A stretch of 64,000 nucleotides of DNA from a virus (IMGVR_UViG_2545824562_000002:1261-65260), one strand, 5' to 3'. Shown: positions 1 to 64,000, counted from the stretch's first letter. Numbers and translations: made by a program. The notes: generated from the letters alone by a model not told the origin.

Positions 1-17
1 GGAAGGCCTTTAACACC

Positions 18-236
18 ATGGAAACGCTTCATAGCATCAAGTCAGACCTGGTCAGAACAGCCGATCACCTGGACCAACTCAGTCAGGCCATGAGTGGTCA
101 CGCCAGGTTCATGGCGGCGCGTGGTAGCTCGCAAAACGAGGTGGATGTTGCTGCGCACATCAAGTCCATCGATGTGGTTGCGGACGAGTTGCGCTCTGTC
201 GCCGCAAGAATCGACGACATTGAAGGCGCTTGTTGA
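18..236 (+). CDS. Hypothetical small helical protein
   Basis: 72-aa ATG ORF with coiled-coil-like composition; no family recognised. Confidence 0.6.
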   Translation: METLHSIKSDLVRTADHLDQLSQAMSGHARFMAARGSSQNEVDVAAHIKSIDVVADELRSVAARIDDIEGAC

Positions 237-516
237 CTGAATTCAAAGCCCGGAAAACGCCTTGGCTTGCCTGCTAATCCATGCCTGACCTTGACTACAT
301 ACCCGGTTCAGGGTGCCAGCCCCCCAAACGCGGGTCAGGGTTTGGCTCCCCGGTACAGCACGATGGCCGCTACATCGAGGGCCAGCACGCTGGCGACAAA
401 CAGAAACATGACATACAGGTCTTCAGGAAGCATTGCCGTATCCCCCAAATGCGCCGGTTTGAAAGGGTACGAGCAATATCCGTTCCAGTCGGCGCATCAG
501 GTACCCGGGCAGCGAC

Positions 517-825
517 TCAGCTGAACTTGAGCTTCACCACTTTGCTCAGCGCCCAACCACCGAAGACGTAGAACGCATCCAGGTAGAGGCGCCCTGCATA
601 GTTGGGCAACGGCGCGTTATTCAACAACACATCCGGGTCGGGCGCAGGGGGAAACAGCGCATAAAAACCGTTGGGCAGCACCGCCAGCGCCAGCAGCAAC
701 ACATAAGTCGAGGCTTGCAGCAGGGTCGCGCGACTGCTGGATCTGGCGGACCACTTCAAGCCGTAGTACGCAACCAGACCTGCAACGGGCAACACCCAGA
801 AATGCGTCGGGATCCCAATGAACAT
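517..825 (-). CDS. Small membrane protein
   Basis: MFIGIPTHFWVLPVAGLVAYY..., about 3 hydrophobic segments. Confidence 0.6.
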   Translation of the reverse strand: MFIGIPTHFWVLPVAGLVAYYGLKWSARSSSRATLLQASTYVLLLALAVLPNGFYALFPPAPDPDVLLNNAPLPNYAGRLYLDAFYVFGGWALSKVVKLKFS

Positions 826-905
826 TTCGGCGACAACGCTTCTTGCTTGCACCCGCGATTCTCCTTCCAAATAGGCGGATTATTGCGGCCGTGGCCCGCA
901 AATGC

Positions 906-935
906 AAAAAGCCCGCTCTCAACAGCGGGCTTTTT
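906..935. terminator. Bidirectional intrinsic terminator
   Basis: AAAAAGCCCGCT-ctcaac-AGCGGGCTTTTT. Confidence 0.75.
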
Positions 936-955
936 GTGTTTTCCAGTGCTAACAA

Positions 956-1330
956 TCACGCCTTGGAACACATCAGTGCGGCATCCAGCAACCTGCCATG
1001 GTCGTACCAGGCATCACGTTGATAAGCCGTGAACTGGCGCTGAGTTCCCGTGCCCCGCAACTCTACAAGCCCCTGCGCCTTGTCGGGGTCGGTGCTTTCG
1101 ATGAACAGCCTGACCGCATTATCGCTCTGGACTTCGTAGGTTTTCACATTGCCTTGAAGTTCGTCTTTGACGCACCCCAGATACACGGGTGGGCTTTTCG
1201 CGGTACTGCCAACGGTATAATCGTGGCTGTCACGTACATCAGGGTTTTGTGCGCAGCCTGCCATGAACACCATAGCGAACCCGGACACAAATATTGCGAT
1301 TGCGCCTGCTCGCGATCTTGAGCTCTTCAC
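956..1330 (-). CDS. Putative lipoprotein
   Basis: Hydrophobic stretch ending in lipobox-like MAGC; start uncertain (GTG 1330). Confidence 0.6.
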   Translation of the reverse strand: MKSSRSRAGAIAIFVSGFAMVFMAGCAQNPDVRDSHDYTVGSTAKSPPVYLGCVKDELQGNVKTYEVQSDNAVRLFIESTDPDKAQGLVELRGTGTQRQFTAYQRDAWYDHGRLLDAALMCSKA

Positions 1331-1484
1331 GCGACACGCTCCTGTTGCCCCATGAGAAACAGGTAAAGTCATTACCAGCCAGCCGCCCTGTTTTGGTTAT
1401 CGTGTGCCCATGTTACTGCTGGAAGGCAACCCGGTATCAGGCTTATTGGCTATATGGACCTCGGGGCGCCCCTCGCGCCCGCCA

Positions 1485-1625
1485 TCAGTAGCGACGATAC
1501 TCCTGCCCGCCATGATCACCGTCGTAATAATGGCGATGATGCCGCCCGTCATGCCAGTATGGCCAGCAGCCACTGAGCAGCAGCAAACCGGACAACACCA
1601 CAACCCATGCAGTCTTGCGTTTCAT
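1485..1625 (-). CDS. Small His/Arg-rich lipoprotein
   Basis: MKRKTAWVVVLSGLLLLSGC lipobox; GGAGG RBS upstream. Confidence 0.65.
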   Translation of the reverse strand: MKRKTAWVVVLSGLLLLSGCWPYWHDGRHHRHYYDGDHGGQEYRRY

Positions 1626-2173
1626 GTGCGTACCTCCGACAAGCGAAGCCAAGGCTTGCTTACGTTGGACCACACTCAATCGGGATGTTCAGGCAGGCGC
1701 AAGCCGCTGGTCATCTTCCCCGACAGGTTTCATGTAGCGGCTGGCCCCGATTACGCGTATGGCGTGCCCCACAACCGGGGTCAGGATATGACATTGAGAA
1801 ACACATAAGTCGCCGCCAGGTCCAGCACCAGCACAGCCACCACGCTGAAAATCATGTAATAGCGGTCATCCTGAGTCATTTCTGCGTACCCCGCATGTTC
1901 AATGTCTCAGGGTCTCAGCAATTCCTGTTCCAGCGCTGTATTAAAGCAATGCAGCGTTAGCTGTCCGCACCTTACTGCCTGGATTCCGGCACGAACTGCC
2001 AACTTCCCATCAGGATGATTACTCCGGTTATTGCTACGTAGAGCAGGTATTGGCCTGGATGCACCCTGCAGATATCGCCTGATAGCTGTCGCTGACGGTC
2101 CGAAATTGACCCAAAGCTGCCCTTCGGAGGGCAGCTTACAACTCGAAGCTGGCGGCGACTGAGTGCGTGAAAA

Positions 2174-2731
2174 CTAGCGACTGGCAGTCGACCTTTCTAG
2201 CCAGTCAGCACGCGTCATTTCCCATATTTCGACCTCCATCGGTCCAGATACAAATTCTCCTGCCCGCACGTCTACCAAGCGCATACCCTCATGTTTGGAG
2301 ACCTTGCGAGATGCGTCGTTGGCAACCGCTTTGGGAACCTGCATGACCGGACGCGACAGTGTCTCGAACCAATAAGCATTGATAATCCGGCATGCCTCAC
2401 GCATGTAGCCCTTTCCCCACCATTGTGGTGCGAGCCAGAAACCTCTGTTGTTTCCAGGCTGATCATACAAACTGATGCTACCCAGGGTGCAGCCAGCATC
2501 GTTGCGCATGCGGATCATCCAGTGCCTTTCACGACCTGCTGCCATGGCAGGCAGGGCGATATCTCGGACATAGACCAGCGCCCCGTCCTCTGGATACGGC
2601 CATGGGACACGACGATCCAGGTAGCGAACCACCTCCCAGCAGGGGAATAGCGCCTGAATGATGGGTGAATCCTCCAGCTGGAGGGGCGTGAGAACCAGCC
2701 GATCGGTGATCAGCGTCGGAAGACAGTCCAT
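2174..2731 (-). CDS. GNAT family N-acetyltransferase (RimJ/RimL-like)
   Basis: LPTLITDRLVLTPL start; GFWLAPQWWGKGYMREA and NDASRKV motifs. Confidence 0.85.
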   Translation of the reverse strand: MDCLPTLITDRLVLTPLQLEDSPIIQALFPCWEVVRYLDRRVPWPYPEDGALVYVRDIALPAMAAGRERHWMIRMRNDAGCTLGSISLYDQPGNNRGFWLAPQWWGKGYMREACRIINAYWFETLSRPVMQVPKAVANDASRKVSKHEGMRLVDVRAGEFVSGPMEVEIWEMTRADWLERSTASR

Positions 2732-3027
2732 GACATTCGTTCCCGGGCATCCCTGTGAGACGGTGATTATCAGTACAGGGCTTGTTTGTGTCGACCGCTC
2801 CCTGATTTGTGAAACGTCACTACCGGAGGCATTGGGTCGATGACGCCAGTCGCGAAGGGCAGCAACCGGCCAGGAGCTGTCATTCAAATCGGATTTTTAT
2901 TTGCCTGACTTATTGGGTTGGCGAGGCATTCCGCCTCCAGAAGATCCTTTGGTGGAAAACAGAGACACCTCCCTCACAGCCCTCAGGCCCAATGATAGAA
3001 TCCTGTTTTGAAAAAGGAGTTTCATCT

Positions 3028-3408
3028 GTGGAGACTGGAAAAAAGAGCTGCCCCTATTGCGCGGAAGCCATCATGGCTGAAGCCATTTTATGCAAGCACT
3101 GCCAATCTGACCTCAGGCAACCAATACGGAATCCACCTTGGGGCCCACTACCGTCAGTAAGGAGAATGGGCTCTGTCAACAAGGCTATCGTCGGGATCAT
3201 CATTGCCATCACCCTGTACTGGGCTTTCGGCTTTTATGCCGGAGACACGCCAGCAGACAAGGAAAGAATACAGGCCCAAGATGCCGTCGAACTATGCCGC
3301 GAGAAACTAGACAGCTACTCCGGCCCAGCAGTAGGGAAAAGCATATTCTCTGATGCTTGTCGAAAGCTGGAAGTCGAAACCCGCAAGCGTTTAGGCAACG
3401 CGCCTTAG
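3028..3408 (+). CDS. Zinc-ribbon membrane protein
   Basis: CPYCAEAIMAEAILCKHC followed by one TM helix; AAGGAG RBS before GTG 3028. Confidence 0.7.
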   Translation: METGKKSCPYCAEAIMAEAILCKHCQSDLRQPIRNPPWGPLPSVRRMGSVNKAIVGIIIAITLYWAFGFYAGDTPADKERIQAQDAVELCREKLDSYSGPAVGKSIFSDACRKLEVETRKRLGNAP

Positions 3409-3515
3409 GAGACGTTGATTACAAAAGTGGCTTATCACTTGGCGCGTAAAGGCGCGAAGGTCACCGTGTCGATTTCCCTCAGGAGCGCGCTCCCTCCGGC
3501 GCGGCCCGCCAGTGC

Positions 3516-3707
3516 CTATCGCCTTTTACTCGGCGCCCCCATGAAACTACCGGTGATGAGTACGGCAGCAGGACCGATAAGCCAAGTCAGGTGCGACTCG
3601 GGGTACTTTGCCGTCACCACAATGACAAAAACAAAAAGGCCCATCCCGGACCACAGCCGCTTCCGTGGCGTCAACCACTCTCGAAATTCTTCCAGCCGTC
3701 TACCCAT
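3516..3707 (-). CDS. Small membrane protein (paralog of 3772-3969)
   Basis: MGRRLEEFREWLTPRKRLWSGMGLF..., two TM segments. Confidence 0.55.
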   Translation of the reverse strand: MGRRLEEFREWLTPRKRLWSGMGLFVFVIVVTAKYPESHLTWLIGPAAVLITGSFMGAPSKRR

Positions 3708-3771
3708 CACCGCGCTCCCTGCTTCAGCCTTTGTTTCGAGCCTTATTGCACCTGTATCACTTCGACAAAAC

Positions 3772-3969
3772 CTAGCGCTTGCGACGAAGACCGGGCGACC
3801 AGGCAGTAAAGAACCAGTAGATCCCCGTCCCGAAGACCAGGCTCCACCGGCTTTGCGGGTTGATAACCATCCCAACCAGGCCAAGGACGATCAACGCTAC
3901 GCCTGCGCGCCTCCTGCGCTTCGGATTGAACCACGCCTGGAACGCCCGAAGTCTCTCGCTAACCCGCAT
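3772..3969 (-). CDS. Small membrane protein (paralog of 3516-3707)
   Basis: MRVSERLRAFQAWFNPKRRRRAGVALIVLG..., two TM segments. Confidence 0.55.
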   Translation of the reverse strand: MRVSERLRAFQAWFNPKRRRRAGVALIVLGLVGMVINPQSRWSLVFGTGIYWFFTAWSPGLRRKR

Positions 3970-4098
3970 CACCGCTCTCCCTGCCAGGTAAGCGGCGAAG
4001 CATATCACCCCTGTTCAACAATAACGCCACCCCGTGAAGGCGGCGCAGAACCACAAGCGTCCAGCCAAGTGCCTGAAGGCCTGTTGTGCGGCTGAGCG

Positions 4099-4344
4099 AT
4101 GGTGCCGAGACTGAATGAATTGGGGATCAAGCGTCGCTCCCCATACAACTGCCGTCACACCTATGCGACAATGCGCGCAATGTCCGGCCTCAACCCCGCA
4201 TTTATCGCCCAACAGCTGGGTCACAGCGTTCAGATGCTGCTGTCGACGTATGCCCGTTGGCTTAACTCAAGCTCCGACTGGAGCGAGCTGGAAAAGCTCA
4301 AGATTGGTATCAAATCGGTATCAGCTGAAAGCCCAGCGTCGTAA
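4099..4344 (+). pseudogene. C-terminal relic of a tyrosine integrase from an older element
   Basis: YNCRHTYATM...NPAFIAQQLGHSVQMLLSTYARW aligns by eye with the C-terminus of the integrase at 62786-64000; N-terminal ~320 aa missing. Confidence 0.9.
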
Positions 4345-4364
4345 GTTACTGATAGGTAAGCCCT

Positions 4365-4393
4365 TTGATCTCCACCGCTAACATCACCATGCG
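4365..4393 (+). other. attL core: first codons (MISTANITM) of a disrupted ABC-F ATPase (YbiT-like) gene
   Basis: TTG ATC TCC ACC GCT AAC ATC ACC ATG C matches the recalled N-terminus MISTANITMQFG of Pseudomonas ABC-F; the frame breaks right after. Confidence 0.75.
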
Positions 4394-4474
4394 ATTATTT
4401 TCGCGGTTTTGAGCGGTGTAGAGTGCAATGTTTTCGGGGGTTTCAGCCTCTCAACAACGCACCAAAACGCATGC

Positions 4475-4497
4475 ATTGGCCCAAGAATTGGCCCAAG
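4475..4497 (+). repeat. Putative integrase arm-type sites (left)
   Basis: ATTGGCCCAAG-A-ATTGGCCCAAG; same 10-mer core pair at 63961-63982. Confidence 0.7.
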
Positions 4498-4770
4498 GAT
4501 CGCTCGCAGTTTTGAGACCTAGGCCGAGCGGTTTCCCGGATTTGCAATCCGGGTTGTATTTCCTTGTATTTCAGAAGCTTACAAATATTTCGATTCCGCA
4601 TCGAAGCGTTTTGAACTGCGCTGCAAGCCAATAAAATCAAGGGGTCGCTAGTCAGTTGCGGAACTGATTTGGGTCTCCTTTCGTCCGGTTTGCAGTGCTG
4701 CACGAATGCGCCTAAGACAACCTCAGCACCGGCTTAACCCATTTCGCCCCCCCAAGAGCAGTGACTGACG

Positions 4771-4793
4771 TCTACCGTCAACATCACCATGCG
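4771..4793 (+). repeat. Degenerate second copy of the att core
   Basis: TCTACCGTCAACATCACCATGCG vs TCCACCGCTAACATCACCATGCG at 4371-4393. Confidence 0.7.
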
Positions 4794-5147
4794 CTATGCC
4801 ATGGGGTTTAGCGGGTGGGGATGTGTTGATTTTGCTGGCCCAAACTACCCTTGCCCCCTCACGGAAATACATCAGTTGGTTCGGGAATTGGTCCGGCGAT
4901 CAACCATGAACTCCCGTGCCGGAAACGCACAACCCTCACAGAACCTGCGCGGCACCTAGTGATGGACCGGTAGTTTCTTAACTCCCAAATCGATATCAAA
5001 GTCAAAAAAGCTATAGCTGAATATACTAACGCTTTACCTCTGGTAGTCTAACTTAAGATTTAATACGTTACGCGCACAAAATTATATCGCTCAAATAATT
5101 AGCGAACCTAAAATCGCTTGACCTTTACCTCATGAACCCTAGTACCC

Positions 5148-5585
5148 ATGACACAGGCCTCTATCATGTCAGAAATAACCGAAACCTCTTTGCTTGAGTT
5201 GATGAATCAGCCAAACCTGCAATGCGACATTACTAATGCAGCATTTCAAAACAATGTTGCTGCAGCCCACAGGGTTCATATAATCGCAATAGGAGCAATA
5301 GTTAAATATGAAGATGGGACCACTCAGCAGCTGGGGCCAAAGAGCGTTGATTTAACAAGTGGGCAGTCTACCGTTTTAATGTCGGCATGCTCATCGAAAT
5401 GTTGCAAAAGCGTTTTTGGGACCATAACCGTTCGCCAAGAAGGTCGGAACGATACAAAAACTGTTTCAGCGACCAAATACCCTTCCGGTCCTGACAGATG
5501 CCTTTTGCAAGCTTCATTTGTATTAGGTGTAACAAATCCTGCAGCTACGGACATCAGCTTAGATTCCACACTTGATTTTTCTTAA
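5148..5585 (+). CDS. Hypothetical Cys-containing moron protein
   Basis: 145-aa ORF in an AT-rich island, beta-strand-like composition. Confidence 0.65.
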   Translation: MTQASIMSEITETSLLELMNQPNLQCDITNAAFQNNVAAAHRVHIIAIGAIVKYEDGTTQQLGPKSVDLTSGQSTVLMSACSSKCCKSVFGTITVRQEGRNDTKTVSATKYPSGPDRCLLQASFVLGVTNPAATDISLDSTLDFS

Positions 5586-5603
5586 TATCGAAGGGACGAC
5601 AAC

Positions 5604-5894
5604 ATGACCAGCTTTCGCTATAGCCTCGTACTGGTCGCAACCATTGGCTTAACGCCGTTTTTTCAAGTAGAGGCAGCGACTGGGCCAGCCTGTATAAAAA
5701 ACAAAAACGCCAATGCATCAATTTTTGTTAGCGTGCGCTGGCCTGGCGGCCAAACTAACTTTGAGCTCAGGCCGCTAGAAACTCACCGACTTGACAACAT
5801 GAATGATGCAGATACTGTAGTATGCGTAGACAAGAAGCCGCCACCACCCTATTCTTGCCCAAACCAACAAAAAGTGCCCATTAACAACTGCTAA
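5604..5894 (+). CDS. Putative secreted small protein with 4 Cys
   Basis: Signal-peptide-like MTSFRYSLVLVATIGLTPFFQVEAA; AAGGGA RBS; hairpin at ~5920-5942 downstream. Confidence 0.65.
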   Translation: MTSFRYSLVLVATIGLTPFFQVEAATGPACIKNKNANASIFVSVRWPGGQTNFELRPLETHRLDNMNDADTVVCVDKKPPPPYSCPNQQKVPINNC

Positions 5895-6193
5895 AAAGCA
5901 ACATTCAGAATAACTGATTGGTGATGATGCATTACCATCACCGCATGCGAGAGTGCGACCTTAATTACGTTGTGTTCCCCCATCAATGGGACAAAAGGTA
6001 AGAACTTTTGTGCACACACCAATGATGCAGCAGTAGCGGAAAAAATCGACCTCAGGCCGCGCCCCCTGCGGCCTGCGAATCGAGCCTGTCTAATATGGTT
6101 CGGCCAGTTTCGGCGACTTTCGCCCAGTAAAACCGGGATGGTTTTGAGCGGTTTTAGACACCCAGCACCACCCTCCTCCGGCGTTCTGCCGAC

Positions 6194-6409
6194 CTACTCC
6201 AAATCCTTCTCAGACTCATCCAGCGCCCATAGCCTGGCCGACTCGACGATCTCCAGCATGTCGATCAGGTCACCGTCATCGACCTCTCGCCGCCGGCGTG
6301 CGGCATAGGCCATCTCATCGAGCACTGCTGCGCGTCGATCGGGATCAGCCACCAGGGCAACCTGGTCGTTCAGCTCAGCCAGCCAGGCCTGCGGAAGCTC
6401 AGTTGCCAT
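6194..6409 (-). CDS. Phage hypothetical protein (paralog of 8002-8229)
   Basis: [12 protein letters not shown]...DPDRRAAVL...DMLE...ARLWAL. Confidence 0.75.
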
Positions 6410-6483
6410 AATCGCCCACCGCCCTGCACCACCACGACTGGCCGTTAAGCCCCCCTTCCATCTCCTCGACACGTTTCTCGTCT

Positions 6484-7632
6484 TCAGCGAAGCGCATATT
6501 CAATCTCAGCGAGATTCACCCCGGAACGATATAGCAACCCACAAACGTGCTCGTAAAAAATTTTCAGATCTTTGCAATATATAGACTTGTTCCGAAACCC
6601 ATCTTTAACACTATATCGATGCGTAAGCTGCCCTCCGCAGCATATACGCTCGTAGGCACAACCACCGCAAGCTAAGGGCACCTCATCCGCACCTAAAGAC
6701 GATAGCTTCACTTCATTACTATCAAAGGCTTCCATCAAACCGTTCGACGACAGATTCATTCCAAGATCAACTACATGATCTCCACATGGACGGAGGAAGT
6801 CATCGCCGTTTATATCTCCATCGCTTAACACGGTCAGCGCTGTCGATCGTGCCGGGCCGAAGCCCCCTAGTAAAGAGTGGCGACCGAGCAAAAGCGAAAC
6901 GGTCGACGTCAAAATGCGGATATCTACACTCCCCTGCCCGTAGCAAAGCCAATGATCAAGCAACAAACATAGATACTCACCACAGCCCCTCGAAGTTCCA
7001 ATTATTGGATTTTCGCAGGTGGCATCCGGCAACAAAAAATCCATATTTTTTATACCAAGATCATTGACTACAAAATCATACACCACAGCAGGATCTACTG
7101 CTGGCTGTATTACTATCAACGCGCCTGGGGGGCTTATCTTTTCAGCCTTAGCCGCGCCAACCAATTTGTGTATTCCAGCAACGGTTTTGTCAAAGGTTGC
7201 TCTCCCGCGCTTATCAAGCCTAAAACGATCGTGGACTTCTCTTGGCCCATCGACTGACACCCCAACGCCAATCTTAAATTCTTGAAATATCTCAATCCAC
7301 TCATCATCCACAAGCATTGCATTTGTTTGCATGCACAAAGCAACTTTTTTGTTTGCTGAAATGATCGACATCAATTCAAGACAAAGCGCCCGAAAACGAA
7401 CTTTACCGAAAAGTAGAGGCTCCCCTCCATGGAATATTATTCGAACAGAATCGCAAAAACCATTCAGCAACGCATCTTGAATCCTAGCTTTCAGAATTGG
7501 GACTGACTCATCCAAAAACCTCCACGGCCGCGTTAACGCACTCCTATCATCATTCTCGAAATAGTAACAGTAGGTGCAAGCTATATTGCACCTTTCTGTT
7601 AGCTTTAATATTATCTCCAGTCGCCCGACCAT
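6484..7632 (-). CDS. Radical SAM/SPASM cyclophane-forming peptide maturase (XyeB/3-CyFE-like)
   Basis: [18 protein letters not shown] (CxxxCxxC), [31 protein letters not shown]-terminal [20 protein letters not shown]; likely start ATG 7632, 4 nt after the precursor stop. Confidence 0.88.
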
Positions 7633-7636
7633 TTCA

Positions 7637-7813
7637 CTAGAAGCTCTTTGTCCAAGAGATCCAGGCATCAAAGTCTTGAGTCGTTGCTCCTTTAAGATCA
7701 TCTAAAAACTTTTTGCTAACGGTCGGCCCGGCATTGGACCCGGTTTTTACATCTGCACCTGCTTTTTTAAGCTTTTCCAAGAGCTCGGCAATCTCATCAC
7801 TTTTATCAACCAT
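7637..7813 (-). CDS. RiPP precursor peptide (triceptide/xenorceptide-like), 58 aa
   Basis: GGAG RBS then MVDKSDEIAELLEKLKKAGADVKTGSNAGPTVSKKFLDDLKGA-TTQDFDAWISWTKSF; double-glycine-type leader end and an aromatic-every-third-residue core. Confidence 0.85.
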   Translation of the reverse strand: MVDKSDEIAELLEKLKKAGADVKTGSNAGPTVSKKFLDDLKGATTQDFDAWISWTKSF

Positions 7814-8001
7814 GACCAATCGCTCCATGACACTTAGCATTAGAGGAACTGCGATTACAAAAACAATGCTAGATACTAATTGTGTCAAGTCCAGAGAAAA
7901 GCAAAATCATTTTGCTATTACACTTCTTTTCTTATTCAAATTATTTATTACAGGAGCCATTGATGTGCCAAACTCATAGAAAGCTCTGACACCAAATTGA
8001 C

Positions 8002-8229
8002 TCAGAGCGGTTCGCATGACTGGTCATGCGCGAGCGCCCACAGCCTGGCCGCCTCAGCAAACTCCAGCATGTCAGTCAGCTGATCGGCGCCAACATCGCC
8101 CCGTCGGTGCGCAGATATAGCGAGTTCAGCAAGCACAGCTGCACGCCCATCGGGATCAGTCACTATCGCCGACTGGTCATTCAGCTCGGCCAACCAAGCC
8201 GCTGGCAGGCTCAACACTTGACTGTCCAC
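8002..8229 (-). CDS. Phage hypothetical protein overlapping the umuC stop
   Basis: [12 protein letters not shown]...DPDGRAAVL...[14 protein letters not shown]. Confidence 0.75.
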
Positions 8230-9485
8230 AGCTGATCGATCCGCGTGGTATAGGATTGGCTCATCATCTCCCTCCTCATTCCCCAGTCCGGCGTCGCCGG
8301 AACACTGGCAGCCCGCATAGTCCCCCTCCCCCAGCGCTCGTTGATGTCATCCATCACCTTCATCAGTCGGTCACATGCCACCGACTGCTTGAGCGTGAAC
8401 AAGTCCTCTGAAAACTCACCTGATTGCCGCAGGTCCATCAGCAGCACCTCAGCCTTGCTGTAGCGGAACCCGGGCCTAAAGATCCGCTCGACCGCATCGG
8501 TGGCCAGTCGAGTCATCAGCAGCGTGTCGCAGGTTGGGTAAGGAAGCTCTACCAGCGCACCCTGGGCGTGATGCGCTTCTTCCGGATTGAACATCCCGGT
8601 ACGGATGCTGATTCGCATGCGCTTGCAAACTGACCCTTGAGCCCGGAGTTTCTCCGCGGCGCGGCCAACGTAAGTGGCCACGGCCTGTTTGATCGGTGCC
8701 AGCTCAGTAAGCCGCTTTCCGAACATCCGACTGCAGCAGATCTCCTGTTTCGGCGGTTCGGCCTCGTCAAGTTCAAGGCATGGCGTGCCAGCGAGCTCTC
8801 GGGCCGTCTTTTCAACCACAACGCTGAACTTCTGGCGAAGTGTCCAGGCGTCAGCTTTGGCAAGGTCCATGGCTGTGCGGATGCCCATCGCTTCAAGGTG
8901 AGCGGTCATACACCGACCAATGCCCCAAACTTCCTTCACCTCGGTATTGCGCAACACCCAATCACGCTTGAACGGATCGGTGATGTCGACCACGCCACCC
9001 GTCTGTGCCTGCAGGCGCTTGGCCGTATGGTTGGCCAGCTTCGCGAGCGTCTTCGTGCCAGCAATGCCGACGCCCACCGGAATTCCCGTGCACTGGAAAA
9101 TCCTCGAGCGCACCTTCCGCCCGAACTGAGTCAGATTTTCCTGAATACCGGACAAGTCAGCGAAGCATTCGTCGATGCTGTAGATCTCGGTGGCCGGCAC
9201 CATGGACTCGATCAGGGTCATGACTCGCTCGCTCATGTCGCCGTACAGCGCGTAATTGCTGCTGAAGGCCATGATGCCGTGCCGGCGCAGCTTGTCCTTC
9301 GCCTGGAAATACGGCTCGCCCATCTTCACGAATGGCTTTGCGTCGTAGGACCTAGCGATTACACAGCCATCGTTGTTGCTCAGCACAACAATTGGGGTCT
9401 TGGCCAGGTCCGGCCGGAACACGCGCTCGCAGCTCGCGTAGAACGAGTTGCAATCGATCAGCGCGAACACCTGGTCACTGCGCAT
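8211..9485 (-). CDS. umuC: Y-family DNA polymerase V subunit UmuC/RulB
   Basis: [34 protein letters not shown]-terminal [14 protein letters not shown]. Confidence 0.95.
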
Positions 9486-9903
9486 GGTCGCGCACGCTAT
9501 AACGCACAACGCCCCAAACGACGAGCTCATCGCCTTCCATGATGTACCGCGGAGGATACGCCGGGTTCTCCGACTTCAGTATGACCACGCCGTCACGACG
9601 GTGCAGTCGCTTGCATACCGGCTCACTGTTGACCGCGGCAATGACCACATCCCCGTGTTCAGCCTCGCGGCCGCGATCGACGATGACGATGTCACCGGAG
9701 TAGATCCCAGCCCCTTGCATGCTATCGCCTTCCACTTTCACCAGATACACATGTGGCGCGCGGAGGTCGAATAACTCATCAAGGGAAATATGGCCTTCCA
9801 AGTGGTCTGCAGCAGGCGACGGAAATCCGGCCGGCACACGAAAGGAATACAGCGGAAGCGAATCGGTACCGCCGATTGGTGTGCCCAAGAAAGTGATAGT
9901 CAT
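9475..9903 (-). CDS. umuD: UmuD/RulA S24 autopeptidase
   Basis: VPAGFPSPAAD cleavage motif, GDSM, VCKRL. Confidence 0.95.
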   Translation of the reverse strand: MTITFLGTPIGGTDSLPLYSFRVPAGFPSPAADHLEGHISLDELFDLRAPHVYLVKVEGDSMQGAGIYSGDIVIVDRGREAEHGDVVIAAVNSEPVCKRLHRRDGVVILKSENPAYPPRYIMEGDELVVWGVVRYSVRDHAQ

Positions 9904-9923
9904 GGTGGAAGGTCCGAAGCAAA

Positions 9924-9939
9924 CTGTATGCATATACAG
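9924..9939. promoter_or_regulatory. LexA (SOS) box between divergent umuD and SRAP
   Basis: CTGTATGCATATACAG fits CTG-N10-CAG. Confidence 0.9.
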
Positions 9940-10006
9940 TAAATCCGGCATCGGCTGCCCGGTCAATCCTGGGCGATGAAAATTCTGACAGGCGAGAGGG
10001 GTGATT

Positions 10007-10726
10007 ATGTGCGGACGGTACTCGATCTATGAGGCGATGGATCACTATCTGCGCCAGCTATCGCTGGACCTGGTAGTAATCAATGGCTACGACCATGAAC
10101 CGATCAGGCGCTTCAATGTGGCGCCTTCGACCCGGGTCGAGGTCATTCGCAGAGTAGACGAGGGGCTGAGCGTGGATAGGGTCAAGTGGGGATGGTCGCC
10201 TTTCTGGGCGAAGGGGAAACGCCCGGACCCGATCAATGCCCGGGCAGAGACGGCGGTAATGGGAAAGTTCTTCAAGGCTCTGTGGCCGAATGGAAGAGCT
10301 TTGGCACCGGCAAATGGCTGGTTCGAATGGGTTCCAGATCCTGCAGACCCGAAGCGAAAGCAGCCCTACTACATCACGAGCGCCGATGGCGGACCGCTAT
10401 TTTTTGCCGCGCTCGCAGAAGTACATCAGGGTCTGGAGCCAGATGAGCGAGATGGATTTGTCGTCATCACAGCCGCTGCTGATCAAGGCCTGATCGACAT
10501 CCACGACAGAAAGCCCTTGGTGCTCTCGCCTGAAACCGCAAGGGAATGGCTGGATCCAGCCACATTAGGCGAGCGCTTGGAAGCCATTGTCGAGGCTGGA
10601 TGCCGGCCGGCACAGGACTTCCGATGGTTTCCAGTTGGCAAGGCGGTGGGGAATGTTAGGAACCAAGGCCCCGAATTGATTGAACCTGTCAGTGAACAGA
10701 ACCGCCAGGGCGACCTAGAGCTCTGA
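10007..10726 (+). CDS. SOS response-associated peptidase (SRAP/YedK/HMCES family)
   Basis: N-terminal MCGRY, INARAET, GWFEW, IHDRKPLVL. Confidence 0.93.
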   Translation: MCGRYSIYEAMDHYLRQLSLDLVVINGYDHEPIRRFNVAPSTRVEVIRRVDEGLSVDRVKWGWSPFWAKGKRPDPINARAETAVMGKFFKALWPNGRALAPANGWFEWVPDPADPKRKQPYYITSADGGPLFFAALAEVHQGLEPDERDGFVVITAAADQGLIDIHDRKPLVLSPETAREWLDPATLGERLEAIVEAGCRPAQDFRWFPVGKAVGNVRNQGPELIEPVSEQNRQGDLEL

Positions 10727-10901
10727 GCTGGTAGTCGTTAACCGCCTGGAACTGCGATTCGGCAATTAGCCGCAAGCGCTCGACCGTTTCGGGAGAATCG
10801 CCTGCCGCCTGAGCTTCGTGGTACCGCTTCATCGCAGCCACAGCATCGCGGTACATGGGGTCATCGGGTAGCAGGGGTGGCGATTTTTCGCTCATTTGCA
10901 T
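10689..10901 (-). CDS. Small helical phage protein (ERLRLxAESxF family, copy 1)
   Basis: ETVERLRLIAESQFQAVNDYQ. Confidence 0.65.
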   Translation of the reverse strand: MQMSEKSPPLLPDDPMYRDAVAAMKRYHEAQAAGDSPETVERLRLIAESQFQAVNDYQLRALGRPGGSVH

Positions 10902-10916
10902 CCACCGTGGCCGGTG

Positions 10917-11126
10917 TCATTGAATGGTGGATGGTGGCTGACCAGCCGCGACCAGCTGGTAGTCAATGGCTGCATTGTAAAGCGAGTCGGCCAGCAGGCG
11001 TAGGCGCTCAATTTCGTCGATGGACGCACCATCCTCCTCGGCTGCTCGATGAGCACGAATAGCTTCCAAGGCTTGACGAAGCAGGGGTTCGCCGGCGAGA
11101 GCTATGCCTTCCAATGTTCTTTTCAT
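10917..11126 (-). CDS. Small helical phage protein (copy 2)
   Basis: GEPLLRQALEAIRAH...EIERLRLLADSLYNAAIDYQ. Confidence 0.7.
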   Translation of the reverse strand: MKRTLEGIALAGEPLLRQALEAIRAHRAAEEDGASIDEIERLRLLADSLYNAAIDYQLVAAGQPPSTIQ

Positions 11127-11138
11127 CGTCTGCTCCAG

Positions 11139-11401
11139 CTATGGGGCCAGAGCATTATAGGACGATTCACATAGCTGCCCCGCTATTCGGGCTCGGTCAT
11201 AAGCTTTTGCCAGCTCTCCCGCTCGTGCATCAGCCCGGTCGCGCAGTTCGGAGAGCACCATGGCGGCGCGGGTGGCTGCCTGGCCTCTGGCGACAGCGGC
11301 GGTTTCCGAGCCGGGGCAACTGTCGGTGGCAACGAACCGGCCGACTTCACTGCGCAACCGCTGGCCAGCAGCATCGGTGCCAACATCCTTAAAATCAGCA
11401 C
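11139..11401 (-). pseudogene. Duplicated 3' half of Rz with an embedded second Rz1-like lipoprotein ORF (11183-11401)
   Basis: ARGQAATRAAMVLS...YDRARIAG..CE.SYNAL and MLLASGCAV..PPLSPEARQPPAPPWCSP, near-identical to 12486-12769. Confidence 0.85.
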
Positions 11402-11508
11402 TTGCTCAGACCTCGCGAGTGCCTTTTTTGTGTAAAATCTGCCGCTTTGGCTGGGGAATGCCAGCTTTATGACAGCCTACGTGATCACTATGCCAAAGCG
11501 GTAATGCC

Positions 11509-12252
11509 ATGGACGAAATTGAAAATCCCTTTGAAGAACTGCACGGCTTGATGCAGGCGGCCGTTGCCATGTCCCCTGGGCATAAGACTCTGGACGTCTG
11601 GGCTTCTGTGCTGAAATGCTCGGCTTCGAACTCGATTGAGGTAGCAAAAGGTCTAAACAGAGTCATTTTGCTAATGGAGCGCTCCCGCAAAGCGATTACC
11701 TTTATCCCCGGCGATAGAGAGCGATTCGTGACACCTATCCAACAGCTGGAGACATTGTTCGAATCCCAGAACCTGACAAACTTATGGAGCGACTACAGGA
11801 GTTATCTTGACGCCTCGACCCTGACTGCGCTCGATTTTGGAGCATATGCACTGTCGCAATTCTCCCCAGGGTCGTCCCCGGAAAAATCAGTTGCGATACG
11901 GCAGTATATTGAAAAGCTAGACAATCTCCTTGCGGAAGCTCTGGAAGCAGACCTCTCTGATCCGATCAAGAAATTGTTCATCAAACACCTCGAAGCGCTT
12001 CGCACTGCTCTTCTCCGCTACAAAGTGGAGGGGCCCGAGGTGTTGGAGGCTGCTCTTGACGGTGCCATTGGAGCCCTTCATCGCAACGGAGCTAGTATCC
12101 GAGATGAGCCAGAACAAGGCCAAGAGCTGTTCCATCGGTTTTGGGATATGCTGTCAAAGGTTAACGATTTAGCTTCTGGCGCTGAAAATGCGACCGCACT
12201 GTTGGGGTTTGTATCCCCGCTGTTGCTGCCTTTGATTGCCAACAGTATCTAG
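11509..12252 (+). CDS. Hypothetical moron protein, antisense to the late operon
   Basis: 247-aa helical ORF, more AT-rich than its neighbours, between duplicated lysis segments. Confidence 0.8.
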   Translation: MDEIENPFEELHGLMQAAVAMSPGHKTLDVWASVLKCSASNSIEVAKGLNRVILLMERSRKAITFIPGDRERFVTPIQQLETLFESQNLTNLWSDYRSYLDASTLTALDFGAYALSQFSPGSSPEKSVAIRQYIEKLDNLLAEALEADLSDPIKKLFIKHLEALRTALLRYKVEGPEVLEAALDGAIGALHRNGASIRDEPEQGQELFHRFWDMLSKVNDLASGAENATALLGFVSPLLLPLIANSI

Positions 12253-12289
12253 TGAAGAGGGGGCAAATCTTTTCCGCACGCTTTGGCGA

Positions 12290-12472
12290 TCACCATAAAC
12301 TGGTAACCGGACCCAACCTGAAAAAGCGACTCGGCCAGCAGCCGTAGGCACTCGATCTCTTAAGATGGGGCGCCACCGTATTCGCTTCGTGGATTCGGCG
12401 CAGTGCGTCGATTGCTTGTTGAATCAGCGGCTTGCCTGCCTCGACCATCCCGATGGACGTCCGCTTGTCCAC
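12290..12472 (-). pseudogene. Frameshifted paralog of 10917-11126 (copy 3)
   Basis: MDKRTSIGMVEAGKPLIQQAIDALRRIHEA matches; similarity is lost in-frame after about codon 30. Confidence 0.6.
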
Positions 12473-12485
12473 AGTCCTGCTCCGG

Positions 12486-13001
12486 TCAGTTGATCAACGC
12501 ATTATAGGATGCTTCACACGCGAGCCCCGCTATTCGGGCGCGGTCATAAGCCTGCGCCAGCTCTCGATTCGTAGCGACAGACCGCTCGAGCAGGTCGGAG
12601 AGCACCATGGCGGCGCGGGTGGCTGCCTGGCCTCGGGCGATAGCGGCGGTATCCGGGCCGGGGCAACTGACGGCGGCAGCGAATTGGGTGGCGTCACTGC
12701 GCAGCCGCTTGCCAGCAGCATCGGCGTCAGCAGCGCCAGCATCAGCAATCGTTCGTTCTTCCTGGGCATGGGCTCTCGCCTCCTCTTGCACCGTGGCGCG
12801 TCGTTGTTCTTCCTGCCGAGCGCCTCGCTCGCCGATCACTTCGGCCAGCCGGTCACCACTGTCTCGTTGCGCCGATGCCTGGCCAGCCTCTGCTCGCTCA
12901 ATCGACCGACCATGCTGGTATATGCCCCAGTAGGAGGCGACCACCAGGAGCACGACCAGTAAGCGCAGCGGGAGTGAAAGTTTCGCTACCAGCTGTCCCA
13001 T
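12486..13001 (-). CDS. Rz: Inner-membrane spanin Rz-like (DUF2514-type)
   Basis: N-terminal TM, Ala-rich coiled coil, ARIAGLACEASY end, located downstream of the endolysin. Confidence 0.85.
   Translation of the reverse strand: MGQLVAKLSLPLRLLVVLLVVASYWGIYQHGRSIERAEAGQASAQRDSGDRLAEVIGERGARQEEQRRATVQEEARAHAQEERTIADAGAADADAAGKRLRSDATQFAAAVSCPGPDTAAIARGQAATRAAMVLSDLLERSVATNRELAQAYDRARIAGLACEASYNALIN
12530..12769 (-). CDS. Rz1: Embedded outer-membrane spanin Rz1-like lipoprotein
   Basis: Lipobox LASGC, Pro-rich, nested out of frame in Rz. Confidence 0.75.
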   Translation of the reverse strand: MPRKNERLLMLALLTPMLLASGCAVTPPNSLPPSVAPARIPPLSPEARQPPAPPWCSPTCSSGLSLRIESWRRLMTAPE

Positions 13002-13302
13002 GCTGCCTCCCACTCTGGAAGGTCGACCGTTTGCCCGGCCAGGTCATGGGTGCTGTCGGCTAGATACTGGATTCGACCGTCTGTCACGAAGGAATGGCAG
13101 ACCGTTTCTTTATTGCCGTGCGATACCGGGACAGCACAGACGGAGTGAAGGTCGGCGCGTCAGCATTCTCGTTGTACCCCCAGCGCGGCCCATGGCCTGC
13201 GCCCACGTTCATGCTATGCGGCAGGTTGCAACCATTGCAGAAGAACCACAGCGATCCGTCATCGGCCTGGCCCAGGCAGCGGCCTATCGTTTTGATGGTC
13301 AT
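12986..13302 (-). pseudogene. DUF6527-like protein split by a 1-nt frameshift
   Basis: FFCNGC..H...RWGYN...PTFTPSVL in one frame; VCHSFVTDGRIQYLADSTHDLAGQTVDLPEW in another; junction ~13115. Confidence 0.7.
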
Positions 13303-13787
13303 GCCAGCACCCCGCCAAGCTCTTTCCACTTGGCCAACAGCTTGTCCAGTCGGTGTGGGTTCTGCCCGTAGGTGTTGCCCGGAAAGCTGGCCCAGATGTT
13401 CGAGCACTTAGCGATGGCCTGCTGGATACGGCCGGCCTTGATGTCATCCAGCGCACGGCGCTCGCGGATCTGCTGGAGAGCAATGCGGTCCTGGTTCTCC
13501 GGTATAAATCCGCCTTGCAATCCCAAGCTTACTCGATAGGCGTCCCAGTAACGCTCAAGAAGTTGGTATCGTCCAGCAGCGGTGCTGGTGACCGATTTAC
13601 CGTTGATGGGAAAGGTAAGCTTTCGACGAGGGTGATCAGCATAGTCACGGAACAGGCTGCCCCCATAAAGCACGTTATAACCGTCATCGCTGGCCTTGAC
13701 CGTCGAGGTACCTTCAGACCAGGCAAGCAAGTCGAGAAATGCCAGCACGTTGAGACCGCCGACGGCAGTAGAATTAAGTCGAGCCAT
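13299..13787 (-). CDS. Endolysin, lambda-R-type lytic transglycosylase
   Basis: AFLDLLAWSEGT, STAAGRYQLL, QDRIALQQIRE, CSNIWASFPG. Confidence 0.93.
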   Translation of the reverse strand: MARLNSTAVGGLNVLAFLDLLAWSEGTSTVKASDDGYNVLYGGSLFRDYADHPRRKLTFPINGKSVTSTAAGRYQLLERYWDAYRVSLGLQGGFIPENQDRIALQQIRERRALDDIKAGRIQQAIAKCSNIWASFPGNTYGQNPHRLDKLLAKWKELGGVLA

Positions 13788-13849
13788 GTTATCTCCAGAA
13801 AAGAAAACGCCCGCGATGGCGGGCGTATAAAACTCTATTTCGCTCTAAT

Positions 13850-15598
13850 TCAACCGCTAAGTTCAACGTTACAACTATTAAGCACAGCTGTGCCGGAATC
13901 ACTAAGGGAGCGACCAGCGACCTCGAAGGTAAGTGACTCGTTCGGGAGGTCTATATATCCGGATACGAGTTGGCCCACAGCCTGCCCAAGATTCTGGGAT
14001 GCTCCCAAGCACGAAAACTGCAACTGGAAGGCACTTCGAGAACTGGTCGGACGCATGAAAAGCTCAATACGACCATATGCCCCAGCGTTAACCCGGTAGG
14101 TACCTAGAGCTACGGCCTCACCGCTAATTAGGCGAATAGTTGGTGTAAAAAGCCCATCTGCCGATTGGGCCCGACAGGTTATGATCATACGGATAGCCTG
14201 ATCTTGATCAGCTACATACCCTACACGCGTTGTCGCGATACCATTTAAAATGGTGGCTTCTGCAACACCTGAGGTCGATCCACCTGCAAACCTAAGTGTG
14301 ATATCGCTCCATCGATTCGACCTGTATTGCGAAAGATCATCTACCCCGCCAGCACGACACAAGTACCGTCGGATATTGGCTTCTCCCCCAACACCATAGA
14401 CATCTGGAATTCCTGGATTGTCTGCTCCAAACCCACCACGTAGGTTCCAGCAAATATTATTTTGATAGAACTTACAGCCTCTCGTATCAATCGAACAGTT
14501 AGATTTATAACCAAACAGAGCTGAACCATATGCTACAGCGGCCGGCAACCGACCGTTGTTACGAAACTCGGTATAGTCGAAAACAGTGCTCGAGTCATGT
14601 TTTGAGTACAAGCCATATTCAAGCGCATTTCTAACAATAGTATAGGTTGAACTCGTAGCACTCAGTGACATGCGCCCACCCGTATTATCCAAACCGTAGC
14701 GAGCCCCATCTGAGATCCCTCCGGAGACTGTTACTGAACCACCGGGCAGAGCAGATATATTGGATAAACCGTTCCCATAGAACCCGCAATTCTGGACAAA
14801 TACTACGCTACCTGCTGCAACAGCCAATGCACGTCGAACTTGTTGAACATTCGATAAAGCTGGATCGTACCAATTTCGCATGCACAGATTAGTAATGCTG
14901 ACTCGGTTTCCCTGCCCAGTGTTGAAGCCGCTCAAGGCACTCAAGCCAGATCCATCGAGAAAGGCGGTGTAGACACTTGGCTCGACCTGAGAGCCTCCTA
15001 CCGAAGGAAACTCAAAAGATAGGTAGTTTGCACCATTGGCCAGCCAGTCTGGCAACGTAACAGACTCATTATAAATTCCGGCAGCGCCAACGACGATCCA
15101 CCTCCCGGAAAGCGGCATATAATTCCGCAACGCAGCTATAGTCCCAGAAAAGCCATTAAGTGGACGTTCAGGACTCAAGCCATCCCCTTTACCTCCTGGC
15201 GCCATATAAAGCCTGTTCACATCAGTGCTTGACGGCTGAAGATTAAATATATTTGAACCAGCCTTAATACTTCCTGCACCAAGGTGACGAACAGAATGAA
15301 GCCCCGGAATAGTTTGATTAGTTACTAGCGGCTCCGACCCCGCCGGCCAATACAAATCAGCACTCTTGGCAATAGCTACAGCAGTGGCAGACTCTAAGCC
15401 GGCTTGGATCACTTCTGCCCCACCTCCAGCCCCATCGACATAGTCCTTAACCGACACCACATCGCGTAGCCTTTCTTGGACAGAACGATTGAGTTGCCCC
15501 GGACCATTGGGATCATATATTACATTTGCGGCATTATTGACATCGCCAACTTGAGGCAGGGCATTTGTTTTATTAACAACTTTATCTGAGACAGTCAT
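13850..15598 (-). CDS. Tailspike/depolymerase-like beta-helix protein
   Basis: RSVQERLRDVVSVKDY tailspike-type motif and Asn/Gly-rich beta-helix-like repeats; AT-richer than core genes. Confidence 0.7.
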   Translation of the reverse strand: MTVSDKVVNKTNALPQVGDVNNAANVIYDPNGPGQLNRSVQERLRDVVSVKDYVDGAGGGAEVIQAGLESATAVAIAKSADLYWPAGSEPLVTNQTIPGLHSVRHLGAGSIKAGSNIFNLQPSSTDVNRLYMAPGGKGDGLSPERPLNGFSGTIAALRNYMPLSGRWIVVGAAGIYNESVTLPDWLANGANYLSFEFPSVGGSQVEPSVYTAFLDGSGLSALSGFNTGQGNRVSITNLCMRNWYDPALSNVQQVRRALAVAAGSVVFVQNCGFYGNGLSNISALPGGSVTVSGGISDGARYGLDNTGGRMSLSATSSTYTIVRNALEYGLYSKHDSSTVFDYTEFRNNGRLPAAVAYGSALFGYKSNCSIDTRGCKFYQNNICWNLRGGFGADNPGIPDVYGVGGEANIRRYLCRAGGVDDLSQYRSNRWSDITLRFAGGSTSGVAEATILNGIATTRVGYVADQDQAIRMIITCRAQSADGLFTPTIRLISGEAVALGTYRVNAGAYGRIELFMRPTSSRSAFQLQFSCLGASQNLGQAVGQLVSGYIDLPNESLTFEVAGRSLSDSGTAVLNSCNVELSG

Positions 15599-15669
15599 TA
15601 GGCATCCCCCTCTACCACTTGTCCGAGGGGGGCGACTACAGGAACAGTGACTCTGATGATGTAACGCAT
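15598..15669 (-). CDS. 23-aa micro-ORF translationally coupled to the tailspike gene
   Basis: CTGGAG RBS, MRYIIRVTVPVVAPLGQVVEGDA, TAATG overlap. Confidence 0.4.
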   Translation of the reverse strand: MRYIIRVTVPVVAPLGQVVEGDA

Positions 15670-15723
15670 GGGTTTTCTCCAGGCACAAAGAAGCCCGCGC
15701 GTGGCGGGCACTAAAGGTCAGAT

Positions 15724-18027
15724 CTAAATAGCCAGGCTCACGCCGGAGGTTGTCACAGCGACCATTTTACGGCGGCCTACAGACAGCGCAGCCTTGGTGT
15801 CGAAACCGGCCTCCGCTGTATCGGAAAAGAAGTGATATCCGCCCCGCCACCTGTAGCTCTCGCCCGCGTTGAGCGTTGCTGGCATCGCCGCGACGATGGC
15901 GTTATAGAACTTCGCTCGCGGAGGCCCATCAGGCTCTTGGCCGCCGCGAATGAAAGAAGCGCTTGGGGAAACGTAGCGCCCGTCGCCTGCCTCATAGGCA
16001 CGGTCGACCCAGCAGGCCATTGTCCCGTTGCTCGACTTCATCAGCAGCAACCAGGCCTTCGGATAGGCGGTGCGCGCCCCGCTTGACTGGGTTGCGTCAA
16101 GAGCGACCCGCGCAGGCAACTGAGAATCCGGCAGCATCTGGGTCGCGTTGAACCCACCGAAGTAGGCCTGCGGCCCGTTGTCTACGCTGACGGCAACGGC
16201 CTCAAGCGCGGTGATCTGGGCATGGATCTGCATACCGCTGCCCGACATGTCCAGCGAGAATGCCTGCTGCAAGGCATAGCGTCCGAGGGTGATGGTGTTG
16301 TAGGCGAACAGGTGGTTGACGATCATGCATTCCAGGCTGGTGACATAGCCTGAGTTCGTCTTGTCCACGAGCTGCCCATCGGCATAGATGGCGAACAGGA
16401 CGTTCTTGGCGGTCGCCTCACCACCGGCATTGCCGTCGCTGCCATGAGCGCCACCTGTGTAATAGCGTGCCCCAGCATCGCCGTTGTTCAGCGCCTGAAC
16501 GATCATCGGCGGCAGGTAGTCGGTTTCCACGTCACTCAGCATCGTCCAGGTGGCGGCAGAGAGGTCGGCGACCTTGGGGGCCCTGTCGATCCTTGTCAGG
16601 TTCGGGAGACTGTTGATCGCTGCCGGCCTGACCGTGACGCGGTAGGCGTAATCACCCGACACATAGGCGTAAGTCAGCGCCTTGGTCGTGGCGTTGTAGG
16701 TGTAATAAACCCCTGTCTTCTGGCCATCCCCGGATGGAATGGCGGTGATTGCCTGCTTGTAGCGGCTTTCGTCGATGATCCAGCTGTAGCCGGGAAAGCC
16801 CGTGTTTACTGCCGCGTAGGCAGAGCCATCAGCAGGGAGCTTGCTGCCGTCCACGGTCAGCTTGAACTTCACGTACGGCTTGACGGTAGTGGCCACGGTC
16901 AGCGTCTGCACGCCCCCTGCCCGTTTGAGCGTCCCGGCGATCGTGGTGAAGTGCTGCAGGCGAACCGCGACAGATGCCGATTCATAGGTTGCCTTGTCGA
17001 ATTCCTCAAGGATCAGGCCGATTGACGACAAGCCCGTCACTACCACCCCACCAGATCCGACCACCGCAACGCAGGTAATGTAGGCGACCCGGTACAACTT
17101 GCCGTCTTCCGCTCCAAGCACCTCGATGTCGAGGAAGAGGTCGCGAAACGGTTGGTAGTCGGCACTCACCGTGGCGTTGCGTGGCGTCGCCATGCTGAGC
17201 GGGAACACCTTGCTTGCATTGATAGACAGCGTGTCGATCTGCGGCGATTTGTACTCGGAGGCGTAGGTGTAGCAGCTCTCGTCGATGATCCACGACCAGG
17301 CATCGAACCCCGAGTTGGAGTTGGAGTTGATCGGAGTTCCAGCCGCAGGCAGGCCAGCGGGATCGACCGTGATCTTGAACTGCATTTCCGGCCGGGAGGT
17401 CGGAACCAGCACCACCGTTTGAATGCCGCCAGCCCGGGTGATTTGCGGCTGCGTCCCGGCAAGGGGGATCAACTCCACCCGACCTGCTGCGGTTGTCGCG
17501 TAGGTGGCAGAATCGTACTTTTCGATGATCCAGTTGAACCCATTTCCACCATTTTCGTTCGCCTGGTAAGAAATGCGGTAGTACTCGCCTTGCCGGGCGT
17601 TCACCACGACCACGTCCAGAATCGACTTGTTCCAGGAAGCGCTCAGGGCAGATGTCACACCCGCTCGAATTTTTTGACGCAGCGGGTATCCCTTACCCCG
17701 GTTTATGGTTAAGCCGTCTGCGATGAACGAGAGTATTGAGTTGATTTCAACCGCTACTCCGGCATCGTTGCGGTACCGGGTTTCTGCTTTGTCGCCGGTA
17801 GAGGGCACCGTGAAAAACCGGTTGTCAGTCCCGGTTCCGTTGGTCTTCGTCAGGCCCTCGGCAACTGTTGGGTAAGTGCCAATGCTGGCCAGGAACTCGG
17901 CATAGATCTTTTTCAGGGTCGGCTTGGTGGTGCCGTTGATCGTGACGAAATCAGCATCCGACAAGAACAGCGCGTTAGCGTTGGACACGAGCTGATTGAA
18001 AAGCTGAACGTCGGTGGCTCCGCTCAT
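15724..18027 (-). CDS. Tail fibre/receptor-binding protein with a tandem internal domain repeat
   Basis: Follows the tail-tip genes; YPTVAEGL..T....FFTV N-terminal motif; two repeats each ending SWIIDES. Confidence 0.75.
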   Translation of the reverse strand: MSGATDVQLFNQLVSNANALFLSDADFVTINGTTKPTLKKIYAEFLASIGTYPTVAEGLTKTNGTGTDNRFFTVPSTGDKAETRYRNDAGVAVEINSILSFIADGLTINRGKGYPLRQKIRAGVTSALSASWNKSILDVVVVNARQGEYYRISYQANENGGNGFNWIIEKYDSATYATTAAGRVELIPLAGTQPQITRAGGIQTVVLVPTSRPEMQFKITVDPAGLPAAGTPINSNSNSGFDAWSWIIDESCYTYASEYKSPQIDTLSINASKVFPLSMATPRNATVSADYQPFRDLFLDIEVLGAEDGKLYRVAYITCVAVVGSGGVVVTGLSSIGLILEEFDKATYESASVAVRLQHFTTIAGTLKRAGGVQTLTVATTVKPYVKFKLTVDGSKLPADGSAYAAVNTGFPGYSWIIDESRYKQAITAIPSGDGQKTGVYYTYNATTKALTYAYVSGDYAYRVTVRPAAINSLPNLTRIDRAPKVADLSAATWTMLSDVETDYLPPMIVQALNNGDAGARYYTGGAHGSDGNAGGEATAKNVLFAIYADGQLVDKTNSGYVTSLECMIVNHLFAYNTITLGRYALQQAFSLDMSGSGMQIHAQITALEAVAVSVDNGPQAYFGGFNATQMLPDSQLPARVALDATQSSGARTAYPKAWLLLMKSSNGTMACWVDRAYEAGDGRYVSPSASFIRGGQEPDGPPRAKFYNAIVAAMPATLNAGESYRWRGGYHFFSDTAEAGFDTKAALSVGRRKMVAVTTSGVSLAI

Positions 18028-18071
18028 AAAAACTCCAGGCAAAAAAATGCCCGCGATCAGCGGGCAGAGAT

Positions 18072-18554
18072 TCAGGTCATCTGGGCGCCGGGCCAAGACT
18101 TGGTGTACCAACGCATAAGCTCGGCGGTTAGAGCTGCGTTCATAACTGGCAATGGCATGCCGAGGAGCAGCTCCGCGAACTCTGCCTCATCAACGATGGG
18201 GAGCTCGAATAGCTCGAGTGTGGCGCTGTAGCGCCACATGTCGACACCAATCAGATCGGGGCCCTGATAGATATCCGTAAATCTGGAGCGGGTCGGCTGT
18301 ATGCCGAGTGGACTCTTTATCGGGCAAAGAAACCAATCGGCGTAACCAATTCCCCATTTGCACCAGCCCTCAAACAAGCGCGCCTGCTTGGCTGTGAAAA
18401 TCCAGGAAACACTGACCATGGTTGGAACGCTTGAATAGAGCCGGCGCTGCACAGCCCTGCCACTGACTTTCGGGGATCGGCGAATTGGGCTGATCGGCGT
18501 GAAGCCGTACCTCTCACGCAGCGGCAAGGGCAGCCCTTCAGGGTAAACAAGCAT
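18072..18554 (-). CDS. Distal tail (Dit-like) protein
   Basis: YPEGLPLPLRERYGF...GRAVQRRLY..VP...SVSW...FEGW, position in tail module. Confidence 0.7.
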   Translation of the reverse strand: MLVYPEGLPLPLRERYGFTPISPIRRSPKVSGRAVQRRLYSSVPTMVSVSWIFTAKQARLFEGWCKWGIGYADWFLCPIKSPLGIQPTRSRFTDIYQGPDLIGVDMWRYSATLELFELPIVDEAEFAELLLGMPLPVMNAALTAELMRWYTKSWPGAQMT

Positions 18555-18563
18555 GATCCGTCC

Positions 18564-21563
18564 TTATGTCGGAGCGAAGCCGTCATCATCGTCGTAGTAG
18601 TCGTCGCGATATTCCAAGGCGGTAAAGTCGCAACTACCATCACTACCTGGGCTGATCTCACTCATCATCGCGCTGTAACCCACCCGGGTGGACGCAGCGA
18701 ACAGAAGCCTTGCCGGCTCGATCGAGAGGTCTGTGATCAGGTCAAAGTCCAACGCACTCGCCGGGATGCTCATCGTGTAATCGTCTACATAGGTGGGGAC
18801 AATCAGTGGCGTTGCAGAGCCGTCGTGTCGGCGAAGCATGATGCGCGGGCTCTCCACTTCCCAATCCAAAGGCTCGGTGAGCTGGAGAACAACCATTTCC
18901 CCGACCTGCTGGGCTCCGACAATCAGAGCGGACTGGCTGGTACCGGGAATGTCGTCGGCGAGAGCGACATGATCGAAGCGCTCATAGCAGAGCGCTTCAA
19001 GGTCGGTAGTGCTTGAGTAGGCCCAGCGCTGATACATGTGTTTTCGCAGAGCGCGCATCCCAATTCGCCAAGCGCGATCTCGATCCAGCACCCCATCCAG
19101 GGTGATCGTGTCGACCTTCAGGCCAAGACTTTCGCCAATGCGGCATGGGACGGTTTCCTCGGACCAGGTGCGCGGATCGACGTACTTCACGTCGACGCCG
19201 TCGAAGTCATCCTGTCCTGGAGCTGTAAACGAAGCAGTGAGCTCTTCCGTCATCTCATGATTAGTGATGGTGCCCCGCACAGGCTGTACACCCTCCCTGA
19301 TTGCGCTAATCAGTCCCTCCGTCAGGGTGAGATGACTCATACCGGCGGCGAAAATGGTCTGCAGCACTTCTCGAACCGAAGAGGACTCTGTGTATTCCAG
19401 GTCGAATGTCTCGCCGCGCGGGGTCCAGTGGGTACCTTCTAACTGGTTCAGCTTGGCCACGTCCGTTTGATCAACGGGAATCCCCAAGCTATTCAGCACA
19501 TGCAGTGATGCCCCACTGATAGAACGGCCGGGGGCGCCTTCATACAAACGCTCGGCGACCATGCTCACTCGGCGATCAGACTGGGCGCCGAGGCGATCAC
19601 CTGTCCTGATGGAGGCGGTGAATAGAGTCACCCCCTGATAAGCAACCGGCGCTTGCAACCGCGATCGCAGACCGAACCAATAGACCGTATCGCGCGTGTT
19701 GCCGCCGCCCTCAGGATTTTCACGCCTCACCCGGTACTGAGGCCTCATCTTGTGAGGAAGGTTATGCCTGAAGGTGAAGCCGATGGCGTCCTCTGTATTG
19801 CTTTGCAGGGTATGCGTTTCGCGATTCCAATCACCTCCGATCGCCGCATCTCTCCACTCCACGAAGATATTGATCGATCCAGCCCGACGGTGACCATTGC
19901 TCTTGTACCAGGCTAGGCCACCAGGCAGATGGAAATCGTATTCGACGGTGTCGGTGAGCTCCTGCTCCGGGACCGCCATAAAAGGCCCGAGCCAATTCAC
20001 GTCTGCCGCACCATCGGCGCCAAGCGAATAGTCCAACAGCGTTCGGGCGGCAAACCCTGCCCAACTGGTATCAACAAGCCCCATATCCGTCAGACGCTGC
20101 AGGGTCATGGTCAGGCCGTCGATTGCCGTGATGGTATAGCGATGACCACGATAGCCCAGGGCGATGCGTTGCGACCCATCATCAAGACCGGCGAACGGCG
20201 TGCCATTCTCATACATAAGCTCAATGTAAGCAGCCTTCTCGGGCGTTCCCCCTGCTGAAGCGGCGCCTATACTGTACACCGGCGCCACGCCGAATACCGC
20301 CACCGGAGCGTTAGATTGAGACAGCGCCCCTCCCCGATAAGGGCTGGCGGGCTCAGCAATCAGCAAACGTCCCGAGTCGTCCCGCGCTGTCAGCCCCATG
20401 CCATCGAGCTGGGAGGTGATAGCAGATACCAACCCGCTCATGTTCAAGTAGTTGGAGGCTAGAGAAATCGTCCGCGCCTCACCCTGATAAGTGATTGTCC
20501 AGACCGCAGGCGTGCTGGAAAAGTCATAGAGGGTCGGTGAGGCGCTGGCCCGCACAGAGGACGGACTGCCACCAACCCCGGCCACCGGAGGAACGAAGGG
20601 TGAGTAGCTGGCCACCACCAGGTCATAGTCCACGTCGGTGGACAGCGTGACCTTCATTCCAACGAATGGCGCCAAGTCTCCGAGAGCCCCCGCGATTCGG
20701 TCGTATTCCCCAACGGAGGACACGGTGTAGCTGTTCGGCGTGCGCATGGTGACCGTCACGCCAGCGCCCCACTCTTCAGGAAACTCAGGGCTATCACCGG
20801 CGAGGCTGACACTCAGCCCGGCCAAAATCAGCGCATCAGCGATGGCCGACGTACCCCCGGTTGCCGTGGAAGCCGTGTCGAGACCCGAGGTGCCGGCGTC
20901 GGTGCCACCCACCTCTCCCACGGAGTACCAGTTCTCGGCCCGCGAGTCACCGGCCAGGCTTTCGCCTGGACCGTAGAACGCGTAGGACACATCAGCCCCA
21001 AAGGCAGCCAAGGGGGTGTCTCCGATCTTGATGCTGCTCGGCAGGATCGCATGGGATCCTGCGCCGACGCACAGACACAGACTAACGTGCAGTTCGCGCT
21101 GGTTCACAAACCGCGAAACTGGCTGCACCACGTAGTCCGGGTACACCTTATAGCGGCCCAGGATCTCCCGTATGGGTTCGTTCACTTTGGCGCGGTTGGC
21201 CTTAGCCGGGTTGAGGTCGATGGACTCGCCCTGCCCTGGCTGTGAAATCCCCGGGGTTTTCATCGAAAGGACGAGGACCAGGGTCACGGCGGCAACGGCG
21301 ATTGCAACCCAGGCAGCCACTTCAAGGCCTGTCCCCTTTGCCACCGGGTAGATTTTGAGATCCGTCTCAGGCTGAACCATGAATGCTGGCCACGCCTCTG
21401 TCGGCAGAGTGACACCATCCACATCAATGCAAATCGGGTGCTCGCGCTCCAGCGTGAAGTCAGGGGCCAAGCGCTTGAGCCACTCAACCAATAGGACCGG
21501 CTTGTCGATCACATGGACTTCAAGCGGCTCTCCCTGCAACCGGCTCGGGTAAATCCTGATCAT
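18564..21563 (-). CDS. Tail tip / host-specificity protein (TipJ-like)
   Basis: 999 aa, EPIREILGRYKVYPDY, DFDGVDVKYVD, position after NlpC/P60. Confidence 0.85.
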   Translation of the reverse strand: MIRIYPSRLQGEPLEVHVIDKPVLLVEWLKRLAPDFTLEREHPICIDVDGVTLPTEAWPAFMVQPETDLKIYPVAKGTGLEVAAWVAIAVAAVTLVLVLSMKTPGISQPGQGESIDLNPAKANRAKVNEPIREILGRYKVYPDYVVQPVSRFVNQRELHVSLCLCVGAGSHAILPSSIKIGDTPLAAFGADVSYAFYGPGESLAGDSRAENWYSVGEVGGTDAGTSGLDTASTATGGTSAIADALILAGLSVSLAGDSPEFPEEWGAGVTVTMRTPNSYTVSSVGEYDRIAGALGDLAPFVGMKVTLSTDVDYDLVVASYSPFVPPVAGVGGSPSSVRASASPTLYDFSSTPAVWTITYQGEARTISLASNYLNMSGLVSAITSQLDGMGLTARDDSGRLLIAEPASPYRGGALSQSNAPVAVFGVAPVYSIGAASAGGTPEKAAYIELMYENGTPFAGLDDGSQRIALGYRGHRYTITAIDGLTMTLQRLTDMGLVDTSWAGFAARTLLDYSLGADGAADVNWLGPFMAVPEQELTDTVEYDFHLPGGLAWYKSNGHRRAGSINIFVEWRDAAIGGDWNRETHTLQSNTEDAIGFTFRHNLPHKMRPQYRVRRENPEGGGNTRDTVYWFGLRSRLQAPVAYQGVTLFTASIRTGDRLGAQSDRRVSMVAERLYEGAPGRSISGASLHVLNSLGIPVDQTDVAKLNQLEGTHWTPRGETFDLEYTESSSVREVLQTIFAAGMSHLTLTEGLISAIREGVQPVRGTITNHEMTEELTASFTAPGQDDFDGVDVKYVDPRTWSEETVPCRIGESLGLKVDTITLDGVLDRDRAWRIGMRALRKHMYQRWAYSSTTDLEALCYERFDHVALADDIPGTSQSALIVGAQQVGEMVVLQLTEPLDWEVESPRIMLRRHDGSATPLIVPTYVDDYTMSIPASALDFDLITDLSIEPARLLFAASTRVGYSAMMSEISPGSDGSCDFTALEYRDDYYDDDDGFAPT

Positions 21564-21940
21564 CGGTAGTACTCCACACGGGAAAAGCGGCGTTCAAAAC
21601 GACGCAGTGGCGTCAGGCTTACATTGCGTTTTTGGTTGATCTCCAGCACTTCCAGAGCCCCGGCCACCTCCAGCACGATGGCGACGTGGTCTTGCACCTG
21701 CCCCCGATACGCCGCCGCAACCGCACCATGCCCAGGCTCGCAGAGTGAAACAGCGTGCAGAATCATCTCGTCGCATGCTCTAGCAAAGCCGCCATCAGCC
21801 TTACGCATCTCCGCCCACTCCGGCCACGCGGGAAGGCCAAGGTCGCGGCGAACCTCCAATACCAGCCCGTAGCAGTCAACGCGCGGCCACAGTCGACCGC
21901 CCTCGACGTAGATGCCGAGGGTGTATTTGTCGATGTTCAT
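21560..21940 (-). CDS. Tail assembly NlpC/P60-like protein
   Basis: YVEGGR...VDCYGLV...HVAIV. Confidence 0.85.
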   Translation of the reverse strand: MNIDKYTLGIYVEGGRLWPRVDCYGLVLEVRRDLGLPAWPEWAEMRKADGGFARACDEMILHAVSLCEPGHGAVAAAYRGQVQDHVAIVLEVAGALEVLEINQKRNVSLTPLRRFERRFSRVEYYR

Positions 21941-22416
21941 ATGTAGCGAAGCCCTGGGAATTCGTTGAGGTTGTAGGTGTTGCGGGGCCAGCGGGTGTCC
22001 AGTAGGTCGAAATAGCCGGCGGTGACGGAAACCTGGGTTGCTGTGACGGTGCCGCCCTTGATTCTGAATCGGTGCGGCGCATGGGCAGGAGCGCCCAAAT
22101 CGTCAGAGGTGTAGGCCCGGTAAATCAGCGACATCGTACGCCGCTCACTCAGGGCGTCCCGGATGAAGCTGGAAGCCTTACCATCCACATTGCTCAGCGC
22201 AAAAGTCAGGTCCTGGGTGCCGTCATCATTGCGCGCCGGCAGAGCCAATTCCATGCCGCACGGCGTGCAGGCCACCACCTCCCCCGTTTCCAGTGTGACG
22301 GTCAGTTCATCCCAGCCCTGGGTCATGCGGTAAGTGGTAACTCCATCGCTGACTTCTAGCACTTCATGGATGATCTCGGGGCCTGAGCTCGCGTAGAGTC
22401 GCTTCAGGATACTCAT
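21937..22416 (-). CDS. Minor tail protein (DUF1833-like)
   Basis: LKRLYASSG, LALPARNDDGTQDLTFALSNV, FPGLRY. Confidence 0.85.
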   Translation of the reverse strand: MSILKRLYASSGPEIIHEVLEVSDGVTTYRMTQGWDELTVTLETGEVVACTPCGMELALPARNDDGTQDLTFALSNVDGKASSFIRDALSERRTMSLIYRAYTSDDLGAPAHAPHRFRIKGGTVTATQVSVTAGYFDLLDTRWPRNTYNLNEFPGLRYI

Positions 22417-25400
22417 CGCGCTGATCTCTTCACTGACCATCCCGTGGCAAGTGCCCTTGACACGTCGCCATTCCCCCTGGCCAGGTCGCCCGCAATCTGT
22501 TTCTTGGCCTCGCGAATGAACACCTTCATGCGGTCACCGTCCTGCTGCACATCAACTTGGGCCGGGACATATTGATTAATCTCGACATTCATTGGCGCGG
22601 CACCAGGATTGACCAATGGCCCCTCCGATAAAGCCGGGACGGATATCGCCGAAAGTGATGGTGCCGGGGATGATCCGACATACCCTCCGCTCGAATAACC
22701 ACGCTTGTTTAAGCCTTCAAGGTAATCACGCATACCCGGCAGCTGGACCACTTCTTTTCGCAGGACAAACTCACCTCCGTGGACAACGCCTTTCGGCTCA
22801 AACTTGCCGCCGTCGCCGGTGTAGCCGCCGCTGGAAAATCCCGCCAAGGCCATGCCGGCGACCATGCCAGCGTTCGCATACCCAGCCGCGAGCAGCGCCG
22901 CACCTACCGGAATACCGCCAAGAATCGTCAGCTCTGCAGGAGCTTTAGCCGCCGCGATCTGCGCATTCATGATGATCGAGGCAACCGCGAAGGCTTTCTG
23001 TGCAGCGAACAACGCCTGATATGCCCCAGACTGTTCGCCGGCAATTTTGCCCACCATGTCAGCAGCCTGACCGGAGAGCTCACCGAAAGTGCTCACCACT
23101 GCAACCTTGTACGAATCCTGGATGCTCGACAGCCGCTCGTTGTTGGTTCGTGTTATGTCGGCGACCCGATCCAGATACTGCTGTTCTGCAGCGAGACGCT
23201 GCTCATTGGTGCTCTGCTGGTTAGCCAGGATCTGGTCGCGAAGCTCGGCCTGCATGGTCAGCTGTTTGTCATGCCACTCCTTGAGAGCCGCCTCGGCTTC
23301 GGCGATTTTGATCAGCTCACCCGATGCGCCGGCGACCGAAGCATCAAGACCGCCATACTCGGGTGCTTCCGTGAGCGTTGCTTTGGAGATTGCGTCTGCA
23401 CCTGCGCGGTATTGATCCGAACTCAGCGTGCCGGCGCGATTGGCCGTCTCCAGCACCTTCATCCGCTCGCGAGTAGTCGCCAGCAGTGCTTGTTCCTGCG
23501 TCTGCAGACTGGCCATGAGCGAGTCGTATTCCTTTCGCGCATTCAGCGCATCCAGCTCTATCGCCTTGCCCTCCAGGCGCAGCTTGTTCTGCTGGCTCAG
23601 TTGCGACAACTCACCATTGGCCAGGTCATAGCGAAGACGGCCCAACTCAGTCGTCTCGCCGTACAGCACAACCTGCTGAGTGAGGTTTGCCAGGGTCTGC
23701 TTGTAGGCGTCGTTCAGGCGCTCGGCCTGTCGCTGAATATCCTCGGAGGCCTTCTTGGCCCGCTGCTGCGCTTCCTCGGATGCTTTGGCTGCTGCCTCGG
23801 ACCCTTGAATGGCGGTGGCGAGGATTCGCCAGCCCTCAGCGGTACCCGGGTCAACCCCTTCACGCTCGATCCGGCGGTTGATTTCGCCCAGAAGATCGCC
23901 ACCGTCACGAACAGATTGCAGCCGCTCCACCAGGTTCTTGGTGTAGCTGTTCCAACCGTCGACCGTCCTCTGGTCCGGCCCCGGCATGCTCTTCAAACCA
24001 GCGTTTGCACCAGCCGCAGCAGCGGCAACGTCATCCAGCCGGCCGCGCAGCATGTTGGCCACGTCGCCATAATCGCCCGAGGCCTTGATTGCCTCCCCGT
24101 ACGCCGCAGCTGAGGCGTTGATGGTTTTGGTCATCTCCTCGTTTGGCCGGATGGCAGCGACAAGCTGCTGGGTGGCCGAATCAATATCCTGGCCACCAGC
24201 AACACGACGATTGAACTGGGTTACTGCCTGATCACGCTGGAATGGGTTTGCACCGTAGGTGTCGCCCCATTTGTCATTGCCCTGGGCCGACGCGCGAATC
24301 TCCCGCAACGCCCTCTGCGCCGCAATCTGGGCATCAGCTTGCTGCTGTAGAACGCCGGCCAGCTTATAGCGGGCCTGCTCCTTGCCTAGCTCGGCAAACT
24401 CCTTACGAAGCTCTTCGACAGGCCGCTTGAGGTCCACGGTGGCTTTTTGGACTTTTTCGCTACTGTCTTTGAAAAGGAGGTAGCTGGCCGCGACTGCACC
24501 AACCGTAACTGCAAGACCCGCAGGCCCGCCCAGAACTCCCAACAATGCACCACCCGCTCTGCTTACCAGGGATGTTGCTGCATTGTTCGCAGCCTGAGCG
24601 GCGGTCTGCGCGGCTGCGGCCTGGGCATCTTGAAGTCGAGCCAGGCGCAGCCTGCTCAGTGCGGCGGCATGAGCATCGGTGAACTTGGTAGCTGCAACCT
24701 GCGCTTCGGCTGCAATGGTCTCGGCAGCTGCTCGGCGGACCGCCATTGTTGCCGCATCTAACTGGGCAGCAGTTCTTCCGATCTCTGCAGATTGAGCGCT
24801 GCGGATTGCCTTTACCTGGTCCAACAGTTCCTTGGTGAAGTCGAGAACCTTTCTCCCGCCGTATGCAGCCCCAAGCGTCAGTGCTGATGCAGCCAGTACA
24901 TCCATGTTCTCAGCAACTAACGTAATAGCTGCCGCTAGAACTTTCGTGCTACCGGTGGTGCCATCCAGCCCGCCAGCCCATGCCTGAAACGAGTTGTTTA
25001 CGGTAGTCATGGCCGCACCCACGGACCCGGGAAGTTCCTTAAATTCTCCCTGAAGTGTACCTAGCTGGCTGATCAGAGCTGGAACAACTTTATCAATCGT
25101 AAGCAGCCCTTGGTCCGCCATCGCTTTCAAGTCTTTCCGAGCGACCCCCATCCCTGTTGCCAGTGCTCGAATAACTCGATCGCCGTTTTCGTTGACAGAG
25201 TTGAACTCCTCACCTCTCAGTACCCCTTGACCAAGGGCCTGAGAGAACTGAGTGATCACAGATGATGCTTCGGCGCCCCCCGCTCCCGATAGCTGTAGGC
25301 CGAGCGCCAAAGCTTCAGTTACACCCAGCACATCGCTCGAGGAAAACCCAAACTCGCGCATGGATGCGGAAGATCTGCTAAATAGGTTTGCGTTATCTGC

Positions 25401-25784
25401 GAAGGCCGTTCCGGTTCTTTGGCTAACTTCAAATAATGCTTTCTGGCTGACGGTAAAGTCTTCCGTACTCGTAGACGCCTGCTTAAGCCTGGCGTTAACC
25501 TGATTCCAGCTATCTGCCTGGTGAATCAGATTTCCGACTGCCAGCGCCCCCGCCATCGCAGTTGCATATCCTCCGACAGAGGACGTTAGAGATTGCATGG
25601 CCGTACTTTGAGCGCGAACCGCAGCTTCCTGTGATCGCCAAGAGCTTACCGAGTCCCGATTGCCTGCCGTAATGGTACGCAGATAGTTCTGCCCCATTCT
25701 CCCAGCTTTGGCCATCTCGCGCTGATAAGCACTGGTCTCAGCGGACACGCTAACGATCAGAGAGCGAAGTGTTTGCCCTGCCAT
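22413..25784 (-). CDS. Tape measure protein
   Basis: 1123 aa Ala-rich; QFSQALGQGVLRGEEFNSV; GFSSGGYTGDGGKFEPKGVVHGGEFV. Confidence 0.95.
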   Translation of the reverse strand: MAGQTLRSLIVSVSAETSAYQREMAKAGRMGQNYLRTITAGNRDSVSSWRSQEAAVRAQSTAMQSLTSSVGGYATAMAGALAVGNLIHQADSWNQVNARLKQASTSTEDFTVSQKALFEVSQRTGTAFADNANLFSRSSASMREFGFSSSDVLGVTEALALGLQLSGAGGAEASSVITQFSQALGQGVLRGEEFNSVNENGDRVIRALATGMGVARKDLKAMADQGLLTIDKVVPALISQLGTLQGEFKELPGSVGAAMTTVNNSFQAWAGGLDGTTGSTKVLAAAITLVAENMDVLAASALTLGAAYGGRKVLDFTKELLDQVKAIRSAQSAEIGRTAAQLDAATMAVRRAAAETIAAEAQVAATKFTDAHAAALSRLRLARLQDAQAAAAQTAAQAANNAATSLVSRAGGALLGVLGGPAGLAVTVGAVAASYLLFKDSSEKVQKATVDLKRPVEELRKEFAELGKEQARYKLAGVLQQQADAQIAAQRALREIRASAQGNDKWGDTYGANPFQRDQAVTQFNRRVAGGQDIDSATQQLVAAIRPNEEMTKTINASAAAYGEAIKASGDYGDVANMLRGRLDDVAAAAAGANAGLKSMPGPDQRTVDGWNSYTKNLVERLQSVRDGGDLLGEINRRIEREGVDPGTAEGWRILATAIQGSEAAAKASEEAQQRAKKASEDIQRQAERLNDAYKQTLANLTQQVVLYGETTELGRLRYDLANGELSQLSQQNKLRLEGKAIELDALNARKEYDSLMASLQTQEQALLATTRERMKVLETANRAGTLSSDQYRAGADAISKATLTEAPEYGGLDASVAGASGELIKIAEAEAALKEWHDKQLTMQAELRDQILANQQSTNEQRLAAEQQYLDRVADITRTNNERLSSIQDSYKVAVVSTFGELSGQAADMVGKIAGEQSGAYQALFAAQKAFAVASIIMNAQIAAAKAPAELTILGGIPVGAALLAAGYANAGMVAGMALAGFSSGGYTGDGGKFEPKGVVHGGEFVLRKEVVQLPGMRDYLEGLNKRGYSSGGYVGSSPAPSLSAISVPALSEGPLVNPGAAPMNVEINQYVPAQVDVQQDGDRMKVFIREAKKQIAGDLARGNGDVSRALATGWSVKRSAR

Positions 25785-25801
25785 GCATTTCTCCAGACAT
25801 T

Positions 25802-25823
25802 AAAAAACCCGCCGAAGCGGGTT
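25802..25823 (-). terminator. Terminator after the lipoprotein moron
   Basis: Minus strand AACCCGCTTCGGCGGGTTTTTT. Confidence 0.75.
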
Positions 25824-26178
25824 AATTTGTTCTTTCACTTTGAATAATCTCATCACCTTCATCGATGTAAAACCTCCATCGATTCCGGCAATCTGCATAC
25901 ACAACGATTTTATCTGGAGCGCTACTCAGCTTCTCAGATAGCCCAACGTACTCCACCTGATCGCATCGATTTTGTTTGCTGGCCTTGAATAGAGCAGTCC
26001 GCTCAACTTTCTTGATTCGTTCAATTCCAGATTCCCCCCACTTCTGAAAAGTTTTAGGGTAATTTTCTCGTGTGTAAACAGAAAGGGCAGACTCGTCCAC
26101 TACGACCTCAGAGTCTGGCCTCTCAGAGTTACCGCAACCGGAGATCAACAGCGGCAGAATAAATAATAAGCGCTTCAT
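25822..26178 (-). CDS. Lipoprotein moron between tail chaperone and tape measure genes
   Basis: MKRLLFILPLLISGC lipobox, AAGGAG RBS, AT-rich, own terminator. Confidence 0.8.
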   Translation of the reverse strand: MKRLLFILPLLISGCGNSERPDSEVVVDESALSVYTRENYPKTFQKWGESGIERIKKVERTALFKASKQNRCDQVEYVGLSEKLSSAPDKIVVYADCRNRWRFYIDEGDEIIQSERTN

Positions 26179-26240
26179 ATTTCCTCCTTGGAAACGGAGG
26201 AATCTACCACGATGCACCATGTCGAAAAAAACTCGTCGAT

Positions 26241-26537
26241 CTAGCTCTCAACCGATTTCGACATCAAGAAGGCCTTGAACAACTCCTCCCCTTCCTCCGG
26301 AGCCTGCTCGAGAGCCGGCTTCTCCGACTTCCATTGCGGCAGCAGATCCATCGGGGTCACCTTGGCGCCCTGAGCCTGCAGCGTGGAAGCAGCTACGATC
26401 GCAGCCTGGATGTCGCCTCGAGCATCGCTCAGCGGCGAATCCTCGTTGTAGGCCTGCCAGAGGAACAGTTCCTCGGCGCTCATACTCTGCTTGAGATCCT
26501 GAAGGGTCATACCAAGCCGGAGGGCCAGAGTCAGCAT
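26241..26537 (-). CDS. Tail assembly chaperone gpT part (reached by -1 frameshift)
   Basis: MLTLALRLGMTL...SPLSDARGDIQAA; in the -1 frame after the slippery site. Confidence 0.85.
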   Translation of the reverse strand: MLTLALRLGMTLQDLKQSMSAEELFLWQAYNEDSPLSDARGDIQAAIVAASTLQAQGAKVTPMDLLPQWKSEKPALEQAPEEGEELFKAFLMSKSVES

Positions 26538-26560
26538 GAAGGCCAGCTCTGGTTCCTCCG

Positions 26561-27028
26561 TCAGCCGTTTCCCGCCGCTTCAACTGGGTCCTGAGCGCCA
26601 GCGCCTGCCTCGACGCCGCTCAGTTCGAAGGCCTTGCCCACCAGGCGGTCGTGAACAGGACTGAAGGCCTTGGCCACGACCGGCACATCCTCATCCTCGA
26701 AGATGCGGGCATGCGAGTCATCCAGCAGGGTGCGCGCCAGCACGAAGGCGTACAGCGGCGAAGTGTCGATATCGACCAAGCGAGCGGACGGGTTATCGTC
26801 ACCACCCTCCTCCGGCACTTCACCTAGGCCGACAGCGGCACGCGCTGCAGCTACTGCCGCAGCAGCACGGCGCCGGTATTCGGCCCAGTCACCTGCGCTC
26901 AAGGCCATCACCACGACCTTTGCGCCATCCCATTCCGGAACATCGAGCGGCTCGTGCTTGAAGTTCCGGATCGGGTCGAGCGCCATCGCGCGCAGGCTCT
27001 GTACGCCTGCCGTCTTTGCACGGGCCAT
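26561..27028 (-). CDS. Tail assembly chaperone gpG
   Basis: VPEWDGAKVVV, FSPVHDRLV; ends ...AAGNG. Confidence 0.85.
   Translation of the reverse strand: MARAKTAGVQSLRAMALDPIRNFKHEPLDVPEWDGAKVVVMALSAGDWAEYRRRAAAAVAAARAAVGLGEVPEEGGDDNPSARLVDIDTSPLYAFVLARTLLDDSHARIFEDEDVPVVAKAFSPVHDRLVGKAFELSGVEAGAGAQDPVEAAGNG
26567..26573 (-). other. Programmed -1 frameshift site G GGA AAC
   Basis: The -1 frame reads GKRLTEEPELAFMLTLALRL into the gpT ORF; equivalent to lambda G-T. Confidence 0.85.
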
Positions 27029-27498
27029 TATGGGGTCACCGGTGGCACGTCAAAGCTGACCTTGCCTGTGATGCGCACATTGAAAGTGCCATTGACGGTG
27101 CCGTTGGGCGCCGCGTCCCAGGTGAACTGGGTGACCAGGCCGAGGAAGGTAGAGGAAGTGCCGTCCTTGAATACCGACTTGAAGGCGCGCGGCTCGCCGT
27201 CGTCACGCGCGGTGCGCAGCACAGTTTGTGCCTCATCGTCAGCTTTCCAGTTGCCAGACATGCTGAAGGTGCCGTTGTCAGCCAGGCCTACAGTGAACTC
27301 CTTGGCTTCGCTGGCCAATGTGGTCACCTCGATTTCGTCCGACTGGCCGCCCTGGAACTGAGGCTGCTTGATAGTCACCGAGAGGTCGGCATACTCCAGA
27401 CCGGCTTGGGCCGGGTCGAGGGTGGTGGTTTTGGAAACGCTGAGAGCCGTGCCCTGCGTTTTTACGAACTTCGCTTTCGTTGGGTTCTGCGCGGCCAT
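27028..27498 (-). CDS. Major tail tube protein
   Basis: GGQSDEIEVTTLASEAKEFTVGLADNG. Confidence 0.9.
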   Translation of the reverse strand: MAAQNPTKAKFVKTQGTALSVSKTTTLDPAQAGLEYADLSVTIKQPQFQGGQSDEIEVTTLASEAKEFTVGLADNGTFSMSGNWKADDEAQTVLRTARDDGEPRAFKSVFKDGTSSTFLGLVTQFTWDAAPNGTVNGTFNVRITGKVSFDVPPVTP

Positions 27499-27506
27499 GG
27501 GGCCTC

Positions 27507-27854
27507 CTATGGTTGCAGGGTGTACTCCCAGCTCACGCTGAAGAGTTTGGTGTCATCTTCGAATTCGTCAGGCAGTCGATCGGCGGCGCCGGTGGTGAAG
27601 TCTTCGCCGTCGGTTGTCATGGCGCCGAAAGCTTCATCTGCGAGCGTCAGCGCTTGCAGATAGCTTTCGCCCCACGCGGATAGCTGGATGGTCAGGTCGC
27701 TTGACCCGTCCCAGCCAGCCAGGGTGAATCCGGTGAAGCCACTGATTGTCTGGATGACTAGACGCGGCTGGGCAGTCCCTTCGGGGGCAACGCCGAAGTA
27801 CACGCGCCCTTCGACAAGAGGCGACAACCTGTCGATAAGGGATTTCTCGATCAT
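27507..27854 (-). CDS. Tail terminator (DUF3168-like)
   Basis: GRVYFGVAPEGTAQP, synteny. Confidence 0.8.
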   Translation of the reverse strand: MIEKSLIDRLSPLVEGRVYFGVAPEGTAQPRLVIQTISGFTGFTLAGWDGSSDLTIQLSAWGESYLQALTLADEAFGAMTTDGEDFTTGAADRLPDEFEDDTKLFSVSWEYTLQP

Positions 27855-27858
27855 GGGA

Positions 27859-28329
27859 TTACCGGGTGATAGCGTTGTCGATGCCTTCGGCCAACTTGTC
27901 ACTTACAGCCTTTTCAATCTCTGGCAGGCTTCCGTCCCAGGCTGGCCGGATGAACGGATGGGCGCGCATCTTGGAAGTACCGAGCTCCAGAAATTTCCAG
28001 TAGTGCGGGGCGTCCCACTCCGTTGCCGTGGTACGCCCTTTCTTTCCTGGGCGTTTCAGAGCTTTCGCTTTCTTCCCGGGAGGATTCTTCACCCTAACAC
28101 CGGCAGTCACCGATCCAGGTGTATCAGACTGTTTAAGCCGGGCTGCAGTGATGTTTTTCTTGAGCTTGCCGGTTCGTACGGGTGCTGTTGCTCGGGCCTT
28201 ATCCCGGGCAACGCGGGCTCCGGCCATAACCGCGTCACGCGCAATCTTGTTACCCGCAGCTTTCGCCAGACGCTCGAAGTCGACCTGCAAGTCGCCCAAC
28301 CCCAACACAGTCAGCGATCCATGACTCAT
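27859..28329 (-). CDS. HK97 gp10-family neck/tail completion protein
   Basis: APVRTGKLKKNI, YWKFLELGTSKMRAHPFIRPA. Confidence 0.9.
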   Translation of the reverse strand: MSHGSLTVLGLGDLQVDFERLAKAAGNKIARDAVMAGARVARDKARATAPVRTGKLKKNITAARLKQSDTPGSVTAGVRVKNPPGKKAKALKRPGKKGRTTATEWDAPHYWKFLELGTSKMRAHPFIRPAWDGSLPEIEKAVSDKLAEGIDNAITR

Positions 28330-28646
28330 GACTTCTTCACCGTTTTGCACATGAGCTTCATCATGTCCCGCTGATTGGTGGGCAGCGGTGCGATGATCTC
28401 GTAAGTGGTACCCCGATGGATCAGGTGTTGACCAGCAACCACATCGCTGCAGTAGCGGATGTTGATTTCAGCGCTGACCGTAACCTGCATCTGTGACGCA
28501 GCTTGGTACATGCGGCCAGACGGAATGTTTATCTCTGCCCATATAGGGCCTAGCTCGCTCCACACCTTCGACGGCTGTCCCAAGGCATCCTTATCTTCGA
28601 TGAAGCCCTGACGCATGCACCGATGCCGCAATGGTCCGGCCCTCAT
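28326..28646 (-). CDS. Head closure / head-tail adaptor
   Basis: MRAGPLRHR, IWAEI, INIRY. Confidence 0.85.
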   Translation of the reverse strand: MRAGPLRHRCMRQGFIEDKDALGQPSKVWSELGPIWAEINIPSGRMYQAASQMQVTVSAEINIRYCSDVVAGQHLIHRGTTYEIIAPLPTNQRDMMKLMCKTVKKS

Positions 28647-28984
28647 ACGCCCCACCCGATACGGTGAGGAGTCAATAGTGACTGTGAACTCTGTGGTAAT
28701 TCTGTAGCGATCGTCCCTGTCACGACATCCTCTCTATTCGCGTAGAGGCGCCCGAGGATCAACAAGCAAGCTGCCCTGATCTGTTTGTTCATAACAATTG
28801 GGGAGTCGCCGGCCTCGCCAAGAGCGATAGCATCGTCCAATGCCTGCTGGTCGGCGTAAAAGCGACGGTTCAGAAAGTCCATTGCCTGCCCTTCGGCTGC
28901 ATCGATCAGGAGCTCCAGGTATTCGTCATCATCGTCCGGATCTCGAAGGTGATGCCGGGCGATGGACATGCTGATAACCGGCAT
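28643..28984 (-). CDS. Head-tail connector (HK97 gp6-like)
   Basis: ARHHLR, AACLLILGRLYANRE. Confidence 0.9.
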   Translation of the reverse strand: MPVISMSIARHHLRDPDDDDEYLELLIDAAEGQAMDFLNRRFYADQQALDDAIALGEAGDSPIVMNKQIRAACLLILGRLYANREDVVTGTIATELPQSSQSLLTPHRIGWGV

Positions 28985-28988
28985 GTCT

Positions 28989-29474
28989 TCACTCCTTCAG
29001 CGGTTCGAGCGATGCCAACTTTCGCTGCACAAGCTCCTCTGCGTGCCTGCGTGGCACCACATAGGCCGGACCGCCCCGGCGGCGCAGCTCGCCCTCATCC
29101 ATGTAGGATCGCATCGGGTAGATCTGAAGAGTCACTGGATTTGGGTTAGCTGCAACCAGATCCCCTGCAGCTGGCTGGTCGGTATCGTCGCCAGCCTCGA
29201 TCACCGTCGGCCCGCTCTGGCCATCACCTACCGATGCCCCTGCGGCGACGCCCAATCCGCCCCCCGATTCTTCCGGTGCTTCTGGCGGTGTCTGCTCTGC
29301 GCCCGAGACTGAATCAGTTGCGGGAGCGCTCGCCTCGCCAGGATTTGGCGAGGCGGCTTCACCAGGCGAGAGGGACAACGCTCCATCTTGAGGCTGGCTG
29401 GCGCTCGACTCAGTGGTCGAGGCAGTATCCTTCGGTTCAACCGTGGACTCTGGTTTTTCCTGTTTACGTGCCAT
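28989..29474 (-). CDS. Low-complexity head-associated hypothetical protein
   Basis: Disordered N-terminus; RSYMDEGELRRRGG..Y.V..RHAEELV C-terminus; follows the capsid gene. Confidence 0.7.
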   Translation of the reverse strand: MARKQEKPESTVEPKDTASTTESSASQPQDGALSLSPGEAASPNPGEASAPATDSVSGAEQTPPEAPEESGGGLGVAAGASVGDGQSGPTVIEAGDDTDQPAAGDLVAANPNPVTLQIYPMRSYMDEGELRRRGGPAYVVPRRHAEELVQRKLASLEPLKE

Positions 29475-29521
29475 GGAAATACTCCTGTAGGGCGCCATTC
29501 CTGACGCCCCAGCGCAAGGAA

Positions 29522-30709
29522 TTAAGGAGTGATCAGCGGACCAGTAACGAACGCTTCATCGCGGTAGATGGCGAAGGCCAGGCGCTCTTCAGCACGAATC
29601 GTTGCCATATTCTTCTCGAAGTCATCACTGTTCTCGGTCGAGATCAGCACTTCGATTTCCATGCGGTCGAAGATCTGGGCGCCAAGCTTGAACGCGCCGA
29701 CGAGGAAGTCGTTCTGTGTCATGGCCTGGGTCGAAACCACAGGGCGATTCCAGAGCTTCGCGTTGGTGCCTTCCTGTGGCTGGCCGATGATGTAGCGGCC
29801 TTCCCCATCCTTAGTCAGCTCAATAGCGGCCCAGTCGATCGGGTTGAGCACGATGCCGTCGGATGGGAATTCGGCCAGTTCGGCTTGCAGCAGCGCCAGG
29901 CGCAGGCGGTCAATGCGCTGCTCGCCCACTACGGCTACCCCAGCCGGGGCGGCGTACAGTTGAGCAACGGTCATAAGGCCTTGCAGGTTCACGCCGGTGC
30001 CATTGCCATAAAGCAGCTGAGCTTCTTCCGCCATGTTGAGTCCATAGCGTGCACGACCGTCGATATAGCTCTGGAGTGCCTTGGCATCGTCCAGCATCTG
30101 GCGGCTGGCTTTGAACAAGTGGGCGATGGTCCGCACGTTCGCAGTGGTCAGGCCGAACGTCAGGTCGGAATACGGCTTGGCCGTGGTCTCCGCCACAGTC
30201 CGGGCGTTGTTGGTGAAGCCGGTTTCACGCACGTACTCGATGGAGTTCGATTCGGTGGTGCCCGGTGCAACCAGGTCGCGTACGGTCAGTCGGCGTTGAG
30301 GCGGGGCAATGATCCCCGGCAAGCGCTGGGTCTGCACCAGGTCACCGCCGGTTGCGGTGGTGATCGCCGCGCGCGGCACGGAGACACGACGAGAGCCGCG
30401 GAAGGACGAGTTCATGTCCTTCATTTCTTCGCTTTCAATCACGAGAGCGCCTACCGATTTCTGCGGCTCTTCCTGATGGTTGCGATCCCGACTTGCATTT
30501 ACAAGCTTTTGCTCGGCCTCGCCCAGGCGGGCCTGCAGCTCGCCCTGCTTGGTCAGCAGTTCATCGACCTTGGCGCGGGTTTCGGTATTCATTTCACCGG
30601 AAGCCTTGATTTGCTTCTCGGTCGCCTCGGCCTGGCTTTTGATCTGATCACCAATGCCCTTGAGGCTGGCGTTGAGTTCCTTGACTTGGGCTTCAAAGTC
30701 CATGGTCAT
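29522..30709 (-). CDS. Major capsid protein, HK97 fold
   Basis: 395 aa with N-terminal coiled-coil delta domain; IAHLFKASRQMLDD; FEKNMATIRAEERLA. Confidence 0.96.
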   Translation of the reverse strand: MTMDFEAQVKELNASLKGIGDQIKSQAEATEKQIKASGEMNTETRAKVDELLTKQGELQARLGEAEQKLVNASRDRNHQEEPQKSVGALVIESEEMKDMNSSFRGSRRVSVPRAAITTATGGDLVQTQRLPGIIAPPQRRLTVRDLVAPGTTESNSIEYVRETGFTNNARTVAETTAKPYSDLTFGLTTANVRTIAHLFKASRQMLDDAKALQSYIDGRARYGLNMAEEAQLLYGNGTGVNLQGLMTVAQLYAAPAGVAVVGEQRIDRLRLALLQAELAEFPSDGIVLNPIDWAAIELTKDGEGRYIIGQPQEGTNAKLWNRPVVSTQAMTQNDFLVGAFKLGAQIFDRMEIEVLISTENSDDFEKNMATIRAEERLAFAIYRDEAFVTGPLITP

Positions 30710-31563
30710 TTTCCTTTCAGAGAATTTAGGAGATTGGTTGCCGCGCTCAGAGAGGCGGAGAGGTCTGGCGCGACAGCGCTGGGCTTATCGGTCGAGGCAG
30801 CGTGACGCGTGCCTCCGCCAGCAGCGCGAGGCATGCTGGACTTGAAACTGGCAAACAGTTCGCGCCGCTCGGAGCGAGGCATACCGGCCTTTGCAAGGGC
30901 TACATCCATGGCCTTGAGTGCATTGTTCTGGGCGGCGTCTTCGGTTTCGCGTTCGGTGACTTCGCTGGAAGACAACAGCCCAGTGGCCAGGCCAAGCTCC
31001 ACGGCGCGCTTGCCACGGATATAGGTCTCGTCATCCATCAGTTCGGCCATGTCCTCTGCGGACTGCCCGCTGGTCTCGGCATAGAGGTCGGCCATCGCCG
31101 CATCGAACTCCTCCATGTCGTTGGCTATGTCGCGGAGGTAGTTGCGATTGCCTGCGAGCCAAGTCCAGCAGTTGTGGATCATGAGGAAGGCGCTGGTGGC
31201 CACCTCTCGCTTCTTCCCAGCGAGGAAAACAATCGAAGCAGCGCTGGCCGCCATGCCGAGCACCTTGGTGGTGACCTGATGACTGTGCTCTTGCAGTCGG
31301 TTGTAAATGGCAATGCCTTCAAACATGTCGCCGCCTGGCGAGTTGATGTAGACGGTCACATCTCGCTCACCGATGGCGCGCAGCGCGGCATCGATCCGCT
31401 TCAGCGTAACGCCCTCCCCGTACCAGTCTTCACCAATCACCCCGTACACCGTGATGGTGTCCGAGGTGTTTTCAACGGCCGCCTGGATCGCGGGATTCCA
31501 TTTGTCGAGCGCGCGCGGGCTCATCTCGCTGCGCAGGCCGCGAGACTGGATCTTGTGTTTCAT
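30706..31563 (-). CDS. ClpP-type prohead protease
   Basis: INSPGGDMFEG, GMAASAAS, FLMIHN. Confidence 0.93.
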   Translation of the reverse strand: MKHKIQSRGLRSEMSPRALDKWNPAIQAAVENTSDTITVYGVIGEDWYGEGVTLKRIDAALRAIGERDVTVYINSPGGDMFEGIAIYNRLQEHSHQVTTKVLGMAASAASIVFLAGKKREVATSAFLMIHNCWTWLAGNRNYLRDIANDMEEFDAAMADLYAETSGQSAEDMAELMDDETYIRGKRAVELGLATGLLSSSEVTERETEDAAQNNALKAMDVALAKAGMPRSERRELFASFKSSMPRAAGGGTRHAASTDKPSAVAPDLSASLSAATNLLNSLKGK

Positions 31564-31579
31564 GGATTACTCCCGAGAT

Positions 31580-32884
31580 TTACTGTTCCGACTGTTGCAG
31601 CCAGTTCATCAGAGCGGCCCTTGCGGCCTGGCTATCGTTTTGCTTGCCCAGCTGGTCAAGTGGCACCAGGTTGGATTGCACGGTCAGTACATCGCCACCC
31701 GGCATGCTCGGAAGGTTTTCTTTCCGCCGACCCTCGTTTCGGGTCATGTAGCCGTTCTGCCCCATCGTGCTGAGATAAGCCGCACGGCCTGCGCTGTCCG
31801 CACGCAGGAACGCTTCGAGTGAGTACTCGGCATAGAACTTGATCCGATCCACCGCCGTCATGCACCACTTGTTCACGCACTGCTCGATCGGCGCCGTGAA
31901 GGACATGATGCAGTACGTGAGAAACGCGATCTGCTGTTGCTCCAGGCCGGTGCCCCAGTTGCTGCCCTTGTCGGTCTTCATCACCATCCAGGGCGGAACG
32001 CCGAACCATCGGCAAATCTCCTCGATGCTGTGGCCTCTCGACTCCAGCAGCTGTGCATCGGCAGGGTTGATGCCGATCATCTCCGGTTTCACGCCCTGCT
32101 CAAGCACTGGACTCTTGCCGGCATTCAACGCCCCGGAGATCGTCTTTACGTACTCGCGAAACTCGACGCGCTGAGCCGGGTTGAGCGTCTTGTCTACCGA
32201 AAACGCGACCGTCGGCATCATGCCGTTCCGGAAGGTGCTGTTGGCGGCATCGTCAGCAGACATCGCCGAACCGAACACATCAGCACCGTACCGAATCGCA
32301 GAAAGGCCAACTCGCCCATCCAGGGTGAAGGCAGGAATGTGAAGCATGTCCTGCCGCTTGATCTCTCGGCGGGCTCCCTTTCGGGGCCTGAAGAAATACC
32401 TGAGTCGTCCATCGTCGTCGAACTCAGGGTCGACTCTCGACGGCATCAGGAAGTCCAGGGCGATGACACGCCCAGCAGAGCGATGGATCTCGCAGTAGGC
32501 GTTACCCCACAGCAGCATCGAGGCGACGACTGCCTGCCAGAAATGGAAGGCAGCCATGTCTTCATTGGGGCTGTTGTGGACAACGTCGTACAGCGGGAAA
32601 TCGCGGGCACTCTCTCGGCTACCATCGGGCATCCTCCGGTAGATGCTCAACGGCAAGCCGGCTACAGAGGTCGAGATGATGCGGACGCATGCCCACACGG
32701 TGGACAAGCGCATGGCCTTGTCGACGCTGACTGACTTACCACTACTGGACTGGGCGCCGTTAAAGGCACTCCAGAAACCTCCATCCGAAAGCTTGATAGT
32801 CTTACCCAGCCATTCACTCATACTGGCTGAAGGCTTGGTAGCAGCAGCGCCTAGGGCCTGGGATAAGGTTTTAATCACTGACAA
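31580..32884 (-). CDS. Portal protein, HK97 family
   Basis: STVWACVRIIS, LLWGNAY, EICRWFGVPP. Confidence 0.95.
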   Translation of the reverse strand: MSVIKTLSQALGAAATKPSASMSEWLGKTIKLSDGGFWSAFNGAQSSSGKSVSVDKAMRLSTVWACVRIISTSVAGLPLSIYRRMPDGSRESARDFPLYDVVHNSPNEDMAAFHFWQAVVASMLLWGNAYCEIHRSAGRVIALDFLMPSRVDPEFDDDGRLRYFFRPRKGARREIKRQDMLHIPAFTLDGRVGLSAIRYGADVFGSAMSADDAANSTFRNGMMPTVAFSVDKTLNPAQRVEFREYVKTISGALNAGKSPVLEQGVKPEMIGINPADAQLLESRGHSIEEICRWFGVPPWMVMKTDKGSNWGTGLEQQQIAFLTYCIMSFTAPIEQCVNKWCMTAVDRIKFYAEYSLEAFLRADSAGRAAYLSTMGQNGYMTRNEGRRKENLPSMPGGDVLTVQSNLVPLDQLGKQNDSQAARAALMNWLQQSEQ

Positions 32885-33032
32885 GCCCTCTGCGTATGAA
32901 GCCAGCGATGCAGAAGAAGCTCAGCGATCCGGCCAGCAAAGCCCAGCCAGTACCAGCCAGCATCCAGACCCCGCTGCATGCCAAGCAGAAAGCGACCACT
33001 GCGCAGGCGATGAAAATATGAAATGCGTTCAT
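32871..33032 (-). CDS. Small 2-TM protein between terL and portal (not in the ORF track)
   Basis: MNAFHIFIACAVVAFCLACSGVWMLAGTGWALLAGSLSFFCIAGFIRRGLVSD; ATGA overlap with the terL stop. Confidence 0.65.
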   Translation of the reverse strand: MNAFHIFIACAVVAFCLACSGVWMLAGTGWALLAGSLSFFCIAGFIRRGLVSD

Positions 33033-34708
33033 GCGATCAGTGGGTCCCGAATTCCAGCCATGAAGTTATCCATTCCCCCGCGCCCCTCAGGATTGAGGCT
33101 GATCAGAGAAACGGCGTTGAATGTAGCCATCAGCGGGTCGATCTTTGCCGTGCCCGAGGCCTGCTTGGTGATCAGGAAGGCGTTCGCCGAGGGCACCCCT
33201 TTGGCGTTGCCGCATGACCAGGCCATAAGCGGCTGGCCGCAGTGCAACAAGGTGCCCTCGGCGAGCTTCCGTTCAGTGGTCTTGATTGCACCGGTAAGCT
33301 TCCAGCCTTGGGAAATACCAACGATCTTGTCTTCTTCAACGTTTGCGTCGGCCAGAGCATCAAGAACGGCGCCGATCCCTGCCGGGTCGAGCCCCACCTT
33401 ATCCAGCAATCCAGTTGCATTGACGCGGGCAACAATTGCTGCGAACTGCTCCACGTCATCACCGATACGCTCGACAATCGTCAGGTCGCCGGCTTTTTCC
33501 AAATCTCTGAGGCGTGGTGCCTCAGATTTGCGCCGCTCTAGGACAGAGGGGTGGGCCCACGCGTGAGCCCAGTGGAACCATCTTCGAGTACCAGCCTCCC
33601 GCCCAATCACCGCAAGACCGAGCAAGTCATCCAAGCCACCACCGTCTCCACCAACATCGATTACCTCGCACCGCGTGAGGATTTCATCAAGGCTGAGCCA
33701 GCTGGTACCTTGAGGCTCCCAGAACTCCGCACCGACCCAGGCGTCGGACATCAGTGCTAGGCCGATTTCGATATTGAGATGCTTGGCCAGGAAGCCTCGT
33801 AGCTCAGCTTCGCCGTCCAGTTCAGCCTGCATAAACAGGCGCTCAAGCGTAGGCCGGTCAACCGAGTAGTCGATGTTCGGATTGACCAGGTGGAAGTTCT
33901 CAGGCTTCCGCGCCTCGCCGCTCTTGATCATCTCTTGAGAGAACTCATAGATGATCGGCAAGAAGCGGTTGTCGTCGATCCGGCCATCACGCACGCCGCG
34001 TGCGTAGTTGAGCTTGGAACGGAACACACCAGCCGGCGGCTCGTTTGACTGGGTCGTCAACCAGATGATGAAGCCTTCAGGTCGCGACAGCAGACCGCCA
34101 GTAGCCTCCCGGATCATGTCAGCGGCTTTGGGGTTCTTGCCGAATAGCCAGGCCTCATCGATCAGGACGCCGACCGCCTTCTTGCCGCCAACCACGTCGC
34201 TATCCGCAGCCACCACCTTCAAGGTGGCGCCCGTCTCACGATGAGTGATCAGCCGCAGGTGCGGCTGGACATGCAGCAGCGCTTTCAGCTCGTCGTCATT
34301 GTTGACCATGTCCTTGGCCGGGATGAACGAGTTGTCGGCAATCTCCTTGGTCGGCGCCAGAATGATGAACTCAGCCGACAGGCGCCAGTTGCGAATCAGC
34401 GCCGTTAGCATGATCCCGGCAGCAATCGTGGATTTACTGTTTTTTTTCGGGATGCAGAGCATCACCTCTCGAATCAGACGCTCGCCGGTCTCGCTGTTGT
34501 AGCTGCCGAAGATGGCCCCGGCAAACGCCAAGACCCAAGGTGCGCACGCGGCCTCAATGGTGGGGCTACCGGGAGCATCGACAATCTTCAGCCCCTTGAA
34601 CACATCGAGGCCGGCTTCAGCTTCGTCTGGAAACAGCGGCTCAGGGATGATTGATTCGCCCGCAGCCAGGCACCTCCACCAATCCGGGCAGGCCGTTGTC
34701 CATTGCAT
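33029..34708 (-). CDS. terL: Terminase large subunit
   Basis: Walker A IPKKNSKST, Walker B VLIDE, DGGGLDDLLG, KIDPLMA. Confidence 0.95.
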   Translation of the reverse strand: MQWTTACPDWWRCLAAGESIIPEPLFPDEAEAGLDVFKGLKIVDAPGSPTIEAACAPWVLAFAGAIFGSYNSETGERLIREVMLCIPKKNSKSTIAAGIMLTALIRNWRLSAEFIILAPTKEIADNSFIPAKDMVNNDDELKALLHVQPHLRLITHRETGATLKVVAADSDVVGGKKAVGVLIDEAWLFGKNPKAADMIREATGGLLSRPEGFIIWLTTQSNEPPAGVFRSKLNYARGVRDGRIDDNRFLPIIYEFSQEMIKSGEARKPENFHLVNPNIDYSVDRPTLERLFMQAELDGEAELRGFLAKHLNIEIGLALMSDAWVGAEFWEPQGTSWLSLDEILTRCEVIDVGGDGGGLDDLLGLAVIGREAGTRRWFHWAHAWAHPSVLERRKSEAPRLRDLEKAGDLTIVERIGDDVEQFAAIVARVNATGLLDKVGLDPAGIGAVLDALADANVEEDKIVGISQGWKLTGAIKTTERKLAEGTLLHCGQPLMAWSCGNAKGVPSANAFLITKQASGTAKIDPLMATFNAVSLISLNPEGRGGMDNFMAGIRDPLIA

Positions 34709-35189
34709 AGGTCAATTCTTCACTACGGAGAGGGGGGGGCTTGCCTTGGGAGTACTTCCCTTTACCGACCTGTTTGGCGGCCTCGGCCTTCTGCTCTTTC
34801 TTGCCCTGGTCGGCAACCTTGCCGTGCACATAAGGCATCAGCGTCTTGGCCGCTTCCAGTCGCATACGCATGTCGGCGCCTTCGGCGTTCATCAGCTCAG
34901 TAAGGAAGGCTCGCGGGTCGTCGGTCTCTGTGAGAGACACCTCGCCGGGCTGCTCGATTTCTGGCTGTTCAGCTTTAACTTTTCGCGTAGGTTTAACTTC
35001 GGTGCTGGTTGCCTGCTTTTGCTTCAGGCGCCGCCCGACCTCTGCGAGCACGTCGGGGTCCTTGGCTAGCTTGGAGCCCGCTTGCGAAGCGGTCTTCTCC
35101 GAATATCCGGCAGCAATCGCCGCCTCACGATTTGTGGCCCCCGACAGCAAAGCGTCAACAAACCGCCGCTTCTTGTCGGTTAAAGCCAT
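34641..35189 (-). CDS. terS: Terminase small subunit (C-terminus possibly extended by a homopolymer slip)
   Basis: LTDKKRRFV...AAIAAGYSEKTASQAGSKL. Confidence 0.9.
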   Translation of the reverse strand: MALTDKKRRFVDALLSGATNREAAIAAGYSEKTASQAGSKLAKDPDVLAEVGRRLKQKQATSTEVKPTRKVKAEQPEIEQPGEVSLTETDDPRAFLTELMNAEGADMRMRLEAAKTLMPYVHGKVADQGKKEQKAEAAKQVGKGKYSQGKPPPLRSEELTYAMDNGLPGLVEVPGCGRINHP

Positions 35190-35346
35190 AGTTAACTTTT
35201 CCTGAAACGGGAAAAAATGTGTACGTGGGGTCGGTGGCGGTCTAGCTAGATGAGAACCCCTAGCTTTTGACCCCCTACCCATTTAGTGGCACGTCACTGG
35301 CGTGCTTCTAGGCCACCGTGCTGGGTTTCGGCGATCCGCTGACGTG

Positions 35347-35685
35347 TCAGCCACCCAGCCCCGCCGCCTCCTCGGCCTGCTTGACGGAGTCGTGGCAAGG
35401 CTTGCAGAGGCTCTGCCAGTTAGCCTGATTCCAAAAGAGAACCATGTCTCCACGGTGAGCAACGATGTGGTCCACAATCCTTGCCGCAGTTGTGCGGCCG
35501 TTCTGCTCGCAGTAGACGCACAGCGGGTTGTCTCGCAGGTACTGATCTCGCGCTTTCTGCCATCGGTAGTCGTAGCCACGCTGGGAGCTGGTCATGCCAC
35601 TTCGCCAACTACCAGGTGTGACCACCTTGACCCGCGATCCTGCGCTCTCCTTGATGCGGGAGCCGAGCGTCTTGAGCCTGGCCAT
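35347..35685 (-). CDS. HNH endonuclease (terminase-associated, gp74-like)
   Basis: RGYDYRWQKAR, PLCVYC, VDHIVAHRGD, NWQSLCKPCHD. Confidence 0.92.
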   Translation of the reverse strand: MARLKTLGSRIKESAGSRVKVVTPGSWRSGMTSSQRGYDYRWQKARDQYLRDNPLCVYCEQNGRTTAARIVDHIVAHRGDMVLFWNQANWQSLCKPCHDSVKQAEEAAGLGG

Positions 35686-35879
35686 CAGCCTTTCGACTCG
35701 GTGATCAGGCGCACGATGTCATCAGCCCGCTGCTTAACCCCCAGCACCTGACCGTCGAACATGCGAACGATGGCGCAGATGCCGTGCCACTGACTGCTGG
35801 CGCAGGCTTCGTCCACACGAGCTATGGCGGCGGGAGCTAGGTAACGCTTGAGGCCGTTGATGTCGGTCAATGTGATCAT
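35685..35879 (-). CDS. Phage hypothetical protein
   Basis: 64-aa ORF coupled between holin and HNH. Confidence 0.65.
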   Translation of the reverse strand: MITLTDINGLKRYLAPAAIARVDEACASSQWHGICAIVRMFDGQVLGVKQRADDIVRLITESKG

Positions 35880-35883
35880 CTAC

Positions 35884-36207
35884 TTACCCCTGAGCCTTGC
35901 GAGATAGGAACAGGTCGGAGTAGCCGCGAAGCTTCTCCACACCCATGAAGCCGACCATACCGCCGGCGAAGGTGGCCATGCCTTGCGGCAAGCCCATCCA
36001 TTCGAGCAGCGGTACCAGAGCCAGGGTGATGAGGCCGCACAGGGCGCCTTCCAAGAACATCTGTCGTCGGGTGCCTCCGCCATACACCACCCGGAGGACG
36101 GCTATCGCGACGGACAAGCCAGCAGCACCCAGTTGAGGCTGATGGGCCAGCACCCAGGTGAGCACAGCGGCCCACAGGCCAGGATCCTTCTCGGGCATGT
36201 TTGGCAT
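35884..36207 (-). CDS. Holin, lambda-S family
   Basis: MPNMPEKDP start, three TM segments, GGMVGFMGVEKLR. Confidence 0.88.
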   Translation of the reverse strand: MPNMPEKDPGLWAAVLTWVLAHQPQLGAAGLSVAIAVLRVVYGGGTRRQMFLEGALCGLITLALVPLLEWMGLPQGMATFAGGMVGFMGVEKLRGYSDLFLSRKAQG

Positions 36208-36239
36208 CTCGATTCCTCCCGTTGCGGGGAGTGGCTGTG

Positions 36240-36264
36240 AAAAAGCCCGCTTCATCAGCGGGCT
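36240..36264 (-). terminator. Terminator between the beta-helix gene and the holin
   Basis: Minus strand AGCCCGCTGATGAAGCGGGCTTTT. Confidence 0.7.
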
Positions 36265-36276
36265 CAGTGAAACAAA

Positions 36277-38109
36277 CTAGAAGTTGGTAGGTGCCCAGGT
36301 ACCGGGCGTGCCTGCCGCGGTACAGGTCTGCTCACGCACAGAACCTGCTACCCCAGTAGGAGTGATGTTCTTGATGCGGTCACCACGCTTGTACGTGCCG
36401 AGTGTCGGAGCAACACCGGATCCCCAGAAGTCCGCAGGCTCCCAGCTGTTTTCACTGGACAGGTTGCGCGAAGTGCCTGCCGATAGATACGGGGTAGTTA
36501 CTCCAGTTCCCACAATGTTGCCATGAATACGGTTCAGTGCAGCCGCTGAGTACAAGCCTCGGCTAATGCCCGAAATTTCCGAAACAGTGTTGTCCACCAT
36601 CACAACTTCTTGCGCTGGCGCGGTGTTGGCAAAAATGCCGTAGTTCACTGTGTTTTTGGTTACGCAACGGGAAATACGCACCTTGCCGGTACAGGAGGAG
36701 AGGTTGATACCTTCACCGCCGCAAGCCTCGACGTTTGCAGTGATGTTGACGTCAGTGCAGCCCGTGACGTGCACACCGATACGGCCGCAGTTCTTGATTC
36801 GCGCCTTGGCGATGGTCAAGTCCTGGATGCTGGTGCACGAAATACCGTATTCATCGCTCTTGTCAGAGTAGGCGGCCTCTACTGTACAAACCTCGATATT
36901 ACGAAGACGCACAACACCGGTGAGGTTCACACCGACGTTTGCCTGGTTATCTTGGCCTTTTGAGTTGGTACAGTGCACGGATTCGATAGTAGCCATAGGA
37001 ACTGACTCAGCCGGGGTAGAGCCAGTCACTTCGATCACCGGAATGTTGCAATCAATAGTCCGGATCTGCCCAATCGACACGGTACAACGAACCGGCCCAG
37101 TGGACGATGGTGAAATATTGATACCGCCTACGCAGTTTTCAAAACGACCCTTGAGCGCAGTGAATTCCTTCAGCGAGGATTTGCCACGCAGTGGGATGCT
37201 GTAGCAATCGATCGCGCGGACATCTTCAACGAAGAGGTTCTCTCCGTTACCATAAACATCGATGCAGCCGATACCATTTAGTGGAGTTGCCCAACTACCG
37301 TCGTAACCCGGCCCCCCGCGACCCATGCGGCGTAAGTTAGTCCTGCCGGTCAAGGTAATGGAACACTGGCCGGATGTCAGTGGATCACGACCGACGTAGG
37401 TGCCAAGAATCGCAGTTACCGAATACTTCCCCGTGCTGATTGGCTTTTCAAAATCGGCCCAGAAGTTATGGCAACTCAGTTGCACATAATCGGCACACAA
37501 AATGTAGTTCGGCGAATAGCCCAGCGCAGTTTGCGTGTTCGGGTCATCTCGGCCGGTACCGTAGCGTGTGGCGTGGAAGAAGCAATCAACGACTGAAACC
37601 AAGGTATTGAACTGGCGAGCCATATCAGTACCTCGCAGGCAGAGATAGCCGGAAGTACCATTACGGAAAGTGCCGCCCGAAATCTTGAGCTTGGTGTCAT
37701 CTTGCGGCTCTAAGGACTTAGGCATGCACTTTACAAAGAAACCTGTAGGTTCCTTTTTGATCATAGAGGCTTCGTTGCCATCGTAGGTCCATTGGCCCAG
37801 GAACTCCACATTCAGGCCTGGAGCACCCAACTCAAATACTGCAGCTCCATTCGACCAATAGGATGTGCCCTCGCCATCAAAGTTTGCCAATCGCTGGATG
37901 ACCGTACCTACTTGGAAGTGAATGCGGCAGTTGGCCAAGATCTGCACAGAGCTGATGATGTACGTTTGGTTGCCGGTGAATTCAATTTCACCCCCGACAC
38001 GTACAGCCTCAGCTACAGCTGGGGTCCAATTCCAGGTATTTGGATCAGCGATATTCGGCTTTGATGTAACGAGGTTGGCATAATCCCAGATGTTGATAGC
38101 AGTAGTCAT
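36277..38109 (-). CDS. Right-handed beta-helix (pectin lyase/GH28-like) putative depolymerase
   Basis: Repetitive I-x-N/C-x-x-x-G-I pattern; C-terminal APTLGTYKRGD...CTAAGTPGTW. Confidence 0.75.
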   Translation of the reverse strand: MTTAINIWDYANLVTSKPNIADPNTWNWTPAVAEAVRVGGEIEFTGNQTYIISSVQILANCRIHFQVGTVIQRLANFDGEGTSYWSNGAAVFELGAPGLNVEFLGQWTYDGNEASMIKKEPTGFFVKCMPKSLEPQDDTKLKISGGTFRNGTSGYLCLRGTDMARQFNTLVSVVDCFFHATRYGTGRDDPNTQTALGYSPNYILCADYVQLSCHNFWADFEKPISTGKYSVTAILGTYVGRDPLTSGQCSITLTGRTNLRRMGRGGPGYDGSWATPLNGIGCIDVYGNGENLFVEDVRAIDCYSIPLRGKSSLKEFTALKGRFENCVGGINISPSSTGPVRCTVSIGQIRTIDCNIPVIEVTGSTPAESVPMATIESVHCTNSKGQDNQANVGVNLTGVVRLRNIEVCTVEAAYSDKSDEYGISCTSIQDLTIAKARIKNCGRIGVHVTGCTDVNITANVEACGGEGINLSSCTGKVRISRCVTKNTVNYGIFANTAPAQEVVMVDNTVSEISGISRGLYSAAALNRIHGNIVGTGVTTPYLSAGTSRNLSSENSWEPADFWGSGVAPTLGTYKRGDRIKNITPTGVAGSVREQTCTAAGTPGTWAPTNF

Positions 38110-38480
38110 GGTGCATCCTTATATTAGCCGAGCCGAGAGTCGGCCTAGCTTGACGAAATAAATCAGTATCGAAAGTGCAAATCATCAACACTGACAATAA
38201 GCACCAACTGATATTGATCTATAGAATGAAGATAACTGCCCGCATCGCCAAACCGCTCAGCACTGCGTACTTCGCGGTGCGACACAGACAATAAAAATTT
38301 CTTGCATAGCTTTACTGTGGCGGCCCTCAGGACATCCACATAAGACACAGCATCGACGAATTTTCGTTAGTTGAGGCGACTGAGAAGTGAGAGGTCTTGT
38401 TTAGAATGTTCAAGTGAGTGCGTTACTACTGACTATTGAGAACAGTCCATTCGTGTCAGTGGTAAGCGTATTCCAGAAAC

Positions 38481-38510
38481 AAAAAAGCCCAGCTCAATGG
38501 CCGGGCTTTT
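38481..38510. terminator. Putative tR'-like terminator
   Basis: AAAAAAGCCCAGC-tcaatg-GCCGGGCTTTT. Confidence 0.65.
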
Positions 38511-38549
38511 GTAGTGACACTCCTCAGCAACGCGCAGGAATGACAGGAT

Positions 38550-38584
38550 GGAGATAATTTCGCTCAGTCGCCCACTGATGTCAA
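38550..38584 (-). promoter_or_regulatory. Putative late promoter (pR'-like)
   Basis: TTGACA at 38584-38579 immediately after the Q-like stop, followed by a terminator; -10 weak. Confidence 0.45.
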
Positions 38585-38591
38585 CAGGAAA

Positions 38592-39293
38592 TCACGCGAC
38601 CGCTTTAGTCAGCAGTCCTTCAGCCTCAAGAATCACCTTTACTTCAGCCAGCGCATCGTCCAGCAGACCATCAAGTTTTTCGTTGATCTCAGCCCTCCAG
38701 CGGCGGCGGGTCGATTCCGGCGCGGCGCCGAGGTCCCAAGTGTTCATGTCGTAGAAGCTGTCCGGCAGGATGATCACATCCTCTTCCAAAGCCTCGATGC
38801 GCTTCCGCGCAGCCTGGCCGGCTGCCACCGCAGCATTGACTGTGGCTTCACGGCGCCAAGTCGACGAATCCAGTGGGATGTCCACCGATACAGATTGCGG
38901 GGCTTTGCGGCGCGCGCCTTTGAGCTTTGGGATGGCCCAGGCTGTCACCGCTTTGTAGATGAACAATGCCGGCGCAGGGCTCGCGATCAGCGGTCGGACT
39001 AACGTGATTGCCTGGACCTTCTTCGCCTTGTTGGTGCTGTACTTCGCGACCAGGGCTTCCCAGTGCCTTTCCTTCAACATATGGTGCAGGCGCGCCGACA
39101 GCCAGTAGTCGACCTGCGTGCGGTCAATGCCGCCTGATCGGCCTCCCAATGAGGCCAAGCAGCCGCCCTCCTCCTCTGCCGATTTGTACAGCTTCTGCCA
39201 AGCCTGGGCCTTCGCCGATCCCTTCTCGCCCGCCGCCAGAGCGGCAACTACTGCACCCGATACGCTGCTGTAAATCATGTCCTTCCCCCTCAA
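38592..39293 (-). CDS. Putative late-gene antiterminator (Q-like)
   Basis: Last gene of the nin region before the late promoter; C-terminal PESTRRRWR. Confidence 0.6.
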   Translation of the reverse strand: MRGKDMIYSSVSGAVVAALAAGEKGSAKAQAWQKLYKSAEEEGGCLASLGGRSGGIDRTQVDYWLSARLHHMLKERHWEALVAKYSTNKAKKVQAITLVRPLIASPAPALFIYKAVTAWAIPKLKGARRKAPQSVSVDIPLDSSTWRREATVNAAVAAGQAARKRIEALEEDVIILPDSFYDMNTWDLGAAPESTRRRWRAEINEKLDGLLDDALAEVKVILEAEGLLTKAVA

Positions 39294-39607
39294 TCCCCGG
39301 TGTAGTTGGTGCCGCCGGCGCCGAGCCGGTTGCTTCCCTGATATGTCGCCTCAGGCCCGGATGCCTGAGGGTTCTTCAACTGCTCGATCTGCCGGTGCGC
39401 GGCCTGCAGCTTAAGGCTGAGCTGGGTAACCAGTTCATCCAGGGCCAGGGCTTCGCCAGTTGCAGCCGCTACCCAGCCCGAGGCGTTGCAGTGGTCGCAT
39501 GGCAGCTCGTGAAACACGCCCTGAGTGACCGCTCTCCCACGGCACAAAGGGCACTTGTCCAGCTCGATCACGGCCTTCTTGAAGGACGGGCCGTGGCTCT
39601 TCCTCAC
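39290..39607 (-). CDS. Zinc-finger hypothetical protein
   Basis: CPLCRG...CDHCNASG. Confidence 0.75.
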   Translation of the reverse strand: MRKSHGPSFKKAVIELDKCPLCRGRAVTQGVFHELPCDHCNASGWVAAATGEALALDELVTQLSLKLQAAHRQIEQLKNPQASGPEATYQGSNRLGAGGTNYTGD

Positions 39608-39882
39608 TCACCTACCTCGTCCACCAGCACGAAGCCTCGCGGTGGCCAACCGAAAAGCCGCCACATCAATTCCTCTTTCCAGGTAAGCGCACGCTGGCGA
39701 CCGTAAAGGGTAGTCATGGTGTAGCCGCCCAATTCCTTCTTGATGCGCACCGTGCGCTCGCCGAGGCGATGGCAGAGTTCGGCGATCACCGACTTGGGGC
39801 TGCCATTTGGGGTGCTGTCGTCGTAGGAAAGGCACCCGCAGATGGCCTGGGCTTTATCGATCAATTGGCTGTTGTTCATCAT
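39604..39882 (-). CDS. Phage hypothetical protein
   Basis: Translationally coupled ORF MMNNSQLIDKAQ. Confidence 0.6.
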   Translation of the reverse strand: MMNNSQLIDKAQAICGCLSYDDSTPNGSPKSVIAELCHRLGERTVRIKKELGGYTMTTLYGRQRALTWKEELMWRLFGWPPRGFVLVDEVGE

Positions 39883-41168
39883 TTCGAATCCTCGCTTATG
39901 GTGGATACCGGAAGTCCGTCGAAACCCGCGCGCTCTGCGGCCTTGCAGAGAATCCATGAATCCGTTGATCTATCACCGGTCAAGCCGTGAACCGAGGCGA
40001 AACCCTTCTGATCAAGGTGTGCGTGCCACTTCTCCAGTGCCTCGCGCTTGCGGGCCATGACGTCGGATTGGATGTACACCTTCACGTTGTGGCCCATGGC
40101 ATGATTGATCAGCAGCTCTCCCACCAGGTGATCGACGCCAAGGTCAGCCCACCCAGTGCGGGCCAGCTTGCGCAGGTCGTGGCTGGTCCACTCGCCCTTG
40201 CCCATGACCGCGAACACCGCTGAGGCCTTCGACTCGCTCATGGGATTGCCCTGTCGGCCCGGGAACAGGTACTCGCCTTCGTAGCCCTGATTGATCTGGA
40301 TCTCGCGGCAGGCCATCAGCAGAAAGCGCACCTGGTCGGTCAGTGGCAGGCGGTGCTGAACGCCGGTCTTCGTGTGCTCGGCAGGAATGAACCACTCCCG
40401 CTCGGCCAGGCTGATGTGGCTCCAGCGCGCCATGCGGGTTTCGCCCAGCCGGGTGCCGTGGCACAACATCATCAGGGCCAGCAGGCCATGCTGCGGGTTG
40501 TTTGCCAGGGTGGTCTTCATTCCCGCCATCAGGTCTTCAAGGTGCACACCACGCAGCCGCGACGGCTTGACCGTGACCTTGGCCTTGGAGAAATCACGGA
40601 AGCGGATGCCGGCCATGGGGTTGGTGTTGATTAGCCCGAGTTTGGCGGCCTGCCGGAAGGCCAGAGCCAGCAGCTGAAACACCAAGCGGACGTAATCAAT
40701 CGACAGCGACTCTTGCAGCGGCCACATCAGCTCGCGGTCGAGCAGCGCCTTGTCGATCTGGGCCAGCGGCGTTTCGCCCAGCCGCGGCACGAGGTGCTGC
40801 TTGATCGCCGAGGCCGCCGTGCTCTTGCGCTTAGCCGATAGGTTACGGTCACGGGACATGCGCTCAGCGAACCAGGCCAGCAGCTCACCGGTCAGCACCC
40901 AGCTCGACAGGCTCGAACCCTCTCCTGCCTCCAGTCGCAGGCGGATATCCGGCAGTGCTGCAGCCACCTTGGCGGCGCTCAGGTCAGGGTACGAGCCGAT
41001 CCGGCACCACTTGCCCTTATGGATCAGGTACCAGGACCCGCGCTCACGGGAACGGTGAAACCGGAAGTACAGGCCTTGGTTGCCCAGTGCGCGCAGGTCA
41101 CGGACCTGGCCGGCGGCCTGCCGGCGAATCTCTGCATCGCTGATTTTCACAGCGGCGGTTTTGGTCAT
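39879..41168 (-). CDS. Second tyrosine recombinase inside the nin region
   Basis: GTRLGE (R), HTKTG (K), HDLRK (HxxR), INH (H), KVY (Y). Confidence 0.9.
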   Translation of the reverse strand: MTKTAAVKISDAEIRRQAAGQVRDLRALGNQGLYFRFHRSRERGSWYLIHKGKWCRIGSYPDLSAAKVAAALPDIRLRLEAGEGSSLSSWVLTGELLAWFAERMSRDRNLSAKRKSTAASAIKQHLVPRLGETPLAQIDKALLDRELMWPLQESLSIDYVRLVFQLLALAFRQAAKLGLINTNPMAGIRFRDFSKAKVTVKPSRLRGVHLEDLMAGMKTTLANNPQHGLLALMMLCHGTRLGETRMARWSHISLAEREWFIPAEHTKTGVQHRLPLTDQVRFLLMACREIQINQGYEGEYLFPGRQGNPMSESKASAVFAVMGKGEWTSHDLRKLARTGWADLGVDHLVGELLINHAMGHNVKVYIQSDVMARKREALEKWHAHLDQKGFASVHGLTGDRSTDSWILCKAAERAGFDGLPVSTISEDSK

Positions 41169-41593
41169 GCTGCAGCCTCCGTTTTAGGCAAGGCCACGTA
41201 CGCCCTCAGGCACTCCATGGCGTCGAAATGCCCCTGACACACAACGGCCAGGTAGCCTTGGTCGTTCAGCCGGCGGATGCACGCTTGCTGGCTGGACGAG
41301 ACAGGCGCCGGGTCAACGGTCGCCTTGAATTCGATGTACAGACCGAAGTACCCGCCTCGGGCCATGGTCAGCACCAGATCAGGGATTCCGGCCTTCACGC
41401 CCTGCGCCTTGAGCTTCAGCGCCACGCCCTTGTGCCGGTGACCGCCGTTCGGGACGTGGTAGATCAGTTCGAAGACCTCGGGATAGCGCAGGTGGATCTC
41501 TTCGAGCAGGGCAGCCTGCTCCTGCCCTTCCCTGTCGACGGGCTTGGCGCGGGCCGGCTTGGCCTTGTACGGGCGAAGGGCGGGAGCATTCAT
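41165..41593 (-). CDS. VRR-NUC nuclease
   Basis: YHVPNGG, GVKAGIPDL, YIEFKA. Confidence 0.9.
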   Translation of the reverse strand: MNAPALRPYKAKPARAKPVDREGQEQAALLEEIHLRYPEVFELIYHVPNGGHRHKGVALKLKAQGVKAGIPDLVLTMARGGYFGLYIEFKATVDPAPVSSSQQACIRRLNDQGYLAVVCQGHFDAMECLRAYVALPKTEAAA

Positions 41594-41886
41594 GCGACCA
41601 GCACCCCCTCGTGGATCAGCAGCGCCTGGGTGCGCATCACGCCCTCGGCGTGGTATTGGCGGGCGGTCTCACGATCAATGGCCCGGCTGCGGCCGTCGCA
41701 AGCGTCGTGACAAGCGCTGCAGCACCAGGCGCCCTGCATGTCGTGTGGTTTCTTGCCGACGCCGCAGGTGCCAGCTAGGCGGTAGTGCGCAAGGACGGTG
41801 GTCTCGGGGTTGCCGTTGCATACGCCAGGGATACGCACCTGGCATTCGCGGCCGCGGGCGGCCTTGGTCAGTTTCGATTGCCGCAT
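41590..41886 (-). CDS. DUF1364/YbcO-like nuclease
   Basis: ARGRECQVRIPGVCNGNPETTVLAHYR...CSACHDACDGR. Confidence 0.9.
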   Translation of the reverse strand: MRQSKLTKAARGRECQVRIPGVCNGNPETTVLAHYRLAGTCGVGKKPHDMQGAWCCSACHDACDGRSRAIDRETARQYHAEGVMRTQALLIHEGVLVA

Positions 41887-42086
41887 GGGCTGTCTTCTCC
41901 ATGAAGATCAATGACGCGGAAGGTGTTCGGCCACATGCACTGGCCATGACTACGAGCTGCCTGCTCGTCGCGATACAGCGCCATCGGTTGGGCTGGCTCG
42001 TGGGCAAGATCCAGCAGGTCACTGCGGCAATACCGTGCCCAGCGATACTCGGGAAGCTTGGGCGGTAGGTGCATTGGATCAGTCAT
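41868..42086 (-). CDS. Phage hypothetical protein
   Basis: Coupled to the dnaB stop. Confidence 0.6.
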   Translation of the reverse strand: MTDPMHLPPKLPEYRWARYCRSDLLDLAHEPAQPMALYRDEQAARSHGQCMWPNTFRVIDLHGEDSPCGNRN

Positions 42087-43462
42087 GCAGCGGCTCCTCG
42101 TTGGGCATAGCGAGATCTCAGGGATCGCTCGGGCGCAGGCGCTTTGGCGGGAGGCTGCCAGCTCGCAGAGAGATTTTCGAAACGGTTGAACTGCCCCAAG
42201 AACGCCGCACGTACGGTTCCGGCCTCAATGTCTCGACCTTTCCCCACGATGATTTCGGCGATGCCTTTGAGCTCGCTGTCTTCGTGGTAAACCTCATCGC
42301 GGTAGACGAACAGGATCACGTCTGCGTCCTGCTCAATTGCGCCCGACTCACGAAGATCAGAGGGCACCGGGCGCTTGTTTGGGCGCTCCTCGCACTTGCG
42401 AGAAAGCTGGCTAAGCAGCACAACCGGAATGCCGAGCTCGCGTGCAAGCAACTTGCATCCGCGACTTATGCCGCTGACCTCTTCAGTGCGATTGCCACCC
42501 TCGCCTTCCATCAGCTGAAGGTAATCGATCATCAGGATGTCGAGCCCATAGCGCATTTTGTGCCGGCGGGCCATCGAGCGAATGCGGCCGACCGTGGCGC
42601 CGGCGCGGTCTGCGATGAACAGGTTTGCGTGCTGGATCTTGCCAACTGCCGCGCACAGTTCCGCCCCGTGGGACTGGCAGGCAGAACCGTTTTTGATGAG
42701 GTTGAGCGGAATCTTCCCTTCTGCCGCAGTGGCTCGATCAATGAGCTGGGCCCTGCTCATTTCCAGACTGACGACCAAGGCTGACTTCTTCTGACGGACC
42801 GCAGCGTCCAGCACAAAACCCATGGCGAGCGTGGTTTTGCCCATAGCAGGCCTGCCGGCCACAACGATCAACTGCTCCGGCTGCAGGCCACCCAGTTTCT
42901 CGTCGAGGTCAACCAAGCCGGTGGATAGGCCAATCAACGTTTCACCGCGTGACAGGCGGTCATGCCGCTCCTGCCAGACCTCCAGTTGCTCGGCCATCAG
43001 ATCACCAGCCTTGACGATCTCATCACCATCAGTGCCAGTGTCGATCGCCATGGCGGCTGCCTGCACGGCGGCGATCTTGTCTTGGATGTCGCCGCCACTC
43101 TGGGCGATCTCCAGCGTTCGGTCACTCAGGTCATACAGGGCCCGCTCCACGGCGCGCTCCCTAACGATCCGGGCATACTCGCTTGCGTTGGCAACGCTAG
43201 GGGTGTTCTTGGCGATCTCGGCGCAATACGCCAGTGCGCTATCACCTGAGGACAACGTGCCCAGGTGATCGGCCACAGTCAGGAAGTCCACGGAGCGACC
43301 GGCGGAGCGCACCGACATGATCCCTCGGAAGACATCGGCATTGTCGGCGAAGTAGAACGACTCCGCCGATAGGTCGTCGGAGAGAACGTCGATCAGTTCC
43401 GGGCGGAGGAGCATGGCGCCGAGCAGGCTGTGCTCAGCCTCGAGGTTGTAGGGCTCACGCAT
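42083..43462 (-). CDS. dnaB: Replicative helicase DnaB-like
   Basis: AGRPAMGKTT, SLEM, IDYLQL, LSQLSR, SDLRESGAIEQDAD. Confidence 0.96.
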   Translation of the reverse strand: MREPYNLEAEHSLLGAMLLRPELIDVLSDDLSAESFYFADNADVFRGIMSVRSAGRSVDFLTVADHLGTLSSGDSALAYCAEIAKNTPSVANASEYARIVRERAVERALYDLSDRTLEIAQSGGDIQDKIAAVQAAAMAIDTGTDGDEIVKAGDLMAEQLEVWQERHDRLSRGETLIGLSTGLVDLDEKLGGLQPEQLIVVAGRPAMGKTTLAMGFVLDAAVRQKKSALVVSLEMSRAQLIDRATAAEGKIPLNLIKNGSACQSHGAELCAAVGKIQHANLFIADRAGATVGRIRSMARRHKMRYGLDILMIDYLQLMEGEGGNRTEEVSGISRGCKLLARELGIPVVLLSQLSRKCEERPNKRPVPSDLRESGAIEQDADVILFVYRDEVYHEDSELKGIAEIIVGKGRDIEAGTVRAAFLGQFNRFENLSASWQPPAKAPAPERSLRSRYAQRGAAA

Positions 43463-44177
43463 GGTAATTGCCCTCGACCACCTTCACGAAGTTGGAAGGG
43501 GCAATCAGCCAATCGAACGTTGCCCGGAAGGGTTTGGCACCATTCCTGCCATCGATCTTGCCCATCAGGAAATCGCTGCCGGCAACAGTGGTGAAGAAAT
43601 CACGCCAGAACTCAAGGTCTTGGTGGACAGGGCTTTCCGCCCAGCGTGCCTTTATCTTTGCTGAGCGGTCTTTGTTGATCAGAACCACGCTCGGCAGAGT
43701 TGGCAGCAGTTCGTTGAACAGGCCGACGATTTGATCGACTGGCACCGAATTCAACGCCTCGCGCATGCTCGCGGTATCTCCTGACGGTTCCTTGATGGTT
43801 CCTTTACGGTTCTGGGGGCACGTGGTGCCGGGGTGAGGGGCATCTGGTGCCGGGGTGGGGGGCATTTCCTGCCGGGGTTCCCCGGCATCTGCTGCCGGGG
43901 GGCACGTGGTGCCGGGGTCGTAGCTGGATGGGCTCACGGTGTACCAGGTGGAACGGCCTGTTCGATGGTGAGCAGACAACACTCCAGACTGCTCCAACCA
44001 GCGCAAGGCGTTGCGTACGGCACGCTCGGACAGGCAGGTGCGCTCTACGATACGAGCCACCGAAGGCCAGCAGACGCCGTCGTCGTTTGAGTTGTCGGCA
44101 AGGGATATCAGCACGGACTTCTGGGCCGGACTCATACCCTGGAGTGGCCAACAAGCCGTCATGATGATCGTGCTCAT
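43455..44177 (-). CDS. Replication initiator (O-like, N-terminal HTH)
   Basis: KSVLISLADNSNDDGVCWPSV..I...T.LSERAV; ATFDWLI...NFVKVVEGNY. Confidence 0.88.
   Translation of the reverse strand: MSTIIMTACWPLQGMSPAQKSVLISLADNSNDDGVCWPSVARIVERTCLSERAVRNALRWLEQSGVLSAHHRTGRSTWYTVSPSSYDPGTTCPPAADAGEPRQEMPPTPAPDAPHPGTTCPQNRKGTIKEPSGDTASMREALNSVPVDQIVGLFNELLPTLPSVVLINKDRSAKIKARWAESPVHQDLEFWRDFFTTVAGSDFLMGKIDGRNGAKPFRATFDWLIAPSNFVKVVEGNYHA
43815..43917. repeat. Replication origin iterons (5 copies) inside the initiator gene
   Basis: GGCA-N5-TGCCGGGG repeated at about 43815, 43837, 43859, 43882 and 43899. Confidence 0.8.
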
Positions 44178-44362
44178 GGCTGGGTCTCGCACAGGGACGC
44201 GCGCAGGTGCTCCACGCACTCGGCACGAAATGCATGCTTAGACGCAGGCGCGTACTGGTGTCGGATCATTCGCGCTGCGTTGAGGGCGGCGGATTTGTGG
44301 AAAGCTTTCTGGTGCAAAATGGCTACGGGCGCGGTGTTGCTTGCATCCATTGCAGAGTGCAT
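44174..44362 (-). CDS. Phage hypothetical protein
   Basis: ORF overlapping the initiator start (ATGA). Confidence 0.5.
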   Translation of the reverse strand: MHSAMDASNTAPVAILHQKAFHKSAALNAARMIRHQYAPASKHAFRAECVEHLRASLCETQP

Positions 44363-44390
44363 AATCGACCTCGATTTGATGCTGTTGAAG

Positions 44391-44416
44391 AAGCCGGGCT
44401 GCCACCCGGTTTTTTT
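44391..44416. terminator. Hairpin terminator downstream of cro (tR1-like)
   Basis: AAGCCGGG-ctgcca-CCCGGTTTTTTT. Confidence 0.6.
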
Positions 44417-44500
44417 ATGCCTGCGATTCAGGTACTGGATGGATCAGCAGGTGTTTCGGTCATCTACTGGCTCAGTGCCAGATCAGTAATGATTCAAATG

Positions 44501-44725
44501 TCAGGCTGCTTCTGGGTCGCGAGCCGTTGGCGGGAAGACATCGTCAAGGCTGCACTCGGCGCCAAGCCCGTTCAGCGCAGCGACAATCTTCCGGGCCGCA
44601 TCCAGGCCGACACACCGTCGCCCGGCCTCGTAGTTGGCCAGACGCGATTGGTTCCAGCGGAGCTCCCGGCATAGCCGGGCTTGGCTAATCCCCGCAGCTA
44701 CCCGGATCTTGCGAACGTTGTTCAT
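44501..44725 (-). CDS. cro: Cro-like HTH repressor
   Basis: MNNVRKIRVAAGISQARL...NQSRLANYEAGRR, divergent from cI. Confidence 0.88.
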   Translation of the reverse strand: MNNVRKIRVAAGISQARLCRELRWNQSRLANYEAGRRCVGLDAARKIVAALNGLGAECSLDDVFPPTARDPEAA

Positions 44726-44757
44726 TCGGGGTTCCTCAATGACTAGCACTCAGGATA

Positions 44758-44817
44758 AACACGCATCGTGTTAATATCAATCACAATAAGTGAAAGCCGT
44801 GTATTTCATTTCGTGAT
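44758..44817. promoter_or_regulatory. OR operators
   Basis: AACACGCATCGTGTT (44758), ATCACAATAAGTGAA (44780), half-match ATTTCATTTCGTGAT (44803); consensus AWCAC-N5-GTGWW. Confidence 0.7.
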
Positions 44818-44829
44818 GAAATCCCGCGC

Positions 44830-45636
44830 ATGAATGAATCACTGAGCCAGCGCATTAAGCGCTTGAGAAAAGCGACGGGAATGTCCCAGGCCCAGCTGGC
44901 AGATGCTTGCGGCTGGAAATCGCAGTCACGCGTCGGAAACTATGAAGCCGGTACGCGAGAGCCAACGCTGGCGGATATTGCCGCTATGGCAGCTGCCCTT
45001 GGAGTCGACCAATCCGAGCTACTCCTGAGCTCTGCGGCAGTGACCGAGGTTTCGGCGCCAGCCCGGAGTACGACTGATCTTGTCAGGCAGATGCTCGCAA
45101 AGAGCGGCAAAGGCATTCCGGAAGAGGCCCGTCAGCGCCTCCTTGCTGCGGCTGAGGAGCCGAGCGCCAGCAATGTCGTCGCGGCTGACTTCGTTCGCCC
45201 AGGCCTCGTGGGCGATGAGGTGTGGATTGCTCACTACGACGTGCGCGGAGCAATGGGCGATGGTGAAGTAGCTCACGACTTCCCTGAAATGCTGCAGGAC
45301 ATTCGCGTCAGCCCTACTCACCTGCGAGAGATGGGGGTGGAGTTCAAAGAGCATTTCCATCTGAAGCTCATAACGGGTGTCGGTCAGTCCATGGCGCCAA
45401 CCATCAAGAGCCGCGACCCGCTGGTCGTTGACATCAGCATCCGTGAGTTCGTGGGCGACGGGATCTACTACTTCTCCCATCAGGGCCATCAGTACATCAA
45501 GCGCCTGCAGAAGAAGGGTCGCGATCATTTCAAGATGATCTCGGACAACACGAATCATCCGCCTGAAGACATCCGGGTTGATGAGACCTACATCCAGGCC
45601 AGGGTGCTCCTGGTATGGAATGCCCACCTGGTCTAG
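44830..45636 (+). CDS. cI: CI repressor (XRE HTH + S24 peptidase)
   Basis: SQAQLADACGWKSQSRVGNYE; GQSMAPTI; YIKRLQ. Confidence 0.93.
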   Translation: MNESLSQRIKRLRKATGMSQAQLADACGWKSQSRVGNYEAGTREPTLADIAAMAAALGVDQSELLLSSAAVTEVSAPARSTTDLVRQMLAKSGKGIPEEARQRLLAAAEEPSASNVVAADFVRPGLVGDEVWIAHYDVRGAMGDGEVAHDFPEMLQDIRVSPTHLREMGVEFKEHFHLKLITGVGQSMAPTIKSRDPLVVDISIREFVGDGIYYFSHQGHQYIKRLQKKGRDHFKMISDNTNHPPEDIRVDETYIQARVLLVWNAHLV

Positions 45637-45720
45637 CCAGGTCTTTTGCCAGGACAGCCCTCTGGTTACCGGGGTCAGAGGCGAAGCAAGACAACGGATT
45701 GAAAGTGCGGACGGAATCGA

Positions 45721-45933
45721 ATGACTGAGTGGCGAGAGCGTGGTTTCTGGAGTAAGGCGTGGATCTATGCCCTTCTAGGGCTCCTCGTTGCTGCATCCGA
45801 CGGCGCTGACCTTTCTTGCCTGGGCGGAGGCTCCAATCGAAAGCGGGTCTTCAGTCCCGGCTTCATCTTGCTATGCGTGTTCGTAGTGGTCCTGGAGCTG
45901 ATGGTGCTGAGCCACTGGTACGGGGTTATCTGA
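45721..45933 (+). CDS. Small membrane protein
   Basis: Two hydrophobic segments. Confidence 0.5.
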   Translation: MTEWRERGFWSKAWIYALLGLLVAASDGADLSCLGGGSNRKRVFSPGFILLCVFVVVLELMVLSHWYGVI

Positions 45934-46144
45934 TGAGGCTCATAGGTCTAGCCAAGCCGGAAACGAGTATGACGCCCAGACAGTGATCAGGATCTGCCAG
46001 GTGATGCAGACTTGGGTGGATCGGTTGGCGGGGTGCGAGGAAGAGGTGAAGCCGGGAAGTATTGAGAGAGGTAGACGTCAGCCATAGGCATCGGCAGTCC
46101 CTCCAGATAAAAGACCCGAGCACGACATAGAATACTTGCAAGGA

Positions 46145-47128
46145 ATGCGGTTGATGAAAGATAGCGTTTTGGTCGATGGCCCAGAATCCTTCATATTGGC
46201 AATTGAGAAAATTGCACGGGGCGAATGTTCAGCGCCTCGATTCAAAGGCTGGCCGATTTTTCATGTGGCTATCGAAGGAGAGCGCTATCACGGAACCATG
46301 ACCCCTCGTCTGATGGAAGGCTTTGTCGAATTCCACGATCAGATCTTGAGGGCTTATGCGGACGTCCGGTATGGTTCTCCATCAAAGGGGAGACTGACGA
46401 ATCTGGAGAAAGCAGAGCTAGATCTTGTCTTTTCCATATCGAAAGGCTGCACCGAAGGAAAGGGGGCGCTGGATGAAATTCTCAACAAGCTATTCAGTGT
46501 TCTTCCGATGAATAAGCTGACGGGGGCCCAGACAGCCTCTATCGTGATAGTGATTGTGCTTTCAATCGCAGGGGTTCTGACGTTCAAGGAGTGGACGGCG
46601 TTAGCGACTCGAACTCATCAGATCGAAGCTGATACGGTTGATAAAGCTCAGCACGCCAAGCTCTCTGAGATTCTCGCGAAAGCGCTTATTGACAAAGACC
46701 TTCCGGACCAAGGAGTTCGTGTGCGATCGCACGCTGTTGAAGGCTATCGCGCAATCGCCAAAGGCGCTCCGGACGCTACAGGTATGGAGATCCAGGGAGA
46801 GCATTATGACGCCCAGGATCTTCAGATGGTCCGTGATAACGAGGCACCGGACAGGGTTCGAGAGCCGCGCACTGACACCCTTTACATCGAGATGATCAAA
46901 CGTAGTAAAACAAGTCTTTCGCTCACTCTTAAGATGACTGACTCCGAATACAGCTTTCCTGGAAAGGTGGATCTTTCAACATTCGCTCCCCAGGATGTGA
47001 AAGTGCTGTTCGACTCGATGCGAGACTCACGCCCCATTAAGGTGCAACAGTTCGCAGTCATCGAGGCCGGAGAGATCATAAGCTCGTCGGTGCTGGCGGT
47101 AGTTCACCCTGCCCTCCAGCCACAATGA
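46145..47128 (+). CDS. Hypothetical single-TM moron protein in the immunity region
   Basis: About 327 aa, central TM ASIVIVIVLSIAGVL, terminator downstream. Confidence 0.8.
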   Translation: MRLMKDSVLVDGPESFILAIEKIARGECSAPRFKGWPIFHVAIEGERYHGTMTPRLMEGFVEFHDQILRAYADVRYGSPSKGRLTNLEKAELDLVFSISKGCTEGKGALDEILNKLFSVLPMNKLTGAQTASIVIVIVLSIAGVLTFKEWTALATRTHQIEADTVDKAQHAKLSEILAKALIDKDLPDQGVRVRSHAVEGYRAIAKGAPDATGMEIQGEHYDAQDLQMVRDNEAPDRVREPRTDTLYIEMIKRSKTSLSLTLKMTDSEYSFPGKVDLSTFAPQDVKVLFDSMRDSRPIKVQQFAVIEAGEIISSSVLAVVHPALQPQ

Positions 47129-47330
47129 TGTAAGGGCCAGCCTCGACGGGCTTTTTACGCCTTCACGCTTTTTTCACGCCCTACTATTCACAGTGAAAGC
47201 TCATCCGCTTCCCTACGTTAGCCCGCATAGCAGTGCGGGCTTTTCTTTGGCTGCGCGATGGGCAGCAAGCGTGACGCTAGAGGGCATTTTGATATCATGC
47301 GTGACCACCCACACCAAACGGATCACGCTG

Positions 47331-47768
47331 ATGCGATCACTCGCTGCCACTGCACTCCTCTGCCTTTCACTGGTAGGCTGCGCTTCTGTACCAATGGCCA
47401 ACACCAATGACGATGGAGCGGCCAAGAAGTTTTCGCCCTCCCCAGACATGTCGGGCATTTACATCTACCGGAATGAGTACTTCGGCGCGGCCATCAAAAT
47501 GCCGGTCTTGCTCAATGGCAGGGAGCTGGGAAAAACAGTCGCGTACAGCTATCTGTACAAAGAGGTTCCCCCAGGGAAGCACATCATCACTGCCGACGGA
47601 GAGAATACGGACATTCTGAAGGTGGAGACCCGACCAGGGCAGAACGTTTTCATCCACCAGCAAATCAAAATGGGATTTGCGGTCGGGCGTAGCGGTATGA
47701 CGATCGTCGACAGCAAGGAGGGGCAGGCCGGCGTACGCGAGTGCAAGCTCATCGAGTCGCAGTACTAA
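47331..47768 (+). CDS. DUF2846-like lipoprotein
   Basis: LSLVGCASVP lipobox, GIYIYRNEYFGAA, EGQAGVREC. Confidence 0.8.
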   Translation: MRSLAATALLCLSLVGCASVPMANTNDDGAAKKFSPSPDMSGIYIYRNEYFGAAIKMPVLLNGRELGKTVAYSYLYKEVPPGKHIITADGENTDILKVETRPGQNVFIHQQIKMGFAVGRSGMTIVDSKEGQAGVRECKLIESQY

Positions 47769-47788
47769 CAGGTCATCTTGCTAGCATG

Positions 47789-47815
47789 AAGCCCGCCCCG
47801 AAGCGGGCTTTTTTT
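47789..47815 (+). terminator. Intrinsic terminator
   Basis: AAGCCCGC-cccgaa-GCGGGCTTTTTTT. Confidence 0.8.
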
Positions 47816-47824
47816 GCCTGCTCC

Positions 47825-48025
47825 CTACACGGACCATTGGATCAAGGCCCTGTTCGCTGTGCGCACCATCTCGACCCATTCGACATGCGAGACCTGCCGC
47901 CGATGCTCCAAGTTCGCCGCCTCAAGCAATGCTCGATCGTAAGCTGCCTCATCGAGAACGGGTCTGCGCATGTGCCGCGAAAGCCATGCGATGAATGCTG
48001 CTGAGCGGGTTTGGGTACTGTTCAT
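47825..48025 (-). CDS. Phage hypothetical protein
   Basis: GGAG RBS, 66 aa. Confidence 0.55.
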   Translation of the reverse strand: MNSTQTRSAAFIAWLSRHMRRPVLDEAAYDRALLEAANLEHRRQVSHVEWVEMVRTANRALIQWSV

Positions 48026-48120
48026 TGAGCTGCTCCTCCGTGGAGGGAGGGATTCTACAATATAAGATAATACAAATCATTATCATTTATAGCTCCTCCC
48101 GCTCACCCTGCCCTGCGCAG

Positions 48121-48441
48121 TCAGAAAGGCGCCTCTTCCTCCACCTTCTCCCAATCACGCTCCACGACCAGATCGTCACGATCTTCGGCGCTCTGCGGCT
48201 CCCACCGAACGGTCACGCTCTCGTCGTCGTTGAAACTCAGATCCAGCTCTGGCGTCTCGGCCAGCAGCCCCATCACCTCCTCCCACTCCATGGCTCCATC
48301 CGTGTCCAGGCGATGGATCGTCACCCAGCGCTGAGACTGTGCAATGGGATGATTGATCATCGACGAAACCCGCAGCCCAAGCCGCTCTACCCCGGTCATC
48401 TCTTGGCGTCCTTGTGGTGCCGTCTTCTTCTGCTTGGACAT
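48121..48441 (-). CDS. DUF1654-like protein
   Basis: ERLGLRVSSMINHPIAQSQRWVTIHRLDTD, AAGGAG RBS. Confidence 0.8.
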   Translation of the reverse strand: MSKQKKTAPQGRQEMTGVERLGLRVSSMINHPIAQSQRWVTIHRLDTDGAMEWEEVMGLLAETPELDLSFNDDESVTVRWEPQSAEDRDDLVVERDWEKVEEEAPF

Positions 48442-48456
48442 AAGACATCTCCTTTA

Positions 48457-48472
48457 CTGTATATCCATCCAG
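48457..48472. promoter_or_regulatory. LexA (SOS) box upstream of the DUF1654-like gene
   Basis: CTGTATATCCATCCAG. Confidence 0.75.
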
Positions 48473-48490
48473 CTATTGCAATGAGCATAC

Positions 48491-48599
48491 ATCACGCCTC
48501 GTGAAACGTGAACCCGCCTCGTAGGGAAAGTCCTCAACACACCCTCAGGCAAAATAAATCACATATTGTGTTGACATAAAAAACACGATGCGTGATATT
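48491..48599 (+). promoter_or_regulatory. pL promoter with OL operators
   Basis: TTGACA (48571) -17 nt- GATATT (48594); operators ATCACGCCTCGTGAA (48491), ATCACATATTGTGTT (48558), AACACGATGCGTGAT (48582). Confidence 0.75.
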
Positions 48600-48652
48600 T
48601 ACATCAACACGCAGTCACTCACCAGGGGACTGCCGAGGCCCTCACCGGCCAC

Positions 48653-48666
48653 CGCTCTTTACACAA
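48653..48666 (+). promoter_or_regulatory. boxA-like antitermination element
   Basis: CGCTCTTTACACAA about 50 nt downstream of pL. Confidence 0.6.
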
Positions 48667-49057
48667 CTCGACGCGTTACCCCACCAGGTGGGAAAGGTAG
48701 CTAGCACGCTCATAGGCAGGAGCCTCCCTAAGCGACGCCGTATCGACCTCGGATCTTGGTGGCAAACCCTTAACCACGGCCAGAGGAGAACCCTCGCCAT
48801 GAAGTAGGTAGCGATTCACCCGTGAGGTGCAGGAAGCCTGAAGGCTGCACCCGTAACCATGACAGGCAGCGGTAAGTTGTGGCGTCGATGTCACCGCGCA
48901 TCGGCCGGAGAACCCGGTAGCCCACCCGAAACAACGAATCACCGATGATGCAGCATCCCCGGCCTGTCGCCAGTAGCGAGGCCGGGGCACCAATTCCGTA
49001 AAGCTCAACATCGTGCGCCTTACGCCACTTACGCCTCACCACCATCAACCTTATCGA

Positions 49058-49130
49058 CTGCATTGGTCGTGACGTTCGCCCTCCCCTTGGTCCGGGAGGT
49101 ACACGGCAGCGAGCGTCACGACCAATGCAG
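49058..49130. repeat. Long inverted repeat (about 22-bp stem)
   Basis: CTGCATTGGTCGTGACG pairs perfectly with CGTCACGACCAATGCAG, extended by G-U and TCGC/GCGA. Confidence 0.8.
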
Positions 49131-49150
49131 CCCAACGGAAGTGAACTCAA

Positions 49151-50002
49151 ATGGCGAAGTCGTTCAAGCAAATGATCAAGGATGGCGAGGTGCGGCGCGC
49201 CGATGCCATGAAGGTTCAACTGGAGGATCTGCACGAGGAGCCAGGTTTCAACCTCCGCACCGAAGGCGATGCACTCGAAGCGAGCATCAATGCTCTCGCA
49301 GAGTTCATCGCAGCAGGCGGTCAAATCCCTCCGCTGGAAGTTCGCCCACGGGCCGAAGGTGGTGTTTGGCTGGTTGATGGCCACCGCAGGCGCCGGGCGC
49401 TGTTGAAGCTTGATGCCAAGGGCCGTCTGCCACGGACGCCCAACAAAGATAGGCCACAGGTACTGGAAGCCTGGGTGCCCGTGATCGCGTTCGAAGGCAG
49501 CGATGCCGATCGAGTGGCACGCATCATCACCAGCCAGGAAAACGAAAAGCTCTCCCCCTTGGAGCTGGCTCAAGGCTACAAGCGCCTCCGGGCTTTCGGC
49601 TGGCCGGTGGAGCAGATAGCCACCAAAGTCGGCAAGACACGGCAGCACGTCGAGCAGGTGCTCACTGTCGGCAACGCAAACACTGATGTGCAGAACCTGG
49701 TAGCTGCCGGCCACGTTTCAGCTACGACAGCTGCGCAAGTCGTCCGGGAGCACGGAGACGGTGCAGGCAAGGTACTGGGAGCCGAACTTGAGAAAGCCCA
49801 GGCAAGCGGCAAGAAGCGAGTGACTGTTGGTTCGATGAAAGGGCCTTCGATACCGAAGCCAAGGCTTGAAGCAGTGCACACCGCGTCACGCAATTTAATT
49901 GCATCACTGGACTCGATCGATGAGGACAGCCGCACCCTTACCATTCCCACTGCGCTTGTCCTGCAACTGCGCGAAGCCCTGGACGGCGCCAAACCGAGAT
50001 AA
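49151..50002 (+). CDS. ParB/Srx-like protein
   Basis: GFNLR, LVDGHRRRRA, LSPLELAQGY, IATKVGKTRQHV. Confidence 0.85.
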   Translation: MAKSFKQMIKDGEVRRADAMKVQLEDLHEEPGFNLRTEGDALEASINALAEFIAAGGQIPPLEVRPRAEGGVWLVDGHRRRRALLKLDAKGRLPRTPNKDRPQVLEAWVPVIAFEGSDADRVARIITSQENEKLSPLELAQGYKRLRAFGWPVEQIATKVGKTRQHVEQVLTVGNANTDVQNLVAAGHVSATTAAQVVREHGDGAGKVLGAELEKAQASGKKRVTVGSMKGPSIPKPRLEAVHTASRNLIASLDSIDEDSRTLTIPTALVLQLREALDGAKPR

Positions 50003-50008
50003 CAGCTC

Positions 50009-50392
50009 ATGGACACGATCACTTGCGGCTCATGGATTGGCCAGCTCGGCAGGGCGCTGGCTCCCCGTGAGCTGGAAGCATTGCTGTGGGTGGCCCAAGG
50101 CCTCACCACTAAAGAAATCGCCCGCGAGATGGCGGTCAGCCCGGGCACCGTGGCCAACCGCATCGAGGCCGCTCTGTTCAAGCTGGAAGCTGGCCGCCGT
50201 ATCGAGGCGGTCACCAAGGCCATGCGTCAGCAGATCATCAGCCCGCTCTGCATCGCCCTCGCCGCTCTCATTGCCATGCATGCGGTGATCAACGACAGCG
50301 ACCCCATGCGCCGCGACCGCCGCGCGCCAGAGCGCCGCACCGCCCAAGTTCGAATCGTTCGAAAGGCCGAAGCCTTCGAATACCACGCCTGA
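50009..50392 (+). CDS. LuxR-type HTH regulator
   Basis: LAPRELEALLWVAQGLTTKEIAREMAVSPGTV. Confidence 0.88.
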   Translation: MDTITCGSWIGQLGRALAPRELEALLWVAQGLTTKEIAREMAVSPGTVANRIEAALFKLEAGRRIEAVTKAMRQQIISPLCIALAALIAMHAVINDSDPMRRDRRAPERRTAQVRIVRKAEAFEYHA

Positions 50393-50410
50393 CCCACCCG
50401 AGGATCACCC

Positions 50411-50680
50411 ATGCAGACAACAATGCACCCGGCCTTCCAAGAGAAGGTGGACATGCTCAAGGCGCTCTTGGCGCGAACCCAAGAGGCCCGCAACGAGGCC
50501 TTTGCGAAGATTGGCAAAGGCGCCCCGCGCTATCAGGCGTCGGGCAAGGACAGAGTTTGGGATGTGATCGAAATCGCTACAGGCGCCAAGCAGGGCTTCG
50601 CCTTCACCTACGAGACTGCAATTCGGTTCGTGGACGCTATGGAGGCAGGAGCAGCGAGCAAGCAAGGCGGCATGCAATGA
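50411..50680 (+). CDS. Phage hypothetical protein
   Basis: GAGG RBS, coupled operon. Confidence 0.7.
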   Translation: MQTTMHPAFQEKVDMLKALLARTQEARNEAFAKIGKGAPRYQASGKDRVWDVIEIATGAKQGFAFTYETAIRFVDAMEAGAASKQGGMQ

Positions 50681-51135
50681 GCAAGCGCAAGCCACACAAC
50701 ATGCGCTCACGGCTAGAGCGGACCTGCCGGGCTTTGGTCTCGGCCAACCACGCGGCCGTCGTGAACATTGACCCCAGCGGCCAGCAGGTGTTGATGAACT
50801 GGAAAAACCTCAAGCAAATCTGCGTGCGCCAGGTGGTTGATGCCGTGTGCGACATCCCGCACCGATGGACCATCTACTTGAGCGTGATGTGCCGGACAGA
50901 GCTCGGCGAGAGGTACCACAAGTCGATTGAGGTCGCGCCACAAGGCAACTACCGGGCCGACCATCTGACCGACTTAATCGAGACTACCTACACCGACCTG
51001 CGGGCCACGGCCAACCCTAACCACTTGGTCGCGGCCGGCTGGATCGCCATACCCACCGACACAACGCTCGACGAAGCAGAGGCTGCAAAGATCTTTGCCG
51101 CTGTCGGGGCCTGGAATCAGCAGAAAGCAGCATGA
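50677..51135 (+). CDS. Phage hypothetical protein
   Basis: MSKRKPHNMR..., ATGA-coupled. Confidence 0.75.
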   Translation: MSKRKPHNMRSRLERTCRALVSANHAAVVNIDPSGQQVLMNWKNLKQICVRQVVDAVCDIPHRWTIYLSVMCRTELGERYHKSIEVAPQGNYRADHLTDLIETTYTDLRATANPNHLVAAGWIAIPTDTTLDEAEAAKIFAAVGAWNQQKAA

Positions 51136-51223
51136 ACCGCACCACCGCACGCGCCCGGCACGGCCGGCGCCAGCAACACATCAATCTGCCGCCCAGCGGC
51201 ATCGTTCACCAGGAGACGCAGCA

Positions 51224-51571
51224 ATGTCCAAGCCCACTGACACCACCGAGTTCCTGCAGGAGCTCAATGGCGGCGCCTTCGCCAGCCAGATTGGCCACGC
51301 CCTCTCCGAGGTAGCTGCGGGTGTTGTCGATCACGGCAAGGCCGGAAAGATCACCATCACCTTGGACTTCAGCCAGATCGGCGACTCCCACCAGGTGAAG
51401 ATCAAGCACAAGCTCGACTACAAGGTGCCTACCAAGCGCGGCACCCGCAGCGAGAACACCAGCCTCGACACGCCGATGTACGTCGGTACCGGCGGCAACA
51501 TCTCTCTGTTCCCCGAAAAACACGACCAGCTCTTCACCCGTGACGAAGCACCTGTACACCCACGCTCGTAA
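51224..51571 (+). CDS. YfdP-like phage protein
   Basis: FLQELNGGAF...ALSEVAAGV...TPMYVGTGG, upstream of a DUF2303-like gene. Confidence 0.75.
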   Translation: MSKPTDTTEFLQELNGGAFASQIGHALSEVAAGVVDHGKAGKITITLDFSQIGDSHQVKIKHKLDYKVPTKRGTRSENTSLDTPMYVGTGGNISLFPEKHDQLFTRDEAPVHPRS

Positions 51572-51597
51572 CTCACTGCACCTACAAGGAAAAGCGC

Positions 51598-52413
51598 ATG
51601 TCCCTCAGCAAAGAAGCTCTCGAACTGATCCAAGAAAACGCCGTCGCTGCAGCAGGCATCAAGCTGCCGGCCCTCGGCGAGGTTGCCGTTGTCCCGCAGA
51701 ACTTCAACGTGGTTGACTTGGAACGCTACCAGGCCGGCCGCAACCGCTTCCGTGGTACCTACGCCACCCACTCGCTGGCTGACTACAGCGCCTACGTTGT
51801 CGAGCGGTCGGCGCCAGCAGCGCGCGGCTTCATCGATCAGGACAACATGAGCTGCATCGTGGTGTTCAACATCGGTACCGCCGAAGAACCAGGCCATGCC
51901 GATGACCGCGCCGTGCTGCGCCTGAAGGCTTCTGCTGCATTCGCCGCCGTTCAGGCAGTGTGCGGTCAAAGCCTGGTGCAGAAGGCCATGAGCGACTGGA
52001 TCGAAGACTGGAACCAGCACCTGTCGGCCACCGATGAGAATGGCCAGACCATGAGCATCGCCAAAGCGATCGCCGCAGTTCGCACCATAACCGTGAAGGC
52101 ATCGTCCGAGAGCGACCACGCCGTAGGTGAAACCCGCGCCAGCCGCAGCACCATGGACCAGATCGAGGCAAGCAGCAAAGAAACCCTGCCGGCTTGGCTG
52201 GATTTCAAAGTCATACCGTTCGAAGGCCTGGGCGAGCAAGTAATCCGCCTGCGCCTGTCAGTTATCACCGGCGGCGCGCAACCGGTGCTGAAACTGCGCT
52301 GGATCGGCGAGGAAGCCCAGCGCGAGGCCATTGCGCAGGAGTTCAAGGCCGTTCTCGACTCCAAAGTCGGCACCGCCGCGAAACTGTCCCTGGGCACCTT
52401 TGACGCCAAATAG
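51598..52413 (+). CDS. DUF2303/YfdQ family protein
   Basis: DLERYQAGRNRFRG, PGHADDRAVLRL, DWIEDW, PFEGL. Confidence 0.85.
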   Translation: MSLSKEALELIQENAVAAAGIKLPALGEVAVVPQNFNVVDLERYQAGRNRFRGTYATHSLADYSAYVVERSAPAARGFIDQDNMSCIVVFNIGTAEEPGHADDRAVLRLKASAAFAAVQAVCGQSLVQKAMSDWIEDWNQHLSATDENGQTMSIAKAIAAVRTITVKASSESDHAVGETRASRSTMDQIEASSKETLPAWLDFKVIPFEGLGEQVIRLRLSVITGGAQPVLKLRWIGEEAQREAIAQEFKAVLDSKVGTAAKLSLGTFDAK

Positions 52414-52515
52414 CCAGGCTCAGCGCTACAGATCGCATGATTCTGATCTGTGGCGCTGGCGTTCTATTGTAAGAGCATGCTGATGATTCAGCAGGATCCT
52501 GGTGACTAGGTACTG

Positions 52516-53085
52516 TCACCCGGTTATTCCGGGTAGACCAAAGTGTTCATAGACTATCGCGGCGCATACACCCGCGCCCGCGGACAACGTTGACAAAACG
52601 CCCCATTTTGAGACGCGCTTAAGCCAGACGAAGGACGGTTCCCCTCGCTTTACCCGCTCCCACTCAGTTTTGAGAATGTCCTGAGCCTGGACTGAAATAT
52701 TCTCTGCCCGCGGGCTGATTTCGCTATCACGAATGGTTTCAAGATCTTCCAGCAATCGAAGCATTTCTACGTGTTCTTCCGGATTCAACCGTAGCCGGAT
52801 GCGAGACACGAGCATCTCAATCTCAAGAAACTGCTCTTGCTTGTTGATCAGGTAGTCATCAATTTCTGCCTGAGTTCGCTCCCTCACAATTCCTGCAACA
52901 GTTTTCATGACGCCAAAGTGAGCCACGAGCTGAGATACATCGTTTCGCAGTCCATCAATCCAGGCCTGTCTAAATTCCGAGGTCTTTTGGTCCTTCGCCA
53001 GAATAGAAACGACCAGTGACACTATCCCAGCGATCAGACCTACGACTAGCGCAGCAACAGCTGGCACGACCAGTTCTTCTTTCAT
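52516..53085 (-). CDS. Antisense moron, 2-TM protein
   Basis: N-terminal TM, KDQKTSEFRQAWIDGLR, LKTEWERVKRGE, C-terminal TM. Confidence 0.8.
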   Translation of the reverse strand: MKEELVVPAVAALVVGLIAGIVSLVVSILAKDQKTSEFRQAWIDGLRNDVSQLVAHFGVMKTVAGIVRERTQAEIDDYLINKQEQFLEIEMLVSRIRLRLNPEEHVEMLRLLEDLETIRDSEISPRAENISVQAQDILKTEWERVKRGEPSFVWLKRVSKWGVLSTLSAGAGVCAAIVYEHFGLPGITG

Positions 53086-53193
53086 TTCCGCACCTGCTGA
53101 ATTTTTTCAGGCGCGTATCAGACACTAACAAAAACCAAATTGCCACCATGCCGCATCCGGCCACGGAGGGCGGCGCATGCTCAGGGAAAAGTC

Positions 53194-54051
53194 ATGAACG
53201 ACGAACAACGCCACCAAGAATGGATCGCCCAGCGAAAAGCCGAAAAGGCCAAACGCCGCGACCGCGCCGCCGAGTGCCTGAAGGACCACGAATACACCGT
53301 GCTGGCTGACACTGACCAGTTGAAGGCCTGGCGCTGCAAGGCACCGCGAATCACCAGCTACGCTTTCGACATCCTGATCACCCGCTTCGGTATCGCCACG
53401 ATCGGTGATATCGACGGCCTGACCTTCAACGTCGGACTGTCCTACGGCATCGAGTTCCTGGCCGGTGACGACATCGGCTACTACATCCATTCGAAGCTCG
53501 AAGAGCACTGTCGCGAGCGTGAATTTGATGAGCAAGCCTTCCGCGCGGCACTGGTGACTGGCGTATGCAACCAGGTCTGCGAGCAAATCGACGAGGATCA
53601 GTACAGCGCCCTTCCCGAGTGGATGCGCAACGACGGTGGGCGCCACGAGGCCAGCCGCTGGGACGAGCTCCGGAAGGTAGTTAAAGAGCATCTCGCAGCC
53701 ATTGAATATGGCGGTGATGGCCGCGAATTCTGGGACTCGCTGAATGACCGCCTGAACGAGGCCGACGACATCAGCTACGTCGAGCAAGCCCGCATGTTCA
53801 TGGGCGAGCACCACGAAGTGCTTGGCCTGGGCTGCGACTACTGGGAGATCACCATCGACAAGCCGCGCGACAGCCTGATCAACCGCCTTTACCTGATCAA
53901 CCATGCGGCCAAAGCAATCGTCGCCCAGCAGGGCGGGTCAAAGCCGCCTGACCCTCCGGCGCTGTCCGCCTGGGGTATTTCATTACTAGCGAGAGCCACC
54001 CTCAAAGCTTCCGGGAACAAACGGCCAGCCGCCGCGGCGCTTCTTCCCTGA
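53194..54051 (+). CDS. Phage hypothetical protein
   Basis: GC-rich phage-like ORF MNDEQRHQEW; 3' end overlaps an antisense moron. Confidence 0.75.
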   Translation: MNDEQRHQEWIAQRKAEKAKRRDRAAECLKDHEYTVLADTDQLKAWRCKAPRITSYAFDILITRFGIATIGDIDGLTFNVGLSYGIEFLAGDDIGYYIHSKLEEHCREREFDEQAFRAALVTGVCNQVCEQIDEDQYSALPEWMRNDGGRHEASRWDELRKVVKEHLAAIEYGGDGREFWDSLNDRLNEADDISYVEQARMFMGEHHEVLGLGCDYWEITIDKPRDSLINRLYLINHAAKAIVAQQGGSKPPDPPALSAWGISLLARATLKASGNKRPAAAALLP

Positions 54052-54207
54052 CTTTTCCATAGCTACAGCTACTCGTTCTCGCTCTATCTTCTCGTAGAGC
54101 TTCGCCCGGTACTCAACCGGAGTTGCCTCAAGAAGAGCAGCGAGATCGTCAAACTGATGCTTCTTTTGATGCCGCTCAGCCCTGGTAAGTCTTGGTTTTT
54201 TTGCCAC
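53986..54207 (-). CDS. Small basic antisense moron
   Basis: 73 aa, Lys/Arg-rich. Confidence 0.5.
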   Translation of the reverse strand: MAKKPRLTRAERHQKKHQFDDLAALLEATPVEYRAKLYEKIERERVAVAMEKSGKKRRGGWPFVPGSFEGGSR

Positions 54208-54326
54208 TGAGAGTCCCCGCTTCCGGCTCCATACCGGTCACCTCACCATTAGCCCAATTTAACGACGTACGCCACCCCGGCGCTTCCCGCCAGCGCCCTC
54301 CACGATGGAGCAGAAGACGATCAAGA

Positions 54327-54500
54327 CTACCTACCTGACTGGACACGCTCCAGATCGATTTCGAGTGAAGCCACCCGCTGCCGGAGCTCTTTCAACTCCT
54401 CTCTTAACTCGTAGCACTCACGAATGGTGCGGTTGTGCGACCTGTCATTCTGAAAAACCCAATAAATAAAGACCGGAACGGCCGCTAGCAACCAATACAT
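54327..54500 (-). CDS. Small TM + coiled-coil antisense moron
   Basis: AGGAGG RBS, MYWLLAAVPVFIYWVF. Confidence 0.55.
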   Translation of the reverse strand: MYWLLAAVPVFIYWVFQNDRSHNRTIRECYELREELKELRQRVASLEIDLERVQSGR

Positions 54501-54630
54501 AACGCCTCCTTTTTTGAGCCGCACTATAGCTCACGCGGCCCACTGCCTTCCCCTATTCAACGATAACGCCTGCCCGGCGAGGGCGGCGTCTGTGCAAGGT
54601 TGCTGGACAAAGCAGCACATCCACGATGCA

Positions 54631-55509
54631 TCATTTATGAATACTCCACTTCGTCACCCGATAGTCCTGTGGATCAAATACGAATAACGTTGCCGAAGCT
54701 GTATCAACCCCATCCTTTGATATCGTATTAGGGAAGATCACAACTGGCCTGACGCCAACCTCCAAACCTTGACGAAGAGTAATCTTTTTGTAAATCATTG
54801 CAAGTTCTTTAGTTTTAGCAATCGCGTTATTGGCACTACGCACTGCTGCACCATGCTTAACCTCGACGACATAATGGACGTCGGCAAACTTAATGATTCC
54901 GTCAAACTGAGCGAACTTATCCGCGTAGCGAATCGCATATCTTCTTAGCAGCTCTCCGCCTTCAAAATAACCTCCTGAATCCACAAGATTTTGAAGTACC
55001 CGATCTTCAGCTTTCAGCAACTGTTCGACGGTTTTATCTCTGGCAGTGCTGAAGTCAGTATACCCACGGGGCTCAGCATTCTCTCTGGAAGAAGATCTTG
55101 GGTTAACATCGTCTTTTGAGGGTTCATTTCCAGCCGAGGAGGACTCGCTTTGCATCTCCAAAGCTTCAGCTTCAGCTTTTTGGACGATAGCTTCGGGACT
55201 CTGCTTTTGAAGGTGCTCCCAATACTTGTCTCTATTCCAGAACAATGCGGCTATTTTTTCAAGAAAATGCAACTCAGTGACCAGAGTGGCCACTATAAAT
55301 ATAGACAAACCATAAGTCACAACGTGATTAGCAGCGAAAGCCATACCTAATACCAAGGCGCTTCCAATCAGCTTGGTTGACGAGACAGTATCTCGGCACA
55401 CAAGACTGAATATAAGCATCCAAAACAGCCCAACCACTCCAAAAATCTGAGCCATCAGAGCTGATGCGCCATCCATACTAAGTAGCATTTTTGAATACTC
55501 TTCAGCCAT
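54631..55509 (-). CDS. Membrane-anchored putative PD-(D/E)XK nuclease moron
   Basis: About 3 N-terminal TM helices, linker, then FDGII...YVVEVK. Confidence 0.65.
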   Translation of the reverse strand: MAEEYSKMLLSMDGASALMAQIFGVVGLFWMLIFSLVCRDTVSSTKLIGSALVLGMAFAANHVVTYGLSIFIVATLVTELHFLEKIAALFWNRDKYWEHLQKQSPEAIVQKAEAEALEMQSESSSAGNEPSKDDVNPRSSSRENAEPRGYTDFSTARDKTVEQLLKAEDRVLQNLVDSGGYFEGGELLRRYAIRYADKFAQFDGIIKFADVHYVVEVKHGAAVRSANNAIAKTKELAMIYKKITLRQGLEVGVRPVVIFPNTISKDGVDTASATLFVFDPQDYRVTKWSIHK

Positions 55510-55558
55510 TTGACGACCTCACTTCATCCGCCAGCGATGATACAGGCCAGGAGCCATC

Positions 55559-56323
55559 ATGCCCAATCGAATCGTCTGCCAGTTCAGTTGCGGCGCCGCT
55601 TCGGCGGTGGCCACGAAGCTGGCCCTCGCCGAGTACGGCACAACGCACGATGTGCAGATCATCAACGCTTTCCTCGCCAATGAGCATGAGGACAACCGCC
55701 GGTTCGCCCTGGACTGCGAAGCATGGTTCAACCAGCCGATCACCGTCCTGCGGGACGAGAAGTACGGTGCCGACGCTCACGAGGTGTTCCGCCGCGAGCG
55801 CTACATGAAGGGCCGAACCGGCGCACCCTGCACCAAGATCCTCAAACGGCGATTGCTCGACACTTGGAAGCAGCCAGGCGACGTGATGGTGTTCGGTTAC
55901 ACCGCCGAGGAGGCAGATCGCCTGGATGACTTCCGGGAGCGCAATCCAGACCGCCCAGTGATCGCCCCGCTGATTGATCGAGGCCTCGGCAAGGACGACT
56001 GCAAGGCAATTCTGCTGCGCGCCGGCATCGAGCTGCCGCTGATGTACCGGATGGGCTACGACAACGCCAATTGCAAAGGCTGCGTGAAGGGTGGCGAAGG
56101 GTACTTTCGGGCCATTCGTGAGGATTTTCCTGAAGATTTCGAAGCGCTGTGCGCGATCCAGGACGAACTGGGCCCAGGCTCCTACCTGTTCCGCAACCGC
56201 ACCACCAACGTGCGTTTCTCCCTGCGCGACCTCGGCGATGGCCCGGTGCGCCGCAACGAGAAGATCCCATCCTGCTCGTTCTTCTGCGAGATCGCAGAGG
56301 CCGACATCATCGCCAAGGCCTGA
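55559..56323 (+). CDS. Phage PAPS-reductase-like / adenine nucleotide alpha-hydrolase
   Basis: FSCGAASAVA PP-loop, CTKILK, GYTAEE, NANCKGCVKGG. Confidence 0.8.
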   Translation: MPNRIVCQFSCGAASAVATKLALAEYGTTHDVQIINAFLANEHEDNRRFALDCEAWFNQPITVLRDEKYGADAHEVFRRERYMKGRTGAPCTKILKRRLLDTWKQPGDVMVFGYTAEEADRLDDFRERNPDRPVIAPLIDRGLGKDDCKAILLRAGIELPLMYRMGYDNANCKGCVKGGEGYFRAIREDFPEDFEALCAIQDELGPGSYLFRNRTTNVRFSLRDLGDGPVRRNEKIPSCSFFCEIAEADIIAKA

Positions 56324-56354
56324 AATTCGCACATGTGCCGCATGGCTAGGCCGG

Positions 56355-56741
56355 TTAGCCTGCAATTAAACGATTGATGATCACATCGCCGTAGCCCCAA
56401 ACCACGGTGCCAATCACGATCAGTCCAAAAGACAACTTGTTGGCTACAGCGAGACGTACTTTGAACCCCTCCAGAACGGCGAGCCCATCATCATCGCCCC
56501 AAGTACCTGGTACATGCAGCCTATCGACCAAAACCTTGTTGGTGGCTGCGGCGAACATTGAAAACACGGTCGTGATAGCGCCACTACGCTGAAACCATAC
56601 TCCCAGCGACTCACCTGATGGCCGAGCCGCTTCTAGAAAAGACAGTGCAGGTACCGCTAGCGCGATAAGCAGCAAAGCGGTAACCCCACAATAGTCCAGC
56701 CATGCCTGTTTCCGAAATGCTGCTTGTCGATTCACATCCAT
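56355..56741 (-). CDS. Antisense 3-TM membrane moron
   Basis: WFQRSGAI...GTVVWGYGD. Confidence 0.7.
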   Translation of the reverse strand: MDVNRQAAFRKQAWLDYCGVTALLLIALAVPALSFLEAARPSGESLGVWFQRSGAITTVFSMFAAATNKVLVDRLHVPGTWGDDDGLAVLEGFKVRLAVANKLSFGLIVIGTVVWGYGDVIINRLIAG

Positions 56742-56810
56742 AGCCCTCACCTGATCAGTAGATATGCGGGGGCCAGTCTATCTAGAAATCCATGAGGTCA
56801 AGGTATCCCC

Positions 56811-57060
56811 ATGTCCACGGCAATCGACCTGTTCGCCGGCCTCGGCGGATGGAGCACCGCAGGCGTCCATGTTCTCTGGGCAGCAAACCACTGGCCGGTA
56901 GCCGTCTCCCCTACACAGCCCGCTTGCCAGGACCTACACCTAACTCGCTGGGAGCATGTGCCCCCGCTCGACATCCTACAGGCATCGCACGCGAAAGCTC
57001 GCGGAAAGAAGTCATACCACCCGGAGCACAACGCATCGCGCACGACGACCTGTGCATCTC
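56811..57060 (+). pseudogene. Decayed N-terminus of a C5 DNA methyltransferase
   Basis: MSTAIDLFAGLGGWST motif I, WAANHWPVAV, CQDLH; the catalytic PC motif is deleted (DILQAS-HAKARGK) and the gene is truncated. Confidence 0.8.
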
Positions 57061-58255
57061 ACTGGAGCTTGCCCTTATAGACCTCAGACCGGTGGTAACT
57101 CAGGTAGCCTCGCTGCTCTACTGTGAAGTCCCCAACATTCATGCCAGACGCCAATCCCCATGCTGACACAACCTCCTTCGCAGGATCGGCAACCAGCAAT
57201 TCCCCATCATCCAAGAACGTTATCCAGCCTCGGTCAAACAGCTTATCCACATGTGGCGCCAACATGAGTCCATTGTTACCGTCCAAACGCTCAAGGTTCG
57301 AGCAATCCTTCCAAGGTTTGATGTGGCTAGCGATCAGGAATCGCTTATCGGAAACCCCAGTCAGACGGCACGACTTCTCACGGTCCAGTACCTGAAGGCG
57401 GAATGTTCCCTGGCCGACACGCGAGCGGACCAACTGTTCGCGCTCAGTAGCAGCCAGTTCCTGATTTAGCTGGATTTCACGCTCAGCTTCGTCCGCTCTT
57501 ACCTGGTCTTCCAGTTCATGAACCCGCTCGATAATCGCGCTCCCAGCACTATTAGATAGGCGGAGAATGAAGGAGCCTAGCTCGGGCGAGATACTAGCGA
57601 GGTAACATCCCTGGTTACCGTTGCCATTAGCTTGCAAAGGGGAGTTTTTCGCAGGCAAGAGACTTGAAATAGCAGTAATGTGATCCTTAGGCAAAACAGC
57701 CTTGTCCAGTACGGTCCACTCGATAGGAACTAACCATCCCGTATCAGACCAATTCTGGCCGGCTTGACCAAAGGCTTCCGGCTTCGTCTGTTCGGTATAA
57801 ACAGAAGTCGCAACGCCGATAGCCCGGATCTGCCCTCCAGCGTAGGAAATGACAACGTCGCCGGCTCTAACCAGCGTCAGGTTGATGTATGTCTGGTTTC
57901 GAGCGCCATTTTTATTTTTTGTGGGTGACCAGATGTAGCCCCCTTCAAGTTCGGCTTGGTAAGTCTGCTTATGATTGACCCACCAGAAGCCTGAAATCTC
58001 TTGCTCGCGTGAGTGCCGTTCAAAAACTACAACCTCTGCACTCAAGTCAAGGGACTTGCGCTCCCAACCAGCTTCGATCCAAAGATGCGCCCAGGTGTGT
58101 GAATCATCAGTCCTGGAATTTGCCCACCAAGCGTTGTGATTTCTCGCGACCGGTGGCAGACCGCCCACTAGCTCATCAATTTGCGCGAAGGTCAGTTCAA
58201 CGGAGTTAACAGTCTGGGACCGAAGAAAATCGGCCAGGGGCATGTACTTACTCAC
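57059..58255 (-). CDS. HNH endonuclease with N-terminal sensing domains (type IV restriction-like)
   Basis: KYMPLADFL..LTFAQIDELVG.LP..WWAN domain; WWVNHKQT...GGYIWSP...GDVVISY (EVE/PUA-like); RVGQGTFR..CRLTG..LIASHIKPW..NGLMLAPHVDKLFDRG. Confidence 0.85.
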   Translation of the reverse strand: MSKYMPLADFLRSQTVNSVELTFAQIDELVGGLPPVARNHNAWWANSRTDDSHTWAHLWIEAGWERKSLDLSAEVVVFERHSREQEISGFWWVNHKQTYQAELEGGYIWSPTKNKNGARNQTYINLTLVRAGDVVISYAGGQIRAIGVATSVYTEQTKPEAFGQAGQNWSDTGWLVPIEWTVLDKAVLPKDHITAISSLLPAKNSPLQANGNGNQGCYLASISPELGSFILRLSNSAGSAIIERVHELEDQVRADEAEREIQLNQELAATEREQLVRSRVGQGTFRLQVLDREKSCRLTGVSDKRFLIASHIKPWKDCSNLERLDGNNGLMLAPHVDKLFDRGWITFLDDGELLVADPAKEVVSAWGLASGMNVGDFTVEQRGYLSYHRSEVYKGKLQ

Positions 58256-58336
58256 CAGTCACCTCTGAGCGCAAAAGCAGGAATCATATTGCCATCACGC
58301 ACTAGCAGCAATCCTTGCATTCGTACAGACCCGGTC

Positions 58337-58535
58337 AAACTGATCAGGACCATCCAGGAAGACCCCTCCCAGGGTGATCTGGTGGTCTGGCACCGAAGAG
58401 CGGTTCGGTCAGGTGTTCCGGCAGGACCGGCCCAACTACCGAGTGTTGGCTTGGTCAGCGGACCAGCGCGCCAAGCAGACGGATTTCGATTTCGACTACC
58501 TGGCTGAAGACATCGACTGCTTCTGCGGGGACTGA
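58337..58535 (+). pseudogene. 3' relic of a phage PAPS-reductase/Nin-like gene
   Basis: KLIRTIQEDPS/RVIWWSGTEERFGQVFRQDRPNY...DIDCFCGD* with a 1-nt shift and no start. Confidence 0.5.
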
Positions 58536-58967
58536 TCACTTGAAAGCAGAGATCAGCCCGGCTATCGAGCCAATCACCCCAACCACTATTGCAAACCAGT
58601 AATTGACTGGCTCACGGCGCTGCCTCTGCTCCTCTCTGATTGCATCACGGATGACCCTAAGCCCTTTGTCAGTCAGATACTTGGGCTGCTTGGGATCATC
58701 ATCCCAATCGACGGTACCGTACATTTCCTTATCTTCCTGATCCGGCATAGGCACGTTCAAATTGATCGCTTTGTTCCGGAAATAGTCTGTCTGGATGAGC
58801 TTCTTCCATTCATAGAGCTGATCCTCTCGCCGAATGTAGTCTGCGAACTCTCCGCTATCAAAATCAGAAGACAAGTTCGGCGGATAGATCTTCTCGAGTT
58901 CTCTCTCTGCCTTCGCCTGCGCCCGGAGCGCACGCCTGTATTTCAAATAGTTCTGCAAGAACCGCAT
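58536..58967 (-). CDS. Antisense moron with C-terminal TM
   Basis: MRFLQNYL...YLTDKGL...WFAIVVGVIGSIAGLISAFK. Confidence 0.7.
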   Translation of the reverse strand: MRFLQNYLKYRRALRAQAKAERELEKIYPPNLSSDFDSGEFADYIRREDQLYEWKKLIQTDYFRNKAINLNVPMPDQEDKEMYGTVDWDDDPKQPKYLTDKGLRVIRDAIREEQRQRREPVNYWFAIVVGVIGSIAGLISAFK

Positions 58968-59017
58968 TCCATTGATCCCCTTCCCCAGAGCGCAAACTAT
59001 AGCCGCGAGGTATCCCC

Positions 59018-59917
59018 ATGCCCACAGAAAACCGATCCAGCAACACCGAGATGGTAAGCGTGCAAGCAACCATCGAATCGCTTGAAGAGGCTTATGCAGG
59101 CGATAGCGCGCTTGGCTTCATGAGCGATGCTGCCAATTTCCTGCGACAGCTCAAGGCCATTTCCACCCCGCAGCCCCACCCCGAGCCTATAGCCTGGATG
59201 GTTGGTACTGCCATCTGGTGGACCAAAGAAGAGGCAGAGAGGGATGCGGCGACAACTGGCAAGACCATCACACCGTTCGGGCCTATGTTCGATACCGTCG
59301 AGGTTGATCGGCTGAAGCAGGAGCTGCTGGCTGCTCGCGCCCAGGGTCGTACCGAGGTGGTTGAAATGATCATCGCGCTAGAGGCCGAGACTGGTCTGGA
59401 TGACTTCATCGGGAGCCATCAAATCGGGTGCACAGGCGAATGGGGTAGCCATTGGAAAGAGGACGAGCTGCGACAGCACTTCGATGTTGATCCGACGGCG
59501 GCCAGTGAACTGGAGCTGTGCCGCCACAGTGGCTACGAAATCATCCTGCTCGAGGAAGAGCGCGACAGCTTGCGGGCCCAGCTGGCCGAGCGGGATGCGC
59601 TGCTGACTGACATCGAGAAGCGCCACTGGTCGGGCGTCGATTTCGATTTGCCTGCCGATCTCGTTACCCGGATCAAAGCCATATCCCTCAGCGCAGAGCC
59701 GGAGGCGCCAGGCAAACAAGGTGCACCCCTTAAAGCAGTGCGGGCGAATGATATCCAAGACCTGCTGGATCGAGCGGCCACCGCCATTGGCCACTACGGC
59801 GATTCATTGCTTGGTCGCGGCCAACGAGAAGATAGCGTCGACCTCCTTGATCTTGAGCGCGAGGTCCGAGACCTGGAGCAAGAGTTCAGAGGCGCCTTCG
59901 CTCTGCCCGGGGCGTAA
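59018..59917 (+). CDS. Phage mosaic hypothetical protein
   Basis: MPTENRSSNTEMVSV start with GAGGT RBS; coiled coils. Confidence 0.75.
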   Translation: MPTENRSSNTEMVSVQATIESLEEAYAGDSALGFMSDAANFLRQLKAISTPQPHPEPIAWMVGTAIWWTKEEAERDAATTGKTITPFGPMFDTVEVDRLKQELLAARAQGRTEVVEMIIALEAETGLDDFIGSHQIGCTGEWGSHWKEDELRQHFDVDPTAASELELCRHSGYEIILLEEERDSLRAQLAERDALLTDIEKRHWSGVDFDLPADLVTRIKAISLSAEPEAPGKQGAPLKAVRANDIQDLLDRAATAIGHYGDSLLGRGQREDSVDLLDLEREVRDLEQEFRGAFALPGA

Positions 59918-59994
59918 AGAGAACATCCGTACTCCCAAGCTGTAAACCCTCTCCCCTCTATTCACTGCCGCGATATGGCGGCCAAGGAGCATCC

Positions 59995-60381
59995 GTGCGC
60001 CTGAAGAAAGCTGAGCGCGAGCAGGTCCGCATGAAGTACGGCGGCCGCTGCGCGTACTGCGGCAACGACCTGGGCGATCGCTGGCACGCCGACCACTTCT
60101 CCCCTGTGATTCGACTGCCTGATGACCGGATGGCCGAGCAGATGCAGAACCACAACCTGGCCAACATGATGCCCGCCTGCGTGCCCTGCAACCTGAGCAA
60201 GTCTCGCATGCAGCTGGAGGACTGGCGCAGCTGGCTGGCCGGCCACGTAAACAGCCTCAACCAGTACCACCCCATCTACCGCCTGGCCAAGGCCTACGGC
60301 TTGATCGCCGAGACCGGGGTTGAGGTCGTCTTCCACTTTGAAAAGGTGCAGCACGATGGCATCCAAAACCTATCCGCTTGA
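59995..60381 (+). CDS. HNH endonuclease
   Basis: KYGGRCAYCG, WHADH, NMMPACVPCNLSK. Confidence 0.88.
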   Translation: MRLKKAEREQVRMKYGGRCAYCGNDLGDRWHADHFSPVIRLPDDRMAEQMQNHNLANMMPACVPCNLSKSRMQLEDWRSWLAGHVNSLNQYHPIYRLAKAYGLIAETGVEVVFHFEKVQHDGIQNLSA

Positions 60382-60649
60382 TGTACGTAGCGTCGGCGAA
60401 GACACCTACATCTGCATGAGCAAGGGTCACCACAACCTGGAAGAGTTCATGAAGGCTGCCGTTGCGGATCACCCTGGCTGGTGCTTGGGTGGTCCTGAGC
60501 ATGTCTGGATCAAGACAACCCCGGGCCACGGCACCTACGACTGCATGTACAACATCGTGCCGCAGGGTACCCGTGGTGCATGGCCGGCGACCTACTGCTG
60601 GGAGTTCGGCGAGGACTACAAGCGCTACAACGCCGAGGTGCATTCATGA
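60356..60649 (+). CDS. Phage hypothetical protein
   Basis: MASKTYPL..MSKGHH. Confidence 0.65.
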   Translation: MASKTYPLDVRSVGEDTYICMSKGHHNLEEFMKAAVADHPGWCLGGPEHVWIKTTPGHGTYDCMYNIVPQGTRGAWPATYCWEFGEDYKRYNAEVHS

Positions 60650-60906
60650 TCGGCGCCAACGATCCAGTCCGTAAAGCAACGGGCGGCCTTTTCGACTTGG
60701 ACGAGATCATCGCAGTTGCCTTCCTGTTCTGCCTGCTGGTCTTCGTCACCGGCGCTGGAGCTGACCCCGAGCCGCAAACGAAATGCGCGCCAGTGATCAA
60801 CCCGCAAGCCGGCAACCAGCGCCAGCTCTCCCCGCACGAAACCCAACCCGAACCTACACCCGCTCTGGCGCCTGGGCGCTGGATTGATGAGAGGTATCAG
60901 CTGTGA
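60646..60906 (+). CDS. Phage small membrane protein
   Basis: ATGA-coupled, one TM. Confidence 0.55.
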   Translation: MIGANDPVRKATGGLFDLDEIIAVAFLFCLLVFVTGAGADPEPQTKCAPVINPQAGNQRQLSPHETQPEPTPALAPGRWIDERYQL

Positions 60907-61115
60907 GCGAATGGATTAAATACAGCGACAAACAGCCCGCTGACGAACTTGATGGATTTGCGGTGATCGTGGCGATCAATCATCACAGCATGGGGCGGAT
61001 CTCGGATTGCGCTGTTTGGAATAAGCGCGCCGGGAAGAAGGGCCGTTTCGAATTCTGGGATAGCCAGGTTACTCACTGGCAGCCTCTCCCATCACCGCCG
61101 GGTGAGCAGCCATGA
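60903..61115 (+). CDS. DUF551-like protein
   Basis: MSEWIKYSDKQP...VTHWQPLPSPP. Confidence 0.85.
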   Translation: MSEWIKYSDKQPADELDGFAVIVAINHHSMGRISDCAVWNKRAGKKGRFEFWDSQVTHWQPLPSPPGEQP

Positions 61116-61504
61116 CTGACCTAATAGAAGTGAAGACAGCTGACCTAGTCGGCGAACAGTTGGCCTGGGCCGTCGGCAAAGCGGAAGGCCTGGACGTACT
61201 GCTCGCACCACCAATTTACGGCAACCCATGGCGGGTGTTCGTGCGCTACACCGGCGAGGTCACCATCCGCGATGTGCGCTATGACCCCCACGAGAACTGG
61301 GCTCTGGCCGGCGGCCTGATACGCAAGCACAACATTAGCCTCCACGCCCCTCAGCACGGCTCGGACTGTTGGGCAGCGTGGAGAACGATCGATGATAAGG
61401 ACGTGCTCATGGGCGGGACCACTGAAACCATAGCGGCCTGCGGGGTGGTAGTTGCGTTGATGCTCGGCGATACCGTCCAGGTTCCCAAGGAGCTATGCCA
61501 ATGA
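61112..61504 (+). CDS. DUF2591/NinX-like protein
   Basis: LAWAVGKAEG, YDPHENWALAGGLI, GDTVQVPKEL. Confidence 0.8.
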   Translation: MTDLIEVKTADLVGEQLAWAVGKAEGLDVLLAPPIYGNPWRVFVRYTGEVTIRDVRYDPHENWALAGGLIRKHNISLHAPQHGSDCWAAWRTIDDKDVLMGGTTETIAACGVVVALMLGDTVQVPKELCQ

Positions 61505-61550
61505 TCCTGCCCCTGATGTACATGGCCTACTTGGTATGGAAGGCGCCGCG

Positions 61551-61766
61551 ATGAACGACGATCGCCATGTCGCTGCGGTAATCACTCCGGCACATCGAAA
61601 GTTCGGATACTGGAGCGTGATCGTCAAAACCGATGCTGAACCACCGACCATTGTGGTGCTCAGCTACCGAACCGAAAAGGCTGCTCTGGAGGTGACCTGC
61701 GGGTACGCGATTCCGCCTCCAGTTGATCACGGCATCGTTGCTGCAGATCTGAACATTCCTGCTTAA
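61551..61766 (+). CDS. Phage hypothetical protein
   Basis: Coupled ORF MNDDRHV. Confidence 0.5.
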   Translation: MNDDRHVAAVITPAHRKFGYWSVIVKTDAEPPTIVVLSYRTEKAALEVTCGYAIPPPVDHGIVAADLNIPA

Positions 61767-61782
61767 CCCCTCCCCCTACAAC

Positions 61783-61968
61783 TCAAGCCCGCCGGCGTGA
61801 CGACCAGAAGTGCGTCGCGGCAAGCAGAACACCCGGTATGGCCATGCCAAGGCCGCTGTAGATGAATGCAGGCTGTTCTGTCATCAGCCCACTGAAAGCG
61901 AACCCGATACCGGTTGGTATCAGGGTGACTGCTGCATAGCCCCACGGCTTTCTAGTTTCCTTGGCCAT
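61783..61968 (-). CDS. Small antisense 2-TM moron
   Basis: GAGGAGG RBS, two hydrophobic helices. Confidence 0.6.
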   Translation of the reverse strand: MAKETRKPWGYAAVTLIPTGIGFAFSGLMTEQPAFIYSGLGMAIPGVLLAATHFWSSRRRA

Positions 61969-62036
61969 ATCGTTCCTCCTCTTGAACCCCGATTAAACCA
62001 CATGAGCCCGCCGACAGGCGCAGGCGAGGATTCCCT

Positions 62037-62534
62037 ATGTCCGCAACAGAACGATTCCACCACACCGCGAACGACTGCCTGGAGCGTATCGCGGCTGACC
62101 TCTGGCCAGGCGCCAAGCTGGCTTTGGTCATCTACACCCAAGACAAGCCCGAGCTCGACATCGTGCTCAAAGACAGCGGCCTGAACGTTGACGAGGTCGT
62201 GAGCACCCTGCGGCGGCGCGGCGGCCTGGGCCTTGATGGCGAGAACGTCTACAAGCGCCTGCTCTGTGACGTAATCATCGGCTCACTGACCATGGGCAAG
62301 CAGAACAGCAACCCTCCGCCGGAAGGTCACTGGGGCCAAGAGTTCTGGGATATCGGCCGCGCCGAAGGCGCTCTACAGGAAGAACTGGTGCAGGCGCTGC
62401 GCCTGATGCGCAAAGCGCTGGACGCCTGCCAGCGCGTTATCCACTACGCCGGTGGCTTCGACTCTGCCTACGTCAACGACGCCCAAGCCGCTATCAAGGT
62501 GGCTGACGCGGTGCTCGAAAAGATTCCGGCCTGA
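62037..62534 (+). CDS. Phage hypothetical protein
   Basis: GAGGA RBS, 165 aa. Confidence 0.7.
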   Translation: MSATERFHHTANDCLERIAADLWPGAKLALVIYTQDKPELDIVLKDSGLNVDEVVSTLRRRGGLGLDGENVYKRLLCDVIIGSLTMGKQNSNPPPEGHWGQEFWDIGRAEGALQEELVQALRLMRKALDACQRVIHYAGGFDSAYVNDAQAAIKVADAVLEKIPA

Positions 62535-62570
62535 CCACCAACCTGCCGCCACCGGCGGCGCGGAGACCCT

Positions 62571-62945
62571 ATGCACTCAAAAAGGAAAAAGCCGGGCGAC
62601 GAAAATGCCGGGCAAGAACAAGCCGTTGCCCAGGAAATGGACAAGGTGACGGAAGAGAAGATGGCCGAACTGCTGGGTATTACGCTGCGCGCGCTTCAAA
62701 CCAGGCGCCAGCGCGGGAAGATCCCTGAGGGCGTCTGGAATAGACACGGCCGCAACATCATGTACAGCAGATGGAGATATGAGGAATGGCTCGAAAGCCT
62801 GTGGGTCTGCCCCTTGGAATTGAAATCCGAGGAGACTCGCTCCGAATCCGTTTCACTTGGAACGGTGAGCGTCGCGGGGAAACCGTCGCACATCCCCCGA
62901 CAGCGCAGGGGATCAAAGCTGCCAGCCGTTTACGTGATCAAGTAG
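62571..62945 (+). CDS. xis: Putative excisionase (winged HTH)
   Basis: EEKMAELLGITLRALQTRRQRGKIPEGVW, overlapping the integrase start. Confidence 0.7.
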   Translation: MHSKRKKPGDENAGQEQAVAQEMDKVTEEKMAELLGITLRALQTRRQRGKIPEGVWNRHGRNIMYSRWRYEEWLESLWVCPLELKSEETRSESVSLGTVSVAGKPSHIPRQRRGSKLPAVYVIK

Positions 62946-64000
62946 TCAACCTCATTCGGCACAACTTGCTTGATGACGAGAAGTACGCCGAGCTCTTCCC
63001 GGGCTCGGAGGCGGCGCGGCAAGCTGCTGACGCTATTCCCAGCCTGGGTGCCTACACACAGATGTGGCTGGATAGTCGAGACATTGTTCAGGGCACCCGG
63101 GACAACTACAAGAGCGTCTTCAACATCTATTGGATGCCCTACCTCGGCTTACGCCGGATCGACATGATCACGCCGACCATGCTTCGTGGAGTTATCTCGC
63201 AGATTCAATGGACGTCGGTCGGGGTCAAGCGCAATGCAATCATCAAGCTGGCGAGCGTGTTCAAAACAGCGGTTTTCGACGGTTTGATCACCAAGAACCC
63301 CACCGCATCACTGGACAAACCTAGGGTTGTCAAAAAAGTTGTGGACCCTTACACCAGGTCGGAGGCAGAGACGATTATCTCGCACCTCTACGCGACTCTT
63401 CAGAAATACTGCCAGATCTACGCTGCGTTCTTCGAGTTTTGCTTCTTCACCGGGGTCCGGCCTGGCGAAGCCATGGGCCTGAAGTGGGAGGATGTCGACC
63501 TGGATCAGCGATCAGCAACGATTCGCCGGATCATCGTCAATCGGGCGCCTGAGGAGCGCACGAAGACCAAGTATCACCGGGTGGTGTTGCTCAACGAGCG
63601 CGCGCTGAACGCCATCAATCAGGCCCAGCGGATGGCGACACTTCGACGCATGGCATCCAAATCGGCCCACCCAGTAAGCCCTTTTGTGTTCCAACCGAGC
63701 AAAGGTGGGCTGTGGATCAACGAGCCAAGTGTTACAATCCGCCACTTCAAATCAGCGCTCAAGGCGCTGAACATCCGTGAACGCCGTCAGTACGACACCC
63801 GCCACACCTACGCAACCATGTGCCTAATGTCTGGGATGAACCCTGCGTTCATAGCGAACCAGCTTGGCCACAGCGTTGAGATGTTGCTTTCTACCTACGC
63901 GAAATGGATCAGCTCCTCCTCGGACTGGAGGGAGCTGGAGAAGCTGCCGCCCCGAGTCGAATTGGCCCAAAATTGGCCCAAAACTGACACGAAGGCCTAA
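62786..64000 (+). CDS. int: Prophage tyrosine integrase with N-terminal arm-binding domain
   Basis: GIEIRGDSLRIRF, TGVRPGE, TKT, YDTRHTYAT, QLGHS, TYAKW. Confidence 0.96.
   Translation: MARKPVGLPLGIEIRGDSLRIRFTWNGERRGETVAHPPTAQGIKAASRLRDQVVNLIRHNLLDDEKYAELFPGSEAARQAADAIPSLGAYTQMWLDSRDIVQGTRDNYKSVFNIYWMPYLGLRRIDMITPTMLRGVISQIQWTSVGVKRNAIIKLASVFKTAVFDGLITKNPTASLDKPRVVKKVVDPYTRSEAETIISHLYATLQKYCQIYAAFFEFCFFTGVRPGEAMGLKWEDVDLDQRSATIRRIIVNRAPEERTKTKYHRVVLLNERALNAINQAQRMATLRRMASKSAHPVSPFVFQPSKGGLWINEPSVTIRHFKSALKALNIRERRQYDTRHTYATMCLMSGMNPAFIANQLGHSVEMLLSTYAKWISSSSDWRELEKLPPRVELAQNWPKTDTKA
63961..63982 (+). repeat. Putative integrase arm-type sites (right), inside the int 3' end
   Basis: ATTGGCCCAAA-ATTGGCCCAAA. 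Confidence 0.7.

Follow-up and report, generated by a model that had tools for sequence, protein, structure and literature searches.

A probable triceptide-type peptide cassette carried as prophage cargo next to a umuDC module

The window, that is the whole 64,000-nucleotide stretch of viral DNA analysed here, carries on its minus strand, in this order, a LexA box, umuD, umuC, a small phage gene, a spacer, a precursor peptide gene and a radical SAM/SPASM maturase gene. The features of this region are as follows.

10007..10726, plus strand: SRAP (YedK-type) gene (PF02586, E 1.4e-49), divergent from umuD, with the LexA box in common
9938..9966, minus strand: candidate promoter-like site read by eye, TTGACC (9966-9961), 17 nt, TTTACT (9943-9938)
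9924..9939: LexA (SOS) box CTGTATATGCATACAG, between the divergent SRAP and umuD genes
9475..9903, minus strand: umuD, the S24 autoproteolytic subunit of Pol V (PF00717, E 1.1e-31; NF007621, 121.7 bits, cut-off 110)
8211..9530, minus strand: umuC, Y-family polymerase (NF002955, 492.5 bits, cut-off 431, matching from residue 21; IMS domains)
8002..8229, minus strand: small phage gene A (phrog_6137, a family with no function attached, E 5.7e-26), overlapping the umuC stop
7814..8001, minus strand: AT-rich spacer of 188 bp, at which the foreign insert begins
7637..7813, minus strand: precursor peptide of 58 aa with the tail FDA-WIS-WTK-SF; GGAG 9 nt 5' of the ATG
6484..7632, minus strand: radical SAM/SPASM maturase of the 3-CyFE type, 382 aa (PF04055)
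6194..6472, minus strand: small phage gene B, a second phrog_6137 copy (E 7.2e-30), likely start ATG 6409
6040..6075, minus strand: first noncoding terminator-like hairpin plus T-run downstream of the LexA promoter (scan match 6059-6047)

The original prediction had described this gene order with a gap of about 190 bp and no obvious strong terminator in it, and all of these points held in the scan and the fold. The consensus scan called neither a terminator-like site nor a promoter in 7814-8001, and the sole hairpin of the spacer (7935-7912) folded at -4.8 kcal/mol with z = 0. A relaxed scan gave one promoter-like site scoring 9/12, in which TTGGCA (7971-7966) is followed after 16 nt by a TG-extended AATAAA (7949-7944). 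A sigma-54-like TGGCAC-N5-TGGC at 7970-7956 was rejected as chance level (10 found against 6.7 expected). GC content was 37% over the 200 nt 5' of the precursor start and 41.8% in positions 7001-8000, against about 58% in the surroundings. Both cassette ORFs are open and intact; the ribosome-binding site is kept, as is the tight coupling by which the maturase starts 4 nt past the precursor stop. The insert ends exactly at the stop codon of the radical SAM gene, and small gene B, which is 66% identical to A over 59 aa with DNA similarity restricted to the coding core, lies 72 nt further downstream. No terminator was found between these two genes. The next hairpin is that at 6040-6075, an 8-bp GC stem of -17.9 kcal/mol followed by UUUUUU, and the region 6193-6019 is found again 3' of other cargo in four related loci (L054, L055, L062 and L074).

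CTGTATATGCATACAG is the only CTGT-N8-ACAG within the window; as a single box it is not beyond chance by itself, because 0.63 were expected and at least one occurred in 46 of 100 shuffles. Of 79 related viral loci, 70 have a box of this kind no more than 200 nt 5' of umuD, and in 20 of them it is identical. The -10 element of the TTGACC/TTTACT site overlaps the box, and the site was missed by the consensus scan because the rule demands A at position 2 of the -10. We infer that it is a promoter overlapping the LexA box, so that the mark of the LexA/SOS regulon, a box at the promoter, was found for umuDC. The likely start of umuC is ATG 9485, which overlaps the umuD stop, and the longest ORF begins at 9530. 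Small gene A is a resident member of the conserved module: among 80 related loci, 14 have a single phrog_6137 gene after umuC, with 60-84% identity to A, 54 have the divergent SRAP gene and 79 have umuD.

Further features of the prophage bear on the position of the insert and on induction.

44830..45636, plus strand: CI-like prophage repressor, HTH plus S24 peptidase (PF00717, PF13560, PF01381)
12486..13787, minus strand: lysis genes, endolysin (13299-13787; phrog_90, 1.3e-55) and Rz-like spanin (12486-13013; phrog_312, 1.7e-40)
5148..5894, plus strand: two low-GC cargo ORFs of 145 and 96 aa, convergent with small gene B
4766..4793: second att-like copy, 82% identical (repeat D7)
4366..4393: att-like core CGCATGGTGATGTTAGCGGTGGAGATCA (repeat D7), adjoining an integrase remnant at 4099-4344

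The cassette is horizontally acquired, strain-specific cargo of a temperate prophage whose host is probably a Pseudomonas. Neither the radical SAM gene nor the precursor gene occurred in any of the 80 related viral loci, and homology to the closest prophages stops at 8006-8035, the end of small gene A. The variable slot lies between the SRAP/umuDC/small-gene module and the attachment site; in one relative (L056) the att core is about 130 nt past the small gene. Other cargo sits co-directionally in the same slot in relatives. Among the genes that the slot holds there are PDC-S52/DUF6988 with a HEPN protein (L074) and PDC-S06 AAA_13 proteins (L062, L074). The original prediction had placed the RiPP cassette co-directionally downstream of a LexA-controlled umuDC operon. 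Its position stands; an SOS coupling specific to the RiPP does not, because the slot is a general cargo slot of this prophage family and carries varied genes in relatives.

As in phage morons, a low-GC insert (41.8% against about 58%) occupies a hypervariable prophage-end slot, accessory genes differ between sister phages, and the cassette shows presence/absence polymorphism (0/80). Unlike in morons, no clear terminator of its own stands right after the insert, the first hairpin lying past small gene B, and no consensus promoter was called, only the relaxed extended -10 site. The two ORFs at 5148-5894 gave no match in Pfam, NCBIfam, PADLOC or PHROG, and GC content was 43.8% in 5001-6000. The integrase fragment at 4099-4344 gave a weak PF00589 match (19.3 bits against a cut-off of 27.1). 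The copy at 4766-4793 is the probable end of the prophage proper, and contigs of two metagenome runs connect 4382 to 4783, omitting 400 nt.

The best NCBIfam models for the maturase were XyeB (268.6 bits), YhhB (262.8 bits) and FxsB (239.2 bits), with E 7e-80 to 7e-71 over residues 4-377 and all below their cut-offs; DarE and DynA models gave 76 and 122 bits. Since three cyclophane models come top and yet remain below cut-off, the result indicates homology to characterised three-residue cyclophane synthases, one of the marks of a triceptide locus, and not membership of a named subfamily. The CxxxCxxC motif and the C-terminal Cys were invariant over 24 clade members in the alignment, and the maturase retains every column that is invariant in its own clade. 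In a quick tree it grouped with 25 other rows (SH-aLRT 98), apart from XyeB, L011, P0047 and L006. It is 34.8% identical to XyeB of X. bovienii, and the closest protein anywhere is 64% identical. In the probable host family, a relative was present in one of 401 genomes, with 33% identity. Among 34 genomes of the genus of G096 there was none at E <= 1e-35, and three of them gave partial matches of at most 186 residues (E 1e-21 to 1e-24, 31-36% identity).

No NCBIfam model matched the 58-aa precursor at E <= 0.1, in a library that names XyeA-family triceptides. A profile built from four homologues recovered 54 proteins at E <= 1e-3, 48 of them short. The tail [FW]xA-W[VI/G][STA]-W[TSNP][KLM]-xx, with three contiguous aromatic-x-x motifs, was found in 47 of 49 members, and 29 of the 47 end in SF. 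Four of the precursors come from contigs equal in length to those of four maturase matches, which suggests that they pair. On these sequence comparisons, the precursor is assigned to a new, uncharacterised family of about 50 clusters, and the precursor and maturase families are placed as sisters of XyeA/XyeB, outside both. The window core FDA-WIS-WTK-SF ends like xenorceptides and darobactin, with the W-T/S-K/R-S-F signature. According to PMC11499958, aromatic-X-X rings are what defines a triceptide, and a precursor with aromatic1-X2-X3 motifs does adjoin the maturase here. Type A xenorceptides are described as having three rings, a conserved C-terminal W-T/S-K/R-S-F 'comparable to darobactin A' and BamA as target (bioRxiv 10.1101/2024.12.16.628070); the window core has both the aromatic-X-X motifs and this C-terminus. 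That the locus is a triceptide-type cassette carried as prophage cargo is very probable.

The original prediction had framed the locus by reference to xye clusters, and this framing was given up: the maturase scores 268.6 bits in the TIGR04496 XyeB equivalog model, which requires 450, no NCBIfam model recognises the precursor, and the maturase falls in a separate clade. Its statement that canonical xye clusters carry protease and transporter genes agrees with the annotation of the X. bovienii locus (xyeA, xyeB, a hypothetical gene, HlyD, peptidase-ABC transporter) and with the order given in bioRxiv 10.1101/2024.12.16.628070, namely A, B, aspartic protease C, HlyD D and protease-transporter E, with a Gly-Gly leader site. 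XYE systems of Xenorhabdus, Yersinia and Erwinia resemble the window in the precursor immediately 5' of a radical SAM/SPASM cyclophane synthase, in XyeB as the top model, in three aromatic-X-X motifs and in the C-terminal W-T-K-S-F. They differ, besides the score, the clade and the precursor model, in the leader, which in the window family is of another type with no conserved Gly-Gly. They differ also in the spacing of the motifs, contiguous here and aromatic-x4-aromatic-x2-aromatic in type A, and in location, the window cassette being in a prophage and XYE in the chromosome or a plasmid of Enterobacterales. The HlyD and PCAT of xye were likewise absent from the 65-kb record, and no credible aspartic protease was found in the window.

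This absence had been predicted for the peptidase-ABC transporter and HlyD, and it was confirmed for the provirus: domain searches gave no Peptidase_C39, ABC_tran or HlyD_3 in the 65,260-bp record, which holds the provirus only and not the whole cell. In the window, tblastn with seven PCATs and two HlyDs gave no match, and four XyeC-type proteins gave nothing credible (best E 0.002, within a capsid-region ORF). Peptidase-family domains among the Pfam-scanned ORFs, which are part of the window ORFs, were those of UmuD (S24), SRAP, the CI-like repressor (S24) and a ClpP-type head protease.

The lack of exporter and protease is no anomaly, as darA and darE were sufficient for darobactin in E. coli (PMC8442675) and a nearby PCAT is missing from 11 of 20 flanked loci of relatives by tblastn. 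The same study places the darobactin protease outside the BGC, with no identity given, and reports that darBCD adds only 2-4 fold to yield. Darobactin thus resembles the window in having no cluster-encoded protease, and also in a radical SAM enzyme and a Trp-rich peptide ending in W-(S/T)-K-S-F, the crosslinks here being predicted. It differs in its W1-x-W3 ether and W3-K5 C-C bicycle on seven residues; the Trp pair of the window core is three apart, and therefore separate three-residue rings are predicted. The window also has no follower peptide and no darBCD. By analogy with darobactin, a minimal cassette normally without its own protease and exporter is most likely.

Another reading holds that the two genes are an orphan A plus B module served in trans, in which a host PCAT would cut after G-A (…LKGA|TTQDF…) and export the peptide. 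The window precursor does have G-A at a plausible double-glycine position, with hydrophobic residues at -4, -7 and -12 as read from the sequence, and so has L002, whose locus adjoins a PCAT. A nearby PCAT was found in 9 of the 20 flanked loci. Relatives at a slightly greater distance whose tails are of the WT type (L002, L015 and L033) have one next door, and all seven of the ~700-aa neighbours chosen from relatives with GG or GA leaders were PCATs by Pfam. Xenorceptide production used the CDE export genes, and the XncCDE export proteins are described as promiscuous (bioRxiv 10.1101/2024.12.16.628070). C39 domains occurred in 273 of the 401 genomes of the probable host family, but many of these matches were in frames of about 250-280 aa, or may belong to other exporters that have C39-like domains. 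Only 8 of 47 family members have G[GAS] in the 12 residues that precede the core, against 29 of 47 with Pro within 7 residues, and therefore the double-glycine site is not under family-wide constraint. Because the GA leader is unconserved, its proposed use with a borrowed host C39 transporter is weakly founded, and service in trans is highly unlikely.

The modified peptide, leader attached or not, might instead act inside the lysogen, for example in anti-phage defence or signalling, and this too would need no exporter in the provirus record. Anti-phage lanthipeptides have been reported (10.1101/2024.06.26.600839), and the slot of sister prophages holds the defence candidates named above. The PADLOC match of the radical SAM protein, however, was to pVip and covered just the generic radical SAM core (residues 8-135), and the precursor and small genes gave no PADLOC match. 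The invariant C-terminal aromatic tail is like that of extracellular BamA binders, and according to PMC12912966 all characterised triceptides are cleaved ahead of the first motif. We regard an intracellular role as the most improbable of the readings.

The cassette could also be a silent or incomplete passenger, that is a recombination-captured fragment of a larger cluster, unexpressed because of its low GC content in a GC-rich host or giving a dead-end modified precursor. The exact end of the insert at the radical SAM stop codon, the three further genes in related families and the absence of the cassette from 80 of 80 sister loci would fit this, as would RNA run X21, whose reads fell only on pieces of umuC and the spanin. 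Intact ORFs, retained invariant columns and family core, and the preserved ribosome-binding site and coupling argue against it. So does the occurrence of the cassette at 98-100% identity in a soil metagenome, a plant metagenome and a third isolate-type run; in metagenome contigs of two other studies, cassette pieces differed at 0-8 positions per 200-600 nt, with no indel listed. We hold a silent or incomplete passenger to be very unlikely.

We favour, with a probability of about 0.55 for the proposal as a whole, an acquired two-gene triceptide cassette that would make a BamA-type antibacterial and would normally have no exporter or protease of its own. In each of F-D-A, W-I-S and W-T-K, the maturase would link the ring of the aromatic residue with C-beta of residue three, and the resulting peptide, rigid and about 11-13 residues long, would end in W-T-K-S-F. 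The leader would be cut off by housekeeping proteases, and exit would be by general efflux or lysis. Type A xenorceptides and darobactin are described as binding the BamA lateral gate from outside the cell. As the W-T-K-S-F tail is like that of BamA binders, activity against Gram-negative competitors would be the most likely role, to the benefit of the lysogen or the phage; the link to BamA is suggested by the common C-terminal pentapeptide and the ring motifs only. The BamA of the producer would have to be resistant to the peptide or shielded from it; no immunity gene was evident.

A comparable cargo is sublancin of the Bacillus prophage SPbeta, described as a RiPP-type antibacterial carried by a temperate phage (bioRxiv 10.1101/2020.10.01.322628); the activity of the window product is inferred. 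Sublancin differs in being a glycocin with a sunT transporter, sunI immunity and modification genes, in its Gram-positive host and in having no link to an SOS operon.

Read-through from the LexA-controlled umuDC promoter would be unhindered, and the AT-rich spacer of the insert may carry its own promoter. Judged from the sequence, SOS co-transcription of the cassette is possible, and an island of 42% GC could be silenced in a host of 58% GC.

Colicin operons and Stx prophages are LexA-controlled or induction-coupled, have no secretion system and rely on lysis of the producer for release. The original prediction had put forward the same logic of induction plus lysis for the window cassette. With no effective promoter of its own, the cassette would be read from umuDC, DNA damage would also lead to cleavage of the CI-like repressor, the peptide would build up in cells close to lysis, and endolysin and spanin would release it. 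On the minus strand from the LexA box to the hairpin at 6040-6075 there was no noncoding terminator-like site, three weak matches lying inside the radical SAM gene, and the G-rich, C-poor RNA (plus-strand GC skew -0.215) would not be rut-like. Three of four related loci scanned had no terminator-like site on that strand between the small gene and co-directional cargo, and the only site in the fourth (L053) follows the cargo gene. The prophage has a lysis cassette, and its CI-like HTH plus S24 repressor would, by its family, make induction RecA/SOS-inducible. The provirus record has no exporter, and an extracellular target requires an exit route. On the other hand, the slot is generic and not specific to the cassette, the 188-bp spacer came with the insert and holds the 9/12 site with an extended -10, and the umuC and spanin pieces covered by run X21 differ from the window. 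Darobactin, in addition, is a precedent for exit without lysis (PMC8442675), and colicins and Stx are proteins whose SOS or late-phage promoters are proven, whereas the window product is a predicted small modified peptide. Release timed by the SOS response is accordingly an unlikely reading.

In its fullest form, this proposal describes a phage 'suicide weapon', a BamA-targeting cyclophane peptide that would be co-transcribed with umuDC under SOS, matured by host proteases and delivered to neighbouring Gram-negative cells by lysis; the exporter would be absent because the cassette would be transcribed in the very response that induces the prophage. We hold this form to be less likely still. 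If it were true, colicin- or Stx-like release would be seen for the first time in a RiPP, and the peptide would provide a new natural bamabactin scaffold of three contiguous three-residue rings.

The provirus record from IMG/VR is 65,260 bases long, with the window as its bases 1261 to 65260, and statements of absence for this DNA cover the provirus alone. The cassette, a precursor gene followed by a gene for a radical SAM/SPASM maturase (rSAM), was located on the minus strand 3′ of umuDC, among these features:

10007-10726, divergent from umuD at the same LexA box, SRAP/YedK gene
minus strand, 5′ of umuD, promoter-like TTGACC-17 nt-TTTACT, its −10 element overlapped by the LexA box
9939-9924, LexA box CTGTATATGCATACAG, sole CTGT-N8-ACAG in the window
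minus strand, umuD and umuC, both over NCBIfam cut-offs
8229-8002, minus strand, small gene A (phrog_6137), overlapping the umuC stop
7814-8001, minus strand, spacer of 188 bp between small gene A and the precursor gene
7813-7637, minus strand, precursor gene, 58 aa, GGAG 9 nt upstream
7632-6484, minus strand, maturase gene, 382 aa, start 4 nt past the precursor stop
72 nt 3′ of the maturase gene, minus strand, small gene B, a second phrog_6137 gene
6040-6075, terminator-like hairpin, the first outside coding sequence 3′ of the LexA promoter

The original prediction had placed the cassette co-directionally downstream of a LexA-controlled umuDC operon, across an AT-rich gap in which it saw no obvious strong terminator. 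The order and the gap were confirmed by reading, scan and fold. GC makes up 37% of the 200 nt that precede the precursor, and the scan of the spacer 7814-8001 detected no terminator-like site and a single hairpin of −4.8 kcal/mol (z = 0). The count of CTGT-N8-ACAG alone is within chance (0.63 expected in the window); of 79 related loci, 70 have a box of this form no more than 200 nt upstream of umuD. A recent target-site duplication as the origin of small genes A and B was rejected, since at the DNA level they resemble each other in the coding core alone, and the proteins are 66% identical. The precursor and its cognate cyclophane-type rSAM are closely coupled in translation, intact and foreign, and are carried as prophage cargo.

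Six plasmid records matched the umuDC DNA at 72-81% identity. Because five of the six are from Pseudomonas, Pseudomonas is the probable host. As the probable host family we assumed the GTDB family of genome G096 (401 genomes), which encoded the closest UmuC (67%) in a 401-genome sample of the phylum.

Together with three homologues from metagenome loci, the window precursor gave a profile that matched 54 proteins (E ≤ 1e-3), 48 of them short, and the family comprises about 50 sequence clusters, nearly all metagenomic. All but two of 49 members (47/49) end in [FW]xA-W[VI/G][STA]-W[TSNP][KLM] plus a final pair of residues, which reads SF in 29 of these 47; the window precursor ends in FDA-WIS-WTK-SF. 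Triceptides are described as peptides in which rSAM "3-CyFEs" close three-residue cyclophanes at aromatic-X-X motifs, with about 3,900 putative pathways known (PMC11499958). A predicted ring on each of FDA, WIS and WTK, at −2 Da per ring, would give a mass shift of −6.047 Da. The computed three-ring [M+2H]2+ values of candidate mature forms are 691.314 for FDAWISWTKSF, 748.828 for DFDAWISWTKSF, 812.857 for QDFDAWISWTKSF and 913.905 for TTQDFDAWISWTKSF, the last corresponding to cleavage after G-A. The strings WVSWTKSF, WISWTKSF and WVTWTKSF were absent from the main-text literature searched, and supplements may list such cores. Four precursors and four maturase matches sit on contigs of equal size, which suggests that they are neighbours. 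Other precursor types were seen beside related maturases in three metagenome loci (L010, 9118-9390; L032, 702-863; L029, 1068-1361), for example with the His-rich cores …HNSHNSHGDWGKHW… and …GGGLPHNSHNS…; these are outside the WTKSF family and uncharacterised.

The best models for the maturase were XyeB (268.6 bits, cut-off 450), YhhB (262.8, cut-off 445) and FxsB (239.2, cut-off 370), and it scored 122 bits against DynA and 76 bits against DarE. In a quick tree it fell into a 26-row clade (SH-aLRT 98); X. bovienii XyeB lies in a different clade. The nearest relative among 5.8 billion protein clusters was 64% identical, and a Delftia acidovorans protein was 52% identical; P0006, P0012 (Delftia acidovorans WP_333907319.1), P0014 and P0015 were among the closest maturases. 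Phage records contained no relative above 29% identity, and two IMG/VR scans gave none closer than 25%. A single-protein scan of genome contigs found one distant locus. Among the matches listed from a metagenome scan, relatives reached at most 49% identity, apart from one 21-residue piece at 76%. In the probable host family, 1 of 401 genomes encodes a relative, at 33%. An assignment to defence by PADLOC was rejected, as the rSAM matches pVip by the generic radical SAM core only.

XYE clusters are reported to contain A, B, an aspartic protease C, an HlyD protein D and a protease-transporter E, and to have a Gly-Gly site (bioRxiv 10.1101/2024.12.16.628070). The annotated X. bovienii xye locus agrees with this gene set, so the earlier statement that canonical xye clusters carry protease and transporter genes was borne out. 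Motifs and features were compared with those in print; the tail and the three-ring logic are therefore shared with XYE peptides, whereas four of five features of xye membership were not found in the window cassette. The W-T-K-S-F tail is likewise common to the window peptide and the BamA-binding darobactin and xenorceptide, as a likeness of sequence. Among the collections searched, the window copy is the first from a phage in this triceptide family, which is undescribed and has a bamabactin-like tail.

The lack of an exporter that would serve the cassette held for the provirus record: no C39, ABC_tran or HlyD_3 domain was detected in the 65 kb, and tblastn with queries for a peptidase-containing (C39) ABC transporter (PCAT), HlyD and XyeC-type proteins gave no credible match. 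Distant relatives with true GG leaders have a PCAT adjacent; all seven chosen neighbours of about 700 aa carried C39, ABC membrane and ABC ATPase domains; two of two other chosen neighbours were HlyD. A nearby PCAT is common in the wider family, yet not universal, because of 20 loci flanked on one side by about 3 kb or more, 9 have one within 10 kb (tblastn) and 11 do not, L051 from the unpublished genome G384 among the latter. Presence of a PCAT was not in step with the maturase tree (5 changes, where shuffling gave a mean of 4.9, on a quick tree with long branches flagged). In metagenome locus L034, ORFs of 730 and 449 aa, seen as ORFs alone, lie upstream of a precursor with a GGG leader. 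By the account in PMC8442675, darA and darE are all that E. coli needs to make darobactin, the maturing protease lies outside the cluster and is without known identity, and darBCD raises the yield only 2-4 fold. Darobactin is a direct precedent for the absent protease and exporter.

That the peptide borrows a C39 transporter of the host through its GA leader had been proposed. C39 domains do occur in 273 of the 401 genomes of the probable host family, and the window leader junction reads …LKGA|TTQDF…. The G-A pair, however, is not conserved: G[GAS] is present within 12 residues upstream of the core in 8 of 47 members, Pro within 7 residues in 29 of 47, and the window's own sub-family has no conserved PCAT-type site. 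This route is thus weakened.

To place the cassette in its prophage context, 80 viral loci encoding UmuC at 73-96% identity were compared. They contained umuD in 79 cases, a divergent SRAP gene in 54 and one phrog_6137 gene directly after umuC in 14; neither the maturase (0/80) nor the precursor (0/80) was found. The 14 loci with the small gene include 11 of the 12 with UmuC of at least 94% identity, and the twelfth (L063) ends inside umuC. In the closest prophages DNA homology extends from SRAP to 8006-8035 and ceases there, where small gene A ends. In one of them (L056), CGCATGGTGATGTTAGCGGTGGAGATCAA occurs about 130 nt after the small gene and equals window 4393-4366, adjoining an integrase remnant. 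Because homology stops at small gene A and the att core soon follows in L056, the att-proximal end has a slot for variable cargo at about 4793-8001. Here the slot holds the cassette (41.8% GC), small gene B and two further low-GC ORFs. The latter (5148-5894, plus strand; 145 and 96 aa) are identical in plant-metagenome contigs (run X5) and matched nothing in Pfam, NCBIfam, PADLOC or PHROGs; the 96-aa ORF has a hydrophobic, signal-peptide-like start and a Cys- and Pro-rich end.

A second att-like copy at 4793-4766 is 82% identical to 4393-4366. The two copies (4366-4393 and 4766-4793) are spaced by 400 nt and come after the C-terminal remnant of an integrase (4099-4344). Contigs from two metagenome runs join 4382 to 4783, and other strains therefore are without the 400 nt between. 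The region 4099-4793 resembles a scar left at a single site by integrations in tandem or in succession.

Sister prophages carry other cargo in this slot: PDC-S52/DUF6988 with a RiboL-PSP HEPN protein (L074, 7593-8915), PDC-S06 AAA_13 ATPases (L062, 9831-12200; L074, 10119-12731), and a GrpB protein and an alginate lyase (L060, 7690-8199 and 9121-9795). The slot is a hot spot that lies 3′ of a LexA-boxed umuDC module, with the PDC-S52 and PDC-S06 genes as defence candidates. An intracellular or defence role of the peptide is possible, the slot neighbourhood being the one point in its favour. Several sister cargo genes are co-directional with umuDC, and on the umuC strand no terminator-like site was found from small gene to cargo in three of four sister loci scanned. 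Since sister cargo can also be co-directional and terminator-free, the position is a property of the slot and not particular to the cassette. A silent fragment is argued against, as the cassette is intact and persistent across samples: one more isolate-type run contains the whole stretch, with the listed pieces identical to the window, and a soil and a plant metagenome contain pieces of the cassette (0-8 differences per 200-600 nt).

Two routes of expression, which are not exclusive, may be considered. Read-through from the LexA promoter may reach the cassette, because nothing stops it between the two. The cassette may also have its own promoter in the imported spacer, the best candidate being TTGGCA-16 nt-TG-extended AATAAA (9 of 12). 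A sigma-54 promoter, TGGCAC-N5-TGGC at 7970-7956 on the minus strand, was rejected, with 10 sites in the window at one mismatch against 6.7 expected. No upstream motif was common to the window and three homologous loci. The best RNA runs share at most 0.09 of the window's words, and run X21 covers only pieces of umuC and the spanin, with differences from the window.

The prophage landmarks are:

62786-64000, integrase
within the prophage, DnaB helicase
within the prophage, ClpP-type head protease
44830-45636, CI-like HTH+S24 repressor
13299-13787, endolysin
12486-13013, Rz-like spanin

Synthesis timed by SOS with release of the peptide by lysis would be compatible with this gene content, the CI-like S24 repressor and the lysis genes fitting it. 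The observation of the original prediction stood, and its interpretation stood in part.

Beside the lysis genes, a spanin-region segment and its upstream small gene are duplicated at 11130-11407 and 12477-12754 (1,347 nt apart, 76-82% identity), the result of mosaic recombination beside the lysis cassette. A trio of small-gene paralogues surrounds the duplicate (10689-10901, matching phrog_9523; 10917-11126; 12290-12472). A 21-nt repeat (GGGGGCACGTGGTGCCGGGGT and variants) occurs four times at 43814-43918 with spacings of 22, 22 and 40 nt, in or beside an HTH_36 replication-type gene upstream of DnaB; the repeats look like iterons or an origin. Near the integrase end, a 398-aa protein with DUF7662 and HNH_2 endonuclease domains (57059-58255, minus strand) is possibly a further accessory or defence gene.

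We propose that rings would be formed on all three motifs and the leader removed, to leave a rigid product about 11-13 residues long; its W-T-K-S-F tail would mimic BamA-binding peptides, and the product would act on other Gram-negative cells. Prophage-borne RiPP-type bacteriocins are already known, such as sublancin on SPbeta, with a transporter of its own (bioRxiv 10.1101/2020.10.01.322628).

Because a near-invariant core joins three contiguous motifs to the W-T-K-S-F tail, the 1.5-kb cassette is a small, concrete candidate for a new antibiotic of the sought-after class directed against Gram-negative bacteria, and its only phage-borne copy among the collections searched is the one in the window. 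Should it be constitutive or silent, it would be an ordinary moron carrying a new triceptide. With a LexA operon and a lysis cassette beside a RiPP, it offers a test of whether SOS timing and lysis may replace an exporter. As sister prophages have candidate defence genes in the slot, the cassette is also relevant to the ways in which phages arm their hosts.
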